Positions 1 through 64,000 of a stretch of 64,000 nucleotides of DNA are shown here, piece after piece. Below the pieces are notes generated by a model. The model was not told the DNA's origin. It did no database searches and saw nothing but the letters and a program-made list of their open reading frames with translations. The position numbers were made by a program, and so were the translations under genes. This DNA is from a virus, in IMG/VR virus record IMGVR_UViG_3300004481_000271, positions 1 to 64,000 of that record; one strand, 5' to 3'. Numbering within the stretch: position 1 is the stretch's first letter; every line of letters begins with the position of its first letter.

Positions 1-1054
1 GGGCGGCCACGGCGGCGCGGTTCTCCCGCTCGGCCCGGAAGGACACCCCGAGGAAGCCCCCGTCGTCCCCGAGCTCGGGCCGGAGACGGTAGGCGATCGG
101 AGCGTCGAGGTCCTCTCCGGCGGGCGCGGGCGGAGGGGCGGCGACGACCCTCGTCCTCGGCAGGAGCGCGAGCTTCTCCGGCGCCTCGCGGACGACCCGG
201 AGGACCGTCGCGAGATTCTCGTCCCGACGCGCCTCGAGAACCTCGGCAGCCTTCCGAGCGGCCATGCCCATATCGTGAAGCCGTCCCGCGACCGCCCAAC
301 TAGCGCACGTCTCGGCCTTCCGGCAAAGGAGGGACGAGACCGCGCGGAAGTCGGCCGGCGTCACCCCGGCAATGCGGACGGCACGGGCGACGGCGGCGTT
401 GTAGGCGGCCGGCGTTGCGTGGGCCCCGACGAGGGCGTCGGCGATCTGCCGATGAGCGTCCGAGGCGGTCTCGAGCGCCACTCCAAGAGCGTCGGCGGCC
501 TCGAGCTCGCCTCCGTCCTCGGCCTTCTCCTCGCCCTCGGGCGCCGGCGATCCGGAGGGCCCGCCGTCCGGGTCGTCGTCCCCGTCCTCGTCGGCGGTCT
601 CGAGCTCGGGCGCCGGAGCGGCGAGGATCGCCTCCCGCTCGGCCCGCTCGAGGGCATAGGAGACGTTGATGGTTTCGTAGAAGTCAACGTCGAAGTAATC
701 GGTCGAGGAATCCGAAGCGTCCCGATTGTAGGCGCGGACGATCTTCTTCATGGTCTCGAGCGCGGCCTGGGCGGTCGCGGTGTACCGCGGCGGAAGGTCG
801 AAGGCGTGCTTGTAGGGGTCCGCGGCGGACGCGCGGACGTGGGCGGGGTTCATCGCTCCGCCGGCGATCTCGACGATCTTCGCGCGGAGGGCGCAGCCCC
901 CCGAGAACCGCTCGATCTGCACGGAGACCTTCATCGCGGGGAGCTCGCCGGACTTGATCGCGGCGGCGATGTCCTTCCGGACGTCCTTCGCGATGTCCTT
1001 CACGTCCCGCCCCGCCTCGTACTTGCTGCCCCGAAACTCGTCTCGTCCCGTCAT
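1..1054 (-). CDS. LPD29-like (polyvalent-protein-associated domain) early protein, 3' end runs off window; absent from ORF track
   Basis: Manual translation from ATG 1054 after GGGAGG RBS: MTGRDEFRGSKYEAGRDVKDIAKDVRKDI...KVSVQIERFSGG...YNRDASDSSTDYFDVDFY, then acidic linker; frame open to base 2. Confidence 0.65.
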   Translation of the reverse strand, partial: MTGRDEFRGSKYEAGRDVKDIAKDVRKDIAAAIKSGELPAMKVSVQIERFSGGCALRAKIVEIAGGAMNPAHVRASAADPYKHAFDLPPRYTATAQAALETMKKIVRAYNRDASDSSTDYFDVDFYETINVSYALERAEREAILAAPAPELETADEDGDDDPDGGPSGSPAPEGEEKAEDGGELEAADALGVALETASDAHRQIADALVGAHATPAAYNAAVARAVRIAGVTPADFRAVSSLLCRKAETCASWAVAGRLHDMGMAARKAAEVLEARRDENLATVLRVVREAPEKLALLPRTRVVAAPPPAPAGEDLDAPIAYRLRPELGDDGGFLGVSFRAERENRAAVAA

Positions 1055-1073
1055 CGTTGCCTCCCTTCTGATT

Positions 1074-1153
1074 CTGTTATCGCATACCACGGGAGACCGC
1101 GCAAGGGAAAAACGACATCGCCCCGAAAAAAGATCCCGGGAGCGATCTCCCCT
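1074..1153 (-). promoter_or_regulatory. Early promoter cassette copy 1 (partial)
   Basis: GATGTCGTTTTTCCC-TTGCGC (1099-1104)-17 nt-GATAAC; shares the CGAAAAAAGATCCCGGGA block with copy 4. Confidence 0.65.
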
Positions 1154-1298
1154 ACCCATCGCAACCCGCGAGGCGGACGAGAAGAAGAAAGACGGCGAAG
1201 GCAAGGAAGCCCCCAACGACGGACGGGACAAGCTCGAGGATCGCCCAGTCGAGGGCCCGCTCGGTCAACGTGCGACGGTCTACCGGCTCGCGAGTCAT
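1152..1298 (-). CDS. Small membrane protein
   Basis: ATGA overlap with upstream gene; hydrophobic stretch LVPSVVGGFLAFAVFLLLV. Confidence 0.55.
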   Translation of the reverse strand: MTREPVDRRTLTERALDWAILELVPSVVGGFLAFAVFLLLVRLAGCDG

Positions 1299-1870
1299 CG
1301 GGACCTCCCTCCATGGACACCGGCCGGATGGGCAGAGCTCGGGACGGCGAAGCGCCATTGACGCCGGACGCACCGACCTTGACCGCCGAAGAGCTCGCCC
1401 GGTCCGAAGGAGTCGGCGGCGTCCTCCCGGCTCGGTTGTCGGACCTGGAAGACCCGCTTCGAGGCGGAGACGGCGCCCTCGCGGGCGAGGGTGAGGGCGC
1501 GGCGGCGGACCGTTTCGAGGACGACCCGAACGCCCCGAGCTCGGACGAGGGCGGCGAGGGTCTCGGTCGTGAGCCCGAGGGCGACGTCCGGCCCGCCGAA
1601 GCCGGTCCGGTCCTCGAGGACTCCGAGGATCGCCCCGTCGACGCGGGTCCGCTTCCGGGCCTTCTGCGGCGGAGCCAGGACCTCGAGGACGAGCTCCTCG
1701 GCCGACCGGTCCCGGACCGCCGAGGGCGCGAGACGACGGAGCTCCGCCTCGACGAGCCCGAGGGCGGCGTCGAGACCTGGGAGCGGGTCGCGAAGCCGGC
1801 GGGCGGTGATCGCCCGGTGAACCCTCGCAAGGGCGAGGAGGGCCCCAGAAGGTCGCCGGCGCCCCGTCAA
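1295..1870 (-). CDS. Hypothetical protein, possible winged-helix DNA-binding
   Basis: TTGA/ATGA coupling on both sides; LTTETLAALV...LETVRRRALTLAREGAV. Confidence 0.55.
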   Translation of the reverse strand: MTGRRRPSGALLALARVHRAITARRLRDPLPGLDAALGLVEAELRRLAPSAVRDRSAEELVLEVLAPPQKARKRTRVDGAILGVLEDRTGFGGPDVALGLTTETLAALVRARGVRVVLETVRRRALTLAREGAVSASKRVFQVRQPSREDAADSFGPGELFGGQGRCVRRQWRFAVPSSAHPAGVHGGRSR

Positions 1871-2154
1871 CGTCTCCCCCTCTCGGCGAGCCCGTGAGTC
1901 CGAAGGACCTCGTCGAGGGCGCCCTGGACGGCGTCGACGGCGTCAAGGAGCTCCTCGTCCCGGACGTCGCCCTTCTCGACGGTGTCGAGAAGCTCCTCGA
2001 GGAAGTCGGCGGACGACTCGAGAACCCATCCCCCCGCGGCAACGTGGCGGTCGAGCGGCGGGCGGCCGGAGGCGAGGGCCTCGAGGATGCACCGCGACTC
2101 CCCCGGGAGGTTCGCGAAGTCGTCGGCAAGCTCGAGGAGGGCGGCGAGGTTCAT
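1867..2154 (-). CDS. Hypothetical acidic protein
   Basis: ATG 2154 just downstream of CGAGCAGTAAC motif; genome-typical codons. Confidence 0.65.
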   Translation of the reverse strand: MNLAALLELADDFANLPGESRCILEALASGRPPLDRHVAAGGWVLESSADFLEELLDTVEKGDVRDEELLDAVDAVQGALDEVLRTHGLAERGRR

Positions 2155-2161
2155 CGCCTTC

Positions 2162-2172
2162 GTTACTGCTCG
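2162..2172 (-). promoter_or_regulatory. CGAGCAGTAAC motif (putative middle promoter)
   Basis: One of 7 copies, all just upstream of start codons. Confidence 0.6.
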
Positions 2173-2177
2173 GGCAG

Positions 2178-3251
2178 CTAGGCGGCGAGCTCGGCGACGG
2201 CGGCCTCGACCTCGGCGTCGGCCTGGGCGGCGTCGGGACCGGCGGCGGAGTCGTCGCAAGCGGTCGCGGGAGCGTAGTCACCGGAGAGGACCGTCTCCCA
2301 GCGGGGAGGGAGGACGAAGCCCCCGAGCTCCTCGAGCTTCGCCTGGATCGCGCGGAGCGTCCGGCCCTTCTCGACGGCCTGATCCCAGGACTTCGCCGGC
2401 CGGAGGGAGTGCTGGATCTTCTCCTCGGTCGCGGCCCAGCGGTCGAACTGCTCGGGGTTCGCCGAGGCGGCGACGAGGAGGTCCTCCTCGCTCGAGAAGA
2501 TGCAGCAAAGGCAGGAGAGCCGGCGGGAGCCGAGGTCGTAAGCGTAGTGATACTCGATCCCGGAGGCGAGGATGTCGCGCCAAACGTCGACCTCGGTCCA
2601 AGCGTGGATCGGGAGCCAGGTGTCGATGTGGACGTTCGCGTTGGAGCGCCGGACCTCGAAGGTCGGCCGGTCGCGGCGGGCGTCCGACTCCTCGGCGCGG
2701 ATTCCCTGGACGTCGAGGATACGGCAAGGGCGGGACTCGCCGGTCGCCTTCTTCCACTCCCGGGCGAGGGCGGTGAAGACAACCTGGATCGGGGCGGTCT
2801 TGAACTCGCCGGTGCAGTAGCGGACCGAAGGAGACATCCATCCCCCGATCTTCCCCTCGGACGCCATCGCGAGGGCCCGCCGCTCGGCGAAGTCGAGGAG
2901 GTCGCCGAAGACCTCGCCGGCCTTGTACTGCTTCCCGTCCTTCGAGGCGACCTTGCCGATCCGGGAGGTCTGGATGAACCGGCCGATCCCGTTCGCGGTC
3001 ATCTGTCGCTCGGCGACGAGGTGAGCGTCCGGCCACTCGACAACCTTCCCGAGGTCCGAGTGAATCGCGACGACGCGCCCGAGGACTCCCTCGGCCTTCG
3101 CTCGCTCGGCGGTGACGCGGGCGGCGGTCTGAGAGTCCTTCCCGCCGGAGGTCGACACGACGATCACGTCATAGTCGGCGAGGGAAGCGGGGCCAGCGGC
3201 GAGCTCGGGGGTCCGGGTCGTCGTCTCGGTCATCGTGTCCTCCGTCCTCAT
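2178..3251 (-). CDS. PAPS-reductase family PP-loop ATPase (DndC/CysH-like)
   Basis: STSGGKDS, RYCTGEFK, QGIRAEES, RLSCLCC motifs; start 3251 (leaderless) or 3233 (GGAGG RBS). Confidence 0.88.
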   Translation of the reverse strand: MRTEDTMTETTTRTPELAAGPASLADYDVIVVSTSGGKDSQTAARVTAERAKAEGVLGRVVAIHSDLGKVVEWPDAHLVAERQMTANGIGRFIQTSRIGKVASKDGKQYKAGEVFGDLLDFAERRALAMASEGKIGGWMSPSVRYCTGEFKTAPIQVVFTALAREWKKATGESRPCRILDVQGIRAEESDARRDRPTFEVRRSNANVHIDTWLPIHAWTEVDVWRDILASGIEYHYAYDLGSRRLSCLCCIFSSEEDLLVAASANPEQFDRWAATEEKIQHSLRPAKSWDQAVEKGRTLRAIQAKLEELGGFVLPPRWETVLSGDYAPATACDDSAAGPDAAQADAEVEAAVAELAA

Positions 3252-3415
3252 GCTTCTTTTATACGGTCTCTCCGGAGATAGCGCAAGAGAAAAACGACAC
3301 GGCGGCGAAAAAAGATCGCCCGAAGAGATCGCCCCGGACGCGGACGTCACGATTCCCAGTGTTTTATCGGGTAAAGTCGACCTCGGGCGGGAGCGATCTC
3401 TTCGGTCGTTTTCAG
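3231..3415 (-). promoter_or_regulatory. Early promoter cassette copy 2 (full length)
   Basis: TTGCGC (3281-3286)-17 nt-TATAAA (3258-3263), upstream T-tracts, 12-bp inverted repeat 3321-3332/3393-3404. Confidence 0.85.
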
Positions 3416-4104
3416 TGACGCGGGCGCCGAAGTCCGGGGATCTCGAGCTGCTCCCCGAGCTCGGAGCGACGCCTCGAGGACTTCCCCGGCGTCCAAGCCT
3501 CGAAGAGGATCGCGACGGACGGGAAGCCGGCAACGTCCCCGGGCTCGCCGGTCGGCTTGATGTGCCGGACGCGCCCCCGGAGGAAGTCGACGGCGCGGGT
3601 CGGGTAACGGAGACGGAGGACCCCGTCTTCGGACGTCCTGGCCTGGACGTAGCGGGCCCACCACCGTTTCCCGACCTTCGCGGGGAGGAGGGCGACGACG
3701 AGCTCGGCCCGGCCGGAGAGGACCTCGCGGACCGCCTTCGCGACCCAGAGCTCCTCGACGACCCCATAGGGCGGATTGACCCAGACCCGCCCCCGCCACG
3801 GGAGGGCGAGTCCGTCGTCCTCGACAGTGTAGTAGGTCGGGCAGACGTGGAGCTCGGCGGAGGCGGCGGCGTCGAGGTCGAAGGCTCCCCCGGCCCATCG
3901 GTCGGCGTAGACGCGGACGAGCTCCGGCGGCGTCCCCCATTCGACCGTCGCGGACGGGAGGAGGAGCGGCCCTCCCCGGCGGGAGGCGCCCTCGAGGAGC
4001 TCGCCGGCGGCCGGCGGGGTAGGTCGGGGCGGGGAAGCCCTCGGCGCCGTCTCGAAGCCGGAGAAGAGGGCGAGCTGGGGCTCGAGGTCGTCGTCGAATC
4101 TCAT
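3412..4104 (-). CDS. Phage N6-adenine DNA methyltransferase (Dam-like, PF05869 type)
   Basis: EWGTPP, FDLDAAAS, DDGL..PW.GRVWVNPPY, FLRGRV motifs. Confidence 0.88.
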   Translation of the reverse strand: MRFDDDLEPQLALFSGFETAPRASPPRPTPPAAGELLEGASRRGGPLLLPSATVEWGTPPELVRVYADRWAGGAFDLDAAASAELHVCPTYYTVEDDGLALPWRGRVWVNPPYGVVEELWVAKAVREVLSGRAELVVALLPAKVGKRWWARYVQARTSEDGVLRLRYPTRAVDFLRGRVRHIKPTGEPGDVAGFPSVAILFEAWTPGKSSRRRSELGEQLEIPGLRRPRH

Positions 4105-4745
4105 GGGCCCTCGAGGGAGCCTACCAGGGCGGCGGCGAGGACGTCGAAGGGGACACGAGCTCGGACGCGGGCGGCGACGCGGGTCGCCTCGGCGCCGAGG
4201 ACCGGGGAGCCCGTCGAAACCCAGCGGCGGTCGGCCCCCCCGTGGACGACCCCGGCTCCCCAGCGGGTCGCCTCGCGGACGGCCTCGAGCTTCTTCCCCG
4301 GCGAGGCGAGAACCCAGACCCGGGAGAGGGCGAGGAGGGCCCGCGCCTTCGGAGCGGGGTTCGGCCATGCCTTCGTCACGCGGTAGAGGGCGAGGCGAGG
4401 CTCGACGACGGCAGCCCGCGCCCCGGGCGGAGCTCCGACCGTCCGACCGAGGACGCGGACGAGGACCCCGGCCGTCGGATGAGGGACGGCCTTCGCCCAG
4501 ACCTCGGCGACGTCGACGAGGGCGAGCTCGAGCTCGCGGTCGAGCCCGGCAAGGAAGGCAAGGGCGATCATCGGGACGGGGTTCCCGTCGGTCCAGGCAG
4601 CCTCGAGCGGGGTCCTCCGCCGGAGTCCGCGGTCGAGGCGGAGCCAGCCCTCGACCTCCCAGGCGAGCTCGGGCCCGCCGAGGACGCGGAGCGGCCCGTC
4701 GAGGGCGCCGAGGCGACGGAGGGCGTCGAGGGCCTCGGCGGTCAT
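4101..4745 (-). CDS. Hypothetical protein
   Basis: ATGA-coupled on both sides. Confidence 0.6.
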   Translation of the reverse strand: MTAEALDALRRLGALDGPLRVLGGPELAWEVEGWLRLDRGLRRRTPLEAAWTDGNPVPMIALAFLAGLDRELELALVDVAEVWAKAVPHPTAGVLVRVLGRTVGAPPGARAAVVEPRLALYRVTKAWPNPAPKARALLALSRVWVLASPGKKLEAVREATRWGAGVVHGGADRRWVSTGSPVLGAEATRVAARVRARVPFDVLAAALVGSLEGP

Positions 4746-5257
4746 CGCGACCACACCGGAGAGCCGGCGGCAGCCTCGACGACTCCGCGGTCGAGGGTCT
4801 CGACGCGCGGGACGATCCCGACCTCCTTCGTCCAGCGGAAGGCGAGGCGAAGCCCTGGAGAGACGACGCGGGCGAGCCAAAGGGCGAGCGGCGGCCGGAC
4901 GACGGCGAGGGTGACGGAGGCGGGGAGCTTCCGTCCGAGGGAGCGGCGGCCGACCGACCAAAGGACGGACGTCTCGGTCCGCCAGATCGCCCCCTCCCCT
5001 CCCCAAGCGGTCGCGCGGTCGACCACCCCTTCCTCGAGGGTCGCGACGAGAAGGGCGAAGCCGTCCTCCGGCCGGAGCCTCCGGCCGAGGAAGCCGTCCT
5101 CTCCGACGGCGACGAGGGAGAGCGCCGGCTCCTCGGTCGCCAGGATGAGGAGCTCCGCCCCGAGGCGGTAGGCGGCGACAACCTCGGGCGCAAGCTCGCC
5201 CTCGAGGGCAAGCTCCTCGAGGAGGAGCTCGAGCTCCGTCGGTCGCCGGTCCGTCAT
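4742..5257 (-). CDS. Hypothetical protein
   Basis: ATGA-coupled; MTDRRPTELELLLEEL... Confidence 0.6.
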   Translation of the reverse strand: MTDRRPTELELLLEELALEGELAPEVVAAYRLGAELLILATEEPALSLVAVGEDGFLGRRLRPEDGFALLVATLEEGVVDRATAWGGEGAIWRTETSVLWSVGRRSLGRKLPASVTLAVVRPPLALWLARVVSPGLRLAFRWTKEVGIVPRVETLDRGVVEAAAGSPVWSR

Positions 5258-5541
5258 GCGTCGCCCCCTCCGCCGAGCCGCCAGACGGCGTCGATCGGGG
5301 CGAGGAGTCCGTGAAGCTCGGCGACGACCTCGTCGAAGCGGGAAGACCTCCTCCGCGTGAGTCCCTCGAGGGTCTCGACGAAGCCGAGGATCTGGCGAGC
5401 CTCGACGATCGTCTCGGGGCGACGTAGGCGGGCGACCTTCTTCTCGAGGCTCCCGACGAACCATCCGGACGCGCCCCCGGCGGCGGCCTCGCGACAGAGC
5501 TCGGCGAGGAGCTCGCCGGCGTCCTCGAAGACGGTCGGCAC
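5254..5541 (-). CDS. Hypothetical protein
   Basis: GTG start abutting upstream stop, GGAGG RBS. Confidence 0.6.
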   Translation of the reverse strand: MPTVFEDAGELLAELCREAAAGGASGWFVGSLEKKVARLRRPETIVEARQILGFVETLEGLTRRRSSRFDEVVAELHGLLAPIDAVWRLGGGGDA

Positions 5542-5963
5542 TAGACGACCTCCCCTCCGAGTCCGGCGATCGAGGCGGCGGCGTCGGCGGCCCGCTCGAG
5601 GCGGACGAGGAGGTCGCGGATCTCCTCGGGGAGCTCGACCCCGCGGTCGGGGAGGGACCGGAGGAGGACGGAAGTCCAGCGGGCGTGCCGGACGAGCTGG
5701 GAGCCGGTCGGCCGGAGGCAGACCCCGAAGCGGTGACCGGGGACGTGACGCGGGACGAAGAGGACCCGCTCCCCAGGAATCGCGAGACGGACGTCTCCCC
5801 CGCCCCCCCGCTCCGGCGGCCGGCGTCGGACCCCGTCGAGGTGATCGAGGAGCTCGAGGAGCCGGAGCCGTTCGTCCGGCCAGAGCTCCGGGTCGGCGGG
5901 CGGGAGGAGGAGCCAGGCGACGGCCCGACGGAGCCCCCCGTCGATGTCCTCCCGCAAGGTCAC
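5541..5963 (-). CDS. Hypothetical protein
   Basis: GTGA overlap with upstream gene. Confidence 0.55.
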   Translation of the reverse strand: MTLREDIDGGLRRAVAWLLLPPADPELWPDERLRLLELLDHLDGVRRRPPERGGGGDVRLAIPGERVLFVPRHVPGHRFGVCLRPTGSQLVRHARWTSVLLRSLPDRGVELPEEIRDLLVRLERAADAAASIAGLGGEVV

Positions 5964-6259
5964 GAGTCGAGCTTCTTCTTCGGCCTCCCCCGACGGCGCG
6001 GCGCCCCCTCCTCGGCGGCGGCCTTCCGCTCGGCGGCCTTCGCAGCCCTGGCGGCGCGCATCATGGCGGCGTGCTCGTCCGGGTAGGCGGCGGCGGCCCG
6101 CTCGAGCTGGGAGTGTAGATCCCCGACTCCGGCGGCGTGGTCGAGGACGAGCCGAATCCAGGTGATCAAGGGCATCCCTTGGCGGGCGGCGGAGTCGCGC
6201 CAGGCGGCGAGCTCCTCCTCGTTCGCCTTGATCGAGGTGCTTTCGTTGTAGAGTCCCAT
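5960..6259 (-). CDS. Ribbon-helix-helix-like DNA-binding protein with AT-hook-like tail
   Basis: TSIKANEEELAAWRDSAARQGMPLITWIRLVL; C-terminal RRRGRPKK. Confidence 0.65.
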   Translation of the reverse strand: MGLYNESTSIKANEEELAAWRDSAARQGMPLITWIRLVLDHAAGVGDLHSQLERAAAAYPDEHAAMMRAARAAKAAERKAAAEEGAPRRRGRPKKKLDS

Positions 6260-6275
6260 CGTTCCCTCTCCTCTC

Positions 6276-6286
6276 GTTACTGCTCG
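6276..6286 (-). promoter_or_regulatory. CGAGCAGTAAC motif (overlaps stop codon of GNAT gene)
   Basis: Exact copy upstream of ATG 6259. Confidence 0.6.
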
Positions 6287-7554
6287 AAGCCGTTGAAGCC
6301 CTCGGTCCCGACCCCCTCGGCGGCCGGACTCGCCCGAGCCCTCGTCCCGACGGCCTGGGCGCCTCGAAGAGCCTCGAGGTCCTCGCCGGCGACCGCGAGG
6401 TCGTCCTCGAGCTCCGCCCCTTCTCGGGCGTCCTGGGCGTCGGCGGCGACGTCCGCCTCGAGGTCCTCGCCGGCGGCCTCGGTCTCGGTCTCGGCGACGT
6501 CCGCCTCGAGGTCCTCGCCGGCGCCGGCGGGCGCCTCGGCGAAGAGGTTGCCCTGGCGAGGGTCGGCCGGCTCGACCGGCGCGGCCGGCTCGAAGACAAC
6601 GACCCGGCGGAGCTCCTCGAGGGAGAGCCTCGCCGGCGGCGGGGTCGGCTCGGCGGCGGGGAGCTCGATCGCCCTCGAGGCGACGAGCTTCCGGGTCGAC
6701 TTCGAGAGCCCCTTCTCCCAGCGGGTCTTCGGGGAGGTCGGGGCGACGTCGGTCCGCTCCCGGCCCTCGCGAGACCACGACCCGCCGGCGGAGCGGGCGG
6801 TCGGCGTCCAGCCCGCGGCAACGAGGGAGTGACCGCTCTCCTCGTCGAGGGTGTAGGTAACGAGGAGCTTGTAGCCGAGCTCGCGGGTCTTCTTCGCGGC
6901 GGCGGCGTAGAGCTTCGAGACCGCGTTTCGGCGGAGCTCCCGGTGACCCCAGACCGCGACGCGCGTCACTTCGAGGGCGTCCGGGTTCGCCTCGGCGAAG
7001 ACCCTCGAGACCGGGCGGCCGACGACGGCGACCCCGACCTTGACGCTCCCGTTGTAGACCGCGACCGAGAACTTGTGCCCCTGGGGGGCGGGATGGTGCG
7101 AATGGTGCGCGGCGACGTCGGAGAAGACCTCGTCCCGCCAGCCCTTCGGGGAGGCGGCCCGCTTGTGCCCCTTGCCGTCGGAGCCGGCGGGGACCGCGGG
7201 GTCGCGGACGACGAGCCTCGCGACGACGGTCCCGTCGCCCTCGCCGATGACCTCGAGGACCTCGGAGCTCGGGTCGATGATCGCGGCGACAACCTCGACG
7301 GGGAGCCCGTAGGCGTCGGCGTAGCCGTACCACTCGACGGCCTCGGCCTGGGCGGCGCAGCAAGGGCGCCAGGTCAAGAACCGCTCGCCATTCGCGCGGT
7401 CGACGCGGAGGTCGCATCCGAAGATCGCGTCCCCGTCGTCGTAGAGCCACTCGGTCCCGCAGTGCGGGCAAGTCCGGGCGTCGTCGTCGGCGGCGAAGAC
7501 ATCGGCGACCATCGCGGCGATCTCGTCTCGGGTCATCTTGCGAGCGGTGTCCAT
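6277..7554 (-). CDS. XF1762-family (Mom-related GNAT-fold) protein with N-terminal Cys-rich domain and acidic tail
   Basis: HHSHHPAPQGHKFS, GVAVVGRPVSR, LEVTR, SKLYAAA, LVTYTLDEESGHSLVAAGW; N-terminal CPHC...PCC. Confidence 0.8.
   Translation of the reverse strand: MDTARKMTRDEIAAMVADVFAADDDARTCPHCGTEWLYDDGDAIFGCDLRVDRANGERFLTWRPCCAAQAEAVEWYGYADAYGLPVEVVAAIIDPSSEVLEVIGEGDGTVVARLVVRDPAVPAGSDGKGHKRAASPKGWRDEVFSDVAAHHSHHPAPQGHKFSVAVYNGSVKVGVAVVGRPVSRVFAEANPDALEVTRVAVWGHRELRRNAVSKLYAAAAKKTRELGYKLLVTYTLDEESGHSLVAAGWTPTARSAGGSWSREGRERTDVAPTSPKTRWEKGLSKSTRKLVASRAIELPAAEPTPPPARLSLEELRRVVVFEPAAPVEPADPRQGNLFAEAPAGAGEDLEADVAETETEAAGEDLEADVAADAQDAREGAELEDDLAVAGEDLEALRGAQAVGTRARASPAAEGVGTEGFNGFEQ
6371..6522. 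repeat. Intragenic direct repeat encoding AGEDLEADVA
   Basis: 31-nt identical copies 6444-6474 and 6492-6522, partial copy 6371-6391. Confidence 0.85.
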
Positions 7555-7625
7555 GCCTTCTTTATACGGTCCCCGAGGGGACCTTTCAAGCGAAAAACGA
7601 CATCGGTCGCCGAGGGAGATCTCCT
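7552..7625 (-). promoter_or_regulatory. Early promoter cassette copy 3
   Basis: GATGTCGTTTTTCGC-TTGAAA (7584-7589)-GGTCCCCTCGGGGACCG-TATAAA (7561-7566)-6 nt-ATG. Confidence 0.85.
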
Positions 7626-7631
7626 CGCCGG

Positions 7632-8990
7632 TCATGCCGTCCTCCGGGAGGAGGAGCGGGCGCCCTCGAGGACGAGCTCCGCGGCGGCGACCCAGTCCGC
7701 GGGCGAGGGCCTCGAGCCGGCGGCCTCGCGGGCGGCGGCGTTGAAGTCGGTCCGGGTCCAGCCGAGGGCGGCGGCGGCGTCCTGGGCGGCCCGGTAGGCG
7801 GCCCGGAGCCCGGCGACGTCCTGGGCGTCCGCGTCGGCCTCGAAGTCCTGGGCGGCGTCCTGGGCAACCGGCGCGGCGGCCGGCGAGAAGACCGCCCGGA
7901 CCGCGGTCCGCTTCCGCCAGGTGACCGTCCGCTTCTCGGCGGCGGCGGCGTAGAGCTCGTCGAGGATCGAGACGACCCAGTCGCAGTCGATCGGGGCGTC
8001 GCCGTCCTCGTCCTCGCCGGTGAGCCAGGCGGAGGGCGAAGCGTAGCAGGCGGCGCGGTCGGAGCGGGTCACCGTCCGGAAGGCGGCGACGCGGTCGAGG
8101 AGCTCCTTCCGGGCGGAGCGGGTCACGAGCCACTCGTCGACGTTCTCGAGGATCGAGTCGGAGTAATCGAGCTCGCCCTCGACCCCCTCGCCCCAGAGCT
8201 CACCGCGGACGGCCTCGAGGGCGGCGTCGTGGGCGGCGGTGAGGGCGCGGGGTCCGCCTCCCGGGCCGTTCGTCCGACCGACGAGGGAGGTGATCGCGAC
8301 CGAGTCGCAGAAGACCGCGGTCAAGGGCGAGGCGGCCCGGACGGCGGCGACGGCGGCCTCGAAGCGGGGCGACTTCGGCCCGAGCCCGAGGAGGTGAACC
8401 GCGGCCGGACGGACGGTCGAGAGGAGCTCGGCGAGCTCCTCGGCCGACGTCTCGTCCTTCATCATCGGGACGGCGACGACGAAGTCCTCGAAGCCGAGGA
8501 TCTCGGCGGCCTTCCGGTTGAAGTCGACGAGGGAGAGGGCGCCCTTCTGATGCGCGACGAGGATGTTCGCGCCGAGGGCCCGGATCGTCCGGACGCGGTC
8601 GGCGAAGCGGGCGAGGCGGTCGAGGGTCTCGGCTTGATGGGCGACGCAGTCCGGGGCGACGGCGAAGAGCTGGGAGCCGAGGGAGCGGGCGAGCTCCTCG
8701 ACGGCGTCGAGGCGGGCGGCGAAGTCCTCGTCGGAGATCGGCGCGGTGATCGTCGGGACGCCGGCGGGGAAGGTGACCTCGGAGAAGGCTCCGGAGTCCA
8801 TGAAGACCTTCGTCCCGGAGCCGGCGAGTCCGGCGAGAACCTCGGCGGCGTCGAGGCGGAGCTCGACGATCGTCGCGCCGACGTTCATCCCGGCGTCGGA
8901 GAAGCCGAGGATCTCGCCCGGGTGATTCGAGCCGCTCGGGAAGTAGGTCACCGCGTCCGCCGTCCCGTTCATCGTGTCGTCCGTCCTCAT
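7632..8990 (-). CDS. tRNA-guanine transglycosylase (TGT)/DpdA-like protein
   Basis: VFMDSGAFS, APDCVAHQAET, HQKG, VHLLGLG, FCDS motifs in TGT-barrel order. Confidence 0.72.
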   Translation of the reverse strand: MRTDDTMNGTADAVTYFPSGSNHPGEILGFSDAGMNVGATIVELRLDAAEVLAGLAGSGTKVFMDSGAFSEVTFPAGVPTITAPISDEDFAARLDAVEELARSLGSQLFAVAPDCVAHQAETLDRLARFADRVRTIRALGANILVAHQKGALSLVDFNRKAAEILGFEDFVVAVPMMKDETSAEELAELLSTVRPAAVHLLGLGPKSPRFEAAVAAVRAASPLTAVFCDSVAITSLVGRTNGPGGGPRALTAAHDAALEAVRGELWGEGVEGELDYSDSILENVDEWLVTRSARKELLDRVAAFRTVTRSDRAACYASPSAWLTGEDEDGDAPIDCDWVVSILDELYAAAAEKRTVTWRKRTAVRAVFSPAAAPVAQDAAQDFEADADAQDVAGLRAAYRAAQDAAAALGWTRTDFNAAAREAAGSRPSPADWVAAAELVLEGARSSSRRTA

Positions 8991-9160
8991 GCTTCTTTTA
9001 TACGGTCCCCACGGGGACCTAGCAAGAGAAAAACGACATCGCCCCGAAAAAAGATCCCGGGAAGCGATCTCCCCTGGGTGGGCGGTCGGCGTTGTTTTCC
9101 AGTGTTTTATCGGGGCAAGTCGACTTCGGGGCGGAGAGATCTCTTCCGGGCGGTTTCCGG
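8970..9160 (-). promoter_or_regulatory. Early promoter cassette copy 4 (full length)
   Basis: TTGCTA (9020-9025)-GGTCCCCGTGGGGACCG-TATAAA (8997-9002); collinear blocks with copy 2. Confidence 0.85.
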
Positions 9161-9184
9161 ACTCGAGGAAGCCCAGGCCGACGG

Positions 9185-10339
9185 TCAGGACGACGATCCG
9201 GCGGTCGCCCCGTAGGGCGTGCGGTCGGCGTTCCACGCCTCCCAGTCGGCGTCGGTGACCGACCGCCGACCGTTCGCCTCACGGCGGAGATAGTCCTCGA
9301 AGGGCTCGGGGTTCGCGAAGGGCCCGCGGTAGACCCAGAATTGCCAGAAGAGGTCGACGAGGGTCCGCGTCCAGAACTTCCCGACGAAGCGGTCCGTCCT
9401 CGAGAGCACCCGGAGCGGGGTGTAGCGTTGCGGGTAGACCTTGACCCCGAAGCGGCAGACCTCGCGCATCCGATAGTCAGCCTCCCTCGGGGTGTCCCGG
9501 AAGTTGAAGAGGGCGAGGACAAGCATATCCTCGGCCTTGACCCCGGCAGCGAGGAGGGTCTCGACCGCCCCTTGAAAACGCCCATCCTCCTCGATTCGGT
9601 CGAAGCCAATGCGAAGCCCCCGGTCGACGAAGCGGACGCGGGCGAGGAGCTCCGCGACCTCCGGCGTAACGTATTTGCAGTCGATCCCGGAGTCGATACA
9701 GATCGCCTTCCCCTCCCGATCGAGAACCTCGACGACGTTCCGAAGGTGCTCGGTCCCCCAGCTTGCGAGGTTGTTGTCGCCGAGCATGACGAAGGGACGC
9801 GGGACCGCGAGTTGACGCTCCCATCCGGGGACGATCCTCGGCTCCTTCTCGATCCGCCAGACGGCGCAGTATGGACAACGGTTCGGGCATCCCCGAGTTG
9901 TGAAAGCCCAGGTGTAATCGGCCCATTTCCCCTCGACTTGCCAGTCGATCTCGAGGTCCGGAAGAAGCTCGTCGAGCTCGCCAGAGACCCCGACGAAGAC
10001 GTCCGCCCCGGTAGTCTTCTCGATCGCCTCGGGAACGAGGGAGGCGGCCGGTCCCCCGACGATGACCCTCGAGCTCGGCGCCATCGCGCGGGCGGCCTGG
10101 ACCTCGGCGGAGAGGATCGGGAGGTCGTAGGTGAAGAGGGAGGAGACGAGGACGAGGTCCGCCGGCCGGCCGTCGAAGCTCCGCCCGAAGCGGACCTCGG
10201 AGCCGTTCTCGCGAAGGCGGCGGGCGAGCTTCGCAAGTCCGAGCGGGACATACTTCCGCCCCCAGGGAGGCTCGAGGAGGAAGACGGAGTCGGCGGCGTC
10301 CACGAGCTCGAGGAGCTCCCCCTCGGCGAGACGGGTCAT
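9185..10339 (-). CDS. Cobalamin-binding-domain radical SAM protein
   Basis: N-terminal YVPLGLAKLA...VIVGGPAASL; TTRGCPNRCPYC (CxxxCxxC); GDNNL. Confidence 0.9.
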   Translation of the reverse strand: MTRLAEGELLELVDAADSVFLLEPPWGRKYVPLGLAKLARRLRENGSEVRFGRSFDGRPADLVLVSSLFTYDLPILSAEVQAARAMAPSSRVIVGGPAASLVPEAIEKTTGADVFVGVSGELDELLPDLEIDWQVEGKWADYTWAFTTRGCPNRCPYCAVWRIEKEPRIVPGWERQLAVPRPFVMLGDNNLASWGTEHLRNVVEVLDREGKAICIDSGIDCKYVTPEVAELLARVRFVDRGLRIGFDRIEEDGRFQGAVETLLAAGVKAEDMLVLALFNFRDTPREADYRMREVCRFGVKVYPQRYTPLRVLSRTDRFVGKFWTRTLVDLFWQFWVYRGPFANPEPFEDYLRREANGRRSVTDADWEAWNADRTPYGATAGSSS

Positions 10340-11331
10340 CGGAGGACCTCCTCGAGTGCCCGACCGACGTTGTAGGTCACGGCGGGCGGGACGGCGGCGT
10401 CGAGCCAGCGGCGTTGACGGGTGAAGTCGCCGGCGAGGACGAAGTCGTCGGGGAAGCCGGCGAGGCGCTTCGCCTCGGCGAGGGCGACCCGCCCGAACCG
10501 GTGACGAAGCCCGCCCGGCCCCGTCGTCCGCTGGACCTCCGCCCCGGTCCCCTCGGCGAGGGCGAAGGCGGAAAGTCGCGGCGACGGCCGACGGACGGAG
10601 AGCCCGCGGTCGCGAAAGCCAACGACCCAGGGACAAGCCTCGGCGACCGAGCCCCTCGGCGAGACCGGCGCGGGGAAGGGCGGGTCGGCCCCGAGGTCCT
10701 CGCGAAGCCCGACCCCGAGGAGGAGCTTCTTCGCGACCGGCGCCCCGAGCCAGGACGTCTCGAGCTCCCGGAAGGCGACGCGGTAGCCCGGAGCGGCGAG
10801 GGCGTCCCGAGCGTCCCGGAGGTAGCCCCGGGCCTTCCCTCGGGCGAGGGCAGCGTCGCCCTCGAGGACGAAGGCTCGGGGACGGACCCCGGCGACGAGC
10901 TCGGCGAAGCCGGCGACGAGCTCGTCGGTCCACTCCTCGGCGGCGTCCTCCACCGGACCGGCCTCGGGGTTCTCCTCGTCCTCCTCCCGCTCGAGGCGGG
11001 GAGCAGGCGGCGCCCCCTCGAGGACGTCGAGCTCCCCCTCCCGAACCCCGGCGGCCTCGAGGAGGGACGCGGTGTCGCACTCGGCGAGGAACCTCGCCCG
11101 GAAGACCTCGGCGAGCGGTCCCTCCTCGGCGGGGACCTCGAAGCGGAGCTCGGGGAAGTTGCGGGCGAGGACGGCGCGGAGGAGCTCGTCGCGGTCGTGA
11201 GCCCAAGCGAGGCGGTAGCCCGCCCAGAGCCAGCCGACGGCCGACCCCCCGGCGCCAGCGAAGACGGAGACGACCCGGAGTCCGTTCCGACCGGCGGCGG
11301 AGCGGAGCTCCTCGAGGCTCGGCGGTGTCAC
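10336..11331 (-). CDS. DNA cytosine-C5 methyltransferase fold protein lacking catalytic residues
   Basis: Motif I FAGAGG and IX RLAGFPDDF kept; PPC becomes PPA, ENV becomes EGD, QxRxR lost, GNAV becomes DAAV; GTGA/ATGA coupled. Confidence 0.85.
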   Translation of the reverse strand: MTPPSLEELRSAAGRNGLRVVSVFAGAGGSAVGWLWAGYRLAWAHDRDELLRAVLARNFPELRFEVPAEEGPLAEVFRARFLAECDTASLLEAAGVREGELDVLEGAPPAPRLEREEDEENPEAGPVEDAAEEWTDELVAGFAELVAGVRPRAFVLEGDAALARGKARGYLRDARDALAAPGYRVAFRELETSWLGAPVAKKLLLGVGLREDLGADPPFPAPVSPRGSVAEACPWVVGFRDRGLSVRRPSPRLSAFALAEGTGAEVQRTTGPGGLRHRFGRVALAEAKRLAGFPDDFVLAGDFTRQRRWLDAAVPPAVTYNVGRALEEVLR

Positions 11332-11972
11332 TTCGGCGACCCTCCCCACGAGTACCCACATCTAGGACATTGGAAGTCGTGCCCCTCGTCCGGGTCGACG
11401 GACGGGAACTCCGCCGGAGGAGCCCCGTCGACGTCCGCCTCGGCGGCGGCGAGGAGGGTCTCCGCCAGGCGGTCGATGTCGGCGGCGGTGAAGGCGGTCC
11501 CCCGGAGGGCGGCCTCGCTCTGGGCCTGGAGGTCGACGAGGATCGCGTGAAGTTGCTCGTCATCCCAGCCTCCCCGCTCCGTCAATCGGTTGTGCGCGAG
11601 GATGTAGGCTTCGGCCTCGAGGTCGTCACGGAAGGAGAGCCCTCGAAGGACGGGGACAAGCCACTCTCCCCCCTCGTCGACGCGGATCCGCTCGGGGGGC
11701 TCGACCCCGTCCTCCCGCATCGCCCGGAGGGCGTCGACCCGCCCGTGGCCCTCGACGAGCTTCCCGGTCCTCTCGTCGACGGCGACCGGGTCGGAGAAGC
11801 CGAACCGCTCGATCGAGTCGGCGATCCCGTCCTCGTCGTGACGCTTCGGGTTCCTCGGCCAGCCCTCGACATCGGAGAGCGGGACGTATTCGACGCGGAG
11901 CTCCGCCCGGAGCTCCGTCCGGTCCTCCGGCTCGGCAGTCTTCGCCGTCCGCTTCTTCCTGGGCATACCCAT
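11328..11972 (-). CDS. ParB/sulfiredoxin N-terminal-domain protein with C-terminal CPxCG
   Basis: RNPKRH, SIERFGF, LVEGHGR, AHNRL, CPRCG. Confidence 0.85.
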   Translation of the reverse strand: MGMPRKKRTAKTAEPEDRTELRAELRVEYVPLSDVEGWPRNPKRHDEDGIADSIERFGFSDPVAVDERTGKLVEGHGRVDALRAMREDGVEPPERIRVDEGGEWLVPVLRGLSFRDDLEAEAYILAHNRLTERGGWDDEQLHAILVDLQAQSEAALRGTAFTAADIDRLAETLLAAAEADVDGAPPAEFPSVDPDEGHDFQCPRCGYSWGGSPK

Positions 11973-11989
11973 CGGGACCTCCCTCGCGG

Positions 11990-13615
11990 TCAGGATTCTA
12001 AGACACCGTCACGGACCGCGTAACGGGCGACGGCGTCAACCTCGTCGGCGAGCTCGTCCGAGTGAGTCACGAGGACGACGCACCGATCCCGAGCGACGTC
12101 GCGGAGGGCCTCGGAGACGGCGGCGATTCCGTCGCCGTCGAGGGTGTCGAAGACCTCGTCGAACCAGAGCGTCCCCGGGATCGAGCCCGCCGAGGCGGCC
12201 CGAACCTCGGCGAGGGCGAGGAGGAGGGCAACGTCGACCCGTCGACGTTCGCCTCCCGAACAAGCCTTGTAGGCGCCGGCGTGCCCGAGCCCGTGGACCT
12301 CGAGCTCGATCGTGTCGTGGCGGTTCGTCATGTTTCCGCCCCGGGAATCAGACCCGGCGCGGAGCTTCACCGTCGCCCCTGGGAGGAGCCGATCGAGCCA
12401 TGCGTTCGCGACGGACGCGAGTCCGGCCACCGCTCGGGCGACGACGTGAGTCCGAACCCCTTTCAGCCCGAGGACCTTCTCGACAACGGCGAGCTCGGCA
12501 AGCTCGCCCTGGGCGACGGCGAGGTCGTGCCCAAGAGCGGCGAGGTCGGCCTCGAGCTCCTCGACGACCCGCCGAACCTCGTCGGTCTTCTCGGCAGCAC
12601 GGGCGGCCCGCTCCTCCCAGGCGCGGCGGGTCGCGGCGGACTCGCGGAGGGAGGCGAGTCGCTCGGTCAGGACGGCGAGCTCCTCCTCGAGCTCCTCGAG
12701 CTCGGCGGAGCTTGCCTCGAGGGACTCCCTCGTCGCCGGAAGGCGGGTCTCCGCCCAGTCGATCTTCCCCCGGGCCTTCTCGCCGAAGGACGCTCGGGCG
12801 GCGTCCGGGAGGTTCTGTCCGCACGTCGGACACGTCACGAGCTCGGCAAGGCGGGAGAGCTCGCCCTCCGCCTCCCGCTTCGTCCGCTCGAGGGTCTCGA
12901 GAAAGGTCTCGGTCTTCCGGACCGTCGCGGCGAGCTCCTTCCGATCCTCGGCGGCGTTTCTGGCCTGGCGGGCGACGCGGTTGAGGTCGACGGTCGGAGG
13001 TTCCGGCCCGAGGGCCTCGCCGGCGTCGACGAGCCGCTTCCGCTCGACCTCGAGCTTCGCCTCGAGGCGGCCGACCTTCCGCTCGAGCTCGGCGGCCCGG
13101 AGCTTGACCCCGCTCGCCTCGGCCCGGCAGGCGACGAGCCCGCGGTCGAAGACGTCGAGCCCGAGCATTCCCTCGAGGAGCCGCTTCCGCTCGCCGTCGG
13201 TTGCGAGGGAGAAGGTCAAGAGGTCCTGGGAAGAGAAGACGGAAGCCCTCCGCCAGGCATCGAACGAGCCGACGATCGGGTCGAGCTCCTCTTGCGCCTT
13301 CGTCGCGGTCTCGAAGTCCCGGAGGTCGGAGGTCGAGAGCCCCCAGCGGACCGCGTTCGTCTTCGCTCCGTCCCGCTCCCGGAGGGCGACGACGCGGTCG
13401 GTCTCGACCCGAACCGTCGCGAGGGTGCCGTCGGTCCACCATGGAGTACCCCGGAGGGTCTTCCCCCAGAGGGCGACGGCGACGGCCTCGACGAGGGTCG
13501 ACTTCCCGGCGCCGTTCGGACCGGTGATGACGACGACCCCGGAGTCTGGGAGCTCGAGCTTGATCTCCCGGTGCCCCATGAAGGAGCCGGTCCGGATCGT
13601 GCGAACGTGGATCAT
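11990..13615 (-). CDS. sbcC: SbcC/Rad50/gp46-like ATPase
   Basis: GPNGAGKS, coiled coil with CPTCG zinc hook, SGGE, FDEVFD. Confidence 0.92.
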   Translation of the reverse strand: MIHVRTIRTGSFMGHREIKLELPDSGVVVITGPNGAGKSTLVEAVAVALWGKTLRGTPWWTDGTLATVRVETDRVVALRERDGAKTNAVRWGLSTSDLRDFETATKAQEELDPIVGSFDAWRRASVFSSQDLLTFSLATDGERKRLLEGMLGLDVFDRGLVACRAEASGVKLRAAELERKVGRLEAKLEVERKRLVDAGEALGPEPPTVDLNRVARQARNAAEDRKELAATVRKTETFLETLERTKREAEGELSRLAELVTCPTCGQNLPDAARASFGEKARGKIDWAETRLPATRESLEASSAELEELEEELAVLTERLASLRESAATRRAWEERAARAAEKTDEVRRVVEELEADLAALGHDLAVAQGELAELAVVEKVLGLKGVRTHVVARAVAGLASVANAWLDRLLPGATVKLRAGSDSRGGNMTNRHDTIELEVHGLGHAGAYKACSGGERRRVDVALLLALAEVRAASAGSIPGTLWFDEVFDTLDGDGIAAVSEALRDVARDRCVVLVTHSDELADEVDAVARYAVRDGVLES

Positions 13616-13824
13616 CGGCGCCCCCCGTGGTGGGCCCCGCAGAAGGGGCAGTCGAACCCTCGGCCGGAGTTGACCGGGCAATCGCTGGGCGGCCGGATCG
13701 GGCGGTCGTAGGGCGAGGCGGTGTTGACCTGCATCCTTCGACCCGGAAGGAGGGCGCAGCTTGCCGCCATGATCTCGGAGTCGACCCGATAGAACGGGCA
13801 GCGGAGACAATCGGCTCGGGTCAT
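13612..13824 (-). CDS. Small Cys-rich protein
   Basis: ATGA coupled both sides; CLRC...C...CP...CPFC. Confidence 0.55.
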   Translation of the reverse strand: MTRADCLRCPFYRVDSEIMAASCALLPGRRMQVNTASPYDRPIRPPSDCPVNSGRGFDCPFCGAHHGGRR

Positions 13825-14969
13825 AGGACCCCCGCGAAACGTCGGCAGAGCTCGAGGACGCGGTCGCGGTCGACCCCGGCGGGGAGCTTCATCTTCCCGA
13901 CGTAGACGGCGAGGGCCTCGGCGAGAGACTCGGCGGAGCGGGCGGCGGCGGCGGCCTCGCGAGCTTCCTCGCTCGCGTCCTCGACGTCGAGGGTAACAAC
14001 CCCCCGATGGACCGTCCCCCGCTCGACGAGGACCCGGAGGTCGTCCCGGGCATCGCCGGAGACCTCCGGCGGCGCGAGCCACTCGGCGAAGAGCTTCGCG
14101 TCCCTGGGCACCCGACGGGCGAGCTCCTCGAGCTCCTCGGAGCCGTCCGGCCCCCGGACGCGGACGAACCGCGGACCGGGGACCTCGAGAACCTCGACCT
14201 TCGGCCAGTCGACGAGAAGCATTCGACCCCGGTCCTCGACCCCGGCGTCACCCCAGCCCGCGGGCGCGAGGGCCCCGACCTGGACCCCCTTCGCTCCGCC
14301 GAAGTCGTAGGTCGAGAGGTCGTGCCAGTGGCCGGCGACGACAAGGTCGAAGCGAAACTCGTCGACGAGCTCGCCGAGGGCGGAGAAGTCGATCGAGCTC
14401 GGGTCCGCGCGGAGGTAGGAGGGCGCGGAGCTCGTCGCGATCCCGAGGTGGACGGCGAGGACCCGGAGAGGGTCGAGGGAGGCTTGACGGGAATCCCTTC
14501 CCCCCTCCGGGGCCTCGCCCTCCGCCGCGAGAATCGCGGAGCGGAGCCAGCCCGCGGCGGCCCCCGTCCGGTGAGGGACGAGAAGGACCTCGACGTCGCC
14601 GAGGCGGTCGAGGGTCGGACGGTCGACGACCTGGGAAACGTAGCGGAGCGGACCGAGGGCATGGTCCCCAGGAGCGTCGGAGATCGAATCGTGGTTCCCC
14701 GGCATCACGACGACCCGGACCCCTCGCTTCGCGGACTCGGCGAGGACGTCTTGCACGGCGGCGATCACCCGAGGGCCTGGGGACGTCGTGTCGAAGAGGT
14801 CGCCGAGGATGTAGAGGCGGGCGGCGCCCCGCTCCTTCGCCTCCCAGCAAGCCCAGCGGAGGGACTCGATCGCGAGCTTGCACCGCTCGTTCAGTCCGAC
14901 CTCCGTCACCCCACCGAGTCGCTTGTGGTTCGCGATGTGAACGTCAGCAACAAGGGCGATCGCGGTCAT
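13821..14969 (-). CDS. sbcD: SbcD/Mre11/gp47-like metallophosphoesterase nuclease
   Basis: ADVH, GDLFD, GNHD, GHWH motifs. Confidence 0.92.
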   Translation of the reverse strand: MTAIALVADVHIANHKRLGGVTEVGLNERCKLAIESLRWACWEAKERGAARLYILGDLFDTTSPGPRVIAAVQDVLAESAKRGVRVVVMPGNHDSISDAPGDHALGPLRYVSQVVDRPTLDRLGDVEVLLVPHRTGAAAGWLRSAILAAEGEAPEGGRDSRQASLDPLRVLAVHLGIATSSAPSYLRADPSSIDFSALGELVDEFRFDLVVAGHWHDLSTYDFGGAKGVQVGALAPAGWGDAGVEDRGRMLLVDWPKVEVLEVPGPRFVRVRGPDGSEELEELARRVPRDAKLFAEWLAPPEVSGDARDDLRVLVERGTVHRGVVTLDVEDASEEAREAAAAARSAESLAEALAVYVGKMKLPAGVDRDRVLELCRRFAGVL

Positions 14970-14990
14970 CTCGAGGACCTCCTCGATCCC

Positions 14991-15020
14991 GTTACTGCTC
15001 GGCGAGCTCGAAGGCGTCAA
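14991..15020 (-). promoter_or_regulatory. TTGACG-17 nt-CAGTAAC promoter (CGAGCAGTAAC motif)
   Basis: Motif 14991-15001 with TTGACG 17 nt upstream of CAGTAA. Confidence 0.65.
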
Positions 15021-16048
15021 GCGTCGGGAGCGTCGGCGAGGTCGACGGCGTCCGGACCCTCGTCCTCGAGGTCCTCGGCGACGGTGTCGGAAGCCCCGAG
15101 GAGGTCGAGAGACTGGCCAGAGGCGAGGGCGGCGCGAACCTTCTCGAGGTTGGGCTGGGATAGACGAGCGGAGTCCCCGAGGAGCTTCTTCTCCTTCCCC
15201 CACTCGAGGAGACTCCACTCGTTATCCCAGCCCCGCTCGAAGTCCAGGCGGAGGCGGGCCTTCCGGAAGGGGAGCCCGATCTTCGACTTCTGGGCGCGGA
15301 CGGTCGTGTGAATCCCGGCCGGCTCCGTCCCCTTCTTGAACGACTTCCCCCGCCAGAACTGAAGACGCCAGGACGCGAGGAACTTCAGGGCGTGACCCCC
15401 GGGGGTCGTCTCGGTCGGTCCGAAGATGACCCCGATCTTGTCCCGAAGTTGGTTGATGATCACGACGGCGGTCGACTTCTCTCGGGCGAGTCGACCGAGT
15501 AGCGGAAGCGCCTCGGACATCAGGCGGGCCCGCTTCCCGACAAGCCCCGCGTCCCCGACCTTCTTCCCGGCCTGGCCGGCGAGCTCGGTCGCGGCGAGAG
15601 AATCCCAGACGACGACGTTCGGCCCGACCCCTCGAGGGATCGCATCGAAGACGGCGCGGATCGCCTCGAGGACCTCCTCGATCGTCGCCGGCTCGGCGAG
15701 GATGAGCTCGTCGAGGTTGACCCCGAAGACCGGAGCTCGGGAGAGCTCGAGGGTCTTCTCGGTCTCGATGAGGGCGGCGACCCCGCCGGCCCGCTGGGCG
15801 CCGGCGAGGCAGGCGAAGCCGAAGGACGTCTTCCCGGCCCCCTCGTCGGAGTAGACCTCGCCGAGCCGGCCGGCAGGTATCCCGCCGACCCCGAGGACGT
15901 AGCGGTCGACAACCTCGACCCCGGTCGGGATGACCGACCGAACCGCCGAGGAGGACCCCTCCCTCGCGAGGCGGGCGGTCCCCTTCGGGAGCTTCGCCCG
16001 GATCGCACCGAGAACCTTCTCGACGGCCTTTTCACGTTTCGTTGGCAT
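15017..16048 (-). CDS. recA: RecA/UvsX recombinase
   Basis: IPTG, GGIPAGR, EGAGKTS, VVWDS, INQLRDKIG, TTPGGHALKF. Confidence 0.95.
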   Translation of the reverse strand: MPTKREKAVEKVLGAIRAKLPKGTARLAREGSSSAVRSVIPTGVEVVDRYVLGVGGIPAGRLGEVYSDEGAGKTSFGFACLAGAQRAGGVAALIETEKTLELSRAPVFGVNLDELILAEPATIEEVLEAIRAVFDAIPRGVGPNVVVWDSLAATELAGQAGKKVGDAGLVGKRARLMSEALPLLGRLAREKSTAVVIINQLRDKIGVIFGPTETTPGGHALKFLASWRLQFWRGKSFKKGTEPAGIHTTVRAQKSKIGLPFRKARLRLDFERGWDNEWSLLEWGKEKKLLGDSARLSQPNLEKVRAALASGQSLDLLGASDTVAEDLEDEGPDAVDLADAPDA

Positions 16049-16457
16049 GAGCCTCTCGATGATGCTCGGAGCATAACCAGCGGACCGCGAGCGGACTCGA
16101 ATAGTCGTCGTGGTGAGCCTCTGCCGGTTCAGCCCCGCAAACCTCACACGGGCACCGTTCGAGCCTCCCATCTCGGAGCGCGTTCCCGACCGCCGTTCTT
16201 GCTCTGTAGCGTTCCGGCTCCCGCGACCTGTAGCGGAGTTGCGCCTCCCGTTGCCGCGCTTTCCATCCGGGAGTCTTCGATCGGTCTCGGTCGTAGGCGC
16301 GAATTCGCTCGAGGTTCGCAAGCCTATTCCGACGCGCATCCACGCGACAGCAAGCCTTGCATTTTCCGAGGTGTCCGTCCGCCGTCTCGGGGTGTTGATA
16401 GAAGTCCGTCAAGGGTCGAAGCTCCCCACACCGAAAGCACCGCTTCTCGCTCTCCAT
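16032..16457 (-). CDS. HNH/His-Cys endonuclease-like protein
   Basis: CFRC...FY...CKAC; CEVC...AHHDDYS.PL.VRWLC..HH. Confidence 0.75.
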   Translation of the reverse strand: MESEKRCFRCGELRPLTDFYQHPETADGHLGKCKACCRVDARRNRLANLERIRAYDRDRSKTPGWKARQREAQLRYRSREPERYRARTAVGNALRDGRLERCPCEVCGAEPAEAHHDDYSSPLAVRWLCSEHHREAHANET

Positions 16458-16498
16458 GCAAAGAGCTTGGCGCGTTCGCTACGGTGACGCAATCCCTT

Positions 16499-17227
16499 TC
16501 AGAAAGGAATGTCGTCGTCGTCGACGACCCCCTCGAGGTCGTCCTGGGCAGTCGCGGCCGGAGGCTCGTTTCCTCCACCCGAGACCATCGCCTTGATCTC
16601 GTCCATCGAAGGAACCTTCGCGAGGTGCCGGAGGTCCGGTTGCATCTGCACCCATTCGAGATTGCCGAGCGGAGAGCTCTTCCTCGCCGGCCGGACGGTG
16701 TAACGGGTGTCGGTCTTCCCGGTCCCGGACCGCTCGATGATGATGTCGAAGCCGTTCTCGGGGTTCGTGAAGTCGCCCCCGGCGTCCTCGTCGCGGCGGA
16801 TCGCGACGAGGGCTTCATGGATCATCTTCCCGAAGCCGAGGATCTTCGGACCGGAATCCTCCTCGGCCCTGTCGATGACGCACGAGAAAACCCGCCGACT
16901 CGCCCAGAAGTCGCGGGCGGCGTCGGCGTCCTTCGGGTTCCCGGTCGACTTGAGCTTCTCCCCCTTCGCACAGGCGGGACAAGGTCGCTTCGCCATGAGG
17001 CGCGGGCAGTTGAAGATCACCGGGTCGGGGAGACCCGGGAGGTTCAGGAAGTGCTGAAAGACGGTGACGAAGGGCGTCGCGCGACCCATCGGCGGCGGGA
17101 GGAACCGGACGACGTTCCGCCCGACCTCGAGCTTCATGTAGGTCCCTCCCCCTCGAGAGAGGTCCTCGTGTTCCTCGTCCGCGGCGTCGAGCTCGTAACT
17201 CCCGTAAGGTACGATGTTTCCAGCCAT
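16499..17227 (-). CDS. Single-stranded DNA-binding protein, T4 gp32-like
   Basis: VRFLPP, H...C...CPAC zinc ligands, G.DIIIERSGTG..TRY, acidic tail DDDDIPF. Confidence 0.85.
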   Translation of the reverse strand: MAGNIVPYGSYELDAADEEHEDLSRGGGTYMKLEVGRNVVRFLPPPMGRATPFVTVFQHFLNLPGLPDPVIFNCPRLMAKRPCPACAKGEKLKSTGNPKDADAARDFWASRRVFSCVIDRAEEDSGPKILGFGKMIHEALVAIRRDEDAGGDFTNPENGFDIIIERSGTGKTDTRYTVRPARKSSPLGNLEWVQMQPDLRHLAKVPSMDEIKAMVSGGGNEPPAATAQDDLEGVVDDDDIPF

Positions 17228-17334
17228 CTTTTCCTTGCCTTTCTACTCGTCCGGCTTTCCCGGCTTGTCCGCTTGTCCGACCAATAGGCCCCCGGCTTCG
17301 CCCGGCCGGAGGCAGAGGGCGCCCCTAGATCCTA
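17228..17334 (-). promoter_or_regulatory. SSB leader: -10 TAGGAT, putative pseudoknot and purine-rich repeats
   Basis: CGCCC/GGGCG and GCCTCCGGC/GCCGGGGGC interleaved stems; GGACAAGC x2 plus variants before ATG. Confidence 0.45.
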
Positions 17335-17393
17335 CGCTAGCCCGACGATGTCCCCGCGGCCTCGCCGGACCCTCGCCCTCGGCCCGATCTTCC

Positions 17394-17855
17394 CTATCCC
17401 CCGAACTCCATCCCGGTCGCCCCTGCCATCTGGGAACGGAGGACCGGGTCGCCCTGCATCTCGGCTCGGAGCTTCGCCCCGAGGCTCTGGAGCATATCGC
17501 GTTTGCAGAGGACCGCCTCGACGATCCCGCGGAGTCGGACCCGCTCGGCCTCGGCCTCGATCCAGACCGCGTGAGCGTCGGAGACGTCGTCGTCGAGGAG
17601 GACCTTCGCGTTGACCTCGTCGACGGTGAGCTTCGCCTTCGGGTCGAGGCGAGCTTCCTCCCGAGCCTCGAGGAGCTTCCGGGCGGCCTCCGCATCCCAT
17701 TCCGTCTTCGCGATCATGGACTTCTTCGTCGCTTCGGCGAGCTGGGCATTCCAGAAGGCAAGCCTCGGCGCGAGCTCGCAGAACTCCCGGTTGAGGTCGA
17801 CCGGGTCGATCGCGAAGGACTCCTCGGCGAAGATCTCGAGCTCCCCTTGCTTCAT
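17394..17855 (-). CDS. UvsY-like recombination mediator (putative)
   Basis: Helical protein IDPVDLNREF...KLTVDEVNAKV...KRDMLQSLG between polymerase and SSB. Confidence 0.65.
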   Translation of the reverse strand: MKQGELEIFAEESFAIDPVDLNREFCELAPRLAFWNAQLAEATKKSMIAKTEWDAEAARKLLEAREEARLDPKAKLTVDEVNAKVLLDDDVSDAHAVWIEAEAERVRLRGIVEAVLCKRDMLQSLGAKLRAEMQGDPVLRSQMAGATGMEFGG

Positions 17856-17873
17856 CTGTTCCTCCCTCGCCCT

Positions 17874-17884
17874 GTTACTGCTCG
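17874..17884 (-). promoter_or_regulatory. CGAGCAGTAAC motif
   Basis: Exact copy upstream of GGGAGG RBS and ATG 17855. Confidence 0.6.
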
Positions 17885-17889
17885 GTCTG

Positions 17890-20460
17890 CTAGGCGGCGT
17901 TGGCACCCCAGGACTCGAGATCGCCGAGGCTCGGGCCGACCTCGGCGTCGACCTGTAGGCGGACCCCCTTCGAGTCGTGGCTCTGCATGATGTCGATCGC
18001 CCCGAGAACGACCTCCTCGACGGCGTCCTCGCGAACCTCGAAGATGACCGAGTCGTGGACCGTCAAGACGAGCTTCGCAGGAACCGCGTCGGCGAGGAGC
18101 CAGTCGACGATCTCGACGATCGAGGCGAGCATGAAGTCCGACGCGGTTCCCTGTACCGGGGTGTTGATCGAGCTGTTCTCGGCCTTCGAGCGGGCGAGGT
18201 TGTCCTGGGAAGCGATCCCGATGAGCGGGCGGCAGCGGGCCCGCTCGCCGGCCCACCATGTCCAGGCGACCCCGGTTCGACGGGTCTCCTTCATCCGAGC
18301 GGCCATCCACTCGGCGAGGACCGACCACTTCCCCATGATCGCCTTGCGAAGGCGAGCGGCGTCGGCAACGGAGCATCCGAGCCGCTTCGCGAGCCCGCCG
18401 TCCGTCATCCCGTAGAGGAGCCCGAAGTTGAAAGCCTTCGCAGCCGACCGGTGCTTCGAGGTGACCGCCTCCGCCTTGATCCCCCAGTAGATCGGCGCGA
18501 TGAGCTTCGCGGTCGCGGTGTGGAAGTCCTCGCCCGACGCAAACATCGCGAGCATGACAGGGTCCCCCGAGAGGAAGGCGGCGACACGTAGCTCGATCTG
18601 GGAGTAGTCCAGCGAGGCGATCCGGTAGCCCGGCGGCGCGATGAAAGCCCGCTTGATCATCTTCCCTTCCTCCGTCTGGCCCCGCGGTAGGGTCTGCAAC
18701 GGAGGGTTGACGCAGGAGAGCCGGCCGGTCCGCGTCCCGTCGATCTTGAGCTCCGGATGAATCCGGCCGTCCTCTCGAATCCAAGCGGCGAGACTGAGCC
18801 CGTAGCCGGAGCGGAGCTTGTCGAGGCGGCGAAACTCCATGAGATCGGCAACGGCCGGATGAGCATCGCGGAGCTTTGCAAGGACCGCCTTGTTCGTCGA
18901 CGGCTGGCCACCGTCGGTCATCGCGACCGGCGCGAGCCCGAGCTTCCCGAAGAGGAGCTCGGCGACGTCGTCCGGCGAGCTCGGGTTGAAGGTCGCATCG
19001 TAGGCGGTGAGCCGACGGCGGACCTCCTCGCGTTCGAGCGTGCAGTAGGCGTCGAAGTCTTCCATCGCCCGACGGTCCGCGGCGATCCCCCAGCGTTCCA
19101 TCATGGCGACGGCGTCGGTCGCCTTCGAGACGATCTGGGTCCAGACCCGGGAGACCGGCCGGCTCGCCTCGACCTGGGGCTCGAGGAGGTCCTCGAGGCG
19201 GGCGGTCGCGACGGCGTCGCGGGCGCAGTAGCGGTCCGAGATCTCCGGCGGGACGAGGGCGTAGGCGAAGCGGAGCGGGTCCTCGTTCGGAAGGAGCTCG
19301 ACGGCGGCCCGGAGAGCGGGGTCGGCGTCCTCGCCGAGGGCCCCGAAGAGGGACCGTTGCTCCGAGTGACGCGCGGCGCGGGCGTCGGCGATCCGCCTCT
19401 TCGCCTTCTCGAGCTCGAGCTCGTTCTCGGCCTTGTGGCCCCCCATCCCGACGAGGTGATCGCAGACGTCGAGGCGGGCGTTCACGTCGGCCTCGAGGAG
19501 CCGGCGGCGGAGACGGGTGTCGCCCCGACTCCCCTTGACTTCGACCCCCCAGGCGGCGAAGACGGCGAGGTTGTCGCCCTTCAAGTTGTGGCCGACCTTT
19601 CCGACCTTCGGGTCGGCGAGGAGCTCCTCGAGCGGACGGCGGACGACCGGGTCGCGGAGCGCGGTTCTCGGCCAGACCCAGGACTCGTCGAGTCCGGACG
19701 GGACGGCCGCGAGAACGGAGATCTCGAAGTAGGACGAGAAGGGGAGCCCAGCCCATTCGACATCATAGGCGAACCATGGCGCCTCGAGGCGGAGCTCCTC
19801 GACGGCCTCGAGGGAGTCCTCGAGGGTCTCGACGACGTGAAGCTCCGCCTCCCAGGGCGGCGGCGGCGGGTCGTCGGCGGTGAGAGCCCAGGCGAGATCC
19901 TCGTCGAGCCAGCGGGCGACGTGCCGGTTCCTGGCGGCGGCGGCGGGGTGAGGAACGAAGAAGACGGGGACGGCCCGGTCGGTTCCGGGAACGTGTGCCC
20001 ACCCGTAGCCCCGACGAACGGAGAAGATCGGGACCGAGTGACCGAGAAGGGCGAAGATCGCGTCCCCCCCGAGGGCGACGATCCTCTTCGGCTCCGCCTC
20101 CCGGAGGGTCCGCCGAAGGTAGGGGCGGCAGGCGGCGACCTCCTTCGGGGTCTGCCCCCGCTTCCCCGGAAAGCATCTGGTCGCGTTCTCGAAGACGACG
20201 GGCCCCGAGTAGAGCTCCCCGACCGCCTCGCGAAAGCGAATCGAGGTCCGGCCGACGAAGACCCGCCGGCGGAGGTCCTCGTCCTTTCCCGGGTGTTGGC
20301 CGACGAAGAGAACCCCGCCAGGGCTCCCGTCGGCGGGGAGGCATGGGTTGCGCGCCGTCTCGTGCAGCTTGCAGAGCCGACACTCGGGGTTGACCGCGAG
20401 CTCGGAGCCGACGCTCGCCGGAGATCTCGAAACGGACGGGTAGAGCGGAAGGTGACGCAT
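17890..20460 (-). CDS. polA: Family A DNA polymerase with N-terminal family-4 uracil-DNA-glycosylase-like domain (SPO1-like architecture)
   Basis: CRLC...VGQHPG...C...C...HPA; exonuclease DVE, HNLKGD, YCARD; DYSQIELR, RSAAKAFNFGLLYG, VHDS. Confidence 0.95.
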   Translation of the reverse strand: MRHLPLYPSVSRSPASVGSELAVNPECRLCKLHETARNPCLPADGSPGGVLFVGQHPGKDEDLRRRVFVGRTSIRFREAVGELYSGPVVFENATRCFPGKRGQTPKEVAACRPYLRRTLREAEPKRIVALGGDAIFALLGHSVPIFSVRRGYGWAHVPGTDRAVPVFFVPHPAAAARNRHVARWLDEDLAWALTADDPPPPPWEAELHVVETLEDSLEAVEELRLEAPWFAYDVEWAGLPFSSYFEISVLAAVPSGLDESWVWPRTALRDPVVRRPLEELLADPKVGKVGHNLKGDNLAVFAAWGVEVKGSRGDTRLRRRLLEADVNARLDVCDHLVGMGGHKAENELELEKAKRRIADARAARHSEQRSLFGALGEDADPALRAAVELLPNEDPLRFAYALVPPEISDRYCARDAVATARLEDLLEPQVEASRPVSRVWTQIVSKATDAVAMMERWGIAADRRAMEDFDAYCTLEREEVRRRLTAYDATFNPSSPDDVAELLFGKLGLAPVAMTDGGQPSTNKAVLAKLRDAHPAVADLMEFRRLDKLRSGYGLSLAAWIREDGRIHPELKIDGTRTGRLSCVNPPLQTLPRGQTEEGKMIKRAFIAPPGYRIASLDYSQIELRVAAFLSGDPVMLAMFASGEDFHTATAKLIAPIYWGIKAEAVTSKHRSAAKAFNFGLLYGMTDGGLAKRLGCSVADAARLRKAIMGKWSVLAEWMAARMKETRRTGVAWTWWAGERARCRPLIGIASQDNLARSKAENSSINTPVQGTASDFMLASIVEIVDWLLADAVPAKLVLTVHDSVIFEVREDAVEEVVLGAIDIMQSHDSKGVRLQVDAEVGPSLGDLESWGANAA

Positions 20461-20468
20461 TGGCGGGG

Positions 20469-21272
20469 TCAGCCCGCCATTCCGAGGACCTCGAGGGCCC
20501 GACGGACGCGGTCCTCGACGTTCTTGATCCGGGCAAGGACCTTGACCTTCGGGGCGACCTCGACGCAGCGGGCGACGATCTGGTCTGGGTCGGTGATCCC
20601 CTGGTCGAAGAAGTAGGAGACGACGTCGCGGAGCTTCTTCGCGTCTGTGAGCTCCTCTGGAAGCCCGTTCCCTCCGACCGACCCTCCGGCCTTCGGCGAC
20701 GGCTTCGGGGCGTCCTGGGGCGGCAGAGCGGCCTCGGCGGGCGGCTCCTCGGCGGGCGGCTCCTCGGTCGCCTCGGGGTCGGTCGCGAGGTCAAGGTCGT
20801 CCTGTACGTTTCCCTTCTTCGCCCCCCGCTTCTTCGCCGGCCCCTTCACGTCCTCCGCCTTCGGCTTCTCCGGCTCCGACTCGGGACAGGCGGCCGGCTC
20901 CGGGGAGGCGGCCGGCTTCTCGAGGGCCCTCGAGACCGCCGGCTCGACGGTCGAGGTCGCCCTCGGCGGCGCCGACTCGGCGGCCGGCTTGCCGACGACC
21001 CGCGTTGGCTCCCCGTGGCGCGGCCCCCCGACTCGGACCCGCTCGCCCCCGGCGTTCGCGGCGGCGGCGACGACGATCTCGTCCTGGCCGTCCCCGATCC
21101 CCTCGGCGACAACCTCCTTCCCTCGACCGACCTCCCGAAGGAGGAGGACGGCCTTGTCGGCGTCGAGGTCGCCGATCGTGAGCTCCCGGGCGGCGCCGTC
21201 GTAGCGGAAGGGGCGGACGCTCGCCCCGACCTCGGCGGTCCCCTCGAAGCTCGTTACGCTCTGAATCGTCAT
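20469..21272 (-). CDS. Hypothetical protein with Pro/Ala/Glu/Lys-rich linker
   Basis: RBS and middle motif upstream; genome-typical codons. Confidence 0.7.
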   Translation of the reverse strand: MTIQSVTSFEGTAEVGASVRPFRYDGAARELTIGDLDADKAVLLLREVGRGKEVVAEGIGDGQDEIVVAAAANAGGERVRVGGPRHGEPTRVVGKPAAESAPPRATSTVEPAVSRALEKPAASPEPAACPESEPEKPKAEDVKGPAKKRGAKKGNVQDDLDLATDPEATEEPPAEEPPAEAALPPQDAPKPSPKAGGSVGGNGLPEELTDAKKLRDVVSYFFDQGITDPDQIVARCVEVAPKVKVLARIKNVEDRVRRALEVLGMAG

Positions 21273-21276
21273 AGGA

Positions 21277-22212
21277 TCAACCCTCCTCGCCCCCTGTTAC
21301 TGCTCGGCGCCCCGCCGACCGTCGGACCGCCTCGGCGAGGCGGGCGGGGTTGACGTCCCCAGGGTCCCGCTTCGGCGGGAGCTTGACCCAGGTCGCTCGA
21401 GCCCCGTCGAGCTCGAGGCGGGCGGCGAGCATCTCGGCCTCGAGCCAGGCGTCGCCGTCGAGGGCGACGACGATCGGACGGACCGCGGAGAGGAGGGCGG
21501 CGATCTGCCCCTCCGACGGCTTCCCGAGGAGGGCGACGACGTCCGGCCAGTAGGGGAGGGCGTCGAAGATCCCCTCGACGACGAGGAGCGGGTCCTCGGT
21601 CTCGACCGCCAGGGCGGCGGCGTTGAAGACGTGCGACTCGCGATCCATCCCGGTCGCCGAGAGGTAGCGGACCGCCGTCGACCGTCGATCCCAGACCCGA
21701 GCTTGCCAGCCGAGCCAGGTCCGGCCGTCGAGGTCGAGGACTGGAACGACGACCCTCCCCGCGGCGCGACCGCGGAGGCAGGCGCCGATCCGAGCTTCCT
21801 CGATCGTCTGGGCGGCGACCCCTCGCCGGCGGAGGTAGCCTCGGGCCGGCTCGAGCATGATGGAGCTCGAGCCAGGCTCCGCCCATAGCGGGGTGAAGTC
21901 CTCCGGCGGACCGAGCTCGGGATCTTGAGGAGGGTCGTCCCGGCGCCGTCGGCGCCCCCCTGGGAGCGGCGGCGCGATCTCGGCCTCGGCGCGGCCGACG
22001 TCGATCCGACCTCGAGCGGCGCAGCGGAAGCAATGGAAGTACCCCGTCCGGTCGTCGACGCCGAGGGCGCCCCGCCGGTCCGGCGAGCCCGTCCTCCCGG
22101 CGCAGAGCGGGCAGACCGCCCGGCCCCACCCCGTCGCCCCGAAGCGGTCGATCTCTTGAGCGGCCCGACGAACGAGCTCGAGCTCGACGCTAGAAGAGAT
22201 CCAGTGACCCAT
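21277..22212 (-). CDS. DNA primase (Zn finger + TOPRIM)
   Basis: CPLC...HCFRC; VVEGIFDAL; ALDGDA; KRDPGD. Confidence 0.9.
   Translation of the reverse strand: MGHWISSSVELELVRRAAQEIDRFGATGWGRAVCPLCAGRTGSPDRRGALGVDDRTGYFHCFRCAARGRIDVGRAEAEIAPPLPGGRRRRRDDPPQDPELGPPEDFTPLWAEPGSSSIMLEPARGYLRRRGVAAQTIEEARIGACLRGRAAGRVVVPVLDLDGRTWLGWQARVWDRRSTAVRYLSATGMDRESHVFNAAALAVETEDPLLVVEGIFDALPYWPDVVALLGKPSEGQIAALLSAVRPIVVALDGDAWLEAEMLAARLELDGARATWVKLPPKRDPGDVNPARLAEAVRRSAGRRAVTGGEEG
21296..21306 (-). promoter_or_regulatory. CGAGCAGTAAC motif
   Basis: Exact copy upstream of ATG 21272. Confidence 0.6.
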
Positions 22213-23509
22213 CGGCGGGCGCCTCCGAGAGCGGCGCGATCCTCGCGCACTCGAGCTCGGTCGGGAGGGTCACGAGACCGCCCCGCTTCCCGCCGCGGTT
22301 CTTCGCGACCCGATACTCGATCTCCGACCCGTCCTCCGCCATGGAGAGCACGATCCAGAGGTCCGAGACGCGGATCTTGTGCTGGGAGTCGGCGGCATCG
22401 TCGGCCCCTTGCTTCTCCTTCGGCTTCGACTTCCGGCGGGATTGCGACGCGGTCCAGACCCAGCCCGACCGCTTCACCGCGAACTCCTCGCGAAGCCCGG
22501 AGTAGACCTCGCGCATCCCCTCATAGTCCCGCGTCTTCGAGTGCCCGAGGAGGTCGGCGTAATCGACGACGAGGACGTCGACGCCCCAGCCCTCGCGTTG
22601 CTCGAGGGCGTCGACCCAGGTCATCAGCTCCTCGACCGTTGTCGCCTCCGGGGCGAACTGCCCGACGACGCAATTCCCGAGCGGCGGGAGCTCGGCGAGC
22701 CGACGCTCGACCTCGCTGTCCATGGTTCCATCGGCGATCCCGTCGATCGGAATCCCGGTCACGTTCGCGGTGAGCCTCGAGAGCCATTGCTCCTCGTTGA
22801 GCTCGAGAGTCGCGACGGCGACGTTCCGCGAGCCGAGAAGCGCCGAGGCGGAGACGTGGCAAAGGAACATCGACTTTCCGTCCCCCGCCCCTCCCATGGC
22901 GACGGAGAGCGTCCCGAGCGGCGGCCCTCCGGCGAGCTCGGTGTCGAGCTCGACGATCCCGGTCGAGAGCTTCTCCGTCTTCCGGAGGCGGCGGATCGCG
23001 GCGAGGGCCTCGGCGCCGAACTTCGTCCCGGCGACGACCTGGGTCGCGCCGAGGCGGGCGGTCGCTTGAAGGTGCGCGATGACCTCTGTCAGGTCGTCCC
23101 GGGTCGCGACCTTCTTCATCGCGAGGCGGACCGCCTCGCGGTTCCGTCGCTCCCGAATGACCGGGAGGAGCTCCTCGACGACGGCGTCGGCGTCGGGAGC
23201 GTCCTCGAGGTCCTCGAGCTCCCCGACGAGATCGTCGACGGCGAGGACGGACTCGTGAGTGACCCTCCCCTCGTGCTGCCAGCGTTGAACCCTCTGGACG
23301 ACAAGGGTCCCGGAGCCCGCCCCCTTTCCGGTCTCGCGACCGATCGCAGAGGCGGCGAGGGCGACGAGCTTCCGCTCCTCCGTCGAGAAGGCGTCCGGCT
23401 CGACCGCCTCCCCGACCCTCGCCCAGAAGCGGGGCTCGAGGATGAGGTGACGGAGGACGCTCCGCTCGAAGGCGTCGGCGAACCGATACGGGTCCCGCTT
23501 GTCTCCCAT
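22190..23509 (-). CDS. dnaB: DnaB/gp41-like replicative helicase
   Basis: GGAGDGKS, TLEL, VVDYADLL, WTASQ, AKNRGG. Confidence 0.9.
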   Translation of the reverse strand: MGDKRDPYRFADAFERSVLRHLILEPRFWARVGEAVEPDAFSTEERKLVALAASAIGRETGKGAGSGTLVVQRVQRWQHEGRVTHESVLAVDDLVGELEDLEDAPDADAVVEELLPVIRERRNREAVRLAMKKVATRDDLTEVIAHLQATARLGATQVVAGTKFGAEALAAIRRLRKTEKLSTGIVELDTELAGGPPLGTLSVAMGGAGDGKSMFLCHVSASALLGSRNVAVATLELNEEQWLSRLTANVTGIPIDGIADGTMDSEVERRLAELPPLGNCVVGQFAPEATTVEELMTWVDALEQREGWGVDVLVVDYADLLGHSKTRDYEGMREVYSGLREEFAVKRSGWVWTASQSRRKSKPKEKQGADDAADSQHKIRVSDLWIVLSMAEDGSEIEYRVAKNRGGKRGGLVTLPTELECARIAPLSEAPADGSLDLF

Positions 23510-23531
23510 CTCCCGCTCCTCCCGTCCTCTC

Positions 23532-23542
23532 GTTATTGCTCG
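23532..23542 (-). promoter_or_regulatory. CGAGCAATAAC variant motif
   Basis: One mismatch; overlaps initiator stop codon, upstream of helicase ATG. Confidence 0.55.
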
Positions 23543-24954
23543 TCTCGCCAGACGAAGGAACCGAGATCGGCGAGCTCGGCGAGACGGGTCGACTCCGCGG
23601 TCGTCCTCCGGTGGACCTCGACGAGGATCTCCGCGGCGTTGTCCGCGCCCCTCGGGAAGATCTCGCGGACCGCCTCGAGGACCTCCTCGTCGGTGACTCG
23701 GCCGAGCTTCGAGACGACGAGCCGGTCGACGGCCCGCTCGAGGGCCTGGACCTTCTGGGCGTAGGCGCGTCCAACCGGGTCGAAGGTGACACGACCCCCG
23801 AGGCGGGGACCGCCGAGGCGGAAGAAGCGCCGGATCTTCCCGTCGCGGACTCGACGCGATGAGCAGACCCCGGCGATCTGGACCTTCGTCCCCGGGTGTC
23901 GGTCGCGCCAGCCCTCGAGCTCCCAGAGGAGCCACTCGGCCGGACGGACGTCCTTCTCGCCGCAAGCTCGCCACCACTCGAGGACCGGGTCGACGAGCTT
24001 CGACTTCCCCCGACTCGAGGCGACTCCGTTCATCCGAAGGTCCCGCTCGCCGAAGACGACCTCGGTCGTCTCGCGGAAGAGGCGGGCGACGAGGTCGAGG
24101 ACGGTCTCCGCGGCGACGGCCTTCGCCTCGGGAGGGAAGGGGGACCGGACGGCAAGCTCGGCCCGCCGACCGTCCTCGAGGTGAAGCCCCGGGACTCCGG
24201 GGAGGCGAAGGAGCTCGGCAACCCCTCGAGGAGGACGTCCGCCCCAGGACTCGGCGGAAGCGTCGCCAAGGTCGACGAGGAGAGTCGGACGTTCGCCTTC
24301 TTCCGGCAATTCAAGATCCTCGCCCGCGCCCCCGCGCGCGGGCATCTTATCGACCGAGCGAAGCGAGGGAGATAAGATCTGCTTTGGGTCACTTCCCATT
24401 CGGTGAGGTTGCGGTCCCTCTTGATTCGCGATAGCGGTCCCTCTTGATTTCAGCGGCGTATTCAAGAGGGACCGCAACGGATCGCGGGTTCCTCCTCGAC
24501 TTCCGTCGTCTTCTCGCATCCTTGCCTCTGGTAGCGGTCCCGCTTGATTCGGTGTAGCGGTCCCGCTTGATTCTTTCGGTGTTCGCGGAGGACGTCCGCC
24601 CCGAGATCGCCCGGCCCCTCGGCGACGTCCGCCCCAGCCCGAGGTCCCTCGAGCCCATCGCCAGGTCTCCGGCGGGACGTCCGCCGTCTCCGCTGAGAGC
24701 GGTCGGCCGGCGACCGTCCTCGAGGAATCCCAGCGGGAGGCGACGTTGGAGCAGAGCCCGGCGGCGCGGAGGCGGAGGAGGGCCTTCGCGACCTGGCGGT
24801 CGGTGAGCTCGGCGAAGCCGTCTCCGTTCCGACCCATCTCGGAGCGGGTCATCCGGACGACCCCTCGACGGTCCGCGGCGGCGGCGAGCCGTTGCCAGAG
24901 CTCGAAGGCGGAGGACCCGAGGGCCCGGCGGAGCTCGTCGAGGCGGAGCTTCAT
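23533..24954 (-). CDS. Putative replication initiator (N-terminal winged helix, internal iterons)
   Basis: LTDRQVAKALLRLRAAGL helix-turn-helix-like; iterons in central linker; directly upstream of DnaB. Confidence 0.65.
   Translation of the reverse strand: MKLRLDELRRALGSSAFELWQRLAAAADRRGVVRMTRSEMGRNGDGFAELTDRQVAKALLRLRAAGLCSNVASRWDSSRTVAGRPLSAETADVPPETWRWARGTSGWGGRRRGAGRSRGGRPPRTPKESSGTATPNQAGPLPEARMREDDGSRGGTRDPLRSLLNTPLKSRGTAIANQEGPQPHRMGSDPKQILSPSLRSVDKMPARGGAGEDLELPEEGERPTLLVDLGDASAESWGGRPPRGVAELLRLPGVPGLHLEDGRRAELAVRSPFPPEAKAVAAETVLDLVARLFRETTEVVFGERDLRMNGVASSRGKSKLVDPVLEWWRACGEKDVRPAEWLLWELEGWRDRHPGTKVQIAGVCSSRRVRDGKIRRFFRLGGPRLGGRVTFDPVGRAYAQKVQALERAVDRLVVSKLGRVTDEEVLEAVREIFPRGADNAAEILVEVHRRTTAESTRLAELADLGSFVWRDEQ
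24408..24572. repeat. Iteron array, putative replication origin
   Basis: GCGGTCCC(T/G)CTTGATT at 24411, 24434, 24534, 24557; inverted copy 24462-24478. Confidence 0.8.
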
Positions 24955-25184
24955 TCGGCGCCCTCGAGGTCGCGCGCCGTGAGCCAGATCGGCTCGGAGT
25001 CCCTCGAGAAGGCGAAGGTCACGAGGTAGAGGACGGGGTGATTCTCGTAGGGGTCATGGCGAGGTCCTTCTTCCGCCGAGACCTTCTGGACGACCCCGAC
25101 CCCGAGGTCGCCCCTCCCCGGCTTCACCCGAACCGCCTCCCCGACCTCAAAGGGGTTCGCCTTCGTCCCGCGGCGAGGCTTCAC
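24951..25184 (-). CDS. Small SH3/KOW-like barrel protein
   Basis: FEVGEAVRVK...GVVQKV...YLVTF; GTGA/ATGA coupling. Confidence 0.55.
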   Translation of the reverse strand: MKPRRGTKANPFEVGEAVRVKPGRGDLGVGVVQKVSAEEGPRHDPYENHPVLYLVTFAFSRDSEPIWLTARDLEGAE

Positions 25185-26620
25185 GGCGGCGCCTCGGCGG
25201 CGCCCTCGAGCGGGAGCTGGGCGAGGTCGACGTCGACGACCTCGAATCCCTCCCGCTCGTATGCCTTGCGCCTCGCCTTCGAGTGACGCTCGAGGATCGC
25301 GTTCCCGCGGTCCTCGACATCCCAGATCTCGAAGGACGTCTTCTCGTCGGTCCGGCGCATCCCACGACCGGCCCGTTGCAGCGCGGCGATCGTAGACCGG
25401 CCAGCGGCGGCGACGACGACGGAGCGGAGCTCGGGGACGTCGATCCCCTCTTGCCAGACGACCGAGGCGACAACGGCGTCGAGGTTTCCGCGGGAGAGGT
25501 CCTTCTTCGTCCTCGCCCTCGTCGCCTCCGGAGTCGTCCCCCAGACGAGCTCGACGCGGAGCCCGGCTCGCTCGAGGTAGCGGAGGAGGTTCTTCCCGTG
25601 GGCGATCTCCCGCACGAAGACGACGGCCGGCCTTGCGGCGGCCCTCGCGACGACGTCGGCGAGGAGCCGGTTCCGCTTCGTCGAACGAACGATCGCCTCC
25701 CCGTAGACCCCTTGATAGGTCGGACGGTAGATGTCCTGCTCGACGGTGACCATCCGAACTCGCGGGATGGCGAGGACCCCGGCGTCGACGAGCTCCTCGG
25801 TCCGGACCCGATGAATCACCGGACCGAGGGCGCCGACCGCCATCAGGGATCGCTTGTCGTCCCGGTCGAGCGGGGTCCCGGAGAGCCCGAGGCGGTAGCG
25901 GGCGCCAAGGAAGGACATCGCGACCCCGTAGAAGGTCTCGGCGGGGAGGGTGTGGCACTCGTCGACGATGACCCCCTCCGTCCTCCGGAGGAGCTCCCGG
26001 CCGACGGTCGACTCGAGCTTCGCCCGGACGGTCTGAAACGTCGCGACCGTGAGCCGGTCGCCGAGCTCGAGCTTGCCGTCGCCGAAGCGGGCGGCCGGCG
26101 GGAGCGCGATCCCGTGCTCCACGTTCCGGAGGTCGTAGCGTTCGGCGGCCTGATACATGAGCCCCGCCCGGTGGACGATGAAGAGCCAGCGGGTCGGAAG
26201 GGCGCGGGTCAGCCCGACGGCGACCTCGGTCTTCCCGGCTCCCGTCGGAAGCCAGAGGATGCCCCGCCCTCTCCGGACGGCAGCCTCGAGGGCGTCGGCC
26301 TGGTACGGGCGGAGCCAGCGGAGCTCGGCGGCGGGGTCGACGGGGACGCCGGCCGGCCGGACGTCGCAGAGCTCGACGGCGTGCCCCAGGACGGCGGCCC
26401 GCTTCCGAACGAGGGCGAGGAGCCCGGTCGGGAAGGTCTCGTCGAGGACATTGTAGAGGCGGATCTTCGGAGGCTTGACCCGCTCGACCCGTCCGCTCCG
26501 CCGGTCCTTCCGGAAGGCTCGGGACTCGTCGTCGAAGGAGAGATACTCGCGGAGCCATCCCTTCTCGACGTCGTCCCCAGCGACGACCCGGACGACGGTG
26601 TTCGTGACCTCGAGCTTCAC
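25181..26620 (-). CDS. SF2 DExH helicase (UvsW-like)
   Basis: LRPYQ, PTGAGKT, DECH, SGT, EGIDVP, QRAGRGMR. Confidence 0.92.
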   Translation of the reverse strand: MKLEVTNTVVRVVAGDDVEKGWLREYLSFDDESRAFRKDRRSGRVERVKPPKIRLYNVLDETFPTGLLALVRKRAAVLGHAVELCDVRPAGVPVDPAAELRWLRPYQADALEAAVRRGRGILWLPTGAGKTEVAVGLTRALPTRWLFIVHRAGLMYQAAERYDLRNVEHGIALPPAARFGDGKLELGDRLTVATFQTVRAKLESTVGRELLRRTEGVIVDECHTLPAETFYGVAMSFLGARYRLGLSGTPLDRDDKRSLMAVGALGPVIHRVRTEELVDAGVLAIPRVRMVTVEQDIYRPTYQGVYGEAIVRSTKRNRLLADVVARAAARPAVVFVREIAHGKNLLRYLERAGLRVELVWGTTPEATRARTKKDLSRGNLDAVVASVVWQEGIDVPELRSVVVAAAGRSTIAALQRAGRGMRRTDEKTSFEIWDVEDRGNAILERHSKARRKAYEREGFEVVDVDLAQLPLEGAAEAPP

Positions 26621-26937
26621 GACCCGCCCCCGCCCCCGACGGCGAGCGGCGGCGCCGACGAATCCCCGGGGTCGTCCTCGAGGTCGGCGTCGCTTCCGAC
26701 CTCGGGGAGCTCCGCTTCGAGAACCCGCTTCACGATCGGCGGAGCGTCGTAGTAGCGGGCGAGGCTCGCCCTCGAGACGAAGCGAAAGCGCCCGTGTCGG
26801 GAGTCCTCGAGCTTCCCCTCGTCGGCGAGGCGGTAGATCGTCGCGGCGTGGACACCGGCGAGCCAGGCAGCCTCGGCCATGGTGACCCAGCCCGCCTCGC
26901 GCATGATGACCCGGAAGCGGGTCTCCTTCTTTGCCAT
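26617..26937 (-). CDS. HTH_17/excisionase-like DNA-binding protein
   Basis: WVTMAEAAWLAGVHAATIYRLADEGKL...GRFRFV. Confidence 0.75.
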   Translation of the reverse strand: MAKKETRFRVIMREAGWVTMAEAAWLAGVHAATIYRLADEGKLEDSRHGRFRFVSRASLARYYDAPPIVKRVLEAELPEVGSDADLEDDPGDSSAPPLAVGGGGGS

Positions 26938-26941
26938 GGTC

Positions 26942-27787
26942 CTAGTCCTTCCTCCCCGGCGTTGGTCGGAGGAGCGCCTCCGGGTGTCGCCGGCCGAATT
27001 GCCATCGTGTGCGGAGACGAGCTCGGGTCTCCTGCGGATCGGTTGTCGCTGCCCCCAGAAGCCCTCGAGGAACCTTCGGGAAACTCGCGACGTAGGCAAG
27101 AACCTCCGCAAGCTCCGGAGCCTGTAGAGCCAGAAGGAGGGCGAGGCGGCGGAGTCGGTGCCAGCCCTGGGTCGCTCGAATGACCCGGAGAGCCCAGCGG
27201 GGAGCGAAGTCCGAGTCGTGGGCGGCCTTCCCGCGGAACCGTGTCGAGTCGGGGAGGAAGGATCCCGGAAGCGTCCGGACCTCGACCCCGGCAGCCTTGA
27301 GGAGCTTCGACCATTGCCATTGACCGACGCGAACGAAGCCCTCGGCGGCCTGTTCCTTCACCGTTCGTGTCACGAGGCAGAAGTCCGAGCCGAGGTGTCC
27401 GGCGCCGGCCATGAAGCCCAGACCGCAGAGCGGGCAGACTTGACGGGTCCGCACCCCGGCGAGGCGAGCGGTCGCGTCGGCGAGGAGGACCTCGTCGGAG
27501 ACCTCGGGCCCGTCCGTCCCGACGGCGGCGAGGAGGAGCTCCTCCGGCTCCGGGAGGGAAACCTCCTTCGGCTTGACCGACCCGGAGCGGAAGAGACATT
27601 CTGCCGAGCCGAGGTGCACCCTCCCCGTCTCAATCGTGGCGCCACAGTCGGGGCAGACGTAGCGGAAGCGGACCCCGAGGAGCCTCCCCTCCCCGTCGAG
27701 GGCGGCGACGTCCTCGGCCGTCCTGGGCGTCCGGAGCCCCGGCTCGAGCGGCCAGTCGGACGGGCGCCCTCGTCGACCGATGGTCAT
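26942..27787 (-). CDS. Hypothetical protein with two Zn-binding repeats
   Basis: CPDCG...HLGSAEC and CPLCG...HLGSDFC. Confidence 0.6.
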   Translation of the reverse strand: MTIGRRGRPSDWPLEPGLRTPRTAEDVAALDGEGRLLGVRFRYVCPDCGATIETGRVHLGSAECLFRSGSVKPKEVSLPEPEELLLAAVGTDGPEVSDEVLLADATARLAGVRTRQVCPLCGLGFMAGAGHLGSDFCLVTRTVKEQAAEGFVRVGQWQWSKLLKAAGVEVRTLPGSFLPDSTRFRGKAAHDSDFAPRWALRVIRATQGWHRLRRLALLLALQAPELAEVLAYVASFPKVPRGLLGAATTDPQETRARLRTRWQFGRRHPEALLRPTPGRKD

Positions 27788-28356
27788 CCGGCAAGCTCGC
27801 GGAGGCGGTCGTCGGCAACGAGGGCCTCGAGGGCGATCCGCTTCCTCGTCCGGACCTCCTCGACGGGAACCCCGAGGGAGCCGGCGGTCCCTCGGACCGT
27901 CGCCTCGCCGAGGAGGATCGAAAGGATCTCCCGGCCCCCGGTCGCCTCGACGACCTCGCGAAGGCGGCGGTAGGCGCGGGTTCGGTCAATGACCCCCTCG
28001 AGACCGCCGAGGTCCTCGAGGACCTCGCGGTCGTCGGGGAGCTCCTCCGGAAGCTCGGATGTCCCGGCGGCGAGGAGCCTCCGGGCGTTGTGGCGGCCGG
28101 CGTGGACCGGAGCCCCCGCGTAACAGACCGCCTCGAAGAGGGCGACGTTGATCGCCCTGTAGACGTAGGTCGAGAGCTTCGCCGGACCCCTCGACCGGAA
28201 GGTCCTCCGGGCGGCAGCCTCCGCGAGGGCGGCAACCTGGAAGAGGTCCTCCCGGTCGGCCCTCCCCGGGAACTTCTTGACGTAGGTCGAGACGAGAGCC
28301 CAGGTCATCCGGCGGATCTTCTCGTCTTCGGTCCTCGGTCTATCCTTCCCCTTCAT
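27784..28356 (-). CDS. Phage sigma70-family RNA polymerase sigma factor
   Basis: Region 2-like REDLFQVAALA...F...KLSTYVYRAI; region 4-like TVRGTAGSLGVPVEEVRTRKRIAL. Confidence 0.78.
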   Translation of the reverse strand: MKGKDRPRTEDEKIRRMTWALVSTYVKKFPGRADREDLFQVAALAEAAARRTFRSRGPAKLSTYVYRAINVALFEAVCYAGAPVHAGRHNARRLLAAGTSELPEELPDDREVLEDLGGLEGVIDRTRAYRRLREVVEATGGREILSILLGEATVRGTAGSLGVPVEEVRTRKRIALEALVADDRLRELAG

Positions 28357-28777
28357 CCCCGTCTCCTCCGAGCTCGGACGGCGACCGCCGAGCGTTGATG
28401 AAGGCGAGACCGTAGGACCTCGCGGCGGCGCGAAGGACCCGAGCCTCGCCCGGTGTCACGATCGAACGAGAGAGCTCTTTGTCGGTCCCCCGGACGACGA
28501 GCTCGACGACGTGGCGGAGCCCCGCCCCAGCGAAGAAGAGCGCCCCGAAGCGGAGGAGCAACCCCCGGCCAAGGAGCGGACGCACGAGCGGCCGGCCGGC
28601 CTCGGCGAGGCGGCGAGCTCCGTCCTCGAGGCGGACGAGCTCGGCAACGTCGGGAGGGAGAAGCTCGGCGAGGAGCCCAGCGGCGCCCTCCTCGAGGGCG
28701 AGGCGGTCCTCCGACGAGTCCGTCGGAAGGACCCCAGGCGAGAGCGGGGTCCTCGCGAGCGTCCCTCCCTGGCCCAT
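28340..28777 (-). CDS. Hypothetical protein
   Basis: TAATG overlap with AAA gene. Confidence 0.55.
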   Translation of the reverse strand: MGQGGTLARTPLSPGVLPTDSSEDRLALEEGAAGLLAELLPPDVAELVRLEDGARRLAEAGRPLVRPLLGRGLLLRFGALFFAGAGLRHVVELVVRGTDKELSRSIVTPGEARVLRAAARSYGLAFINARRSPSELGGDGDEGEG

Positions 28778-29952
28778 TACGGGCGGACCCCCGCGGCCTC
28801 GAGAATCGGCTGGAGGTCGATCAGGGCGGCCTTCGCGGCGGGTCCGCTATGGAGCCGCTTCCGGACGAGGGAACGGGCGGCGGGGACTGCGAGGTCCGCG
28901 GCCTCCTTCGTCACGCCTCCGACGATCTCCCAGAGCTTCTCGGCCCGCTCACCCTGTCGGTCACACTTCGGCGCGGTGACGAGGGCGGAGCACGACGAGA
29001 GGACAGCGACGGTCCGGTCGAGCTTCGTCGGGTCGTGCTTGAAGTCGATCTTCCCGTCGAGGACGAGCTCGGGGTCCGGGAGCTTGACGCGGGTCCGGAA
29101 GGTCGTCAGCTCGGCGGCGGCGCCGGCGCCGACGAAGGCGGAGAGGAGCTCGTCGGCGAGGATGTCGTCGGCCCCGTGGACGTCGCAGCCCGCGAGGGCC
29201 CTCGTCGCCATCTCCCAGGTTCGCGGCGACGGCCACGCCTTCCCCCTCGAGGCGGAGCCGACGTCCGGCATCTTGAAGAGGAGCTCGGGCCTCGACTTGA
29301 TGAAGCCGGCGACGATCCCCTTTGCCTTCGCGAACGACTTCGGCCAGAGCCCGAGGACGCGGTTCTCCTCGCCGTCGGCGGAGATCTCCCCGTCGGTGTC
29401 GACGGCCCGCTTCCCGTTCGCCCCGATGAGCCAGTCGGTCCAGTCGGAGACCTCCGGGGTCTCCCAGGGAAGATGTCCGAACCGGTTCGCAAGCGGCGGG
29501 GTGAGATCCCAGCCCCCGGCGGCGTCGACGACCGGGTTCGCGGCGGCGACGAAGCGGACTGCGGCGGGGAAGGTGTAGTCTCCGAGGGCCCCGTCGAGGA
29601 CCATTCGGAGGAGGGCGGCCTGGGTCGCCGGCGCCGTCGTCGTGATCTCGTCGACGAAGACGACCCCGCGACCGTCGCCCTCGACCTCGAGGTCGGCGGC
29701 CCACCCCGGCGGAGCGTACTCCATGAATCGCCGCTTCCCCTTCTCGATCGGGATCGGCAGCCCGCCGAAGTCGGCCGGCTCGCGGATCGACGCGACGAGG
29801 GTGTGACAGAGCAGACCGAGGGACGCGGCGGTTCCCTCGATCACGCGAGACTTGCCGATCCCAGGACGCCCCCACCATAGGAGGTTGAGCCCCCATCGGC
29901 CGTTGAGTCCCGGCGTGAAGAGCGCAACGTGCAGAGCTTTTCGGATGTCCAT
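28777..29952 (-). CDS. MoxR-like AAA+ ATPase
   Basis: GRPGIGKS, VFVDEI, AAANP, PPLANRF, PSPRTWE. Confidence 0.9.
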   Translation of the reverse strand: MDIRKALHVALFTPGLNGRWGLNLLWWGRPGIGKSRVIEGTAASLGLLCHTLVASIREPADFGGLPIPIEKGKRRFMEYAPPGWAADLEVEGDGRGVVFVDEITTTAPATQAALLRMVLDGALGDYTFPAAVRFVAAANPVVDAAGGWDLTPPLANRFGHLPWETPEVSDWTDWLIGANGKRAVDTDGEISADGEENRVLGLWPKSFAKAKGIVAGFIKSRPELLFKMPDVGSASRGKAWPSPRTWEMATRALAGCDVHGADDILADELLSAFVGAGAAAELTTFRTRVKLPDPELVLDGKIDFKHDPTKLDRTVAVLSSCSALVTAPKCDRQGERAEKLWEIVGGVTKEAADLAVPAARSLVRKRLHSGPAAKAALIDLQPILEAAGVRP

Positions 29953-29998
29953 CTTCGCCTCCCTCCGTTTCGGACCGTCCCGTCAGCGGTCAATCCTC

Positions 29999-30100
29999 AC
30001 CCTAGACGGTCTTCGCGTCGGTGTCAATCCCTTTCGTCGTTCGCGCCGATCTGCACCCGTACACTTTCCGCTAGACTCTTCGCTTCGGCCGCGGTATGTT
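29999..30100. promoter_or_regulatory. Divergent sigma70-type promoters
   Basis: Minus: TTGACA (30022-30027)-17-TAGGGT (29999-30004); plus: TAGACT (30072-30077)-17-TATGTT (30095-30100). Confidence 0.65.
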
Positions 30101-30146
30101 CAGGATGGACGTCCGGCCCCGCGGCGGGCGTGAGGGAGGCTTGGCG

Positions 30147-31019
30147 ATGGAAAGCAAGGATCTGGTCATCGTGGAAGACGGGACGGGCGTCGCCGGTCGC
30201 GTCGTCTACTGGCGCCTCGAGGGAACCATGGAACACGAGGTCCTTTCCGAGGCATGGCTCGACGCGGAGCTCGACGAGAAGCTCCTCCCGTCGCCCCCGA
30301 CTCCGGAGCGGGCGTTGAAGCGGAGCTTGAAGAGCTGGGCGTCGAAGCGGGTCCTCGTTCGGCCCCTCGGCGCCGGCGTCCGAGGATACGCTCTCGTTTC
30401 CGAGACGGCGGCGGGGAGGGATCTCTCCCATGCGACGGAGCTCCGCGTCGTTCTCGAGGAGGAGGACGGACGACCGAAGCTCGAGCTCACACCGCCAGGG
30501 CATCCCCTCGGCGACGAGGTCCTCCGCCGCTTCGCCGAGGCGACGATGGAGCTCGACACGAGAGACGCCTCGACCTGGCTCGGGACCCTCGTCGCCGTCG
30601 TTCATGCGGTCTCGCTCCGAGACAAGGGCGGCGTCTACTTCATCCCGCGGACGGAGCTCGAGACCTGGGATCGCTTCGTCGCCGTCCTCGGCGACGTCTC
30701 CGAGCATCGGGTCTTTCAGCTCCCCGCGATGAAGACCGCGGACGCGGTCGACGCGATCCTCGACGCGATCACGACCGAGGCGGGGAGCGTCGTCGAGAGG
30801 ATCGAGGCGGACCTCGCGAACGCAGAGCTCGAGCTCGGGAAGCGCGCCCTCCGGACGCGGATCTCTCAGTGCGAGGCGACGCTCGAGAAGGTCGGTCGAT
30901 ACGAAAACCTTCTCGACCGCCGGCTCGACGACGTCCGCGATCGGATCGGTTCCCTCCGCGCCCAGGTCGCGACGGCGATCCTCATGGCGGACGCGGACGA
31001 CGACGAGAAGGGAGGTTGA
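30147..31019 (+). CDS. DUF6744/DUF3150-like protein
   Basis: GRVVYW...P...RAL..., AVSLRDKGGVYFIP, C-terminal helical region; usual neighbour of AAA-VWA pairs. Confidence 0.6.
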   Translation: MESKDLVIVEDGTGVAGRVVYWRLEGTMEHEVLSEAWLDAELDEKLLPSPPTPERALKRSLKSWASKRVLVRPLGAGVRGYALVSETAAGRDLSHATELRVVLEEEDGRPKLELTPPGHPLGDEVLRRFAEATMELDTRDASTWLGTLVAVVHAVSLRDKGGVYFIPRTELETWDRFVAVLGDVSEHRVFQLPAMKTADAVDAILDAITTEAGSVVERIEADLANAELELGKRALRTRISQCEATLEKVGRYENLLDRRLDDVRDRIGSLRAQVATAILMADADDDEKGG

Positions 31020-31023
31020 CCCC

Positions 31024-32520
31024 ATGGCTCGCCGAGAGTTGAGCCCGAACGAGAAGCTCTCCGCCGGGCGCCTCATGGCCCGGGAGAGGATGCCCTACTT
31101 CGCGGCGGCCCTTCATGCCTTGACCCCGGTCAAGGTTCCCGAGGGGTCCCTCGGAACCTTCGGGGTCATGCCGAACTCGGTCCTCCTCGTCGACGACGCA
31201 GCCCTCCGAGCGTGGAACGTCGACGAGGTCGGCGGCGTCCTCGTTCACGAGGCTCTTCACATCATCCGAGACCACGACAAGCGGAGGCGGAAGCTCGGCG
31301 CCGAGTCGCCGGCCGAAGCCCGCCTCTGGAATCTCGCTGCGGACTGCGAGATCAACGACGACCTCGCGGCGGCCGGTCTCCCGATCCCCGGCTCGCCGGT
31401 CTATCCGAAGACCTTCGGTCTCGAGAACGGACGAACCGCCGAGGAATACTTCGGCGAGCTCCGGAAGCTCGCCTCCGAGTGCCCGGTTTGCGGAGGGAAG
31501 CTCGGCGACGACGAGGGCGACGGAAGCGGAGGCGAAGCCGAGGGAGGAGCCCAGGGCGGCGAGGACGGCGAGGGCGAGGGAGCGGACGCCGGCGGGAGCT
31601 CGGGCGGGAGCTCGGGCGGGAGCTCGGGCGGGAGCTCGTCCGGGAAGGGGAGGAAGAAGAAGCCGAAGGGAGGGAAGGGTCGCGGGCGGTGTCCGTTCTG
31701 CTCGGGCCCGAAGAAGCCCCAGGCGGGCGGCGGTTGGTGCGGGTCCGGCGGCGGCGTCCCCGTCCCCGGCGAGCCCGAGCGGAAGGAGGTCGAGGAGCTC
31801 GGCCGGTCCGAGGTCGAGCTCGGCGCCCTCCGGAGGCAGACCGCCGAGGCGGTCCGCGAGGCGGCCGAGAAGTCCCGCGGGACGGTCCCGGCCGGTCTCG
31901 TCCGCTGGGCGGAGGGCGAGCTCGCCCCGGCGCGGGTCGATTGGCGGACGAAGCTCGCCCAGGTCGCCCGGACCGCAGTCGCCTTCCGGCCCGGCGCCGT
32001 CGACTTCCGCTACCATCGCCCGAGCCGTCGTCAGTCGGCCCTCGGGATCGGCGTCGGGAAGCCGGTCCTCCCCGCCCTCGTCCAGCCCGTCCCCCCCCAG
32101 GTCGGGATCGCGATCGACACGTCGGGGTCGATGTCGCCGAAGGAGCTCGCGACCGCGGTCTCCGAGGCGGACGGTATCCTCCGGGCGGTCGGGGCGGAGG
32201 TGACCTTCTTCGCGTGCGATTCGCGCGTCGGGGCGGTGAAGAAGGTCCGCTCTGGGCAGGAGCTCGCGGAGTTGCTCGTCGGAGGCGGCGGGACCGACTT
32301 CGCACCCGTCTTTCGCGCCGTCGAGAAGGTCCGCCCCCACCCCGAGATCCTCGTCTACGCAACGGACGGTTGCGGACCCGCCCCGGCGGAAGCCCCGGTC
32401 GGCCTCCGCGTGATCTGGCTCCTCGTCGGTTCCCAGCGTCAACGACCTTGGTTTCCAGCCGGTGAATGGGGGGACTTCGTCGAGGTCGACGACCTCGACG
32501 AGGTATCCTCCGCGGCGTGA
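31024..32520 (+). CDS. DUF2201-type metallopeptidase-VWA protein
   Basis: HEALH, WNLAADCEIN, MIDAS DTSGSM, GGGGTDF, YATDG. Confidence 0.9.
   Translation: MARRELSPNEKLSAGRLMARERMPYFAAALHALTPVKVPEGSLGTFGVMPNSVLLVDDAALRAWNVDEVGGVLVHEALHIIRDHDKRRRKLGAESPAEARLWNLAADCEINDDLAAAGLPIPGSPVYPKTFGLENGRTAEEYFGELRKLASECPVCGGKLGDDEGDGSGGEAEGGAQGGEDGEGEGADAGGSSGGSSGGSSGGSSSGKGRKKKPKGGKGRGRCPFCSGPKKPQAGGGWCGSGGGVPVPGEPERKEVEELGRSEVELGALRRQTAEAVREAAEKSRGTVPAGLVRWAEGELAPARVDWRTKLAQVARTAVAFRPGAVDFRYHRPSRRQSALGIGVGKPVLPALVQPVPPQVGIAIDTSGSMSPKELATAVSEADGILRAVGAEVTFFACDSRVGAVKKVRSGQELAELLVGGGGTDFAPVFRAVEKVRPHPEILVYATDGCGPAPAEAPVGLRVIWLLVGSQRQRPWFPAGEWGDFVEVDDLDEVSSAA
31591..31638 (+). repeat. 12-bp tandem repeat (GGCGGGAGCTCG)x4 encoding GGSS linker
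   Basis: Direct reading. Confidence 0.9.
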
Positions 32521-32523
32521 TCC

Positions 32524-32553
32524 TTGACGGCTTCCGGCGATCTGAGCAGTAAC
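32524..32553 (+). promoter_or_regulatory. TTGACG-17 nt-CAGTAAC promoter (GAGCAGTAAC motif, plus strand)
   Basis: Same geometry as the 14991 copy; faces plus-strand genes. Confidence 0.65.
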
Positions 32554-32583
32554 TAGATCGTGGGCGGAAGGAGCCCCCGAAAC

Positions 32584-32772
32584 ATGGAGCTTGCCGCGGC
32601 GGTCCTCGAGGGTTGGGTCGTGACCCGGCTCGGCCGGCGAAGCGTCCCCGTCCTCGCCCTCGTCCTCGGTCGGTTGTGTGACCGCTTCGAGGTCGACGCG
32701 GAGCTCGCCTCGAGGCTCGTCGAGCTCGCCCGGTCCGCCTCGGCTCGGACCGCCGAGCTCCGCCCGAATTGA
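32584..32772 (+). CDS. Small hypothetical protein
   Basis: AAGGAG RBS after middle motif. Confidence 0.5.
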   Translation: MELAAAVLEGWVVTRLGRRSVPVLALVLGRLCDRFEVDAELASRLVELARSASARTAELRPN

Positions 32773-32785
32773 AGGGGGTCGAGAC

Positions 32786-33364
32786 GTGGCGAAGACGAAG
32801 GACCGGACGCGCCTCGGCCGTCGGTCGAAGATGAAGGGGAAGGTCTGGGAGCGGGCGGTCGCCCGACTCCTCCGCCCGATCTTCCCCGACGTCTTTCGAG
32901 CTCGCCAGGACCGCCGAGGCGGCGCCGGTGTTGACGAGGGAGCCGACCTCGAGGCGACTCCCTTCTGGGTCGAAGCGAAGCACCGTTGGACCGTGAACGT
33001 CCTCGAGGGCCTCCGCCAGGCAGCGGCAAAGCAAGCGGAGAAGGGCGACGGCCGGCCAGCCGTCGTCATCGCGAAGACGGACAAGACCCCTCCCGGTTGG
33101 AGAGTCGGCCGACCGCTCGAGCCCCCGACGGCAACGATGAAGCTCGCGGACTGGCTGGTTCTAGTCGAGGACTGGGCGAGGCTCCGCCGTCTCGTCGACG
33201 AGGACCTCGAGGCTCCGGTCGGCGACGACGACGTCGTCAGGACTCCGACTTCCCCGACCGGGTCGTCCCGGACGATCCCCCCCACGTCCGAGGATGGCCC
33301 GGTCGGGGGTTCCCTCCCCGAAGCCGGCGGGGAAGACCCCGAGCTGGTAGCAGACCGGATCTAG
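32786..33364 (+). CDS. PD-(D/E)xK Holliday junction resolvase-like
   Basis: SKMKGKVWERAVA, GADL, VEAK. Confidence 0.8.
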   Translation: MAKTKDRTRLGRRSKMKGKVWERAVARLLRPIFPDVFRARQDRRGGAGVDEGADLEATPFWVEAKHRWTVNVLEGLRQAAAKQAEKGDGRPAVVIAKTDKTPPGWRVGRPLEPPTATMKLADWLVLVEDWARLRRLVDEDLEAPVGDDDVVRTPTSPTGSSRTIPPTSEDGPVGGSLPEAGGEDPELVADRI

Positions 33365-34237
33365 ATCCTCCGCGCATCCCTGGCTCCCAGGACGACACCA
33401 GAAGGCGTTGCGCGTCGCGGTTCCCGGGATACGGGCGAGCCCCCTCGCGCACGCCAGGGGGTCGTCACAGGCTCCGCCGGCGTCCTCGCAACGTCCGCCC
33501 CAGGCGATCGCCCAGGCGCCTCGGGTGACCCGCCGGGCGGACTCGCCGGAGGCGAGCTCCCGAACGAGCTCGACGAGCCGCTCGCACCGCGGCCGCTCCC
33601 GAGCATCCCAGCGGGCCTCGCCCTCGGGGAAGGAGGGCGGCCGGCGACAGTCGAGCTCGAGCTCGCCAATCCAGCGGGAGCGGAGGGACCTCGGCGGAAC
33701 CATGCCGAGGACGACCCGTTGAAGCCGACGGAGAGCGGAGAGGGCGGTCTCCCCGTCGGAGCCGCATTCGGTGATCCGCGGGAGGACCTCCCGGCGGCAG
33801 CCCCGGGATCGGACGTTCTGGACGACCTCCCAGATCCCGACGCAGTCGCGGTCGCCGTCGAAGTCTGCCTCGGAGGTGCAGACCCGAAGGAGGGCGGTCG
33901 CGGTCGCGGTCGCGGTCTCCTCGGCGGGGATCGCCCAGAGGCGGGCGCGGGTCTCGCCCGGGGACTCCCAAGGCCAGCGGCGGATCGGGTGAGGACGGCG
34001 CGGCAGGGGGTCCGCCCGCGCGGGTTCCTCGAGCTCGCGGCGACCCGCCGAGGCGGAGAGCTCCTCGGCGGCAAGACGTCGGCCTCGCTCGAGGGCGGCC
34101 TCGAAGTCGAAGTCCTCCTCCTCGAGGGCGAGCCGAACGGCGGCGGCGTCGTCCGCTGGATCGGCGTCCTCGAGCTCGGGCGTCGTGCCGCACGACACCG
34201 CGGCGAGGACGAGAAGGGCGGCGATTGCGGACTTCAT
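33161..34237 (-). CDS. Cys-rich lipoprotein, possible SleB/Hydrolase_2-like cell-wall hydrolase
   Basis: Signal MKSAIAALLVLAAVSC; LLRVCTSEA...IWEVVQNVR resembles the SleB catalytic helix pattern. Confidence 0.55.
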   Translation of the reverse strand: MKSAIAALLVLAAVSCGTTPELEDADPADDAAAVRLALEEEDFDFEAALERGRRLAAEELSASAGRRELEEPARADPLPRRPHPIRRWPWESPGETRARLWAIPAEETATATATALLRVCTSEADFDGDRDCVGIWEVVQNVRSRGCRREVLPRITECGSDGETALSALRRLQRVVLGMVPPRSLRSRWIGELELDCRRPPSFPEGEARWDARERPRCERLVELVRELASGESARRVTRGAWAIAWGGRCEDAGGACDDPLACARGLARIPGTATRNAFWCRPGSQGCAEDLDPVCYQLGVFPAGFGEGTPDRAILGRGGDRPGRPGRGSRSPDDVVVADRSLEVLVDETAEPRPVLD

Positions 34238-34336
34238 GGCGACCTCCGGGTTGAGCCGACCGAGGACGTCCGGCCGGTCGGTCTGGACTTCTCGCGATGG
34301 TAGCGGCAGGCTCCGGAGGAGACAAGGGAGGGAGTC

Positions 34337-34978
34337 ATGCGCTGGATCCTCTTCGTCGTGACCCTACCGTGGACGCTCCTCGCGTCCTGGCCCTGGGTCC
34401 TCCTCCTCCGCGCCTTCGCGGCGAAGGACCTCCGCTTCGAGGAGCTCGGGGTCTTGACCGCCGTTTGGCGGGACTGGGTCGTGAAGCCCCGGGCCTGGCT
34501 CGGAGCCCGGACGCGGGCGGACGGCGAGGTTCTCCTCGACGAGGACGGTCGGGTCGTCTACCGGAACCTATGGCGATGGTCGACGACGATCGGCCGAGGG
34601 ATCGTCTACCAGCCCGGCGCCCGAAGGGCCCGGCCGGAGGATCCGCGGACCGCGACCGAAGACCACGAGCTCGTCCACGTCCGCCAGGCAGAAGATCGAA
34701 TGGTGCTCTCCCTCGTTGTCGGCCTCGCCGTCCTCCTTGCCGTCGGCCTCGCCGTCGGGGACTGGCCCCTCGCCGGCGTCCTCGGCGCCGTCCTCTGGGC
34801 ATCCGGCGGGAGCTGGCAAGCCCCGAGCTTCCTTGCCGCCGGGATGCGTCACGGGTGGAGCCTCGAGGGCGTCTACCGTCAAGCGGAGCATGAGCGAAGC
34901 GCCCGCGCCCAGACCTCGCGATGGTGCTCGGGGAAGTCCTGGCTCGGCGAGGAGCGGCGGAAGGCGGACGTCCGATGA
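34337..34978 (+). CDS. Membrane protein with HExxH motif
   Basis: TTIGRGIVY...HELVHVRQ...E.SAR; three hydrophobic segments. Confidence 0.7.
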   Translation: MRWILFVVTLPWTLLASWPWVLLLRAFAAKDLRFEELGVLTAVWRDWVVKPRAWLGARTRADGEVLLDEDGRVVYRNLWRWSTTIGRGIVYQPGARRARPEDPRTATEDHELVHVRQAEDRMVLSLVVGLAVLLAVGLAVGDWPLAGVLGAVLWASGGSWQAPSFLAAGMRHGWSLEGVYRQAEHERSARAQTSRWCSGKSWLGEERRKADVR

Positions 34979-35379
34979 CCGGCCCGGAATGGAAGACCGC
35001 GACCTGGACTTGCGGGCGGTGCGGACTCGAGACGAGCCAGCGGTTCCACGTCCCGACGGACGGCGACCCGGCGAAGGCTCCCCCGCCGGAGCCCTGGACC
35101 TTCGAGGTCGGCGAGGGAGGGAAGTCCTACTTCTGCGGGGAATGCTCGCGGACCCGGAAGGCGGAGCGGAGGGCGGAGGAGATCCCCGCCTCGGCGACGT
35201 TCGGGGAATGCGCCGACGAGGAAGAAACCCTCGCGGTCTGGGCGGACGAGCATCTTTGCCTCCGGTGCGCCCACTCGGACCTTTGCCGCTTCGTCCCGAC
35301 CGATCCGTCCTATCAGACCTTCGCAACGATCCGACGTTGCCGTCGGTTCGTCTTCGATCTCGATCGCGACGAGACCTGA
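34975..35379 (+). CDS. Cys-rich Zn-binding hypothetical protein
   Basis: CGRC...CGEC...CLRC...C; ATGA coupled. Confidence 0.65.
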   Translation: MTGPEWKTATWTCGRCGLETSQRFHVPTDGDPAKAPPPEPWTFEVGEGGKSYFCGECSRTRKAERRAEEIPASATFGECADEEETLAVWADEHLCLRCAHSDLCRFVPTDPSYQTFATIRRCRRFVFDLDRDET

Positions 35380-35462
35380 TAGAATCCGCCCCGGGCGTCG
35401 GACGAACTCGGACGGAGGAGAGCCTTCCCCCTCCTCTCCCTCGAGGGCGTCCGGCGCCTTCT

Positions 35463-36014
35463 CTATCTTGCCGCTTCGGGGATCGCTGATAGGGCGTAGG
35501 CGGTTAGGGCAACGAGCCCGCCGGTCACGACAGCCCCGACGGCGAGCCAGAGGGAGGGCGAGCGCCACCATACGCGGGCGGACTCCTCGGTCTCGCGACG
35601 GAGGCGGACGGCCTCGGCGAGGGCGTCGGCGGCCCTCCGCTCCCCCTCCTCGGCGAGCTCGACGACGAGCCGGAGCCGCTCGACTTGATCGTCCCGGAGC
35701 TCGAGCCGCTCCTCGAGGAGGGAGACCCGTTGACGGAGGACCGGAAGCTCCTCGAGGTCGGCGAGCATCTGGCGGGCGACGTCCGCCCGAAACCAGACCC
35801 CGACCGCCCCGGCGTGTTCGATCGTCGCCCGGCGTGGAGCCTCCGATTCCGCTTCCTCTCCCCGGGCGGCCGCGCCGAAGACGAGGAGGGCCCCGAGAAT
35901 GGCCCCCAGGGCGACGAGGAGGGCGAAGCGGGGCGTCCCGCTATCCCGGGAGACCTTCGGCTCGAGGGCCCTCTGGGCGGCGTGTAGAGCTCGCGGGTCG
36001 CTTGTCCAGATCAT
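35463..36014 (-). CDS. Coiled-coil membrane protein, putative spanin-like
   Basis: N- and C-terminal hydrophobic segments flanking coiled coil; lysis context. Confidence 0.55.
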   Translation of the reverse strand: MIWTSDPRALHAAQRALEPKVSRDSGTPRFALLVALGAILGALLVFGAAARGEEAESEAPRRATIEHAGAVGVWFRADVARQMLADLEELPVLRQRVSLLEERLELRDDQVERLRLVVELAEEGERRAADALAEAVRLRRETEESARVWWRSPSLWLAVGAVVTGGLVALTAYALSAIPEAAR

Positions 36015-36038
36015 CGGCCTTCCCCGTTCTCGCCCGGT

Positions 36039-36392
36039 CTAGTAGCCGAGGCGGGCGAACTCCTCGACGAGCTCGTCGTCGGGAACGTCCGCCCGGCGGC
36101 GGGCGGTCTCGATCGCGAGGCGGTTCTCCTCGAGGGCGACATCGATCTCCCGAACCTTCTCCTCGTCCCGGTCGTCCTGGGCGAGGAGCTCCTCCCGGCG
36201 AGCTCGGAGGACCTCGACCTCGCGGAGGGCCCGCTCGACCTCGAGAGCGTCGCGGAGCCCGGCGACCTTCCGCCGGTAGGCGCCGACCGCGAGGGCGGCC
36301 CCCAGGGCGACGACAAGGGCCCCGCCGAGGGCGGGGACGATGACCTTCCACCACTTCCGGAGCCAGCCCCAGGCGGCGCGGAGAGCCTTCAC
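36039..36392 (-). CDS. Putative inner-membrane spanin
   Basis: N-terminal TM helix then coiled coil; downstream of holin. Confidence 0.55.
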   Translation of the reverse strand: MKALRAAWGWLRKWWKVIVPALGGALVVALGAALAVGAYRRKVAGLRDALEVERALREVEVLRARREELLAQDDRDEEKVREIDVALEENRLAIETARRRADVPDDELVEEFARLGY

Positions 36393-36556
36393 GGGTCGAC
36401 CTCCTCGTCCTCGAGGTCGAGCGCCCCGTAGGGCCCCGCCTCGACGAGCTCGCCGCAGTTGACGCAGTCGAGGTCCCCGGTCGGTTGATCCCGACGGAGC
36501 TCCGACGAGCCGCAAGCTGGGCAGACCTCGAGGGGCTCCGGCCGAGCTCGGGTCAC
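36389..36556 (-). CDS. TFIIB-type zinc ribbon protein
   Basis: CPACGS...D..TGDLDCVNCG; GTGA coupling. Confidence 0.6.
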   Translation of the reverse strand: MTRARPEPLEVCPACGSSELRRDQPTGDLDCVNCGELVEAGPYGALDLEDEEVDP

Positions 36557-36930
36557 GACGAGCCCCCAGCGTCGAGGTCGAGGTCGAGCTCGACTCCCTT
36601 CTTTTTCGCGATCCCCTTCACGACCGCGAACGCCCAGGTCGAGAAGAGCCCGGCGCCGGCGTAGTAGACGGCGAGGGCGGCCATGGTCTCGGGGACGTTC
36701 GGCGAGGCGGGGAGTCCCGGGATCAGACCAAAGAGGGTGCCGGCGACGACCGGATGAAGCGGGAGGGTCTTCCGCGCCCACCAGAAGAAGCCGGCTCTCG
36801 CCCCCTTCCCCTTCGCCCGAGCCTCCGTCCACACCGCGGCCTTGAAGATCTGGACCACGATCGCGGCGGTCAGGGCGAAGACGAGGAACGGCCAGTGACT
36901 CGTGATGAAGGAGACGACGTCGTCGAACAT
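36553..36930 (-). CDS. Putative holin
   Basis: 125 aa, three TM segments, charged C-terminus, next to lysin. Confidence 0.7.
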   Translation of the reverse strand: MFDDVVSFITSHWPFLVFALTAAIVVQIFKAAVWTEARAKGKGARAGFFWWARKTLPLHPVVAGTLFGLIPGLPASPNVPETMAALAVYYAGAGLFSTWAFAVVKGIAKKKGVELDLDLDAGGSS

Positions 36931-36939
36931 GAGGACCTC

Positions 36940-37791
36940 CTATCGGGGCGGAAGGGCGCAAGCCCCCCGATCGAGCCGCTCCGCCCATCGGGAGAGGACC
37001 CGCCAGAGCCCCGCGTTGACGAAGTTGAAAGCCCAGCCGATGAGCCCGTGGACCTCGACCGGTGAGTCGAGGAAGTCGTCGAGGTGTTCCTCGAGCTCCT
37101 CCGGCGTCTTCGAGACCGCCTTCCGGTTCTTGCCCGACATCGGGAGAGCGGGGTCGGCCTTGACGAACTTGTAGACCCCGAAGCTCGGGACGACGGCGTC
37201 GAAGCCGATCTCCGCATAGTCGGCGAGTCCCTCGAGGACCCTGGTCTTCGGGACGTCGTAGAGCTGGGGGGAACCGTAGTCACATTCGACGGTCGGGTCG
37301 CCTTCGACCCCAGGCTCGGCGAACGCTCCGAAGGGGAAGCTCCGGTGACCGCGCGGGAGCCCGTAGGAGGTGAGCCCGAGGGCGATGTAGGGGTTTCGTC
37401 CCTCGATGGCGGCCCGGCTCTTCTGGAAGAGCTCGGCGGCCTCGGCGGCGTGCCCCTTGAAGCCGAGCTCGGGGTCGAGGAGCCAGCCCGAGGTCGCCGG
37501 TCCGGTGCAGGCGAGGAGGTCCTCGACGAAGGCGTCGACGCGGTCATGCCAAGGGTATCCCCAGACGTGGGCCTGGACGCCGGCGGCGGCGAGGGCCTCC
37601 GAGTAGCGAAGGATCTCCTCCGGCCGGTTCATCCACCGGTTGCCCTTCCGCGGGTCGTCGTGCCAGGGTCCGCCGATCGCAGCCCAGCGAAGCCCCGCGT
37701 CGGCGAGCTTCTTCGCGAGCTCCTTCGGTGTTCCGTGTCGCTTCTTCGAGAACGCCCGGAGATAGAGCGCGAGTCCGATCGGTGCGTCCAT
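36940..37791 (-). CDS. Putative endolysin (TIM-barrel glycoside hydrolase, GH25-like)
   Basis: VWGY, LLDPE, LTSY, SPQLY pattern; between fibre and holin. Confidence 0.6.
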   Translation of the reverse strand: MDAPIGLALYLRAFSKKRHGTPKELAKKLADAGLRWAAIGGPWHDDPRKGNRWMNRPEEILRYSEALAAAGVQAHVWGYPWHDRVDAFVEDLLACTGPATSGWLLDPELGFKGHAAEAAELFQKSRAAIEGRNPYIALGLTSYGLPRGHRSFPFGAFAEPGVEGDPTVECDYGSPQLYDVPKTRVLEGLADYAEIGFDAVVPSFGVYKFVKADPALPMSGKNRKAVSKTPEELEEHLDDFLDSPVEVHGLIGWAFNFVNAGLWRVLSRWAERLDRGACALPPR

Positions 37792-37824
37792 GCCTTCCCC
37801 TCCTCGAAGGGAGAGGATACCGCG

Positions 37825-39777
37825 TCACGACCGGATCGCGCCAGGTCCGCCGATGAGGGAGACGAGAAGGTCGCGGTTCGCGGCGTCGCCCTGGAGATAG
37901 AGCCCGGCAAGATAGAAGAGCGTCCGCTCGTTGGAAAAGTCGCCGGCGTTTCCGAGGTAGTGCAACCCCCAGGTCACCCCGAGATCTCGAGAGAAGGCGA
38001 CCCGCATGGACGCGGAGCCAGTGGCGAGGAGGAGCCCCCGCCCGTCGGTCGCGATGGACTCGTTCCAGTCGTCCATGTTGACAGACCGCATCGCCCAGGC
38101 CGTCCCGACAGCGTTCGTCGACACCCAGACGTCACCGTCGATCGTGAGTCCGACCCATCGCTCGGCGCGAGGCTCCCAGACGAGGTCGGTGAAGTAGCGT
38201 CCGGCGCCGTCGGTGTTCGCGAGGACCTCAGTCCAGGTGTCCCCACCGTCGATCGAGCGGAGGATCGCGGAGCCGGCGGCCTTCTCGCCACCGCAAAGGA
38301 TCGTTCCGTTCCCGTCGTGGGCAAGGCAGAAGAGATCGGCCGTCGTCGGGAGCGTCGTCGGGGAAGCCCACGCAGCGGTTCCGTCAGCCGTCCGCGCGAC
38401 GGCACCAGCGGTCCCGCCCCCTCCGACACCGCACGCGATGAAGTAGCCGGAGGCGGCGTCATAGATCACGTCCCGGAGCTCGTCGCCGGCGGCGGTGAGG
38501 GTCGCGGGGAGGTTTGCCGAGCGGTCGGTCCACGCAGCGGCGGTCGAGGCGGCCGACTCTGCCATCGCCCCGGCGGCGGCGGAGGTCCGCCCGACGGCAA
38601 CCCAGAGGGTCTCGGCGTCTGCCCAGACGACGGCCCGAGCTCGATCGTGGGCGGCGCCGAAGGCTCGGGCCGTCCACGTCTCGAGAGGGTTGTCCGTCGT
38701 GAAGGCGGAGCTCGTCGCCCCGTCGTCCGCGACGGCGCACCACACGGGGACCTGGGCAACCCCGTCCGAGAAGCGGACGTCGACCCCGCGCACCCGAAGA
38801 GCTCCGGCCCCGCCGGTGACGTCCGCCATCCGGGTGAAGTTGAGAGCGTTCAGAACCCCGCCTTGTTCGGCGCCGGCCTCGATCTCGCCGAGGAGCTCGA
38901 CGATCTGGTCGTAGACCGACCCAGCACCGATCGACGTCGCTCCGGACGTCGCGGCCGCGGAGCCGACCCGGTCGGAACCGGCGGCGGCGACGAGGTCGGA
39001 GACGAGCTTGTCGAGCTGTGCTTCGACCGTCGCGGCGGGGTTCGTCGTCCCGTCGTGCCAGGCTCCGCCGCCGGCGTAGTCGACCGCAGAGGCGAGGTGT
39101 TGGCTTGCAGCGGCGGCGATGTGATCGGCGAGGTCGGTGTCGCCGGCGTCGAGGTGATCGGCGAGGGACTGGACCGCTTCCTCGACGGTCCCGACGGCGA
39201 CGGCGTTCGTCGCGCCGGACGTCCGGATCGCCCACTCCCGGCGGGAGTCGTCGATGTCCGCGTTGAAGATCTGGGTCATCCCGAAGGTCAGGAGGACATC
39301 GGCGAGGAGGATCTCGTCAGCCCGAGCGGCGGGTCGTGTCGGCGTGACCGCCTCGGCTCCCTGGGCAACGTGGAGCTCGAAGCCCTCGGCGCGGGAGAAG
39401 TAGACCGAGGCTCCGGTCCCGTCGAGCCGAGGGTCGGAGAGGACCCGCTTGAACTGGGCGAAGATCGTGATCCACTTCGAGTTGCCCGGAGTCGTGACCG
39501 CCGTCGAATTGCTGTTTTCGTCGACGGTGCAGTCGACGTCCTGGGTCGGGGACCATGAGATCCGCTGCCCGGTCTGGTCGTAGATCGTCGCCGGCCCGGA
39601 GACGTCGACCGTCATGTTCGGCGTCCCGGCGTTCTCGGTCACGACTCCGCCCGTCGTTACCCCGACAACCCCGTTGTCGAGCGCCCAGTTGAAGAGGGCG
39701 TCCTCGATCGCGTCGAAGGCGGAGTCGAGCTCGCCCTCGGTGACCTTCTGCCGGAAGAAGAAGTTGAAGCGGTCCAT
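37825..39777 (-). CDS. Tail fibre/receptor-binding protein with C-terminal beta-propeller (BNR-like)
   Basis: Follows baseplate wedge; RSIDGGDTW and SRDLGVTW Asp-boxes. Confidence 0.75.
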   Translation of the reverse strand: MDRFNFFFRQKVTEGELDSAFDAIEDALFNWALDNGVVGVTTGGVVTENAGTPNMTVDVSGPATIYDQTGQRISWSPTQDVDCTVDENSNSTAVTTPGNSKWITIFAQFKRVLSDPRLDGTGASVYFSRAEGFELHVAQGAEAVTPTRPAARADEILLADVLLTFGMTQIFNADIDDSRREWAIRTSGATNAVAVGTVEEAVQSLADHLDAGDTDLADHIAAAASQHLASAVDYAGGGAWHDGTTNPAATVEAQLDKLVSDLVAAAGSDRVGSAAATSGATSIGAGSVYDQIVELLGEIEAGAEQGGVLNALNFTRMADVTGGAGALRVRGVDVRFSDGVAQVPVWCAVADDGATSSAFTTDNPLETWTARAFGAAHDRARAVVWADAETLWVAVGRTSAAAGAMAESAASTAAAWTDRSANLPATLTAAGDELRDVIYDAASGYFIACGVGGGGTAGAVARTADGTAAWASPTTLPTTADLFCLAHDGNGTILCGGEKAAGSAILRSIDGGDTWTEVLANTDGAGRYFTDLVWEPRAERWVGLTIDGDVWVSTNAVGTAWAMRSVNMDDWNESIATDGRGLLLATGSASMRVAFSRDLGVTWGLHYLGNAGDFSNERTLFYLAGLYLQGDAANRDLLVSLIGGPGAIRS

Positions 39778-39786
39778 CGCGTCCTC

Positions 39787-41553
39787 CTAGTGGAGCGTCC
39801 AGTTGCCCGACGGCCCCGCCGTCTCGCCGAGCTCGGAAAGTCCGAGCTCGAGGTGATCGACGACCTCGGCGGTCGTCGGCTCGACGATCCGGACGAGGTG
39901 GGTGTGAGCCGGCTTCATCAGCTCCGCGATCGCTACGATCCGGGTTCGCTCCTCGTCCGTCAAGACGACCGGGGAGACGATCTCGAAGGAGTAGAGGAGC
40001 CGTCGCTCGCCCGGCCCGAGCTCGGCGGCGTCGGCCGGCTCGACCGTGTCGCTCGAGAGCTCGTCCCCCGGGCCGGCCGGCGGGGACTGTCCGTCGAGGG
40101 TCGGCGAGTCGGAACTTGCGAGCTCCCAGCCGATCCCGTTGTAGATCTCGATCGTGACGTCGAGCCCAAGGAAGAAGCGGACGACGTCGATGATCCCGTC
40201 CTCCGTCCCCTTCTCCCGGTAGATGTCGACGAGGACCCGAAGGAGCCTCCGCTTGTCGATCTCCGAGAGCTCGGCGAAGGCGAAGGGGTTCCCCAGGTCG
40301 GCAAGCATCGCGTCGAGGTAGCGGGCGGGCGCGAGGTCCGGGTCGAGGATGTCGGTCCAGTCGTCGACCTGTTTCAAGAGGAGGTCGAAGACGTCTTGCA
40401 GGCAGGCGACCCAGAGCTCGAGCTCACCGGTCGCGTCTTCCGTCCGGTTGATCTGGGGGAGGAGCTCGAGGAGCTCGAAGCGCCGTCCGTCCGGCCATGG
40501 GCGGTCGAGGGACTGAAACTCGACCGAGTTGTAGGGCGCGGCGACGACGTTCCCGAAGCCGTCGACGACATTCGACACCGTCAAGAGGTAGGTCGTGGCG
40601 AAGGAGAGCTCGAGGTCGACCTCGACGTCGACGGTCGACGAGTCGACCGGGGTCACTTCGACGGCCTCGACGTCGACGGTCGGAACCGCGAGCCGTTGGA
40701 AGGTGTAGTTTGCCGGGTTCAGGGCGTCGGACGTTCCGCTCGGCGAGACCTGGCGGACCTCTTCGTTGAAGGTCACCCGGACGACGAGCTGGGAGCGGGC
40801 CTCGGCGGAGACGACGCTCGGCGAGGTGAGGTCCTCCGCTCGGAAGGTGTAGGTCTCGTCGAGGGAGCTCCCCGACTCCGTCACCCGAACCTCGACCTCC
40901 TCGTCGGAGGTGAAGTCGGTCGTCGGGTCGATGACGATCCGGAGGGTCGCGGCGTCCGGGTTGGACGTCGCCGAGCCCGGCCCGTCGAAGCCGGTCTGGA
41001 ATGAGCCGGCCGAGAAGGCGAGGGTCCCGCCGACGTAGACCGCGACGTTCGCGGCGGACGGCGCCGTCCCGTCCCCGTCGTGGAGCTCGAGCTCGACGAG
41101 GGAGTCGAGCGGGACCCCGTACTCTCCCGGCTCCGGTATCCGGTTGATGAGCTCGACGATCGGCGTGAAGTCGGAGCCGACCTCGAGGGAGGTAGGGAAG
41201 CCGAGGACGGCGTTCGCCGTCCCGCCGGTGACCTGGACCGAGCTCGTCGCCCCGAAGACGTCCGAGGTGATCCTCGGCGCCCCGCCGTCGTCCTCGGCCG
41301 TCGCCCCAGTGAGCCCGGCGGTGATCGAGGCGGCGACCTCGACGGCGGTCGCCTCGGCGATGTCGTCGAAGTTGACCGCGAGGAAGGTCACGACCTGGGC
41401 GCCCCCGCCGTCGACGGAGACGGAGAGGGTCATCCCGTCGACGAGGGCGTAGGTCTCCGCGTTCCCGGCGAGGACGGTCCCGGGGGTCGCGTCGCCGAGG
41501 TCCTCGCGGACCCGGTCGAGTTGGACGGACGGGATGGAGACCTTCGTCGCCAT
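39787..41553 (-). CDS. Baseplate wedge / P2 gpI-like tail protein with Ig-like domains
   Basis: DPDLAP..YLDAMLADLG, IYREKGT..GI, MKPAHT. Confidence 0.8.
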   Translation of the reverse strand: MATKVSIPSVQLDRVREDLGDATPGTVLAGNAETYALVDGMTLSVSVDGGGAQVVTFLAVNFDDIAEATAVEVAASITAGLTGATAEDDGGAPRITSDVFGATSSVQVTGGTANAVLGFPTSLEVGSDFTPIVELINRIPEPGEYGVPLDSLVELELHDGDGTAPSAANVAVYVGGTLAFSAGSFQTGFDGPGSATSNPDAATLRIVIDPTTDFTSDEEVEVRVTESGSSLDETYTFRAEDLTSPSVVSAEARSQLVVRVTFNEEVRQVSPSGTSDALNPANYTFQRLAVPTVDVEAVEVTPVDSSTVDVEVDLELSFATTYLLTVSNVVDGFGNVVAAPYNSVEFQSLDRPWPDGRRFELLELLPQINRTEDATGELELWVACLQDVFDLLLKQVDDWTDILDPDLAPARYLDAMLADLGNPFAFAELSEIDKRRLLRVLVDIYREKGTEDGIIDVVRFFLGLDVTIEIYNGIGWELASSDSPTLDGQSPPAGPGDELSSDTVEPADAAELGPGERRLLYSFEIVSPVVLTDEERTRIVAIAELMKPAHTHLVRIVEPTTAEVVDHLELGLSELGETAGPSGNWTLH

Positions 41554-41966
41554 CATGCACTCACGAGCTCGAGCCGGAAGGCGAGCGTGTTAGTCGGTCC
41601 CCCGGTCGCGGCGACCGTGGGGATCGCGATGTCTCGGAGCTCGAGCTCGCGGAGCTCGGCGCGGAGCCTCCGGGTGTAGCGGGCGGTCCCGTTCAGCCGG
41701 ACGGAGAGCTCCCATTCCAGAGCGGGAGACGTCGGGAGCGTGAGCGGGAGCCGGATGTTGACGTCGACGCGGGCGAGGGCGGCCTGGGCGGCGAAGTCGA
41801 TCGAGCCCTGGGAGACCTCGACGAAGTCCCCGACGTTGAAGTTGCCGTCCTCGAGGTTCTCGTTCCCGAGCTCGAAGACGTAGCCCCCGGCCGGAGCGTC
41901 GCCGGCGGCCGGAGCGATCCGCCCGTGCTCGCCCCCGAGGTCCCGCTGGAAGGGGGAGAGCGGCAT
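41553..41966 (-). CDS. Hypothetical virion protein
   Basis: Coupled within tail operon. Confidence 0.7.
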   Translation of the reverse strand: MPLSPFQRDLGGEHGRIAPAAGDAPAGGYVFELGNENLEDGNFNVGDFVEVSQGSIDFAAQAALARVDVNIRLPLTLPTSPALEWELSVRLNGTARYTRRLRAELRELELRDIAIPTVAATGGPTNTLAFRLELVSA

Positions 41967-42694
41967 CAGAGCTGCCTCGCGACCTCGAGGTGATCGAAGA
42001 AGCCCCTCCGCGTGACGTCCTCGACCCGGAAGGCAAAGCCCGCCCGGCCGGAGGTGTAGGGCGCGGAGCCCGTGTTGACCCCGAGGGCGTCGTCGACGAA
42101 GCCCTCGATCGAGGGGTACTGGGGCCCTTCCATCCCGGTGATCCGCTCCCAGACCGGGGAGGAGACGGGGTTGACGTCGAGGTCGTTCGCGAAGACCTGG
42201 AGAAGGACGTCGCCGGATCCCTGGCGGACCATGTCGAGCCGAAGGTGAAGCCAGGTGTCATTCTCGAAGGTCTCCGTCGACCGCATGAGGACCGAGGTCG
42301 AAGGAGGGTTCGGCGCGAGGTCGGGAAGCCCGCCGACGACCGCCCCCTTCCGGAGGACGATGTGACCCGGCTCGTCGTCCCCGATCCCGAGGAGGTACCC
42401 CAGATCGTTGACGCTCGGTCCCTGTAGCCCGATGAAGAGGAAGGGAGCGAAGCCGGTTGTCCCTCCCGAGGGAGCTCGCTTCAGAGCTCCGCGAACCGAA
42501 CCGCCATTCGCCATCGGTGCGAAGTTGACGAGGTTCGCGAAGAGCCCGACGGCCCCGTCGACGACGGCCTTCGAGTTGAAGCCGTAGACGAAGGACCCGC
42601 CCCCGTTCGGCTTGTCGACCCCGGCGGTGACTCCGCGGGCGACGCTCGCGGAGCCAAGGGAATCGGTCAAGAGGGTCCAATCTGTTTCAGCCAT
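41966..42694 (-). CDS. Hypothetical virion protein (beta-rich)
   Basis: MAETDWTLL...; GGAGG RBS; tail operon. Confidence 0.75.
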   Translation of the reverse strand: MAETDWTLLTDSLGSASVARGVTAGVDKPNGGGSFVYGFNSKAVVDGAVGLFANLVNFAPMANGGSVRGALKRAPSGGTTGFAPFLFIGLQGPSVNDLGYLLGIGDDEPGHIVLRKGAVVGGLPDLAPNPPSTSVLMRSTETFENDTWLHLRLDMVRQGSGDVLLQVFANDLDVNPVSSPVWERITGMEGPQYPSIEGFVDDALGVNTGSAPYTSGRAGFAFRVEDVTRRGFFDHLEVARQL

Positions 42695-42728
42695 GAATAG
42701 TCCCTCCGGTTGTGATACACTTCCGGAT

Positions 42729-43259
42729 GTGAGAACCGCGCGGTACGAAGATGTTCGAGACGCCATAGACGAAGGACGCCTTCGAGTCGATCTGTCGACC
42801 GGACTTGTCGAAGGAAGGCGCCTCGACGCGAAGGCGCAATGGAGACCGAAGAAGCTCGAACCCGTCGCGTCCCCCGGTCAGCTCCCCTACTACCGCGTGA
42901 CCTTCACGACGAGCAAAGGACGCTTTCGGTGTCTCGTTCACCGCGTTGTTTGGTTTGCCGGCCGAGGAGCCATCCCGAACGACCTCACCGTCGATCACGG
43001 GAACTTCGATCGGGGCGACAATCGGCTCGAGAACCTCGCGCTCGTAACCCCCGCGGAGAACACTCGGCGCGCCGTCGAAGCCGGCCGGCTTGATCTCCAC
43101 TCCCCGAAGAATTGGAGCTTGACCGAGGAGCAAGTCCGAGCGATCCGTCGGCGCCTCGCGGACGGCTCCTCCCAGCGAGAGGTCGCTCGCGAGCTCGAGA
43201 CGAGCCCGAACGTCGTCAACCGAGTTGCTCGGCGTCGAACGTACCGCTCGGTTGTGTAG
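42729..43259 (+). CDS. HNH homing endonuclease with C-terminal HTH, antisense to tail operon
   Basis: VHRVVW...VDHGNFDRGDNRLENL...EN; LTEEQVRAIR...SQREVARE. Confidence 0.85.
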   Translation: MRTARYEDVRDAIDEGRLRVDLSTGLVEGRRLDAKAQWRPKKLEPVASPGQLPYYRVTFTTSKGRFRCLVHRVVWFAGRGAIPNDLTVDHGNFDRGDNRLENLALVTPAENTRRAVEAGRLDLHSPKNWSLTEEQVRAIRRRLADGSSQREVARELETSPNVVNRVARRRTYRSVV

Positions 43260-43280
43260 CTCGCCGGCCATGGCGTGCCC

Positions 43281-44198
43281 CTACACTCCGACGAGCTCCT
43301 CCGTCCACCATCGGCGCGGATCGTGGCGGAGGTAGTGCTCGCCGAAGCCGTAATCGGTGACGTCGACGATCGGACTCGTCGGCGTCGCCGAAAGTTGGAA
43401 GGTGTCCGCGGCGACGTTGCGGACGTAGTAGGGCGTCGAGAGGATTCCCTCCGGCCGGCGCCCGGTGTCATTCCCGATCGTGATGATCCAGAGGTTCGTC
43501 AGCCCGTGGGTGGCGAAGGTGAAGGTATCGGTCGCGGGGTTGACGTTGACCCCCGCAAGGTCGTAGCGGACCCCCTCGAAGGACTCGAAGCCGTCCTGGG
43601 TCGCGTCGTCCTGCCAGAAGGCGGCGAGCTCGAGCTCGGTCCCGACCCCGGTCGCGGGGAAACTCCAGTTGTACGGGTGACCCGTCCAGCCTTGCTCGAG
43701 GTCCTCCGCCCCGCCGGCCCCGCCGAAGTCGCCGAAGGAGAGCTCCGCCCCGTCGAAGCCAGGGTTCAGGACGGCGCCGGCCGGCCAGCCCTCCTCGAGG
43801 TCCTCGACGTCCTCGGGTCCTGTCGGCTCGAGAGCATCGAAGGAGCCCGCCTCGATCGGGACCGGGTCGAGGTCGTAGAGCCCTTGGGGCGCGGTCCCCC
43901 AGAGGGTCTCGAAGTCCTCGAAGGCGGTCGGGTCGCCGAAGCCGGCGAGGTCGTAGAAGGAAGGCTCGAGGTCTACGAAGTAGCCCTCGAAGGCGCCGAG
44001 GAGCCCCTCGGAGTAGCCGGCCGGCCATTCCCCCTCGAAGCCTTCCTGGGCGGAGGTCCTCGTCCCGGCGACGACAACCTCGACGGTGAACTCCGCGAAC
44101 TCCTGCCCGGTGTAGGACTCGGCGACCGTCCAGCCGTCGGCGGCGCCGGGTTGTGTCCCCGCAGCCTGGGTCTCGAAGCTCCCGTTCGCGATCGTCAT
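43281..44198 (-). CDS. Acidic hypothetical virion protein
   Basis: ATGA coupled to baseplate J; recurring EDxExGW-like motifs. Confidence 0.75.
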   Translation of the reverse strand: MTIANGSFETQAAGTQPGAADGWTVAESYTGQEFAEFTVEVVVAGTRTSAQEGFEGEWPAGYSEGLLGAFEGYFVDLEPSFYDLAGFGDPTAFEDFETLWGTAPQGLYDLDPVPIEAGSFDALEPTGPEDVEDLEEGWPAGAVLNPGFDGAELSFGDFGGAGGAEDLEQGWTGHPYNWSFPATGVGTELELAAFWQDDATQDGFESFEGVRYDLAGVNVNPATDTFTFATHGLTNLWIITIGNDTGRRPEGILSTPYYVRNVAADTFQLSATPTSPIVDVTDYGFGEHYLRHDPRRWWTEELVGV

Positions 44199-45712
44199 GC
44201 GAGCGGCGCCCCCGTGTCACCGTCGAGGAGGGTCACCGTCCCGAGGGTCGGGAACTCTTGCGTCGCGACCTCGACGTCGAACCTCTCCCCGTTCAGGAGG
44301 AAGGCGCCGAGGGAGTCGTCGATCTTCCGGACACCGGAGACGTCGCGGACGACGTTGAAGACGTCCGACCACGCGATCTCATTCGCCGGAGCTCCGCTCG
44401 CCGTCTTGAGGTTGAAGCCGAAGTCGACGGTCGGGTTCGGGGAGCCGTCCTCGAGCTCGATCGCGAAGTAGTCCTCGAGGGCCTCGCGGATTCGCGCGTC
44501 GACGACGGACGCGGTCTCGCCCTCCTCGAGGTAGACCGTCGCCTGGACGTCGATCGTCAGGTACTCGGGATCGCGGACGTCGACGAGGAAGGTCAGGGTG
44601 TTCGGATAGGTCTCGGTGACCATGGTCAGGACGGCGGCCTTCAACGTCGACGTCGGAAACCCCCCGCCCGTCGGGATGACGTGCAAGTGCCCGGCGTTCT
44701 CGTCGATCTCCGTCCGCTCGTTGCTCGTGAGCATGAGAGCTCGAGAGACCCCAGGGACCCGCTTCGCGTTGATCTCGTAATCCTCGCGGGCGACCGTTCG
44801 GTTCAGAACGCGGATCGACTCGGGAGCGTACACTCGGATCTGCTCGATCGACTCCCGGTTCTGTCCCCCGCTCGCCGGCGACGGATTCGAGACGGTGACG
44901 ACCTGGGGGTTGCCGAAGGTGTCGGCGTAGGTCCGATCGCTCTTCGAGATCGCGAGGGCCTCGACGTTTCCAGCGGTCCCGCCCCCGGTTCTGTAGTCAA
45001 CGTCGATCGACCCCTGGGGGATCGCCCCGTTGATCCCGTTCCCAAAGCGGATCGTCGCCCGGTCGTTTTCGTCGACCGTGACCGTGAAGTGCCGATCGCT
45101 CGAGGTCGAGGAGAGGAAGTCGTCGACCTGGGAGTAGGTTCCATCGCCGGCGGTGACGTCTGCCGTCGCGTCGAGGTAGGGCGAATCGGAGAGGAGGAAC
45201 TCCTGATTCGGGAGCCCCGTCGAGGTGAAGGTCTCGGTCGCGTCGAGGGAGTTTTGAACCGTGACGATCGCGGTCGGAGGGTCGGTCCCGGCGGTGATCG
45301 TGACGTCGGCGTCGATGACCTGGAAGACGATCGGGTCGGTGATCTCGAGCGTCCGGAAGGTGTCCCCGATCGCGAAGGTCACGTCCCCGACCGGCGGAGC
45401 TCCGAGGGTCACGACGAGCTCGGCCGTCGAGGCGATCGCACCGTCCGGGGTGTAGCCGAGGAGCTTCGCGAGCCCGAGGAGGGACTTCCGGAGCTGGGCG
45501 GTCGTGATCCTCGACTCCCGCGATTGGTTGTCCTGGTAGAAGAGGAGGACGTCCCCGACGTGGGCGTTCAGCTCGAGGAGGATGTTCCCGAAGTTGGCGA
45601 CGTTGAAGTCGGTCCATTCGGGGAAGGCCCCCCGGACGAGATTGATCAACCGAGCCCGGAGGGAGTCGAAGTCCTTGTCGGTGTAGTCGACCGATGCCCC
45701 GAGGAGTGCCAT
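44195..45712 (-). CDS. Baseplate J-like wedge protein
   Basis: DYTDKDFDSLR, WTDF, IRFGNG, GG.NRESIEQIR, RTVAREDYE. Confidence 0.92.
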   Translation of the reverse strand: MALLGASVDYTDKDFDSLRARLINLVRGAFPEWTDFNVANFGNILLELNAHVGDVLLFYQDNQSRESRITTAQLRKSLLGLAKLLGYTPDGAIASTAELVVTLGAPPVGDVTFAIGDTFRTLEITDPIVFQVIDADVTITAGTDPPTAIVTVQNSLDATETFTSTGLPNQEFLLSDSPYLDATADVTAGDGTYSQVDDFLSSTSSDRHFTVTVDENDRATIRFGNGINGAIPQGSIDVDYRTGGGTAGNVEALAISKSDRTYADTFGNPQVVTVSNPSPASGGQNRESIEQIRVYAPESIRVLNRTVAREDYEINAKRVPGVSRALMLTSNERTEIDENAGHLHVIPTGGGFPTSTLKAAVLTMVTETYPNTLTFLVDVRDPEYLTIDVQATVYLEEGETASVVDARIREALEDYFAIELEDGSPNPTVDFGFNLKTASGAPANEIAWSDVFNVVRDVSGVRKIDDSLGAFLLNGERFDVEVATQEFPTLGTVTLLDGDTGAPLA

Positions 45713-45740
45713 CGGCCCGAGTCTACCGCGGGCGGGCGCG

Positions 45741-46259
45741 TTACTCCAGCGGGACGACGGCCTCGAGCCCTGGGAGGAGGACGGCGTTCCCGGCGGAGTT
45801 GCGGTCGACGAGGTCGAACCGGACCCGGATCGCGATCGCGACCTCGCCGAGTCCCTCGACCTCCTCGGAGTAGATCTCGACTCCGGTCACCCGGACGCGA
45901 GGCTCCCAGCGGACGAGAGCCTCGGCGATGTAGATCCTCGCGAGCTCGCGGGTCGTGTCGTCGTTTGGGGCGTGCCGGAGGAGGTAGAGCTTCGACCCGA
46001 ACTCGGTCCGCCAGGCAAGCTCGCCCTGGGAGAAGTCCGAGGCGGCCCTCGTTCCGAGAACCTGGCCGACGCAAGCGGTCACGAGCTTGACCCCGCCGGC
46101 GGCGGCCCAGTCGAGCTTCCGGTCCCGCCGGAAGGGGCGAAGGATACCGTAACCGAAGAGGTCGCCTCCCCCGATGAGCTTCGGCGAGGGCCCGACCTCC
46201 GTCGTCCTCGTCGTCGTGGGGAGTCCGCTCGAAACGGGGTATGAAGCATCCCGGCTCAT
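45741..46259 (-). CDS. GPW/gp25-like baseplate protein
   Basis: GEL.WRTEFGS.L, ALVRWEPRV. Confidence 0.88.
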   Translation of the reverse strand: MSRDASYPVSSGLPTTTRTTEVGPSPKLIGGGDLFGYGILRPFRRDRKLDWAAAGGVKLVTACVGQVLGTRAASDFSQGELAWRTEFGSKLYLLRHAPNDDTTRELARIYIAEALVRWEPRVRVTGVEIYSEEVEGLGEVAIAIRVRFDLVDRNSAGNAVLLPGLEAVVPLE

Positions 46260-46711
46260 GTTTCGAGATTACCAGACGGGTCGACGGCGAACACTCGGAC
46301 CGTGACCGTCGTCCCCGTCGGCCATCCTCCGGTCCGCCGGAGGGAGAAGCGGAAGCCGTTCGCGATCGCGGTGCGGGTCGAACGGGCGGCGTAGCGGGCG
46401 GTAAAGGCGGCCCCGTCGTGAGCGAGCTCCTGGTCGGCGGTCCTCGATAGGAAGGCGACGACGAGGACCCGCCCAAGCGTGCCGGAGTCGTCGGTGACGT
46501 CGAAGACGAGGGCATCCCCGGCTTCGATCTGGGTCCCCTCGAGCGGCGAGACGAAGGTCACGACAGGAGGAACCTCGTCGAAGAGCGGAACCTCCCGACA
46601 CGGCGGGATCGCGGCCGGAGTCATGTCGACGGCGACGAGTTGAACAAGCTCGCCGTCGTCGGGGATCTCGAGCGGAACGATGGTCACTACTTCGAGAGGA
46701 TAGTCGGCCAT
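46256..46711 (-). CDS. Ig-like domain virion protein
   Basis: PPVVTFVSP..., V.AVDPSGN. Confidence 0.65.
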   Translation of the reverse strand: MADYPLEVVTIVPLEIPDDGELVQLVAVDMTPAAIPPCREVPLFDEVPPVVTFVSPLEGTQIEAGDALVFDVTDDSGTLGRVLVVAFLSRTADQELAHDGAAFTARYAARSTRTAIANGFRFSLRRTGGWPTGTTVTVRVFAVDPSGNLET

Positions 46712-46713
46712 TG

Positions 46714-47706
46714 TCACACCACGAGAGGCGTCGAGGAACCATCCCAAAGATCGGCAATGAGAACTTCGTCGAGATAGAGATAGTTGTAGCTATCCCCGGT
46801 GTTCGGGTAGGCGCGAGGAACCCCGGGCGCGAAAACCCATCGGGAAACGCCAAGGTAGCCGGCGACGGTTTTCTCGACGGCAATCGCCGGGATCGCTCGT
46901 TCCTTCCCGTCGTACAAGTTGACCTTCCCATGAAGGGGAAAATACTGTGAGCCACCATAAGGAAAGTCGAGCTGAGTCCGAAGGAACGACTCGGCTCCTC
47001 CCCCGACGTCAGCCCATGTAAATCCGTCCGCAAGCGCCAAGACTGAAGGCGTCAGCGCGATATTTCCGAGGAACAATGCAAGGGGGCTTGCCTCTCCGGT
47101 TGCCACTTGGCGGAGGTCGTCGAGCTTGCCCCAACCGTTCAGGTTGTTCGGATTGATGACCTCCCCAATGAAGAACCCATATTCTCCCGCTGGTGATGGA
47201 GTATCGTCCGCGGCGACGTGCGTCACGTTGGCAGTCGTACCGGCAGCGAATACTGACTGGGGGTTATCCTTCGTTCCGGATACGTTGAACGTAGCTTCAT
47301 CGGTGGCACTCGGGAAGGTATCCGCGCTCCCTCCGGTGAACCCCGCCGCCCTGGAATAACCGCCCCACCAATAACCATCGACGTTGGAGTTTTTCGAGTT
47401 ATACCGCGTGAAGAGAATCTCGCGGTTTCCGTCCGGGTCCTGCATAACGAACCAGCATTTCGGGCCGCCGAGAGCCTCGAGTCCGACTCCGATTCCGACG
47501 TTCGCCGGCGGAGGGTGCGGGTCGCCCGGGTAGACGATGGAAGACCCCACGACGACGGATCCGAAGACGTCGGAGGTGGCATAGACCCCGTTCGTTCCGG
47601 ACCCGCTCGCCTTCACCGTCCATCCCGCGGCCTTGAGCGTTTCCTTGAGCCACCACATGCAGTGGTTTCCGCCGAAGCCGGTCTTGTTCAAGTTGCGATG
47701 GAGCAT
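46714..47706 (-). CDS. Hypothetical virion/host-recognition protein with AT-richer 3' part
   Basis: MLHRNLNKTG...AAGWTVKASG; codon usage shifts across gene. Confidence 0.7.
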   Translation of the reverse strand: MLHRNLNKTGFGGNHCMWWLKETLKAAGWTVKASGSGTNGVYATSDVFGSVVVGSSIVYPGDPHPPPANVGIGVGLEALGGPKCWFVMQDPDGNREILFTRYNSKNSNVDGYWWGGYSRAAGFTGGSADTFPSATDEATFNVSGTKDNPQSVFAAGTTANVTHVAADDTPSPAGEYGFFIGEVINPNNLNGWGKLDDLRQVATGEASPLALFLGNIALTPSVLALADGFTWADVGGGAESFLRTQLDFPYGGSQYFPLHGKVNLYDGKERAIPAIAVEKTVAGYLGVSRWVFAPGVPRAYPNTGDSYNYLYLDEVLIADLWDGSSTPLVV

Positions 47707-47774
47707 CCCGCCCTCCGTCGGCAAGCGTACCGCAAACCTCCCCCCAAGCCCAGCCCGTAGCGGCGCCAGAGGCA

Positions 47775-47841
47775 CCCCAGGACGTCCGGAAGCTCCGGAG
47801 GGTCCGACCTACCGCCTCGAGCTCCTCGGGCCGTCCTGGGG
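47775..47841. repeat. Intergenic 27-nt repeat copy A with 10-bp inverted arm
   Basis: CCCCAGGACGTCCGGAAGCTCCGGAGG (47775-47801); CGTCCTGGGG at 47832-47841. Confidence 0.75.
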
Positions 47842-47865
47842 CATTCTCGCGGGCGTCTCGAGGTC

Positions 47866-48573
47866 CTAGAGCGGGATCGCTGCCCGGACGAGCTCGAGGG
47901 CGTCGGCGATCGCTCGGACTTGCTCGGCGGCGGCCCCGATGTCGTCCCCGAGGTCGCCGAGGGTCGGGATCGGTGGCATCCCGGGAACGAGGGCCCCGAA
48001 GGTGTTCAGGAGCTCGATCATGGAGTCGACCGGCCCCGAGCTCGCTTGGAGATTCGCGAGCTGGGCGGCGAGGGTGTCGGAACCGCAAGCGGCGGCCTGG
48101 CGAAGGGCGTCGAGGTTCTCCGACTCGGCGATCTCGACCGCCCGCTGGATTCGGTCCTCGAAGGCGGCGAGGACCTCGAGGGTCTCGGCGACCCCGTCGA
48201 GGTAGGTCGCGACGACCCCTATCAAGTCGAGGACCATCGCGGGGACGGAGAGCTGGGGGACGAGGGCGGCGAGGTTGGAGACCTTCTCGACGAGCTCGTC
48301 GATCGCCTCGAAGAGGGCGGTCGGATCGGTGAGGATTCCGGGGACGGCGACGATCGCATCCTTGATCGCGATGACCGCCCCGATGATGTCGAAGATCGGG
48401 GAGAGCGGCGCCATGGCGGCGGTCGTTTGCGCCATGAGCTGTTGCGCGAGGGCGAGCGGCGGCGCGTCGATCCCGGGGAGCGAAGCGCAGACCCGCACGC
48501 CTCCCGGCATCCGGACGCAGAGCTCGTGGTTCCGAACCTGGACCTCGGGGCACTCGATCTCGACCGTGGGCAT
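47866..48573 (-). CDS. Hypothetical helical baseplate-region protein
   Basis: Follows spike gene; genome-typical codons. Confidence 0.75.
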   Translation of the reverse strand: MPTVEIECPEVQVRNHELCVRMPGGVRVCASLPGIDAPPLALAQQLMAQTTAAMAPLSPIFDIIGAVIAIKDAIVAVPGILTDPTALFEAIDELVEKVSNLAALVPQLSVPAMVLDLIGVVATYLDGVAETLEVLAAFEDRIQRAVEIAESENLDALRQAAACGSDTLAAQLANLQASSGPVDSMIELLNTFGALVPGMPPIPTLGDLGDDIGAAAEQVRAIADALELVRAAIPL

Positions 48574-48589
48574 CGGCGGCCCCCTTCCC

Positions 48590-49168
48590 CTAGATCGGCT
48601 CGGTCGACGGCGCGACCGGCCTCCCGTTGATCGTGACGTTCACCCCCTCGATCGCGACGGTCCCGATCGCGGCGATTCGGATCGACGAGGTCGCGGTGAT
48701 CGACATCTGTCGCGTGAGACCGTTCAGCTCGACCCCGTCGCCGGAGACCTTGTCGGAGAGGAGGAGCCCGGGGGTGTCGAGGGAGTCGTCGAGGACGACG
48801 AGCCAGCGGTCCGTCTCGAGGACCTTGACCTTCGGTGCGTCGGCCGGCGACTTCGCGGAGACGCGGGCGTTCAGCCCGGAGGTCCTCCGCGGAGCTCGGA
48901 AGCATCCCGGGATGTAGTGGACCTCGTCGACGTCCCCTTGATGGAACCAGACCGCGACCTCGGCGCCGACCTCGGGAACGAAGAAGAGCCCGAGGGAACC
49001 GGCGCCTCCGCCGACGTTCAGCGGGAGGGCCCATCCCGAGCTCGGCTCGAGAAGCCCGGGGACGCGAACCTTGACCCGTCCGACCTTCAACGGGTCGGCG
49101 TTGTCGGTCACGACCCCGCGGTAAAGGGCGGTGAAGCGCGGGTCACCGGCGCCGTCGTGCTCGTCCAT
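48590..49168 (-). CDS. Baseplate spike / gpV (gp5 OB-fold)
   Basis: YRGVVTDNADPLKVGRVKVRVP, FFVPEVGAEV.VWF.QGD. Confidence 0.92.
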   Translation of the reverse strand: MDEHDGAGDPRFTALYRGVVTDNADPLKVGRVKVRVPGLLEPSSGWALPLNVGGGAGSLGLFFVPEVGAEVAVWFHQGDVDEVHYIPGCFRAPRRTSGLNARVSAKSPADAPKVKVLETDRWLVVLDDSLDTPGLLLSDKVSGDGVELNGLTRQMSITATSSIRIAAIGTVAIEGVNVTINGRPVAPSTEPI

Positions 49169-49169
49169 G

Positions 49170-50624
49170 TTAGGACCCTCCTCCCGAGCTCGGAGTCACG
49201 CCTCCGCCTCCCGAGCTCGCCCTCCGGCCCGGTTGCTCTCTCCTCGAGCTCCGCCTCGGGGGCGACCCCGTCGGCGGGGTGTAGACGACCTCGGTCCTCC
49301 TCGTCTCGGGGTCGACCCGCTCGATCCACTCGGCCGGCCGAGCGTCCCCGTCCCCGTCACGGGTCGCGGTATCCTGGTCTTCCCCATCTTGACGGTTCCG
49401 CCGGCCCCGGTTCGCCGGACCCCCGTCGAGGAGCTCGACCCCTCGAGCGGCCCTCGAGCTCGTCGAATGCCCGCCGTGCCCGTCGGAGATCGCCGAGACC
49501 TTCATCCGGTAGCCCCCGGAGTCGAGGGTGTGCTCGACCTCCTTGACGTAGTAGCGGATCGAGAGCCGTTGTCCGACCCCGTCGAGCTGGAAGACGGTCT
49601 TCGCGTAAAACTGGGGGTCCCCGATGACTTCCATGGAGAGCTTGACCGCCATCTGCCGATGGCGCCGAGCTCGAGCTCGAGCTTGACGGACGGCGGTCGT
49701 CGGCGAGGAAGTCGACGTCGGACGGACCTCGTCCTGGGCGACGTTCCCCTCGTGAGCGTCCGGCGGCCGGCCGAAGTCTGGGTTCCTCCGGGCGGCCCTC
49801 GTTTCGGGATCGATGAGCTCGAAGACCGGCGCGAGCCCCGTCTCCCCCGAGGCTCGGCTTCCGCCCTCGCCGGAGTCGCCGGCGACGTCCTCTCCCTCGA
49901 GGGGGTTCCGGCCGGCGGTCCGGACGCGGGCGGGCCTCGCGGTGATGTCGTTCTCGACGTTGATCGAGAGGATCTCCCCGACGGTCGGGTCGGTGTAGTA
50001 ACGGAAGCGCCGGACCGGTTGCTCGTCGGTTCGCCTCGGATGGAAGTGCAGCCCATCCCAATCAACGAAGAACTCGAAGCCCTCGTCGGTCGCGAGGCGG
50101 CGAAGAAACTGGGCGTCGGTCAAGCGAGCCTGGGAGATCGACGGGAGGACCTCCTCGGTGTCCTCGATCTCGACGTCCTCGAAGCCGTTCTCTTGGGCGA
50201 TCTGTCGGACGACGTCGGACCGCCGGAGGTTCTCGAAGAGCCTGGTCCGGACGATCCGGTTCATGGTGACGGACCGAGCGCGGGCCTCGATCGAGAGCTG
50301 TTGGAAGCCGGAGACCTTCGTGATGACGAGCTCCCGCGGCGTCGACATCCTCCCGGGGTAGCCCCAGGCGGCCCGGATGACGTTCCCCTTCTTCCAGAGG
50401 GGATCGTCGAAGTTGGAGAGGTCGAAGTTGTCGACCGTGAGCTTCATCGTGTCGGCGGCCCGCTCCGAGTCGGTGAAGGAGAAGGAGAGGACGCGGATCG
50501 AGTTGTCCGGCGCCGGCGTCCCCCGGCCGGCGGGGTCGACGAGGGCGAGGCGGTCCTCGCCGGACTCGGTCTCGACGGTGACCCAGAACTGCGGTTCGGT
50601 CCGGATGAAGGGTCGGACACTCAC
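49170..50624 (-). CDS. Baseplate hub / late control D family protein
   Basis: WGYPG, TDAQFLRRLA...GFEFFV, IGDP, YYVKEVEH. Confidence 0.88.
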   Translation of the reverse strand: MSVRPFIRTEPQFWVTVETESGEDRLALVDPAGRGTPAPDNSIRVLSFSFTDSERAADTMKLTVDNFDLSNFDDPLWKKGNVIRAAWGYPGRMSTPRELVITKVSGFQQLSIEARARSVTMNRIVRTRLFENLRRSDVVRQIAQENGFEDVEIEDTEEVLPSISQARLTDAQFLRRLATDEGFEFFVDWDGLHFHPRRTDEQPVRRFRYYTDPTVGEILSINVENDITARPARVRTAGRNPLEGEDVAGDSGEGGSRASGETGLAPVFELIDPETRAARRNPDFGRPPDAHEGNVAQDEVRPTSTSSPTTAVRQARARARRHRQMAVKLSMEVIGDPQFYAKTVFQLDGVGQRLSIRYYVKEVEHTLDSGGYRMKVSAISDGHGGHSTSSRAARGVELLDGGPANRGRRNRQDGEDQDTATRDGDGDARPAEWIERVDPETRRTEVVYTPPTGSPPRRSSRREQPGRRASSGGGGVTPSSGGGS

Positions 50625-50968
50625 CCCGAGACCCTCCTCTCCTCCGAGAAGATCTTCTCCTCGACCGTCCGGAGGGAGGGGATCACGACGATCGAGCCAA
50701 CCGGGAGCTCGACGGTCGGGTCATGGATCGGCTGGGGTTGGAAGTCGGCGATGACCCACCATAGCCCGGACGGCCTCGGGAGCCCGCGGAAGTAGCGCCC
50801 GGCAAGGCTCCACAGGGTATCCCCGGCCCGGATGACGTGGGCCCGGTTGTCGGAGAGCTGGGCGAAGGGAAAGGGTTCTCGCTCGACGAGGAAGAGCTCC
50901 TTCTCGCCGAGGTCGTCGAAGCGGACGCCGGTCGTGTAGATGTACCGCGATCGGGCTCGAGGCGGCAT
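50621..50968 (-). CDS. LysM/tail X baseplate protein
   Basis: HVIRAGDTLWSLAGRYF...WWVIADF. Confidence 0.88.
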   Translation of the reverse strand: MPPRARSRYIYTTGVRFDDLGEKELFLVEREPFPFAQLSDNRAHVIRAGDTLWSLAGRYFRGLPRPSGLWWVIADFQPQPIHDPTVELPVGSIVVIPSLRTVEEKIFSEERRVSG

Positions 50969-50971
50969 CGG

Positions 50972-51541
50972 TCAGCCCTCCTCGGGGAAGGGGTTCGGGC
51001 GGAACTTCAAAGCGGCGGGAACGTCGCCCCCTGGAACGTGCCCGTAGCGGAGGCTCGAGTCGTCCCGGACCTCGGCCGAAGTGATCCGGACGTCGCGGAT
51101 CTCCTCGATCGCAAGCGTCGCTCTCGAAACCCTCGCTTGCCCGTACCGGTTGAAGAACTCGTGAGAGAAGCGAACCGCGGTCACGATACAGGTCAAGGAA
51201 AGCATCCTCGGCCAGACAAAGAGGATGCGAGGCGGAGCTCCTCCGGCGATCGTTTCCGCTCCGCCCTTCGGGAAGCAAAGGGACTTGAGAAAGCGCCGCT
51301 GTTGCCGCATGAGCTCGAGGTCCGCCGGTGTCATCGCCCGCCAGAAGAGCTCGACGGAGAAGGACTCGTTCCCGGTGTAGCCGAACTGGAGAGGTTGATG
51401 TGAGAGCCCGGGGACGGTGAGCTTCGACCATGAGACCTGGATCTCCTCCTCGAGCCGTTCGGGATTGAAGAGGACCCGGAGGGTCTCGTTCGTCTCGAGG
51501 TTGGAGATCGTCATCTTCGCGCCGGCCTGCCAGTCGGGCAT
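50972..51541 (-). CDS. Tail tube initiator (contractile-injection-system tube-like)
   Basis: LFNPE, PGLSHQPLQF, APPRILFVW. Confidence 0.8.
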   Translation of the reverse strand: MPDWQAGAKMTISNLETNETLRVLFNPERLEEEIQVSWSKLTVPGLSHQPLQFGYTGNESFSVELFWRAMTPADLELMRQQRRFLKSLCFPKGGAETIAGGAPPRILFVWPRMLSLTCIVTAVRFSHEFFNRYGQARVSRATLAIEEIRDVRITSAEVRDDSSLRYGHVPGGDVPAALKFRPNPFPEEG

Positions 51542-54208
51542 CTAGTCCTCCACTCCGACCGGGGCGAACTCCCCGGCGGCGGCCGACCGAGCTCCGCCTC
51601 GAGTCGCCCGAGCGATCGCCTCGCCGTCGACCTGGACAACGATCGGTTGTGCGGCGGCGAGTCGCATCGCGCCGACGGCCTGGCGAAGGGCCTCGCGGTC
51701 CCCGCCGGACATCCGGACGGCCTCCGCCATCCGAGCCCCGGCGGCCTCGCCCCGAGCTCCGGCGACCGAGGGTTGCGCGGCGGCAGCGGTCGGCTCCCCT
51801 CGACGAGCTGCCTTCATCGCCTCGCTTCTGGCGCGGAGCTCCGCTTGCTGCTCTCGGCCGGCAACAAACCCCCCCATCGCTTGCTCGGCCCCGCCCCAGC
51901 CGAGGGCCTGGCGGACCGGGGCGGGGACGATCTGCATCATGCCGAGGATCGCGCGGGAGACGCTCTCGGCGACTCCGAGAACGGCGTCGCGGAACCGATA
52001 CCAGGCTTCAACCTGTCGGTTGACCCAGCCCTCGACGGCGGAGAATCCGGCGGCGAGGGTGTCGACGGTCCAGTTGTAGGCGCGGACGAGGGCGGCGAGG
52101 ACCTCGATCGTGACGCCGATGTAGGACGCGAAGAAGATCAAGGCGGGGACGAGGAGGTCGACGAAGACTCGCCCGAGCTCGCGGAAGACGGACATCCCCT
52201 CGCGCCCCTGCCCCGCGGCCTGTTCCTGCATCCCGAAGGCTTCGCGGAGGGCGTCGACGAGCCGACCAACCGAAGAGGAGAGAGCATCCCACACGAGCCG
52301 GAGGGTCGGGAGCCATTCCTGAAACTGCGAGACCATTCCTTGTGCGAACTGGACGACGTTCCGAATCCCGTCGACGATGATCACGATCGCTCGGCCGACG
52401 ACTCGGCCGACCTGCATCCCGACCTCCATGAAGCGTTGCATCGGGGTCGATGCTCCGGCCTCCGTCGCCTCCCCGATGAAGCCGAGCTGGCGGCCGAGCT
52501 GTTGCAGCGCGCGGACGAGGGCTCGAGCGGCCGGAGCTCCGGCCGCGAAGGCTTCGTTGAAGCCCTTCCGGATCCCGGAGAAGAAGCGCCGAGCTCGAGC
52601 GTAGAGGGCAAAGAGGTTGATGATGAAGGGACGAATCCCTCGGTTGCTCGCGAGGGAGAGCTCACCGGCGACCGCCTTCGAGAAGCCCCCCCTCGTGAGG
52701 AGCTCGCGGAGAGCTCGGAAGCCGAGGGAGACCCTCGCGAAGACATTCCGGACCCAGTCGCCGATCCCGCCGAGGTTGTAGCGGATCGCCAGCCCGAGGG
52801 CGATGAACCCCGAGGCGAGGACGGCGACGGCGGCGACGACCGGCAAGGTCGCGAGAAGGATCACCCCCATCGTGATCGCCATGATCTTCAAGAACGGGAG
52901 GATCAAGGCGACCGAGAAGCCGAGGATCCCGAGCCCTCCCATCGCGGTCACGAGGGCACCGATCGCGATGACGATCGCGGCGATCGCGGTCCCTACCTCC
53001 TCGGGGACTGCGTTGAAGACCCGGATAAAGAAGTTGAGGAGGTTCGTCAGGGCGGCGACGAAGGGACGGAAGGCGCGGGCGAACGCCTCGCCGAGGACGA
53101 CTTGAAGGGTCTGGAGGGTCCCCTGCAAGAGGACCCGTTGACCGCGGAAGGTGTCGAGCATCCTCTGGCGAAACTGCTCGGCGGCGCCGTCGGCGTTTCG
53201 CATCGTTCCGCGGAGGAAGTCGACAGCCTCGGCCCCGCGAACGATCTCGCCCCGAGCGTTCCGCATCCCGGTTGTGAGCTGTTGCGTGATCCCGGTGACC
53301 GCCGTCAACCCGAACCGGCCGAAGAGCTCGGAGGCGACGGCGGCCCGCTCCGCCTCGTTCGGGAACCGCTCGCCGAGGGCGACCCCGGCTTCGCGAACGA
53401 CGTCGAGGAAGTCGCGGAAGTTGCCCTGGGCATCGGTGACGTTCACCCCGAGACGTTGCCGGATCTGGTCGGAGTTGCGCGCCATGAAGATCAAGGCGGA
53501 GGAGACGGAGCTCGCGGCGACGCTCGCCTCGACACCGGTGTTCCGGACGAGACCGATCGCGGGGAGCATCTCCTCGAGGGACTGGCCGGTCGCGGCGGCG
53601 CCGCGGGAGACCGTTCCGAGGGCGAGGGCGAGCTCGTTGTGCTGTAGGGCGGTCACGTTCGCGATCCGAAGGAGCCGGTCGGTTGCGTAGCCCGCTTGAT
53701 CGGCCTGTAGCCCGAAGACGCGGAGGGCGGCTCCGACGCTCTGGGCGGCGAGGGAGACGTCGATCTGTCCTCCCGCGGCGAGGTCGAGGGCACCCCCGAG
53801 AGCTTGCATGGATTGCTGGGCGTCGAAGCCTCGGACGGCGAGCTCGGCGAGTCCCTGGGCGGCCTCCGTCGGCGAGAACTGGGTCGCGATGCCCGCCTCG
53901 ATCGCCCGGTCTCGAAGGGCGCGCATGTCGTCGGCCCCCGCCATGGAAAGCGCGCCGACTCGTGCCATGGTCTGGCCGAACTCGGACGAAGCGTCGGCGA
54001 GGTCGAAGGCGCCTCGCAGCGTCCCGACCCCGGTCGCCATGGTCGCGACCGAAGCTCCGACCCCGAGGGCGGCCGCTTGCATGATACCGCTCGAGAGCCG
54101 CGCCCTCGTAGCTTGCCGGTCGAAGGCTCCCCCGACTCGGTTGATCACCCCCGTCGCCTGGTCGCGGGCGGTGAAAATGTAGCCCATGCCGGCTTGGTTC
54201 AAAGCCAT
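51542..54208 (-). CDS. Tail tape measure protein
   Basis: 888 aa Ala-rich; TQFSPTEAAQGL..LA..GF; hydrophobic core. Confidence 0.95.
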   Translation of the reverse strand: MALNQAGMGYIFTARDQATGVINRVGGAFDRQATRARLSSGIMQAAALGVGASVATMATGVGTLRGAFDLADASSEFGQTMARVGALSMAGADDMRALRDRAIEAGIATQFSPTEAAQGLAELAVRGFDAQQSMQALGGALDLAAGGQIDVSLAAQSVGAALRVFGLQADQAGYATDRLLRIANVTALQHNELALALGTVSRGAAATGQSLEEMLPAIGLVRNTGVEASVAASSVSSALIFMARNSDQIRQRLGVNVTDAQGNFRDFLDVVREAGVALGERFPNEAERAAVASELFGRFGLTAVTGITQQLTTGMRNARGEIVRGAEAVDFLRGTMRNADGAAEQFRQRMLDTFRGQRVLLQGTLQTLQVVLGEAFARAFRPFVAALTNLLNFFIRVFNAVPEEVGTAIAAIVIAIGALVTAMGGLGILGFSVALILPFLKIMAITMGVILLATLPVVAAVAVLASGFIALGLAIRYNLGGIGDWVRNVFARVSLGFRALRELLTRGGFSKAVAGELSLASNRGIRPFIINLFALYARARRFFSGIRKGFNEAFAAGAPAARALVRALQQLGRQLGFIGEATEAGASTPMQRFMEVGMQVGRVVGRAIVIIVDGIRNVVQFAQGMVSQFQEWLPTLRLVWDALSSSVGRLVDALREAFGMQEQAAGQGREGMSVFRELGRVFVDLLVPALIFFASYIGVTIEVLAALVRAYNWTVDTLAAGFSAVEGWVNRQVEAWYRFRDAVLGVAESVSRAILGMMQIVPAPVRQALGWGGAEQAMGGFVAGREQQAELRARSEAMKAARRGEPTAAAAQPSVAGARGEAAGARMAEAVRMSGGDREALRQAVGAMRLAAAQPIVVQVDGEAIARATRGGARSAAAGEFAPVGVED

Positions 54209-54220
54209 GACTCCCCCAGT

Positions 54221-54556
54221 CTACCGCCGGCGGTTCGCCTTCTCCAGAGCCTTCGCCTCCCGCCGGCGTTGTTCCTCGAGGAAGTCGAGGGCGGCCTCGA
54301 GCTCGCCGATCGACATCTCGAGGACGTCCGCCCGGGTGAACGAGTAGCCCGAACCCCCGTGAACGGAGTAGCAGAGGGTCCGCGTCGCAGCCCAGACGTC
54401 CTCGAGCGGGAGCTCGGGGATCAGTCCGAAGAGGGCGACGGGTCTTCCTGGCCGGCCAGCGGCAGCGCGGGTCCGCCCCGTCGAGCTCGTCGAGCTCGAG
54501 CCCGCCGTCTCTCCGACGGCTTCTTCGGGACAAACATGCGCTGCAAGTCCAAAGGG
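54221..54556 (-). CDS. -1 frameshift extension of tail assembly chaperone (gpT-like)
   Basis: Open -1 frame from C CCT TTG (54550-54556) to TAG 54221: ...LPLEDVW...HGGSGYSFTRADVLEMSIGE... Confidence 0.6.
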   Translation of the reverse strand, partial: PFGLAAHVCPEEAVGETAGSSSTSSTGRTRAAAGRPGRPVALFGLIPELPLEDVWAATRTLCYSVHGGSGYSFTRADVLEMSIGELEAALDFLEEQRRREAKALEKANRRR

Positions 54557-55245
54557 AGGTCAATCTCCCACTCGGCCCCGCACGTCGGGCAGTAGACGTC
54601 AAAGGCGGTCTCGATCCCGCCGTCGGCGGAGTCCATCTTCTCGAGGAGGTCCTCGATCTCTCCCATCGACAAGTCGGCGATGAACCGCTCCGTCGCTTCG
54701 CCCTTCGCGACCTCTTCGATCTCGAGGACCCTCGCCTTCATCGCGGCGACGACGAGGTCGTCCCCCTGGCTCTGGATCGCCTCGAGGGCGCGGAGCTGGT
54801 CTCGTCCCTCCATGAGCTTGAAGAAGACCCGCCGACCGTCGGAGAGCTTCGCCTCGAAGCGGTTCCGGCCGGAGGCGATCGCGACCCTTGACGCCTCCGG
54901 GATCGGTCGGACCGGAAGCTCGAGAAGCGGCAGATCCCAGACGAACTTGTTCCCGCATTGGGGACACCGAACGTCGAGCTCCTCGGTCTCCCCGTAGGTT
55001 GCGACCCGGATCATCAGGAGGGCGAAGATCCGGTCGGCGGCGAGGACCCTCGTCCAGTCGACGGCGGTCCTCTCGAAGGTGTAGGGCCCGAGCTCGAGGG
55101 TCTCGAGCCAGCAAGCCCGAAGGATCGCCTCGGCGGCCTTCCCGGACCGCATGGCCCTGGCGTCGCCGAGGACGCCGGCCTTCCCGGCGGCGAGGTGTGA
55201 GACCCGCCCAGCGAGCCCGGACGGGCATTCGACAATGCGCTCCAT
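54421..55245 (-). CDS. Tail assembly chaperone (T4 gp26/gp51-like Zn motifs)
   Basis: DRIFALLMIR..TYG, CPQC and CPTC; between tube and tape measure. Confidence 0.8.
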   Translation of the reverse strand: MERIVECPSGLAGRVSHLAAGKAGVLGDARAMRSGKAAEAILRACWLETLELGPYTFERTAVDWTRVLAADRIFALLMIRVATYGETEELDVRCPQCGNKFVWDLPLLELPVRPIPEASRVAIASGRNRFEAKLSDGRRVFFKLMEGRDQLRALEAIQSQGDDLVVAAMKARVLEIEEVAKGEATERFIADLSMGEIEDLLEKMDSADGGIETAFDVYCPTCGAEWEIDLPLDLQRMFVPKKPSERRRARARRARRGGPALPLAGQEDPSPSSD

Positions 55246-55346
55246 GCTTTCCTTCCCCTGCGAGGGCGACGTCGCCCTCAGCTCCTCGAGAGCCTACCAC
55301 AGGCGGAGGCGAGGAGGGAGCTCGCGGGCGAGCTCGAGGCGGGGAC

Positions 55347-55811
55347 CTACTGGATCAGCTCGGGGTAATCGTAGGCGAGGACGACTGTCTCGATGACGTT
55401 CTCGTCCGCCTCGTTATCCCAGGACCCGCCGACGAGCCGCTTCGGCCAAGCGTTGTGCAGGCGCCAGCGGCGGAGGATCGAGCCGTCCCGATCGTACTGG
55501 ACGACGTCGACCATGCGCTTGTACTCGGCATCGACGAGCCCCGCGTTCGCGGAGAGGTCCGCGACCTCGAGAAGCCAGTCGTAGAGGTCCCGGTCCTGGG
55601 TCGCGCCTCGCTCGAGCGTGATGTCCTCGACGGTCGCACGCCCCGGGGACTTGTCGGCGATGAGCGTCCCGCCCTCGAAGTGCTCGACCGTCGCGAACTC
55701 GATCGCGATGTCGGAGCAAGTCCGGAAGGCGGCCGAGCCGAGACCGTCGATCTGGACCTGAAACTTGAACCGCTTGTGAAAGCTCCGCGGCGTTCCGATG
55801 ATTCCGGCCAT
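55347..55811 (-). CDS. Tail tube protein (T4 gp19-like)
   Basis: [27 protein letters not shown]. Confidence 0.95.
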
Positions 55812-55834
55812 GGTGTCCTCTCCTCCCCGCTACG

Positions 55835-58099
55835 CTATGCGGTCGCGGCCGCGATCTCCTCCTCGAGCTCCCGGGTGTCCTGGGAGAAGCGGAGGATGAT
55901 GTACTCGGCCGGCTTCTGGGTCGCGAGCCCGATCCTCGCGACGAGCTTCCCGGCGAAGACGACCGAGGGCGGGTTGAGCCCCTCCCCGACGTCGACGAAG
56001 AAGCTCGTCTGGGGCGACGTCCCGCGGAAGGCGCGGTTCCGATACTGGATCAGAAGGAAGGCGACGAGGGTCCGCTCGACCCGGGCTCGGAGCTCCGGGT
56101 CGTTGTTCGCGTGGCGTGCGAACTGGATCCCGAGCTTCGCGGACTGCTCGATGTAGATCACGCCTCGACGCTCGGCGACGCTCGGGAAGTTGCCGTTCGA
56201 CTTGAGCGTCCGGGAGCCGTCGATGTGGATCGGGAGACCGGGGCCCGTCGTGATCGGGTTGATCCGCTTCGGGTAGATGAGATCGCGGGTCGGCTCTTGC
56301 TTGACGTCGTCGGTCTCGAAGCCGACGACCCCGCGGAGGATGCCCCGCTCGACCCCGGCCGGTTGGTCGTAGACCCCGCCCTCGCGAGCTCCGTCCGTCC
56401 GGGCGTAGGTCCCGGCGATGTGCCCCGAGGGCGGCACGACGATCGTGTCCTCGTTCCCGAAGACGGTCTTGTTCGGGTTCAGGACCTTGACCTGGGGCCA
56501 GTAGATTGCCCCGAACTCGGAGAGCTCGAGGAGGGAGGCGGTCGTCTCGACGTAGGTCACGATCCCGGTCTTGGATTGCCCGGCCGGCGGGTCGAGAACC
56601 GCGAAGACCGACCCGTCCCGGGTGTCCTCGCAGTAGGAGATCATCCCGTTGTGGACCGCGTTCGTCGGCCGGTCCGGGATCGCGAGGAGGGCGAGGTCGA
56701 GGGACTGGTCGAGGACGCGGAGCCCCGTCGGACCCGCCGAGCTCCCGAGGAAGTCGTTGTCGTCGAGGGACGTCAGCCCGTCATCCCCGCCGGCGAGCGG
56801 CCCGTGAGTCGTCGGGGAGTAGGTCGGGGCGAGGTGCCCGCCGGCCGGCCGGCGTTGCTCGGCCGTCCCCGCGGCGAGGAGGTCCTCGGCGGTGACGAAG
56901 TGCGACCCGGTGTCCTCGTCGTTCAGGATCGTCTCGACGTAGCGATCCCCCGCGTCGTCCATCGTGAGGTTCGGGAAGGTCTCGACGACGATCCCACCGT
57001 CGAGGACGGCGAGGTTGAACTCGGACGCCTCGAGGGAGGTCGCCCTCGAGATCTTGATCGTGAGGTCGTGGGCGAAGGTCCCGTCGTACTTCCCCCAGAT
57101 CTTGAGGGTGTTGACGGCGGCCCCGCTCGTCCCGGAGTGCGTCGCGTTGTCGAGCCCGAGCTCGTCGTCCGCGGTCGAGGTCGCATCGACCTGGACCGAG
57201 TAGGCGGCGCCCGCGGTGTTCCGGGTGATCCGGACTCGGCCGGAGTCGTCCGAGACGGTGACGCCGGCGACGGCGGCCTCGACGATCGTCTTGACCTCGG
57301 CGACGGTGACGCCTTCGATGTCGGCGACGTTGCCTCCGCCGGTGTCGGAGAGTCCGGTGAAGCCGAGGGCGGCGAGGGCGGTCCCGCCGAAGGTCGCGAG
57401 CTCGGAGTCCGTCCCGCGAAGGTCGGAGGTGATCTTGACCGCTCCGGCCGAGACCTCGGCGAAGATCCCGGCGGCCTCCGCGTTGATCACCGCGGCGACC
57501 TCGAGGGCGGTCGCGGCACCGATCGCGACGAACTCGGCGGTGTTGAAGGTCACCGTCCGCGCCAACCCCTCGACCTCGAAGGTCAGCGTCCATCCGTCGG
57601 TGAGAGCGAAGGGTTGAGTCGCCCCTCCCGTCACCGTCGCGGCGTCGGCGTTGAAGGTCGCGGCGGTCGGCCCGCCGAGGTCCGTCGTGATCTGAAGGGT
57701 GTCCCCCGGCTCGAGGTCGAAGGGTTCGACGATCGACCCCAGGACGGACCCCTGGGTCGGAGCTCCGGCCGGCGTCTGGATCGTGTAGGACGCGGCGACG
57801 GACGTCTTCGTCGCCGGCGTGTTGATGTCGGTGTAGTGGACGGTCCGGACGAAGTCGAGGACCTGTCCCCCGTTCTGGAAGAAGCCCTGGACGGCGTGGT
57901 AGGCGTCGCCGTCGGCGATCGCGCCCCCGTAGGCGTCGACCCACTCGTCGAAGCTCGTCGTCCGCGTGAGCTCCCCGACGGGGCCCTTCTCGGTGATCCC
58001 GATCATCCCGAGGATGTTGGTCGGGACGCCGAGGATCTGGCGGACGCGAGGCTCCTCCTCCGTGATGACGACCTTGCTCGCGAGAAGCTCTTTCGACAT
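55835..58099 (-). CDS. Tail sheath protein
   Basis: GITEKGP, FFQNGG, PPSGHIAG.YARTD, INPI, KPAEYI. Confidence 0.96.
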   Translation of the reverse strand: MSKELLASKVVITEEEPRVRQILGVPTNILGMIGITEKGPVGELTRTTSFDEWVDAYGGAIADGDAYHAVQGFFQNGGQVLDFVRTVHYTDINTPATKTSVAASYTIQTPAGAPTQGSVLGSIVEPFDLEPGDTLQITTDLGGPTAATFNADAATVTGGATQPFALTDGWTLTFEVEGLARTVTFNTAEFVAIGAATALEVAAVINAEAAGIFAEVSAGAVKITSDLRGTDSELATFGGTALAALGFTGLSDTGGGNVADIEGVTVAEVKTIVEAAVAGVTVSDDSGRVRITRNTAGAAYSVQVDATSTADDELGLDNATHSGTSGAAVNTLKIWGKYDGTFAHDLTIKISRATSLEASEFNLAVLDGGIVVETFPNLTMDDAGDRYVETILNDEDTGSHFVTAEDLLAAGTAEQRRPAGGHLAPTYSPTTHGPLAGGDDGLTSLDDNDFLGSSAGPTGLRVLDQSLDLALLAIPDRPTNAVHNGMISYCEDTRDGSVFAVLDPPAGQSKTGIVTYVETTASLLELSEFGAIYWPQVKVLNPNKTVFGNEDTIVVPPSGHIAGTYARTDGAREGGVYDQPAGVERGILRGVVGFETDDVKQEPTRDLIYPKRINPITTGPGLPIHIDGSRTLKSNGNFPSVAERRGVIYIEQSAKLGIQFARHANNDPELRARVERTLVAFLLIQYRNRAFRGTSPQTSFFVDVGEGLNPPSVVFAGKLVARIGLATQKPAEYIILRFSQDTRELEEEIAAATA

Positions 58100-58114
58100 T
58101 GGTCAGCCCTCCTC

Positions 58115-58543
58115 TTACTCGCCCCGCTTCGCCTTCGCGACGGCGGCGGCCTTGCCGTTCTTCTCCGTCGAGGCAGGCGCCTCCGACGGCATGGTTTCCG
58201 ACGGCGGCGTGGCCTTCGACGGCGCGGCCCTCGGTGTCTGGCTCCTCGGCTTCGGGTCGGGGACGACCTCGAGCCGGATGTCGCCGGCGGCGCGGAGCCG
58301 TTTCACGTCGGGGACCCCGACGATCGCGTCGGGAAGCCCCTCGAGCCTCTGCCCGGCGAGGAGGGTCAAAGTCCCCGGTGTCCCCTTCCGTTGCTCGAGG
58401 ACGCCCCGGACACCGGTCTTCGGGTTGAGGTCCGAGGTCCGGATGACCCGTCGGCGGAAGCCGTAGCGTCCGGAGTAGAACGCGGGATGATCGAGGGAGA
58501 TGATCTTCCGCCGCTTCGAGACGTTGATGATCGTCGTCGACAT
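58115..58543 (-). CDS. Hypothetical basic protein
   Basis: AGGAG RBS; lies just upstream of sheath. Confidence 0.7.
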   Translation of the reverse strand: MSTTIINVSKRRKIISLDHPAFYSGRYGFRRRVIRTSDLNPKTGVRGVLEQRKGTPGTLTLLAGQRLEGLPDAIVGVPDVKRLRAAGDIRLEVVPDPKPRSQTPRAAPSKATPPSETMPSEAPASTEKNGKAAAVAKAKRGE

Positions 58544-59797
58544 TTAGCAGTCTCCTCCTGGGCTCGGACCGACGTCGTAGGTCTCGCCCGTTTGGGTCGT
58601 GGTCAGCTCCGTTTCCTCGACCGGTATCACGACGCGGGTCCCGAGCTCGCCGTCGAAGCCGGCGAGGTCCTCGAGGTCGAAGCCCCGCACGACAACGGTT
58701 CCCGAGAAGGATCGCAGGTTGGAGACGTTCGCGCCAGTGGTGATCTCGAAGTCGCCTCCGTCGGCGAAGTCGAGCTCGTATCGGACGCGCCCCTGGCTCG
58801 GGTCGGACGTGTCGCGGTCGAGATAGACGTAGGGGTTCCGGTCGATGACCTGGGTCGCGAGGGCGAGGAGGTTCACGAGCTCGATCTGGGAGTCGGAAAC
58901 CCCGGTCACGGTGAAGGTGAGGTCGACGGTGTAGGGCGCCCGGCGGAGGATGACCTCCCCGTTCGGGAGCTCGAGCTCGACGCTCCCGTTGACCGAGAAG
59001 AAGCGGTTCTCCTCGAGGTCCGGTCCGTCGAGCCCGATCCCTGGGAGCTCGGCGATCTCGACGATCGAGTAGGCGTCCCCGGTTTCCGCGTCGTATTCGG
59101 TGTGGGTCGTTGTCGAGACGTTCGGGATGACCTGTTTCCGGAAGAGCCGAACGAGCTCGCGGACGAGTCGCGTCAAGTGCGCTTCGTCGGCGAGCTGGAC
59201 CCTCGAGAAGCGATAGGCGTCCTCGAGGACGACCGACTCGCCAGGGATCGGGACGCCGGCGTCGTCGAGGTTCCGGATCGTGACCGAGACCTTCCCTTCC
59301 CCGTAGGCGCGGGAGTAGACGCGGACGTCCGCGACGGGCCCCTCGGCGACGAGAGCTCCCGAGCTCGTGAGGGAGAGGGTCGAAGCGGTGAGGGAGGCGA
59401 CCTCCCGCGCCCCGTCATTCGACCCCGAGCCCTCGACGGTGACCTTCTGCCCGGCGCGGAAGCCGTCGGCCCGCCAGTCGCCCGAGCTCCTCGCGATCGT
59501 GTCCGGCGCCCCGGGAACGAAGGTCAAGACCGCGCCCTGGGCGAGGCGGACGAGCCCGCCGGAGATCGGCGAGACCGGGGTCCTCGCGACGATCCGGTTC
59601 GTCCGGACGACCTGGACGTCGACGGCCGGCTCGTCGTCGAAGAGAACCTCGACGCTCGGCGGCGCCGGCGGCGTGACCCCGCTCGGGTTCAGGATGAGGG
59701 TCGGAAGGCGGAAGCCGTCCCCGTAGATCTGGACCATGGCCCGGCCGGACGTCGGCCCGCGAGTCGGGACGATGTTGACGACGCTCGGGGCGACCAT
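58544..59797 (-). CDS. IPT/TIG-domain tail completion/terminator-like protein
   Basis: PSVVNIVP.RGPTSG...I.GDGF; position upstream of sheath. Confidence 0.7.
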   Translation of the reverse strand: MVAPSVVNIVPTRGPTSGRAMVQIYGDGFRLPTLILNPSGVTPPAPPSVEVLFDDEPAVDVQVVRTNRIVARTPVSPISGGLVRLAQGAVLTFVPGAPDTIARSSGDWRADGFRAGQKVTVEGSGSNDGAREVASLTASTLSLTSSGALVAEGPVADVRVYSRAYGEGKVSVTIRNLDDAGVPIPGESVVLEDAYRFSRVQLADEAHLTRLVRELVRLFRKQVIPNVSTTTHTEYDAETGDAYSIVEIAELPGIGLDGPDLEENRFFSVNGSVELELPNGEVILRRAPYTVDLTFTVTGVSDSQIELVNLLALATQVIDRNPYVYLDRDTSDPSQGRVRYELDFADGGDFEITTGANVSNLRSFSGTVVVRGFDLEDLAGFDGELGTRVVIPVEETELTTTQTGETYDVGPSPGGDC

Positions 59798-59836
59798 GGC
59801 CGGAGTCTACCAGAGACCGCCCCCAGGACTCCAGCG

Positions 59837-60526
59837 TCAAAGGCGGCCGAAGTCCCCGCCGAGGAGGTTCGTCGTCGTCCGGAGAATACGGTCCGGAGCC
59901 CCCTTCTTCCGCCGGTCGAAGACCGGCCGAAGGAAGGGGCGGGGTTTGATCCGGATGATCAAGACCGCGCCCGGCCGAAAGCTCGGGATCGCCCGTCCGG
60001 AGGATCTCGTTCCGCCCTCCGGCTTCGCCCCAGGCGCCCGCCGACGGGAGGCAACCCCGGCCATCCGTCGCAGCATGGCGAAGAAGTAGCCGACCATCTT
60101 CGAGGTGATCCGGATGACGATGATCTTCCCCCGCTCGTGAACGGCGGCAATGTTCGCGAGTCCGGTCTTCCCCGTGCGCCCGGAAGCTCCCCCGCCTCGC
60201 CCTCGAGCCGTCCGGTGAACCCCGCCGAAGTATTCCATCTGGCGGACCCGCTTGACGCGGACCCCGCCGACGAGGTCTCCATGGTCGATCAACGGCTTGT
60301 TGCTCTTCTTCCGGTAGACCGTAAGAGGACGGAGAGCGGCGAGCTTCTTCCCGCCCGGCGAGCCCTGGCGGATTCCCGTCTTCACGTCCCGGACGAACTC
60401 CTCGGCCTCGCGGCGGACGGCTTGGTCGAGAGCTCGGCGAAAAACCGTCCCTCCCCGATGCCGTCGCAGGATCGCTCGGACCCGCTCCCAGTCGCCCGTC
60501 AAGGTGACGCGGACGGAGACGGTCAT
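59837..60526 (-). CDS. Neck / virion morphogenesis protein
   Basis: KPLIDHGDL, AAVHE.G, I.PRPFLRP. Confidence 0.8.
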   Translation of the reverse strand: MTVSVRVTLTGDWERVRAILRRHRGGTVFRRALDQAVRREAEEFVRDVKTGIRQGSPGGKKLAALRPLTVYRKKSNKPLIDHGDLVGGVRVKRVRQMEYFGGVHRTARGRGGGASGRTGKTGLANIAAVHERGKIIVIRITSKMVGYFFAMLRRMAGVASRRRAPGAKPEGGTRSSGRAIPSFRPGAVLIIRIKPRPFLRPVFDRRKKGAPDRILRTTTNLLGGDFGRL

Positions 60527-61047
60527 CGAACCGAGAGCTCCCGGGTCTCGAAGGTCATCAGGAAGAGGGACCGCTCCCCGCCGAGACCGAGCGATCTCGG
60601 TTGCGCTTGCGTGCAGTAGAGCCCCGGCTTCGCGGGGATCGTCCAGACGAGAGCCCCGTCCGGCTTGTAAACCGCGGCGAGCCGGTCGTTCACCCGAAGG
60701 GCGGGGACGAGGTTCGCGTCGAGGAGCCCCTCGGCCTCGAGCTGGGCGTAGTGAAGGACGAGCCGGACGAGAGCTCGCGGCGAGCGGCCAGTCGCGAACA
60801 TCTCGAGGGAGTCGAAGGTGTCGTCCTCGAATTGGGCGAGGAGCCGGACGGTCGACTCGACCCGGCGGACCTCCCCCCGCTCCGAGCTCGTCGCGTCGAC
60901 CGGCGGCACGACGACCGGCTCCCGAAAGTCGTCGTCGTAGCCAGCGACGAGAGGGCCCGCCCCGTCCGGGTCTTCCGCAGTTGCGGCGGTGTCGAGCCTC
61001 GCGATGTCGACTTGCATCGGGAAGATCAGAGGGACGAGGTAGGTCAT
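60523..61047 (-). CDS. Head-closure/head-tail protein (putative)
   Basis: Position between connector and neck genes; GYDDDFREP. Confidence 0.65.
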   Translation of the reverse strand: MTYLVPLIFPMQVDIARLDTAATAEDPDGAGPLVAGYDDDFREPVVVPPVDATSSERGEVRRVESTVRLLAQFEDDTFDSLEMFATGRSPRALVRLVLHYAQLEAEGLLDANLVPALRVNDRLAAVYKPDGALVWTIPAKPGLYCTQAQPRSLGLGGERSLFLMTFETRELSVR

Positions 61048-61092
61048 AGGGTGAGCCTACCATGCGAGGAGCTCGACGTCCGCGGCGAAGGG

Positions 61093-61129
61093 CCCCAGGA
61101 CGCCCCAGGACGTCCGGAAGCCCCGGAGG
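61093..61129. repeat. Intergenic 27-nt repeat copy B
   Basis: CCCCAGGACGTCCGGAAGCCCCGGAGG (61103-61129), 26/27 identical to copy A; extra CCCCAGGACG at 61093. Confidence 0.75.
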
Positions 61130-61181
61130 TTCTCGGGTAGCCGAGGCGGAGCTCCTCGAGCTCCTCGAGCCCTCGAGGGTC

Positions 61182-62168
61182 TCAGACGGCGCGGAGCATC
61201 GGAGCTCGCCGGTAGCGGAGGAGGATCTGGTCGATCTCGGGGTCGCCGGTGTAGAGCCCGACCCCGGCCCGGCCGAGGGAGGCGGCCGAGGGCGCGGCGA
61301 ACTTGATCGTCTGGTCGCGGGTCTTGAGCTCGGAGACCCGCCAAGCGGAGGAGCTCGGAACGGTCGGCGACGAAGCCCCCCTCGGCGCGAGCTCGCGAAG
61401 GGCGAGGAGGACGCAAGCCCGCCGGATGAGGTCCGGGGTTTTCCCGCTCGCCGTCCCGTCCGGGTCGGTGTAGCCGAAGGTCCCGGTGATCGCGACGTTC
61501 CGCTGGCCCGGCGGCCAGACCTTGATCCCGAGGGCGAAGAGGTAGAGGTTGTCGAGCGGCTCGAGGAGCTCGATCCTCGGGTTGTCCCGGTCGTCCGGTC
61601 GGAGGAGCCCCTCGGAGAGGTGCCGGTTGTAGACGATGAGGTCGGCAGTCGCGACGACAACGTCGTCGACCGAAACCTCGGTCACTTCGACGATCGGGAT
61701 GTCCAGGTGGATCGACCGCTTCCCGGTCCCGTCGACGGTGAAGGTCATCGCCCGAGGCTCGAACCATCGCCCCGTGAACATCTCGATCTTCTGGCTCGCA
61801 AGGGCGATCGCGTTGGAAACCCGGGTGTCATCGTAGGGCGGATCGGTGACCCCCTCGTCGCGGACGTCTTGGATCGTGGCGTACCGTCCGAGGACCCCCT
61901 CCCCGCGGATCGGCTCCGACGCGGTCCCCTCGGCGGCGGTGATGGAGTTGTAGAAGGCGAACCGATACCAGTAGGCGGGATCGCCGGCGGCGTCGATGAA
62001 CTCGTAGAGCGTCGTCCCGGCGACGAGAGGGACCCTCGTCCCCGGCCCGGTGATCTCGGAGTAGTGCCCCGCCTCGACGGTCGTCGACCGATAGACCTTG
62101 ATCTCGTCGAATTGCGTCAAGACGTTGGAGAGCTCGTTGACGATGACCCGGAGCTTGATGGACGCCAT
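61182..62168 (-). CDS. Head-tail adaptor (gp6/gp15-like) with N-terminal extra domain
   Basis: YATIQDVRDEG...AI.LAS..IE.FTGR.F; TGDPEIDQIL.RY. Confidence 0.78.
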   Translation of the reverse strand: MASIKLRVIVNELSNVLTQFDEIKVYRSTTVEAGHYSEITGPGTRVPLVAGTTLYEFIDAAGDPAYWYRFAFYNSITAAEGTASEPIRGEGVLGRYATIQDVRDEGVTDPPYDDTRVSNAIALASQKIEMFTGRWFEPRAMTFTVDGTGKRSIHLDIPIVEVTEVSVDDVVVATADLIVYNRHLSEGLLRPDDRDNPRIELLEPLDNLYLFALGIKVWPPGQRNVAITGTFGYTDPDGTASGKTPDLIRRACVLLALRELAPRGASSPTVPSSSAWRVSELKTRDQTIKFAAPSAASLGRAGVGLYTGDPEIDQILLRYRRAPMLRAV

Positions 62169-62170
62169 GG

Positions 62171-62617
62171 TCAGACCTCCTCGGCGGAGAGCGGGACGGG
62201 GACGAGGTCGAGGGCGGCGACCCCCTCCGGCTTCAAGTCGATCGCCCCGAGGGCGAAGGGCGTCGAGGTCCCGGCCTCGGGGATAGCGTCCTCGGCGAGC
62301 GGCGCCAGGTCAAGGGCAGCGGCGGCGATCGGGACGAGGTCGAGGGCCTGGTAGGCTCTGGGAGGCTCGGGGAAGGGCGCCGGCGTCGGCCCCCTCTCCT
62401 GGTAGTAGGCGTGGACCGTGTCGCCTGGGAAGGGCGCCTCGCGCAAGCGGAAGGCGTTCCCGCCGAGCTCGACGGGCCCCTCGTCGCCGTCCCGCTGGAC
62501 GAGGACCCCGTTGAAGTAGACCCAGAGGGTTCCAGGCCAGTAGGCGGACGGAGTCGTGAAGTCGACGTTGACCCCGTCGATCGTCCCGCTTGCCTCCGCC
62601 AGGACCGGATCGCTCAT
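62171..62617 (-). CDS. Small beta-rich virion protein (paralog of next gene)
   Basis: GTIDGVNVDF...Y.PGTL.V..NGVL...EAPFPGDT. Confidence 0.7.
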   Translation of the reverse strand: MSDPVLAEASGTIDGVNVDFTTPSAYWPGTLWVYFNGVLVQRDGDEGPVELGGNAFRLREAPFPGDTVHAYYQERGPTPAPFPEPPRAYQALDLVPIAAAALDLAPLAEDAIPEAGTSTPFALGAIDLKPEGVAALDLVPVPLSAEEV

Positions 62618-62844
62618 GCCTCGAGATACCTCACCGTCAGGGTATCACCTGGGAAGGGCGCCTCGCGAGCCTCGATCGTCGTCCCGCCGAGCTCGTCGAA
62701 GCCGTCGTCGTCGAGGGAGCGCACGAGAACCCCGTTGACCCAGAGGCGAACGGTCCCGGTCTGGTAGGGGAGGGAGACGTCGAAGACCCGGTTCGCCCCG
62801 TCGATCGCCCCGGCCGGCGCCTCGAGGTGCTCGTCGCCGGTCAC
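62614..62844 (-). CDS. Small beta-rich virion protein
   Basis: GAIDGANRVF...YQTGTV...VNGVL...EAPFPGDT; GTGA/ATGA coupling. Confidence 0.7.
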   Translation of the reverse strand: MTGDEHLEAPAGAIDGANRVFDVSLPYQTGTVRLWVNGVLVRSLDDDGFDELGGTTIEAREAPFPGDTLTVRYLEA

Positions 62845-63497
62845 GGTGGAGATCCGGCGTCCCCGCGTTCGCGAGCTCGGGAGAGGATGTCCCGCAGTTG
62901 GCGACGTTCGGACGGTAGGAGTTGGAGGTCCTCGAGGGCGCGGTCGACCATGGCAACGTCCGGCTCGTCCTCGCGGACCTTCGCCGAGACCTTCGTCGGG
63001 ATTTGCCGGACCTCCCGGATGAAGGTCTCCCGGTCCTGCGCTCGAGCCTTCTCGAGGGAGGAGAGCTCCGCCTCGTGACGGGCGACATCGCGGTCGAGGA
63101 CCTCGACGAGCGTCGCGGTCTCCGCCGCCCCAGCCCGCACGAGGAGGGCGAAGCCGACGGCGGACGAGAGAACGACCCCGCCGACCCCGATCGTCCACCA
63201 TACCAAGCGAGAGACCCCCGAGACCTTCGGGCGGAGGTCGGCGATCGCTTCGTCTTGCCGGCCCTGGCGTTCCTTCTCGTCGCAAGGGTGCCCGTGCTCG
63301 CCGATGTCGGCAACGTGCGCGTCGATCTTCTGGAGAGCCTCCCTGGCCTTGTCCCGAGCCTCCCGGGTGTCGCGGGCGACCGGTGGAAGGAGGTCCTCCT
63401 TGATCGTCTTGACGTTCTGGTCGACGCGGGCAACCGCGGACGTCAGGGCGTGGAGCGCGGAGGTCGGGACCGGGGTGTGTCTTGGGTCAGCGGGCAT
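62841..63497 (-). CDS. Single-TM coiled-coil membrane protein
   Basis: Coiled coil, LVWWTIGVGGVVLSSAVGFALLV; GGAGG RBS. Confidence 0.7.
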   Translation of the reverse strand: MPADPRHTPVPTSALHALTSAVARVDQNVKTIKEDLLPPVARDTREARDKAREALQKIDAHVADIGEHGHPCDEKERQGRQDEAIADLRPKVSGVSRLVWWTIGVGGVVLSSAVGFALLVRAGAAETATLVEVLDRDVARHEAELSSLEKARAQDRETFIREVRQIPTKVSAKVREDEPDVAMVDRALEDLQLLPSERRQLRDILSRARERGDAGSPP

Positions 63498-63545
63498 CGG
63501 GAACCCCTCCTTTCTCCCTCCCAGAGCGTTCGGTCGCACCGTTCA

Positions 63546-64000
63546 TCAGATCAGGGACTCGAAGACCGAAGCGACCGCGTCCGCGATCGCGAGCCCATAG
63601 GTGGACCGCGCGGCCAGAGGTTGCTCGATCTGGACGCCCCCTCCCGTCGCGGTCAACCAATTCACGACGTTCTTCGGGTCAGTCCCGGCGTAGGGCCCGG
63701 AGGTGACGACCTCGACGTCGAACTCGGCGCCGACGACGTCGGCGATCGCGTTCGCGACCGCTTGCTTCAGAGCGAGCGTCGCGGCCCCTCCGACCGAGAT
63801 CGGGTCCTCCCCGTAGCCGTGGAACGAGACCGCATGGGAGAACCCCCGCCCCGCGATTGCGGCGAGGAGCGGAAACGAAGCGACGTGAAGCTCCGTCGAG
63901 GTGATGTGCCATGCGGCCGCCGCCCCGCCCCCGGTTCGCCAGCCCTTGCACCGCCAGGCGGAGCACGGCTTCCCGGCGGAGGCGAGGGTTGCGAGAACTC
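63546..64000 (-). CDS. Poly-gamma-glutamate hydrolase family protein (PghP/YjqB-like), 5' end outside window; absent from ORF track
   Basis: Manual translation: WRCKGW...WHITSTE...AVSFHG...GTDPKNVVNWL...GGVQIEQ. Confidence 0.8.
   Translation of the reverse strand, partial: VLATLASAGKPCSAWRCKGWRTGGGAAAAWHITSTELHVASFPLLAAIAGRGFSHAVSFHGYGEDPISVGGAATLALKQAVANAIADVVGAEFDVEVVTSGPYAGTDPKNVVNWLTATGGGVQIEQPLAARSTYGLAIADAVASVFESLI

Follow-up and report, generated by a model that had tools for sequence, protein, structure and literature searches.

The uncultured phage considered here is represented by a virus record of 108,941 bp, of which the stretch of 64,000 nt that was analysed (the window) is only a part. 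Four copies of a promoter-like cassette lie on the minus strand near the start of the window, where the original prediction had placed them. Allowing at most three mismatches, a search for GTCGTTTTTC-N2-TTG-N20-TATAAA gave matches at 1076-1116, 3258-3298, 7561-7601 and 8997-9037 (n=4) and none in 100 dinucleotide shuffles of the window. The family is larger than the predicted four, since five further copies were found at 87.6-95.4 kb of the record. All nine (c1 to c9) are on the minus strand. Each lies in an intergenic gap, immediately 5' of the gene whose orientation it shares, and always with a stop codon on one side and a start codon on the other; in c1-c5, c8 and c9 the stop codon of the upstream gene is 30-147 nt ahead of the anchor. 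A profile search of the record yielded no tenth copy, no degenerate extras and none on the other strand. The copies are grouped at 1-9 kb and at 87-95 kb, two clusters that lie clear of the structural block and of the replication block. They have 95-185 nt in common and fall into two length classes. The collinearity of about 185 nt noticed between c2 and c4, which takes in CCCGATAAAACACTGG and GAAGTCGAC, is real but not limited to that pair: this long form, with its extra 75-nt module, is also that of c7 and c9.

The first cassette (c1, short form, 1058..1153, minus strand) consists of a hairpin (1151-1138), GATC followed by six T (1135-1126), and a predicted promoter with GTCGTTTTTC at 1116-1107, a -35 TTGCGC at 1104-1099 and, as had been pointed out for this copy, a variant -10, GATAAC, at 1081-1076. 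No ATG is present at the predicted +1, and a GGGAGG leader precedes the ATG at 1054. The cargo gene (1..1054, minus strand) runs off the end of the record. Its product, at least 351 aa long, has a match in PHROG 1926, 'released from the phage upon host infection' (E 1.4e-7). Pfam gave no match, hence its assignment to LPD29 was not recovered.

Three small genes separate c1 from the cargo of c2. This second cassette (long form, 3231..3403, minus strand) begins with the upstream module (3403-3341), including the invariant CCCGATAAAACACTGG at 3371-3356, and continues with a terminator-like part (hairpin 3340-3317, GATC plus six T 3317-3308). The predicted promoter comprises GTCGTTTTTC at 3298-3289, a -35 TTGCGC at 3286-3281 and a -10 TATAAA at 3263-3258, and is followed by a first ATG (3251-3249), GGAGGA and a second ATG (3233-3231). 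Its cargo (2178..3233, minus strand) belongs, as predicted, to the PAPS-reductase/PP-loop family (Pfam PF01507, E 1.8e-9; PHROG 424, E 3e-30).

Between c2 and the cargo of c3 lie six small genes and a Dam methylase gene (3412-4104). Cassette c3 (7552..7631, minus strand) has neither terminator nor T-run, and its spacer holds a perfect dyad, GGTCCCC-TC-GGGGACC. The predicted promoter is made of GTCGTTTTTC at 7601-7592, a -35 TTGAAA at 7589-7584 and a -10 TATAAA at 7566-7561; the first ATG is at 7554-7552, and a second one is devoid of a ribosome-binding site. The cargo (6277..7554, minus strand) is a Mom-like DNA-modification protein (PHROG 1384, E 2.9e-24), in keeping with its predicted family, the Pfam Mom match being below cut-off (E 0.0046). 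The source's call of a 452-aa protein reading through c3 is unlikely, because the extra 27 codons show poor third-position G+C across the cassette and the closest Mom-like homolog (P0123) starts at the residue aligned to the first ATG.

The fourth cassette (c4, long form, 8970..9146, minus strand) carries the upstream module at 9146-9075 (GAAGAGATC 9146-9138, CCCGATAAAACACTGG 9114-9099), a hairpin (9074-9059), GATC plus six T (9056-9047), and a predicted promoter with GTCGTTTTTC at 9037-9028, a -35 TTGCTA at 9025-9020 and a -10 TATAAA at 9002-8997. Its dyad reads GGTCCCC-GT-GGGGACC, and two ATGs follow (8990-8988 and 8972-8970). The first codons are common to c2 and c4, as had been stated: ATG-AGG-ACG-GA(G/C)-GAC-ACG-ATG in both. 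The c4 cargo (7632..8972, minus strand) is the only gene with cassettes on both sides (c4 and c3). It had no sequence match in Pfam, PHROG or PDB, but the fold predicted for it by AlphaFold2 (pLDDT 89.6) gave a tRNA-guanine transglycosylase (TGT) as top Foldseek match (E 6e-5, TM 0.33-0.40), and the motifs DSGAFSE, APD and HLLG are present; the TGT-like call holds at the level of the fold. The idea that every cassette heads a modification or anti-defence gene suits three of the four window copies and does not extend to the five others, which head unknowns, proteins of 61-245 aa that gave no confident family match.

The nine copies have a common anatomy. A hairpin followed by GATC and six or seven T, resembling a terminator, is found in eight of nine copies and is missing from c3. 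The element CGAAAAAAGATC of the original prediction is present, and on the coding strand it reads as this GATC plus T-run after a hairpin. GTCGTTTTTCTC adjoins the -35 in all nine copies, and the GATC with its T-run stands about 20 nt further upstream in eight. Each cassette has two phased T-tracts, and the region upstream of the -35 is A/T-rich despite a genome GC of 70%. Every copy displays a -35 of the form TTGnnn, a spacer of exactly 17 nt and a -10 TATAA(A/C) or GATAAC. All nine -10 boxes end in C or A, never in the usual T, which explains why a sigma70 consensus scan calls none of the nine. Between the two boxes lies a G/C-rich dyad, GGTCyCC-N2-4-GGrGACC, whose stem-loops fold at -3 to -13 kcal/mol (-11 to -13 in c3-c5, weaker elsewhere). 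It is the least conserved part of the cassette, degenerate in c1, c2 and c6; its stem varies between copies with partly compensating changes, and its central bases differ (TC, GT, GG, AG, GGC). Eight of the nine copies have an ATG where the transcript is predicted to start, 7 nt downstream of the -10, and it is in frame and open in all eight; in many copies GGAGGA and a second ATG come next. Homology between copies takes in the leader, and in c2 and c5 it goes on for six codons of otherwise unrelated genes. The shared first codons would be a leaderless start or, alternatively, a 5' leader that carries a strong ribosome-binding site. Of the original interpretation, a composite regulatory cassette that carries the translation start is supported by the sigma70-type geometry, by the orientation with the gene and by homology through the leader, although promoter, terminator and leaderless start are themselves predictions from sequence.

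Two other features were set aside. The upstream module of the long form is not claimed as a structured RNA, its consensus fold being weak (-13.6 kcal/mol, two covarying pairs, four sequences); Rfam gave no match for 1-12 kb. Likewise, GATC enrichment was dropped as a special feature, since the site is abundant genome-wide (895 occurrences).

When the copies were aligned, as had been proposed, mosaics were found among the nine. In a four-gamete test, 124 of 231 site pairs failed, and neighbouring sites were more compatible than permuted ones (0.411 vs 0.537, p=0.0007), which supports the view that segments have been exchanged among copies. The mosaic boundaries are located at several places along the cassette and not at one point. 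The closest database relatives differ from gene to gene, with 73% identity for the rSAM protein (P0160), 91% for the TGT-like protein (P0001, a relative encoded on 32 contigs of up to 15 kb) and 61% for the Mom-like protein (P0123). These steps coincide with c4 and c3, at gene resolution and dependent on what was sampled. We infer from such patterns that the cassettes may capture and shuffle cargo. The original idea of a plug-in system stands for the exchange between copies, but not for the c3 cargo as a free plug-in: the TGT-like and Mom-like genes on either side of c3 occur fused as one protein in other genomes, which makes the c3 cargo half of a functional pair.

Judged by its gene content (HK97-type capsid protein, Phage_portal, Mu-F-like protein, family A polymerase and RecA) and by a polymerase identity to GenBank phages that never exceeds 37%, the phage is outside the T4 superfamily. 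A portal-guided search found relatives in Myxococcota and Acidobacteriota genomes in which the structural module alone is common ground, and these held no cassette copies. A protein-guided search of IMG/VR (polymerase, RecA, rSAM, TGT-like) returned only two short contigs, spanning replication genes and not cassettes. At the DNA level, an exact-pattern scan of IMG/VR gave nothing related (two unrelated low-GC matches), the strict pattern had no match in JGI metagenomes, the upstream module had none in IMG/VR, and blastn of the cassette against GenBank phages found no match; across IMG/VR and JGI contigs the exact motif is absent save for one 2.5-kb look-alike.

What is new here, by sequence comparison, is that the upstream half of the cassette (GATC-T7-C, 8 nt, GTCGTTTTTCTCTTGAC) exactly matches a single-copy promoter that is conserved in Acidobacteriaceae and was found in at least seven species and in about 17 contigs from peat or bog. 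The match involves 29 fixed bases at the same offset, and the host sequence also has the 17-nt spacing to a TATAnn box. The gene behind it encodes a lysine/alanine-rich peptide of 24-26 aa (five loci and the peat contigs); Rfam gave no match for the host loci. The peptide promoter is like the cassette in its upstream hairpin and in order and spacing (GATC-T7-C, 8 nt, GTCGTTTTTCTCTTGAC, 17 nt, TATAnn). It is unlike it in being single-copy per genome, in a spacer without G/C dyad, and in a 60-nt leader before the gene with no ATG at +1. This identity supports recognition of the cassettes by the host polymerase. By itself, GTCGTTTTTC was rejected as a general promoter feature of candidate hosts, with one exact copy per genome and one-mismatch matches at control level. 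The cassette may, tentatively, be a copy or close mimic of the peptide-gene promoter, multiplied nine-fold and fused to a leaderless start, a proposal we consider possible but short of even odds. The GC of the Acidobacteriaceae loci (58-63% vs 70% in the phage) counts against such a host, as does the structural module held in common with integrated Myxococcota prophages. The lineage probably infects poorly studied high-GC soil bacteria.

Altogether, the repeats are probably composite terminator-promoter-leader cassettes of the promoter-early stem-loop (PeSL) type, which would make insulated, separately promoted accessory units read by host RNA polymerase. The hairpin and T-run would end the upstream transcription unit, with the T-run also forming the distal portion of an UP-like element. 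Transcripts would begin at or beside the first ATG and so have a short leader or none, and the dyad could act as an attenuator stem-loop, as in PeSLs, or as an operator for coordinated switch-off. Because of the sequence they have in common, the copies would recombine with one another, and such recombination could move, delete or replace intervening genes with a ready promoter and start codon.

A possible though less likely reading is that these are repressor-controlled promoters of a temperate phage, in which the dyad would be the operator and the copies alike since one regulator binds them all, not for recombination. The dyad is well positioned to block polymerase, and both a serine recombinase gene (86665-87378) in the unit headed by c5 and the prophage structural module suggest a temperate life style. 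However, the poorly conserved dyad, with its partly compensating stem changes, is more readily explained as a stem-loop than as a fixed protein-binding site, conservation reaches far past an operator (T-runs, leader, first codons), and the mosaic pattern indicates that exchange did occur. An operator role is nevertheless compatible with PeSL-type cassettes and does not exclude them.

It is improbable that the cassettes are promoters of a phage-encoded sigma factor or polymerase, of a middle rather than early class. The missing final T of the -10 would suit this, as would a 190-aa protein (27784-28356) with a weak match to Sigma70 region 2 (E 6e-4, below cut-off), but that candidate gene lies among the replication genes with no cassette near it, and the element has a TTG -35 at 17 nt and matches, over its fixed bases, a chromosomal host promoter that also has a TATAnn box. 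Dedicated site-specific shuffling, integron- or shufflon-like, is very improbable. Genes are flanked by dyads in direct repeat, with centres of 2-4 nt, which might be crossover sites for the serine recombinase under c5, yet serine recombinases do not tolerate differing central bases such as those of the copies, and the mosaic boundaries are scattered. Integron gene cassettes rely on a tyrosine integrase, attC sites and promoterless units fed by one common promoter, whereas this phage has a serine recombinase only, no attC-like structure and a promoter of its own for each unit. Least probable is a MITE-like mobile element whose promoter likeness would be incidental, a notion suggested by nine dispersed copies with sharp edges and two length classes but at odds with aligned edges that show no terminal inverted repeats or target-site duplications, with the single orientation in stop-to-start gaps and the in-frame ATG, and with no transposase being evident.

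If PeSL-type, the cassettes extend such elements to a phage lineage unrelated to T4, in which segment exchange between copies is demonstrable from one genome alone. They would drive a DNA-modification cluster (TGT-like, Mom-like, Dam, PAPS-reductase-like), the exchange of which would be a route for swapping anti-restriction functions. The Acidobacteriaceae identity is a testable host clue and, for a phylum whose promoters are almost undocumented, offers a candidate strong promoter that includes an upstream element. Were the mimic real, GTCGTTTTTCTC and the T-run would be a specific host-factor site or an unusually strict UP element exploited by the phage, and an otherwise hostless lineage would be tied to Acidobacteriota.

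The promoter-containing repeats of T4-superfamily phages to which the original prediction correctly referred are the PeSLs, described in RB49/phi1, T4/PST and KVP40/nt-1 (Arbiol et al. 2010, PMC2839356; Comeau et al. 2014, PMC4122927). [quoted passage not shown] They have been shown to act as promoters and terminators, and both mini-circles and indels between relatives have been demonstrated for them (PMC2839356, PMC4122927). The haloarchaeal virus HGTV-1, a tailed virus outside the T4 group, is described as having PeSL-like TATA-box and inverted-repeat motifs before most genes on one side of its genome, proposed to regulate and shuffle; the promoter type is archaeal, and the likeness to the phage cassette is one of description only (cited in PMC3950731). 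The phage cassettes differ from PeSLs by their setting in a 70% GC phage unrelated to T4, by their number (nine vs about 50), by a separate upstream hairpin and T-run in eight of nine copies, by the extra 75-nt module in four, by an ATG at the predicted transcript start and by a -10 ending in C or A; moreover, their activities are read from sequence, whereas those of PeSLs were demonstrated. In both systems about 100 nt are conserved. They hold a sigma70-like promoter, A/T-rich 5' of its -35, and a G/C-rich stem-loop that is commonly placed in the spacer between the two boxes; the 3' edge carries the ribosome-binding site and start codon of the downstream gene, and the 5' edge the upstream gene's stop codon. 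Both are repeated in accessory regions before mostly unknown small genes and bear evidence of recombination between copies. In these sequence features the cassettes match a known kind of phage element, the PeSL.

Of the original prediction of four portable promoter cassettes in the window, the copies themselves were borne out: all four lie on the minus strand, and the composite pattern matched four times against none in 100 dinucleotide shuffles. The whole record, which is 108,941 bp long with the window as its bases 1-64000, has 70% G+C and carries nearly all its genes on the minus strand, contains nine copies (c1 to c9), anchored at the G of GTCG at 1116, 3298, 7601 and 9037 (minus strand) in the window and at 87672, 88375, 89257, 94596 and 95449 outside it. 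A profile built from these nine and searched over the record found no tenth copy, degenerate or other. At the record ends, genes run off at window 1-1054 and at record 108516-108941, and direct joining leaves the end gene out of frame; the record may be a few bases short, or these may be true ends.

Along the coding strand, from 5' to 3', four of the nine copies (c2, c4, c7 and c9) first show an extra module, about 75 nt long, immediately behind the stop codon of the preceding gene (window 3341-3403 and 9075-9146; record 89258-89364 and about 95450-95548). In it are GAAGAGATC, the palindrome GTCGAC and CCCGATAAAACACTGG, which is invariant. The module's consensus fold is weak, it has no match in Rfam, and no copy was found elsewhere in IMG/VR. 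Then comes, in every copy except c3, a hairpin whose stem varies in sequence, with GATC and a run of six or seven T behind it; a consensus scan called this terminator-like in c1, c2 and c4. The best conserved block, GTCGTTTTTCTC, lies 8-9 variable bases 3' of the T-run and abuts TTGnnn. The following spacer measures exactly 17 nt in every copy and holds a dyad, GGTCyCC-N2-4-GGrGACC, whose fold reaches -11 to -13 kcal/mol in c3-c5 and is weaker in the other copies; the box after it reads TATAAA, TATAAC or GATAAC.

Six bases past this -10 box, an ATG is present in eight of nine copies, and in all eight its reading frame continues without interruption into the downstream gene. Four copies of the nine extend as AGGACGGAGGACACG-ATG, which gives them a ribosome-binding site (GGAGGA) and a second ATG, while c3 has the same 18-nt spacing without the ribosome-binding site and c7 wholly lacks the second start. 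Identity between c2 and c5 runs six codons (MTETTT) into otherwise unrelated proteins. The shared MRT(E/D)DTM, first taken for translated codons, is thus one of two things: the true N-terminus of a leaderless message, or a leader that is not translated. At c3 the leaderless reading is favoured, because the closest homolog of its Mom-like product (P0123, 61%) starts at the residue aligned to the first ATG.

Within the phage genome the copies are mosaics of one another. The partner of c1 changes from c4 just upstream of GTCG to c2 and c9 in the -35 and to c6 in the -10 block; that of c9 shifts along its length from c7 to c1 and c2 and on to c5 and c8, and the leader of c2 is that of c5 and c8. 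All four combinations occurred in 124 of 231 pairs of informative sites, and neighbouring sites were more compatible than in permuted order (0.411 vs 0.537, p=0.0007). Such a pattern is the signature of copies exchanging segments, not of repeated mutation. The TGT-like gene is the only one bounded by two cassettes, and its 91% relative on 32 contigs of up to 15 kb, against 73% (rSAM) and 61% (Mom-like) for the best relatives of the flanking genes, would fit, at gene resolution only, replacement of the cassette-bounded gene.

Each cassette had also been proposed to head a modification or anti-defence gene. This stood for c2, which precedes a PAPS-reductase-family protein (Pfam E 1.8e-9; PHROG 424 E 3e-30), for c3 with a Mom-like protein (PHROG 1384 E 2.9e-24) and for the TGT fold of c4, while the LPD29 call at c1 was not recovered: that cargo, of at least 351 aa, has as sole match a PHROG of proteins "released from the phage upon host infection". 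The c4 cargo matches no sequence family; its model (pLDDT 89.6) has tRNA-guanine transglycosylases as first structural matches (E 6e-5, TM 0.33-0.40), and its family retains DSGAFSE, APD and HLLG motifs. TGT-like and Mom-like domains are fused elsewhere (P0105, residues 12-290 and 315-586; also P0085 and P0019), and c3, which lacks the terminator, would therefore be an internal promoter inside a functional pair. These fusions suggest a two-step DNA base modification pathway.

The two domains, adjacent at window 6277-8972, form a single 580-734-aa protein in other genomes (P0105, P0085, P0019, P0074). Likewise, homologs of the B12-binding radical SAM protein are fused to a C5 DNA methylase domain (P0168, P0179, P0187, P0202), and the same pair is adjacent at window 9185-11331. 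Outside the window, the c5-c9 cargoes (61-245 aa) gave no confident families. The unit headed by c5 includes a serine recombinase (record 86665-87378, L012:2665-3378, minus strand) with a Resolvase domain (E 5e-36) and the start of a Recombinase domain; at 237 aa only, it is perhaps truncated or split, and is possibly the integrase of a temperate phage. A 190-aa protein at window 27784-28356 matches Sigma70 region 2 weakly (E 6e-4, below the Pfam cut-off) and could be a phage sigma factor.

Another repeat, CGAGCA(G/A)TAAC, occurs in ten minus-strand copies (window 2162-2172, 6276-6286, 14991-15001, 17874-17884, 21296-21306 and 23532-23542; record 93.7, 97.1, 104.0 and 107.1 kb). Its TAA is the stop of the upstream gene in four (protein end ...EQ), two lie in frame 15 nt past a TAG stop, and most are followed 7-25 nt on by a ribosome-binding site and start codon. 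A 67%-related contig retains GAGCAGTAAC at two gene junctions (L014:665-672 and 6244-6251). The repeat resembles an element of gene junctions more than a simple promoter.

The most conserved upstream part of the cassette, scanned as GATCTTTTTT-N9/10-GTCGTTTTYC (20 imposed bases), matched about 17 peat or bog contigs and at least seven Acidobacteriaceae or Terracidiphilus species genomes, and every match fell in a single orthologous element. Past the imposed bases, the host matches continue with TCTTGACA, 17 nt and TATACA. A hairpin stands before the element, and after it comes a gene that encodes a lysine/alanine-rich peptide of 24-26 aa and has its own terminator. The strongly conserved unit (L059:4186-4395; also L044, L051, L053, L056 and the peat contigs, about 17) thus reads terminator hairpin, promoter, 60-nt leader, peptide (MATKKAAKKPAKK...) and terminator. 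The upstream half of this promoter is that of the phage cassette. Whole-genome search found exactly one such site in each of four Acidobacteriaceae genomes, with one-mismatch matches at control level, so that the motif is not generic in them. TCTTGAC is expected after a random 20-base match about 6 times in 100,000, and the correspondence is therefore real. It supports the cassette as a putative promoter that has an upstream element and is read by the RNA polymerase of the host, and hints that the host may belong to the Acidobacteriota.

A phage-like copy (T7, GTCGTTTTTCTC, TTGCGC, 17 nt, TATATT) was also found before a small cysteine-rich gene in a 2.5-kb groundwater contig of 68% G+C (L022:1650-1800, minus strand) that has no protein similarity to the phage, and a looser version in a Vicinamibacteria genome (L046). 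The phage G+C is 7-12 points above that of the matching Acidobacteriaceae loci. About seven of the 401 Myxococcota genomes sampled had relatives of the phage portal (48-52%), in some cases within large contigs, as did two of 401 Acidobacteriota; none of 401 Pseudomonadota had one. The Myxococcota elements have the structural module alone in common with the phage, and no cassette was found in them. At G793:C24:74-94 kb and G683:C23:147-177 kb (L123, L124, L129, L130), their portal-to-tail module shares 30-60% identity with record 37-82 kb, and the remaining modules are unrelated.

Promoter function and shuffling, as read from sequence, are well motivated and unproven; worth following are the specific host-promoter identity, the presence of an ATG where transcripts are predicted to begin, and the 75-nt upstream module. 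The promoter-early stem-loops (PeSLs) of T4-type phages (PMC2839356, PMC4122927) are described as about 100 bp of conserved sequence, sited in variable regions ahead of orphan genes. [quoted passage not shown] PeSL-like motifs were also proposed in the haloarchaeal virus HGTV-1 (cited in PMC3950731). The phage cassettes have the same parts, but their resident phage, unlike those of the published PeSLs, is not T4-like: it encodes an HK97-type capsid protein, Phage_portal, Mu-F-like, a family A polymerase fused to UDG, RecA, and gp32-like and SbcCD-like proteins, and no GenBank phage exceeds 37% polymerase identity. The cassettes are PeSL-type terminator-promoter-start cassettes, a kind already known, in a new phage lineage.

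Follow-up and report, generated by a model that had tools for sequence, protein, structure and literature searches.

A catalytically dead cytosine-5 DNA methylase coupled to a radical-SAM gene in an uncultured phage, and its probable role as a non-catalytic subunit

Why would a phage keep a cytosine-5 (C5) DNA methylase that has lost its catalytic residues, and keep it directly upstream of a radical-SAM enzyme? The question is raised by a locus in an uncultured phage with a complete genome, which we analysed within a window of 64,000 nucleotides (IMG/VR record IMGVR_UViG_3300004481_000271, positions 1 to 64,000). Three genes on the minus strand encode, in this order, a ParB-N-like protein, a methylase-like protein and a radical-SAM enzyme. 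They are translationally coupled: reading of the sequence confirmed the GTGA and ATGA overlaps described in the first-pass annotation, and a Shine-Dalgarno sequence (GGAGG) stands upstream at both junctions. The features of the locus are given here.

11328-11972, minus strand: ParB-N-like gene, 214 aa, with a C-terminal CPxC...W motif
11341-11345, minus strand: GGAGG upstream of the methylase-like gene, 9 nt before its GTG
11328-11331, minus strand: GTGA stop/start overlap of the ParB-N-like and methylase-like genes, from sequence reading
10336-11331, minus strand: C5-methylase-like gene, 331 aa from the GTG at 11331, or 341 aa if the ATG at 11361 is the start
10347-10351, minus strand: GGAGG upstream of the radical-SAM gene, 7 nt before its ATG
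10336-10339, minus strand: ATGA stop/start overlap of the methylase-like and radical-SAM genes, from sequence reading
9185-10339, minus strand: radical-SAM gene, 384 aa, with an N-terminal Rossmann (B12-binding-like) domain
9059-9074, minus strand: terminator-like hairpin, about 110 nt past the radical-SAM stop

The three genes had also been described as an operon. Their coupling was upheld; the triad forms the tail of a longer co-directional run, RecA-SbcD-SbcC-ParB-MT-rSAM. The hairpin at 9059-9074 is at most a plausible end of this unit, since hairpins in the region are not more numerous than expected from shuffled sequence. A link to the DpdA-like gene downstream was considered and rejected, as no homolog of that gene lies near any radical-SAM relative; the terminator-like site and an intergenic cassette also set it apart from the triad.

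The middle protein is a C5-methylase homolog by both sequence and fold. It matched PF00145 at 1.7e-11 (44.5 bits; cut-off 22), and its AF2 model (pTM 0.80) found CmoX (8yf3), M.HaeIII and M.HhaI as top matches in Foldseek, with E values from 5e-17 to 1e-11 against 8yf3, 3ubt and the M.HhaI series. No second PF00145 gene was found in the phage genome. A search of 5.8 billion clusters returned the same catalytic losses in only two further proteins, P0005 and P0006, which we compared with the window protein motif by motif. Two features that lie at the site of the lost catalytic cysteine are listed first.

11002-11010, minus strand: motif IV remnant PPA (Cys to Ala), encoded by ccg cct gct, from sequence reading and alignment
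10924-11001, minus strand: acidic stretch in place of the catalytic loop, aa 121-146, with acidic character in each of the three dead copies

The first-pass annotation had held that every catalytic motif was replaced, with the SAM-binding motif and the IX/X scaffold retained. Alignment bore out the motif I sequence FAGAGG in the window protein (NAGVGT in P0006) and motif IX as RLAGFPDDF. Motif X persists in part, its VPP being kept and its GN lost as GN(A/S)V became DAAV. In motif IV, PPC has become PPA in the window protein and in P0005, which has no Cys anywhere in the protein, and PVL in P0006. The QxRxR of motif VIII reads VAKKL in the window protein and HSRRL in the other two. The claim of wholesale replacement thus stood for PPA, VAKKL and DAAV but not for motif VI, where ENV has become EGD with its Glu kept in this copy; the sequence is SGD in P0005 and SSP in P0006. 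The acidic residue of motif II is also kept in the window protein, as D56, and the Asp of motif III is lost from all three dead copies. The acidic stretch had been taken for an insert; instead, it replaces the catalytic loop at about equal length (24 aa, against 26 aa in the active relative P0007). About half of its residues are Asp or Glu, and AF2 pLDDT falls below 50 at residues 123-134; residues 250-285 are likewise poorly modelled. A true insert (about 15 aa) is found earlier in the protein, between motifs II and III. In its short variable region the protein is similar to active relatives of 342 aa, such as P0007. Because the Cys, the Gln and Arg of motif VIII, the GN of motif X and the Asp of motif III are lost and the catalytic loop is replaced, the methylase-like protein is not a functional C5-methylase.

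A protein that keeps FAGAGG, D56 and the ENV Glu might nevertheless still be an enzyme or a cofactor carrier, one that passes or presents SAM to the radical-SAM enzyme or carries out a Cys-independent transfer to that enzyme's intermediate. We consider this unlikely. With the motif III Asp missing from 3/3 copies, motif I altered in P0006 and the Glu absent from P0005 and P0006, none of the retained SAM-binding or catalytic features is clade-wide. The SAM pocket of the pseudo-methylase appears, from its sequence, partly degenerate through loss of that Asp, and SAM presentation, which the first-pass annotation had suggested, is doubtful on the same grounds.

We then asked whether the dead methylase is maintained or is decaying. 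A profile search covered 1.84 billion representatives: beyond the dead clade, scores dropped from 524 to 204 bits, and the next-nearest representatives all (146/146) keep the Cys, Glu, Arg and Arg; a related-locus search of viral contigs and metagenome contigs found no relatives of the dead methylase. In a tree, the dead clade sits on a long stem within active methylases, with shorter internal branches beyond the stem. The three dead copies share 50-57% mutual identity, are full length with intact frames and have about 120 invariant columns; their indels are in-frame and clade-specific blocks are kept. The best-conserved residues are 181-200, with the C-terminal motif IX-X region (301-340) next. 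Since three copies at this level of identity have intact frames and common losses, the dead methylase is very probably maintained rather than decaying.

The opposing explanation treats the gene as a relic in decay, its frame still open either by chance, at 70% GC, or solely because the radical-SAM gene needs the upstream reading frame for its own translation. An open frame in high-GC DNA carries reduced weight as evidence of selection, long spurious ORFs are common in the window, and both the long stem and the two poorly modelled segments would suit a relic. Against these points stand the three full-length lineages just described and the GC3 of the methylase-like ORF (0.90, with 0.89 for the ParB-like ORF), which is typical of genuine genes here, together with a confident predicted interface on the conserved C-terminal part of the protein. 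We regard decay as very unlikely.

The downstream protein has a radical-SAM core with a CxxxCxxC motif, for which the fold match is clear.

9866-9889, minus strand: CxxxCxxC iron-sulfur cluster motif, aa 151-158 (C151, C155, C158)

This motif is invariant in 54/54 aligned homologs. The AF2 model (pLDDT 93) matched MtaB/MiaB, MgmA, TsrM, AprD4, CysS, TokK and OxsB in Foldseek, with E values from 7e-11 to 9e-6 against the class B enzymes and AprD4. Sequence profiles gave a fainter signal: the match to PF04055 was weak (22.5 bits, below the cut-off of 29.5) and that of the N-terminal domain to PF02310 (B12-binding) was marginal (6.7e-8, 32.8 bits; cut-off 32.1). No Pfam or NCBIfam family claimed the enzyme, all NCBIfam B12-radical-SAM models falling far below their cut-offs, and a PDB sequence search with its profile returned nothing significant. 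The "B12" label given to the gene at first pass holds only at the level of fold, and the fold neighbours include both cobalamin enzymes and the non-cobalamin AprD4 and MiaB. Identity as a methylthiotransferase was rejected, as the N-terminal domain has no Cys.

By homology over its full length, the enzyme is a member of the methylase-associated phage family phrog_9298 (3.8e-28), which is uncharacterised to date; literature searches turned up no study in which a radical-SAM enzyme is coupled to DNA methylases. The family is phage-borne (81 homologs; 79 viral loci). Searches for its close clade yielded nothing nearer than 45% identity in metagenome contigs and only two matches in genome contigs, both distant, in Bathyarchaeia MAGs. 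In seven protein clusters the radical-SAM enzyme is joined to a C5-methylase, whole or half. P0253-P0255 (680 aa) have a complete, active C5-methylase N-terminal to the radical-SAM part, and in P0033, P0044, P0052 and P0067 the half that comprises the TRD and motifs IX and X is fused C-terminally. A C5-methylase gene adjoins the radical-SAM gene at L010, L033, L022, L024, L025, L032, L036, L083 and L085, and does so in distant relatives too (L065, L066, L072, L077). L001/L034 have the same triad of radical SAM, ParB-N and methylase, with the methylase active. Other radical-SAM relatives adjoin N6/N4 methylases, and among the relatives both fusion to DNA methylase genes and overlap with them recur. 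The partner methylases are polyphyletic, with N6/N4 types among them, and this polyphyly fits loosely coupled accessory genes as well as it fits a generic docking surface. A check proposed at first pass asked whether loss of the Cys co-occurs with the radical-SAM gene. The outcome was the opposite, as every other aligned radical-SAM-linked C5-methylase keeps it. A strict need of the family for a C5-methylase is excluded by a complete DTR phage (the record of L035), in which the radical-SAM gene is present and PF00145 absent.

These neighbourhoods bear on what the enzyme acts upon. Many family members lie among clamp, polymerase and helicase genes with no methylase at all, and among the nearest solved folds are MgmA, which modifies protein, and MiaB/MtaB, which modify tRNA. 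The enzyme could accordingly modify a protein, possibly its methylase-like partner, or the nucleotide or cofactor pool rather than DNA bases, the methylase link reflecting co-location in phage replication/modification modules or a regulatory contact. We judge this improbable, in view of fusions in two orientations to C5-methylase parts that include the DNA-recognition half, recurrent adjacency to ParB-N and to two chemically different classes of DNA methylase, and the confident interface predicted between the methylase-like protein and the radical-SAM enzyme.

That interface came from complex prediction, one of the checks proposed at first pass. The methylase-like and radical-SAM proteins scored ipSAE values of 0.84, 0.85 and 0.81, where the best control reached 0.01. 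At least 94% of contacts were common to the runs, and the partner pLDDT was 80. The ipSAE mark is reached by 58 of 80 solved complexes and by 2 of 110 mismatched pairs, counts that apply only roughly here because our own alignments were used. In the predicted complex, motif IX of the methylase-like protein packs onto the N-terminal Rossmann domain of the radical-SAM enzyme.

10414-10530, minus strand: motif IX region, predicted radical-SAM contact surface, aa 278-316, from interface residues of the complex model

This surface falls on the conserved C-terminal part of the protein, where residues 301-340 rank with the best-conserved positions of the dead clade, and the motif IX part is also present in the C-terminal fusions P0033, P0044, P0052 and P0067. 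The score may in part reflect the model's knowledge of natural fusion proteins. Taken together, the shared losses, the tree, the fusions and adjacency, and the complex score lend computational support to the earlier proposal that a frame kept intact while catalysis was selectively lost is the mark of a pseudoenzyme repurposed to partner the radical-SAM enzyme.

A decoy for host restriction systems had been offered as another role, in which the methylase-like protein would serve as an anti-restriction DNA mimic whose acidic loop traps host nucleases or methyl-directed restriction enzymes. The abundance of Asp and Glu in the loop and its acidity in all three copies suit such a function. However, the overall charge of the protein is unremarkable for this phage, with a similar pI for the radical-SAM enzyme, and a decoy would leave the coupling, the fusions and the predicted interface unexplained. 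No specific evidence for it emerged, and we give this idea very little credence. As a separate observation, overall protein charge is uninformative as a test of lost DNA binding.

The first gene had been annotated as ParB-N, and this held: a direct Pfam search of the protein (P0003) gave no match, and it matched PHROG 620 at 2e-32 and PHROG 723 at 3e-25. It aligns with the PF02195-positive domains of L061, L070 and L001, with N41, P42, G75 and R78 invariant, with the ParB_N part of ParB_N::N6_N4 methylase fusions, and also with ParB-like genes adjoining radical-SAM relatives in L001, L004 and L089. The profile matches, together with its GxxR and NPR-type motifs, place it among the ParB/Srx N-terminal domain proteins.

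We regard as probable, with moderate confidence, that a former C5 DNA methylase, now catalytically dead, has been retained to serve the downstream radical-SAM enzyme as a non-catalytic subunit. It is conserved and is predicted to contact that enzyme, whose relatives adjoin or are fused to working DNA methylases, so it is probably an adaptor for a DNA-modifying reaction. The radical-SAM enzyme would be the catalytic core, acting on phage DNA, with the motif IX region of the pseudo-methylase predicted to dock on its N-terminal Rossmann domain. The methylase scaffold may provide DNA binding or base presentation, or may simply stabilise the radical-SAM enzyme; its acidic catalytic loop speaks against canonical clamping of DNA by the pseudo-methylase. 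The ParB-N-like protein, coupled upstream here and recurrent beside relatives, may assist in loading the complex onto DNA or in directing it there. The partner methylase of most relatives is active and would methylate as well, and in the window lineage it would have been kept for the scaffolding role alone. We also examined a nucleotide-level route to 5-methyl- or 5-hydroxymethyl-dC, which would make methylase catalysis redundant, and rejected it, as the complete genome has no thymidylate-synthase-like or ThyX gene.

More tentatively, it is possible that the radical-SAM family is an oxygen-independent DNA base modifier whose product is new to DNA; C-methylation or functionalisation of cytosine, at C5 or close to it, would be examples. 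The C5-methylase scaffold would present the base, and the dead methylase would be a natural separation-of-function variant. If this is true, the dead methylase would show that the partner is there to act as a scaffold or to present the base, and not to methylate it beforehand. New chemistry increasingly comes from phage DNA hypermodification, as do tools for epigenetic sequencing, and the window operon could be expressed without a confounding 5mC background, which makes it a clean experimental handle.

With C5-methylases (PF00145; M.HhaI, M.HaeIII, phage CmoX 8yf3) the window protein shares the fold, motifs I and IX and the VPP of motif X, but it differs from them in lacking the catalytic Cys, the Arg and Gln of motif VIII, GN and the motif III Asp, and in its acidic loop. 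In phages and plasmids, ParB_N::DNA methylase fusions (phrog_498; L061, L070) combine the same type of ParB-N domain with a DNA methylase module. The ParB-N of the window instead stands alone as a protein of 214 aa that has a short tail containing Cys, and the methylase to which it is coupled is a dead one of C5 and not of N6/N4 type. The radical-SAM enzyme resembles class B enzymes (MgmA, TsrM, CysS, TokK, OxsB) and the look-alike AprD4 in having an N-terminal Rossmann domain followed by the CxxxCxxC core, but at 384 aa it is much shorter than most, and its cobalamin binding is putative; AprD4 and MiaB-type enzymes have a class B-like layout without cobalamin. To our knowledge, no class B radical-SAM enzyme acts on DNA.

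Two phage systems also invite comparison. In phage modules that pair a C5-methylase with a TET/JBP dioxygenase, the second enzyme acts on cytosine C5 in DNA, and ParB genes have been noted in some of the contigs (Burke et al. 2021, PMC8256090). There too a phage C5-methylase or methylase-like gene is genetically coupled to a second enzyme, but the second enzyme of the window is an oxygen-independent radical-SAM protein, fused to the methylase in some relatives, and since the window methylase is dead no 5mC substrate is made. Lee et al. (2021, PMC8989533) described M6 gp53, an SPL-like radical-SAM isomerase of thymidine hypermodification, as the first member of the radical-SAM enzymes shown to introduce a modification into DNA. 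It is likewise a phage radical-SAM enzyme with a DNA-base target, as the window enzyme would be, but it belongs to the unrelated SPL-like subfamily, lacks the Rossmann N-terminal domain and is tied to the 5-hmdU kinase/aGPT-Pplase pathway and not to methylases. A methylase-wired phage radical-SAM family would be a second, unrelated case of DNA modification by radical-SAM chemistry, without a requirement for oxygen.

A parallel for the dead methylase itself comes from eukaryotes. Dnmt3L is an inactive C5-methylase paralogue that is conserved and acts through protein-protein contact with an active methylase of the same family. The window protein resembles it in having the C5-methylase fold, lost catalytic motifs, conservation and a binding partner, the last by prediction; it differs in that the predicted partner is a radical-SAM enzyme, in its phage setting and in its independent origin. 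That a partner unable to methylate is still conserved and predicted to bind argues that the methylase fold serves as an adaptor, and such a methylase-fold adaptor would be a prokaryotic, viral parallel to Dnmt3L.

The radical-SAM enzyme of this phage belongs to a family linked to DNA methylases, a link that is the main result of this analysis. Here the enzyme is encoded in one unit with a ParB-N-like protein and a conserved pseudo-methylase. The locus is part of a minus-strand run of replication, recombination and modification genes in a window of ~70% GC, which covers the initial 64 kb of an IMG/VR virus record (108,941 bp) rated complete by CheckV. The features of the run are as follows.

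15017-16339, minus strand: RecA
13821-15218, minus strand: SbcD-type phosphoesterase
11990-13810, minus strand: SbcC-type ATPase, directly before the three-gene unit
11328-11972, minus strand: ParB-like gene (PHROGs ParB-like, 2e-32)
10336-11331, minus strand: methylase-like gene, from GTG, with an alternative in-frame ATG at 11361 (PF00145, 1.7e-11; PHROGs DNA methyltransferase, 5e-19)
9185-10339, minus strand: radical-SAM gene (PHROGs phrog_9298 'radical SAM domain protein', 4e-28)
9059-9074, minus strand: terminator-like hairpin, ~110 nt past the radical-SAM stop, within a ~180-nt gap
7632-9002, minus strand: gene called TGT/DpdA-like in the first-pass annotation, ~180 nt past the radical-SAM gene
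6277-7560, minus strand: Mom-like / XF1762-family gene (NF045478, 3e-39; phrog_1384, 3e-24; weak Pfam Mom)
Minus strand, after the Mom-like gene in the same string: PAPS-reductase-like gene

The coupling of the three genes by overlaps, as originally claimed, was borne out. The ParB stop and the methylase-like GTG share the sequence GTGA, and the methylase stop and the radical-SAM ATG share ATGA; GGAGG lies 9 nt upstream of the first of these start codons and 7 nt upstream of the second. Third-position GC is 0.90 in the methylase-like ORF and 0.89 in the ParB-like ORF, the same as in other real genes. The hairpin falls inside a repeated cassette (8970-9160) noted in the first-pass annotation. 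At the thresholds applied, the TGT/DpdA-like gene matched nothing in Pfam, NCBIfam or PHROGs, and no homolog of it was found near any of the radical-SAM relatives. The Mom-like gene, the second one past the operon, suggests that the island also encodes another, independent function in DNA modification.

We searched a word index of 5.8 billion protein clusters for relatives of the methylase-like protein and recovered 21 in all. Losses of the catalytic motifs are common to the window copy and two of these homologs, P0005 (54% identical by BLAST, 57% in alignments) and P0006 (47% and 50%), while the other relatives are intact (18 of 18). Collecting homologs, a check proposed in the first-pass annotation, thus showed two close ones sharing the losses instead of retaining the motifs. 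PPC is replaced by PPA in the window copy and P0005 and by PVL in P0006; ENV by EGD, SGD and SSP, respectively; and QxRxR by VAKKL in the window copy and HSRRL in the other two. In all three copies the GN of motif X is gone and the catalytic loop is acidic. The substitutions listed earlier are therefore present, but the claim that the catalytic motifs were replaced needs qualifying, since the window copy keeps the Glu of ENV; the acidic stretch, described as an insert, is an equal-length replacement of the loop. Searching 1.84 billion representatives exhaustively with a profile added no further member to this dead clade: past it the score falls from 524 to 204 bits, and 146 of the 146 next-best representatives retain the Cys, the Glu and both Arg. 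P0005 has zero cysteines, which on sequence grounds excludes covalent C5 catalysis for the dead clade.

All three dead copies are full length and retain ~120 invariant positions; residues 181-200 and 301-340 are the conservation maxima. The copies group in a tree as a single clade nested among active enzymes, with a long stem and shorter branches within. Ongoing decay of the gene is a misfit with its full length, the invariant positions and this branch pattern; the tree and the conservation instead fit a single ancient loss followed by continued constraint. The full length of the copies and their common losses, kept across three diverged proteins, also support the earlier proposal of an intact frame maintained through selective catalytic loss. 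AF2 models the protein with a C5-methylase fold (pTM 0.80); phage CmoX, M.HaeIII and M.HhaI are the nearest solved structures, and low confidence is confined to the replaced loop and a short variable region. The window protein is a homolog of C5-methylases, not a functional member. P0004, a gene call of 205 aa from a 7,794-bp Logan contig, is identical to residues 137-341 of the dead methylase apart from its initial Val, which is called as Met; a radical-SAM homolog only 73% identical to the window enzyme (P0025) likewise lies on a Logan contig of 7,794 bp. If the two share one contig, the junction between the methylase and the radical-SAM gene would be a sharp mosaic boundary.

The radical-SAM enzyme has 81 homologs, mostly metagenomic, and relatives at 79 loci in IMG/VR. 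Cultured phages carry distant relatives only (Marinitoga camini virus 1 and the LoVEphage group), cellular genomes gave two distant matches, both in Bathyarchaeia MAGs, and no curated family claims the enzyme. In Pfam, the B12-binding domain PF02310 is barely over the cut-off and the Radical_SAM match is sub-threshold. The AF2 model (pLDDT 93) places an N-terminal Rossmann domain before the radical-SAM core, with MtaB/MiaB, MgmA, TsrM, AprD4, CysS, TokK and OxsB as Foldseek neighbours. As modelled, this layout is that of cobalamin-dependent enzymes and equally of cobalamin-free look-alikes, so that the label 'B12 radical SAM' holds at fold level only. A methylthiotransferase was ruled out because the N-domain has no cysteine. 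In one homolog (P0085) an intein lies inside the CxxxCxxC loop, exactly at the catalytic site.

Natural fusions of the radical-SAM enzyme with C5-methylase parts were found in seven protein clusters. Three (P0253-P0255) carry a whole, catalytically intact C5-methylase N-terminal to the enzyme; in P0033, P0044, P0052 and P0067 a C-terminal half, made up of the variable region and motifs IX and X, comes after it. Among viral and metagenomic loci, a C5-methylase gene adjoins the radical-SAM gene in the close family at L010, L022, L024, L025, L032, L033, L036, L083 and L085, and likewise beside distant relatives at L065, L066, L072 and L077. An N6/N4 methylase adjoins in eight more close-family loci, and ParB_N::N6_N4 methylase fusions do so in L061 and L070. 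The window's own triad recurs in L001/L034, which carries a radical-SAM gene, a ParB-N gene whose product shares the Cys-containing tail, and a C5-methylase that is active and has an extra module of variable region and motifs IX-X; L004 and L089 likewise have ParB-like genes flanking the enzyme. Cys loss co-occurring with the radical-SAM gene was among the questions first posed, and the answer was negative: every aligned partner C5-methylase retains its catalytic motifs, so the dead state is peculiar to the window's lineage.

Several of these loci have further peculiarities. The extra C-terminal module accompanies a full active methylase as an N-terminal fusion in L001 (9694-11220) and as its own 124-aa ORF past the radical-SAM gene in L022 (9037-9408), and may serve the radical-SAM enzyme as a dedicated site of docking. 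In L024 (7107-7995), L025 and L036 the adjoining C5-methylase lies in two overlapping frames, motifs I-VIII in the first and IX-X in the second; either a frameshift, a split gene or an assembly error accounts for this. In L083 (2826-4637) the C5-methylase immediately upstream of the radical-SAM gene carries an intein exactly at the Pro-Cys motif of the catalytic Cys.

Complex prediction of the window pair, a further check called for at the outset, gave ipSAE values of 0.84, 0.85 and 0.81, whereas the best of three controls reached 0.01; contact agreement between runs was at least 94% and the partner pLDDT 80. Of 80 solved complexes 58 reach the mark applied, as do 2 of 110 mismatched pairs, and these counts are rough here as our own alignments were used. 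Methylase residues 278-316 (motif IX and surroundings) are predicted to meet radical-SAM residues 24-28, 52-58, 74-88 and a few others. This part of the methylase is the part naturally fused to the enzyme and one of the two best conserved in the dead clade. The prediction supports binding, though the model may have learnt in part from the natural fusion proteins.

The tie of the family to C5-methylases is not obligatory. The L035 record, a complete phage (83,238 bp, CheckV 100%) with direct terminal repeats and its radical-SAM gene among replication genes, contains no PF00145, so the enzyme can work without a C5-methylase; PF00145 is also absent from four other partial records with the gene. 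Partner methylases come from several unrelated C5 lineages and from the N6/N4 class. Together, the fusions, the overlaps and the interface predicted for the pair favour a real but optional partnership through a generic docking surface. A dead methylase makes sense in such a partnership, since methyl transfer can be lost from the methylase fold if this is an add-on and the catalytic core is the radical-SAM enzyme. This phage has no other C5-methylase and no thymidylate-synthase-type gene able to supply 5-methyl- or 5-hydroxymethyl-dC, making phage-made 5mC an unlikely substrate here.

We propose that the pseudo-methylase docks through motif IX on the radical-SAM enzyme and that the complex would act on DNA, the methylase scaffold targeting or presenting DNA or else stabilising the enzyme, and ParB-N perhaps aiding DNA loading. 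The acidic loop makes canonical DNA clamping doubtful, and within this reading a purely structural or regulatory role of the pseudo-methylase is a realistic alternative.

The nearest analogy to the pseudo-methylase is Dnmt3L, a dead methylase serving as a binding partner. At the module level the nearest is the phage C5-methylase/TET pair (PMC8256090). The sole radical-SAM enzyme shown to install a DNA modification is SPL-like and of a family unrelated to the window's enzyme (PMC8989533), and a full-text literature search turned up no account of coupling between a radical-SAM enzyme and DNA methylases. We rate the finding as a phage module for DNA modification, and the chance that new chemistry lies behind it as sizeable.
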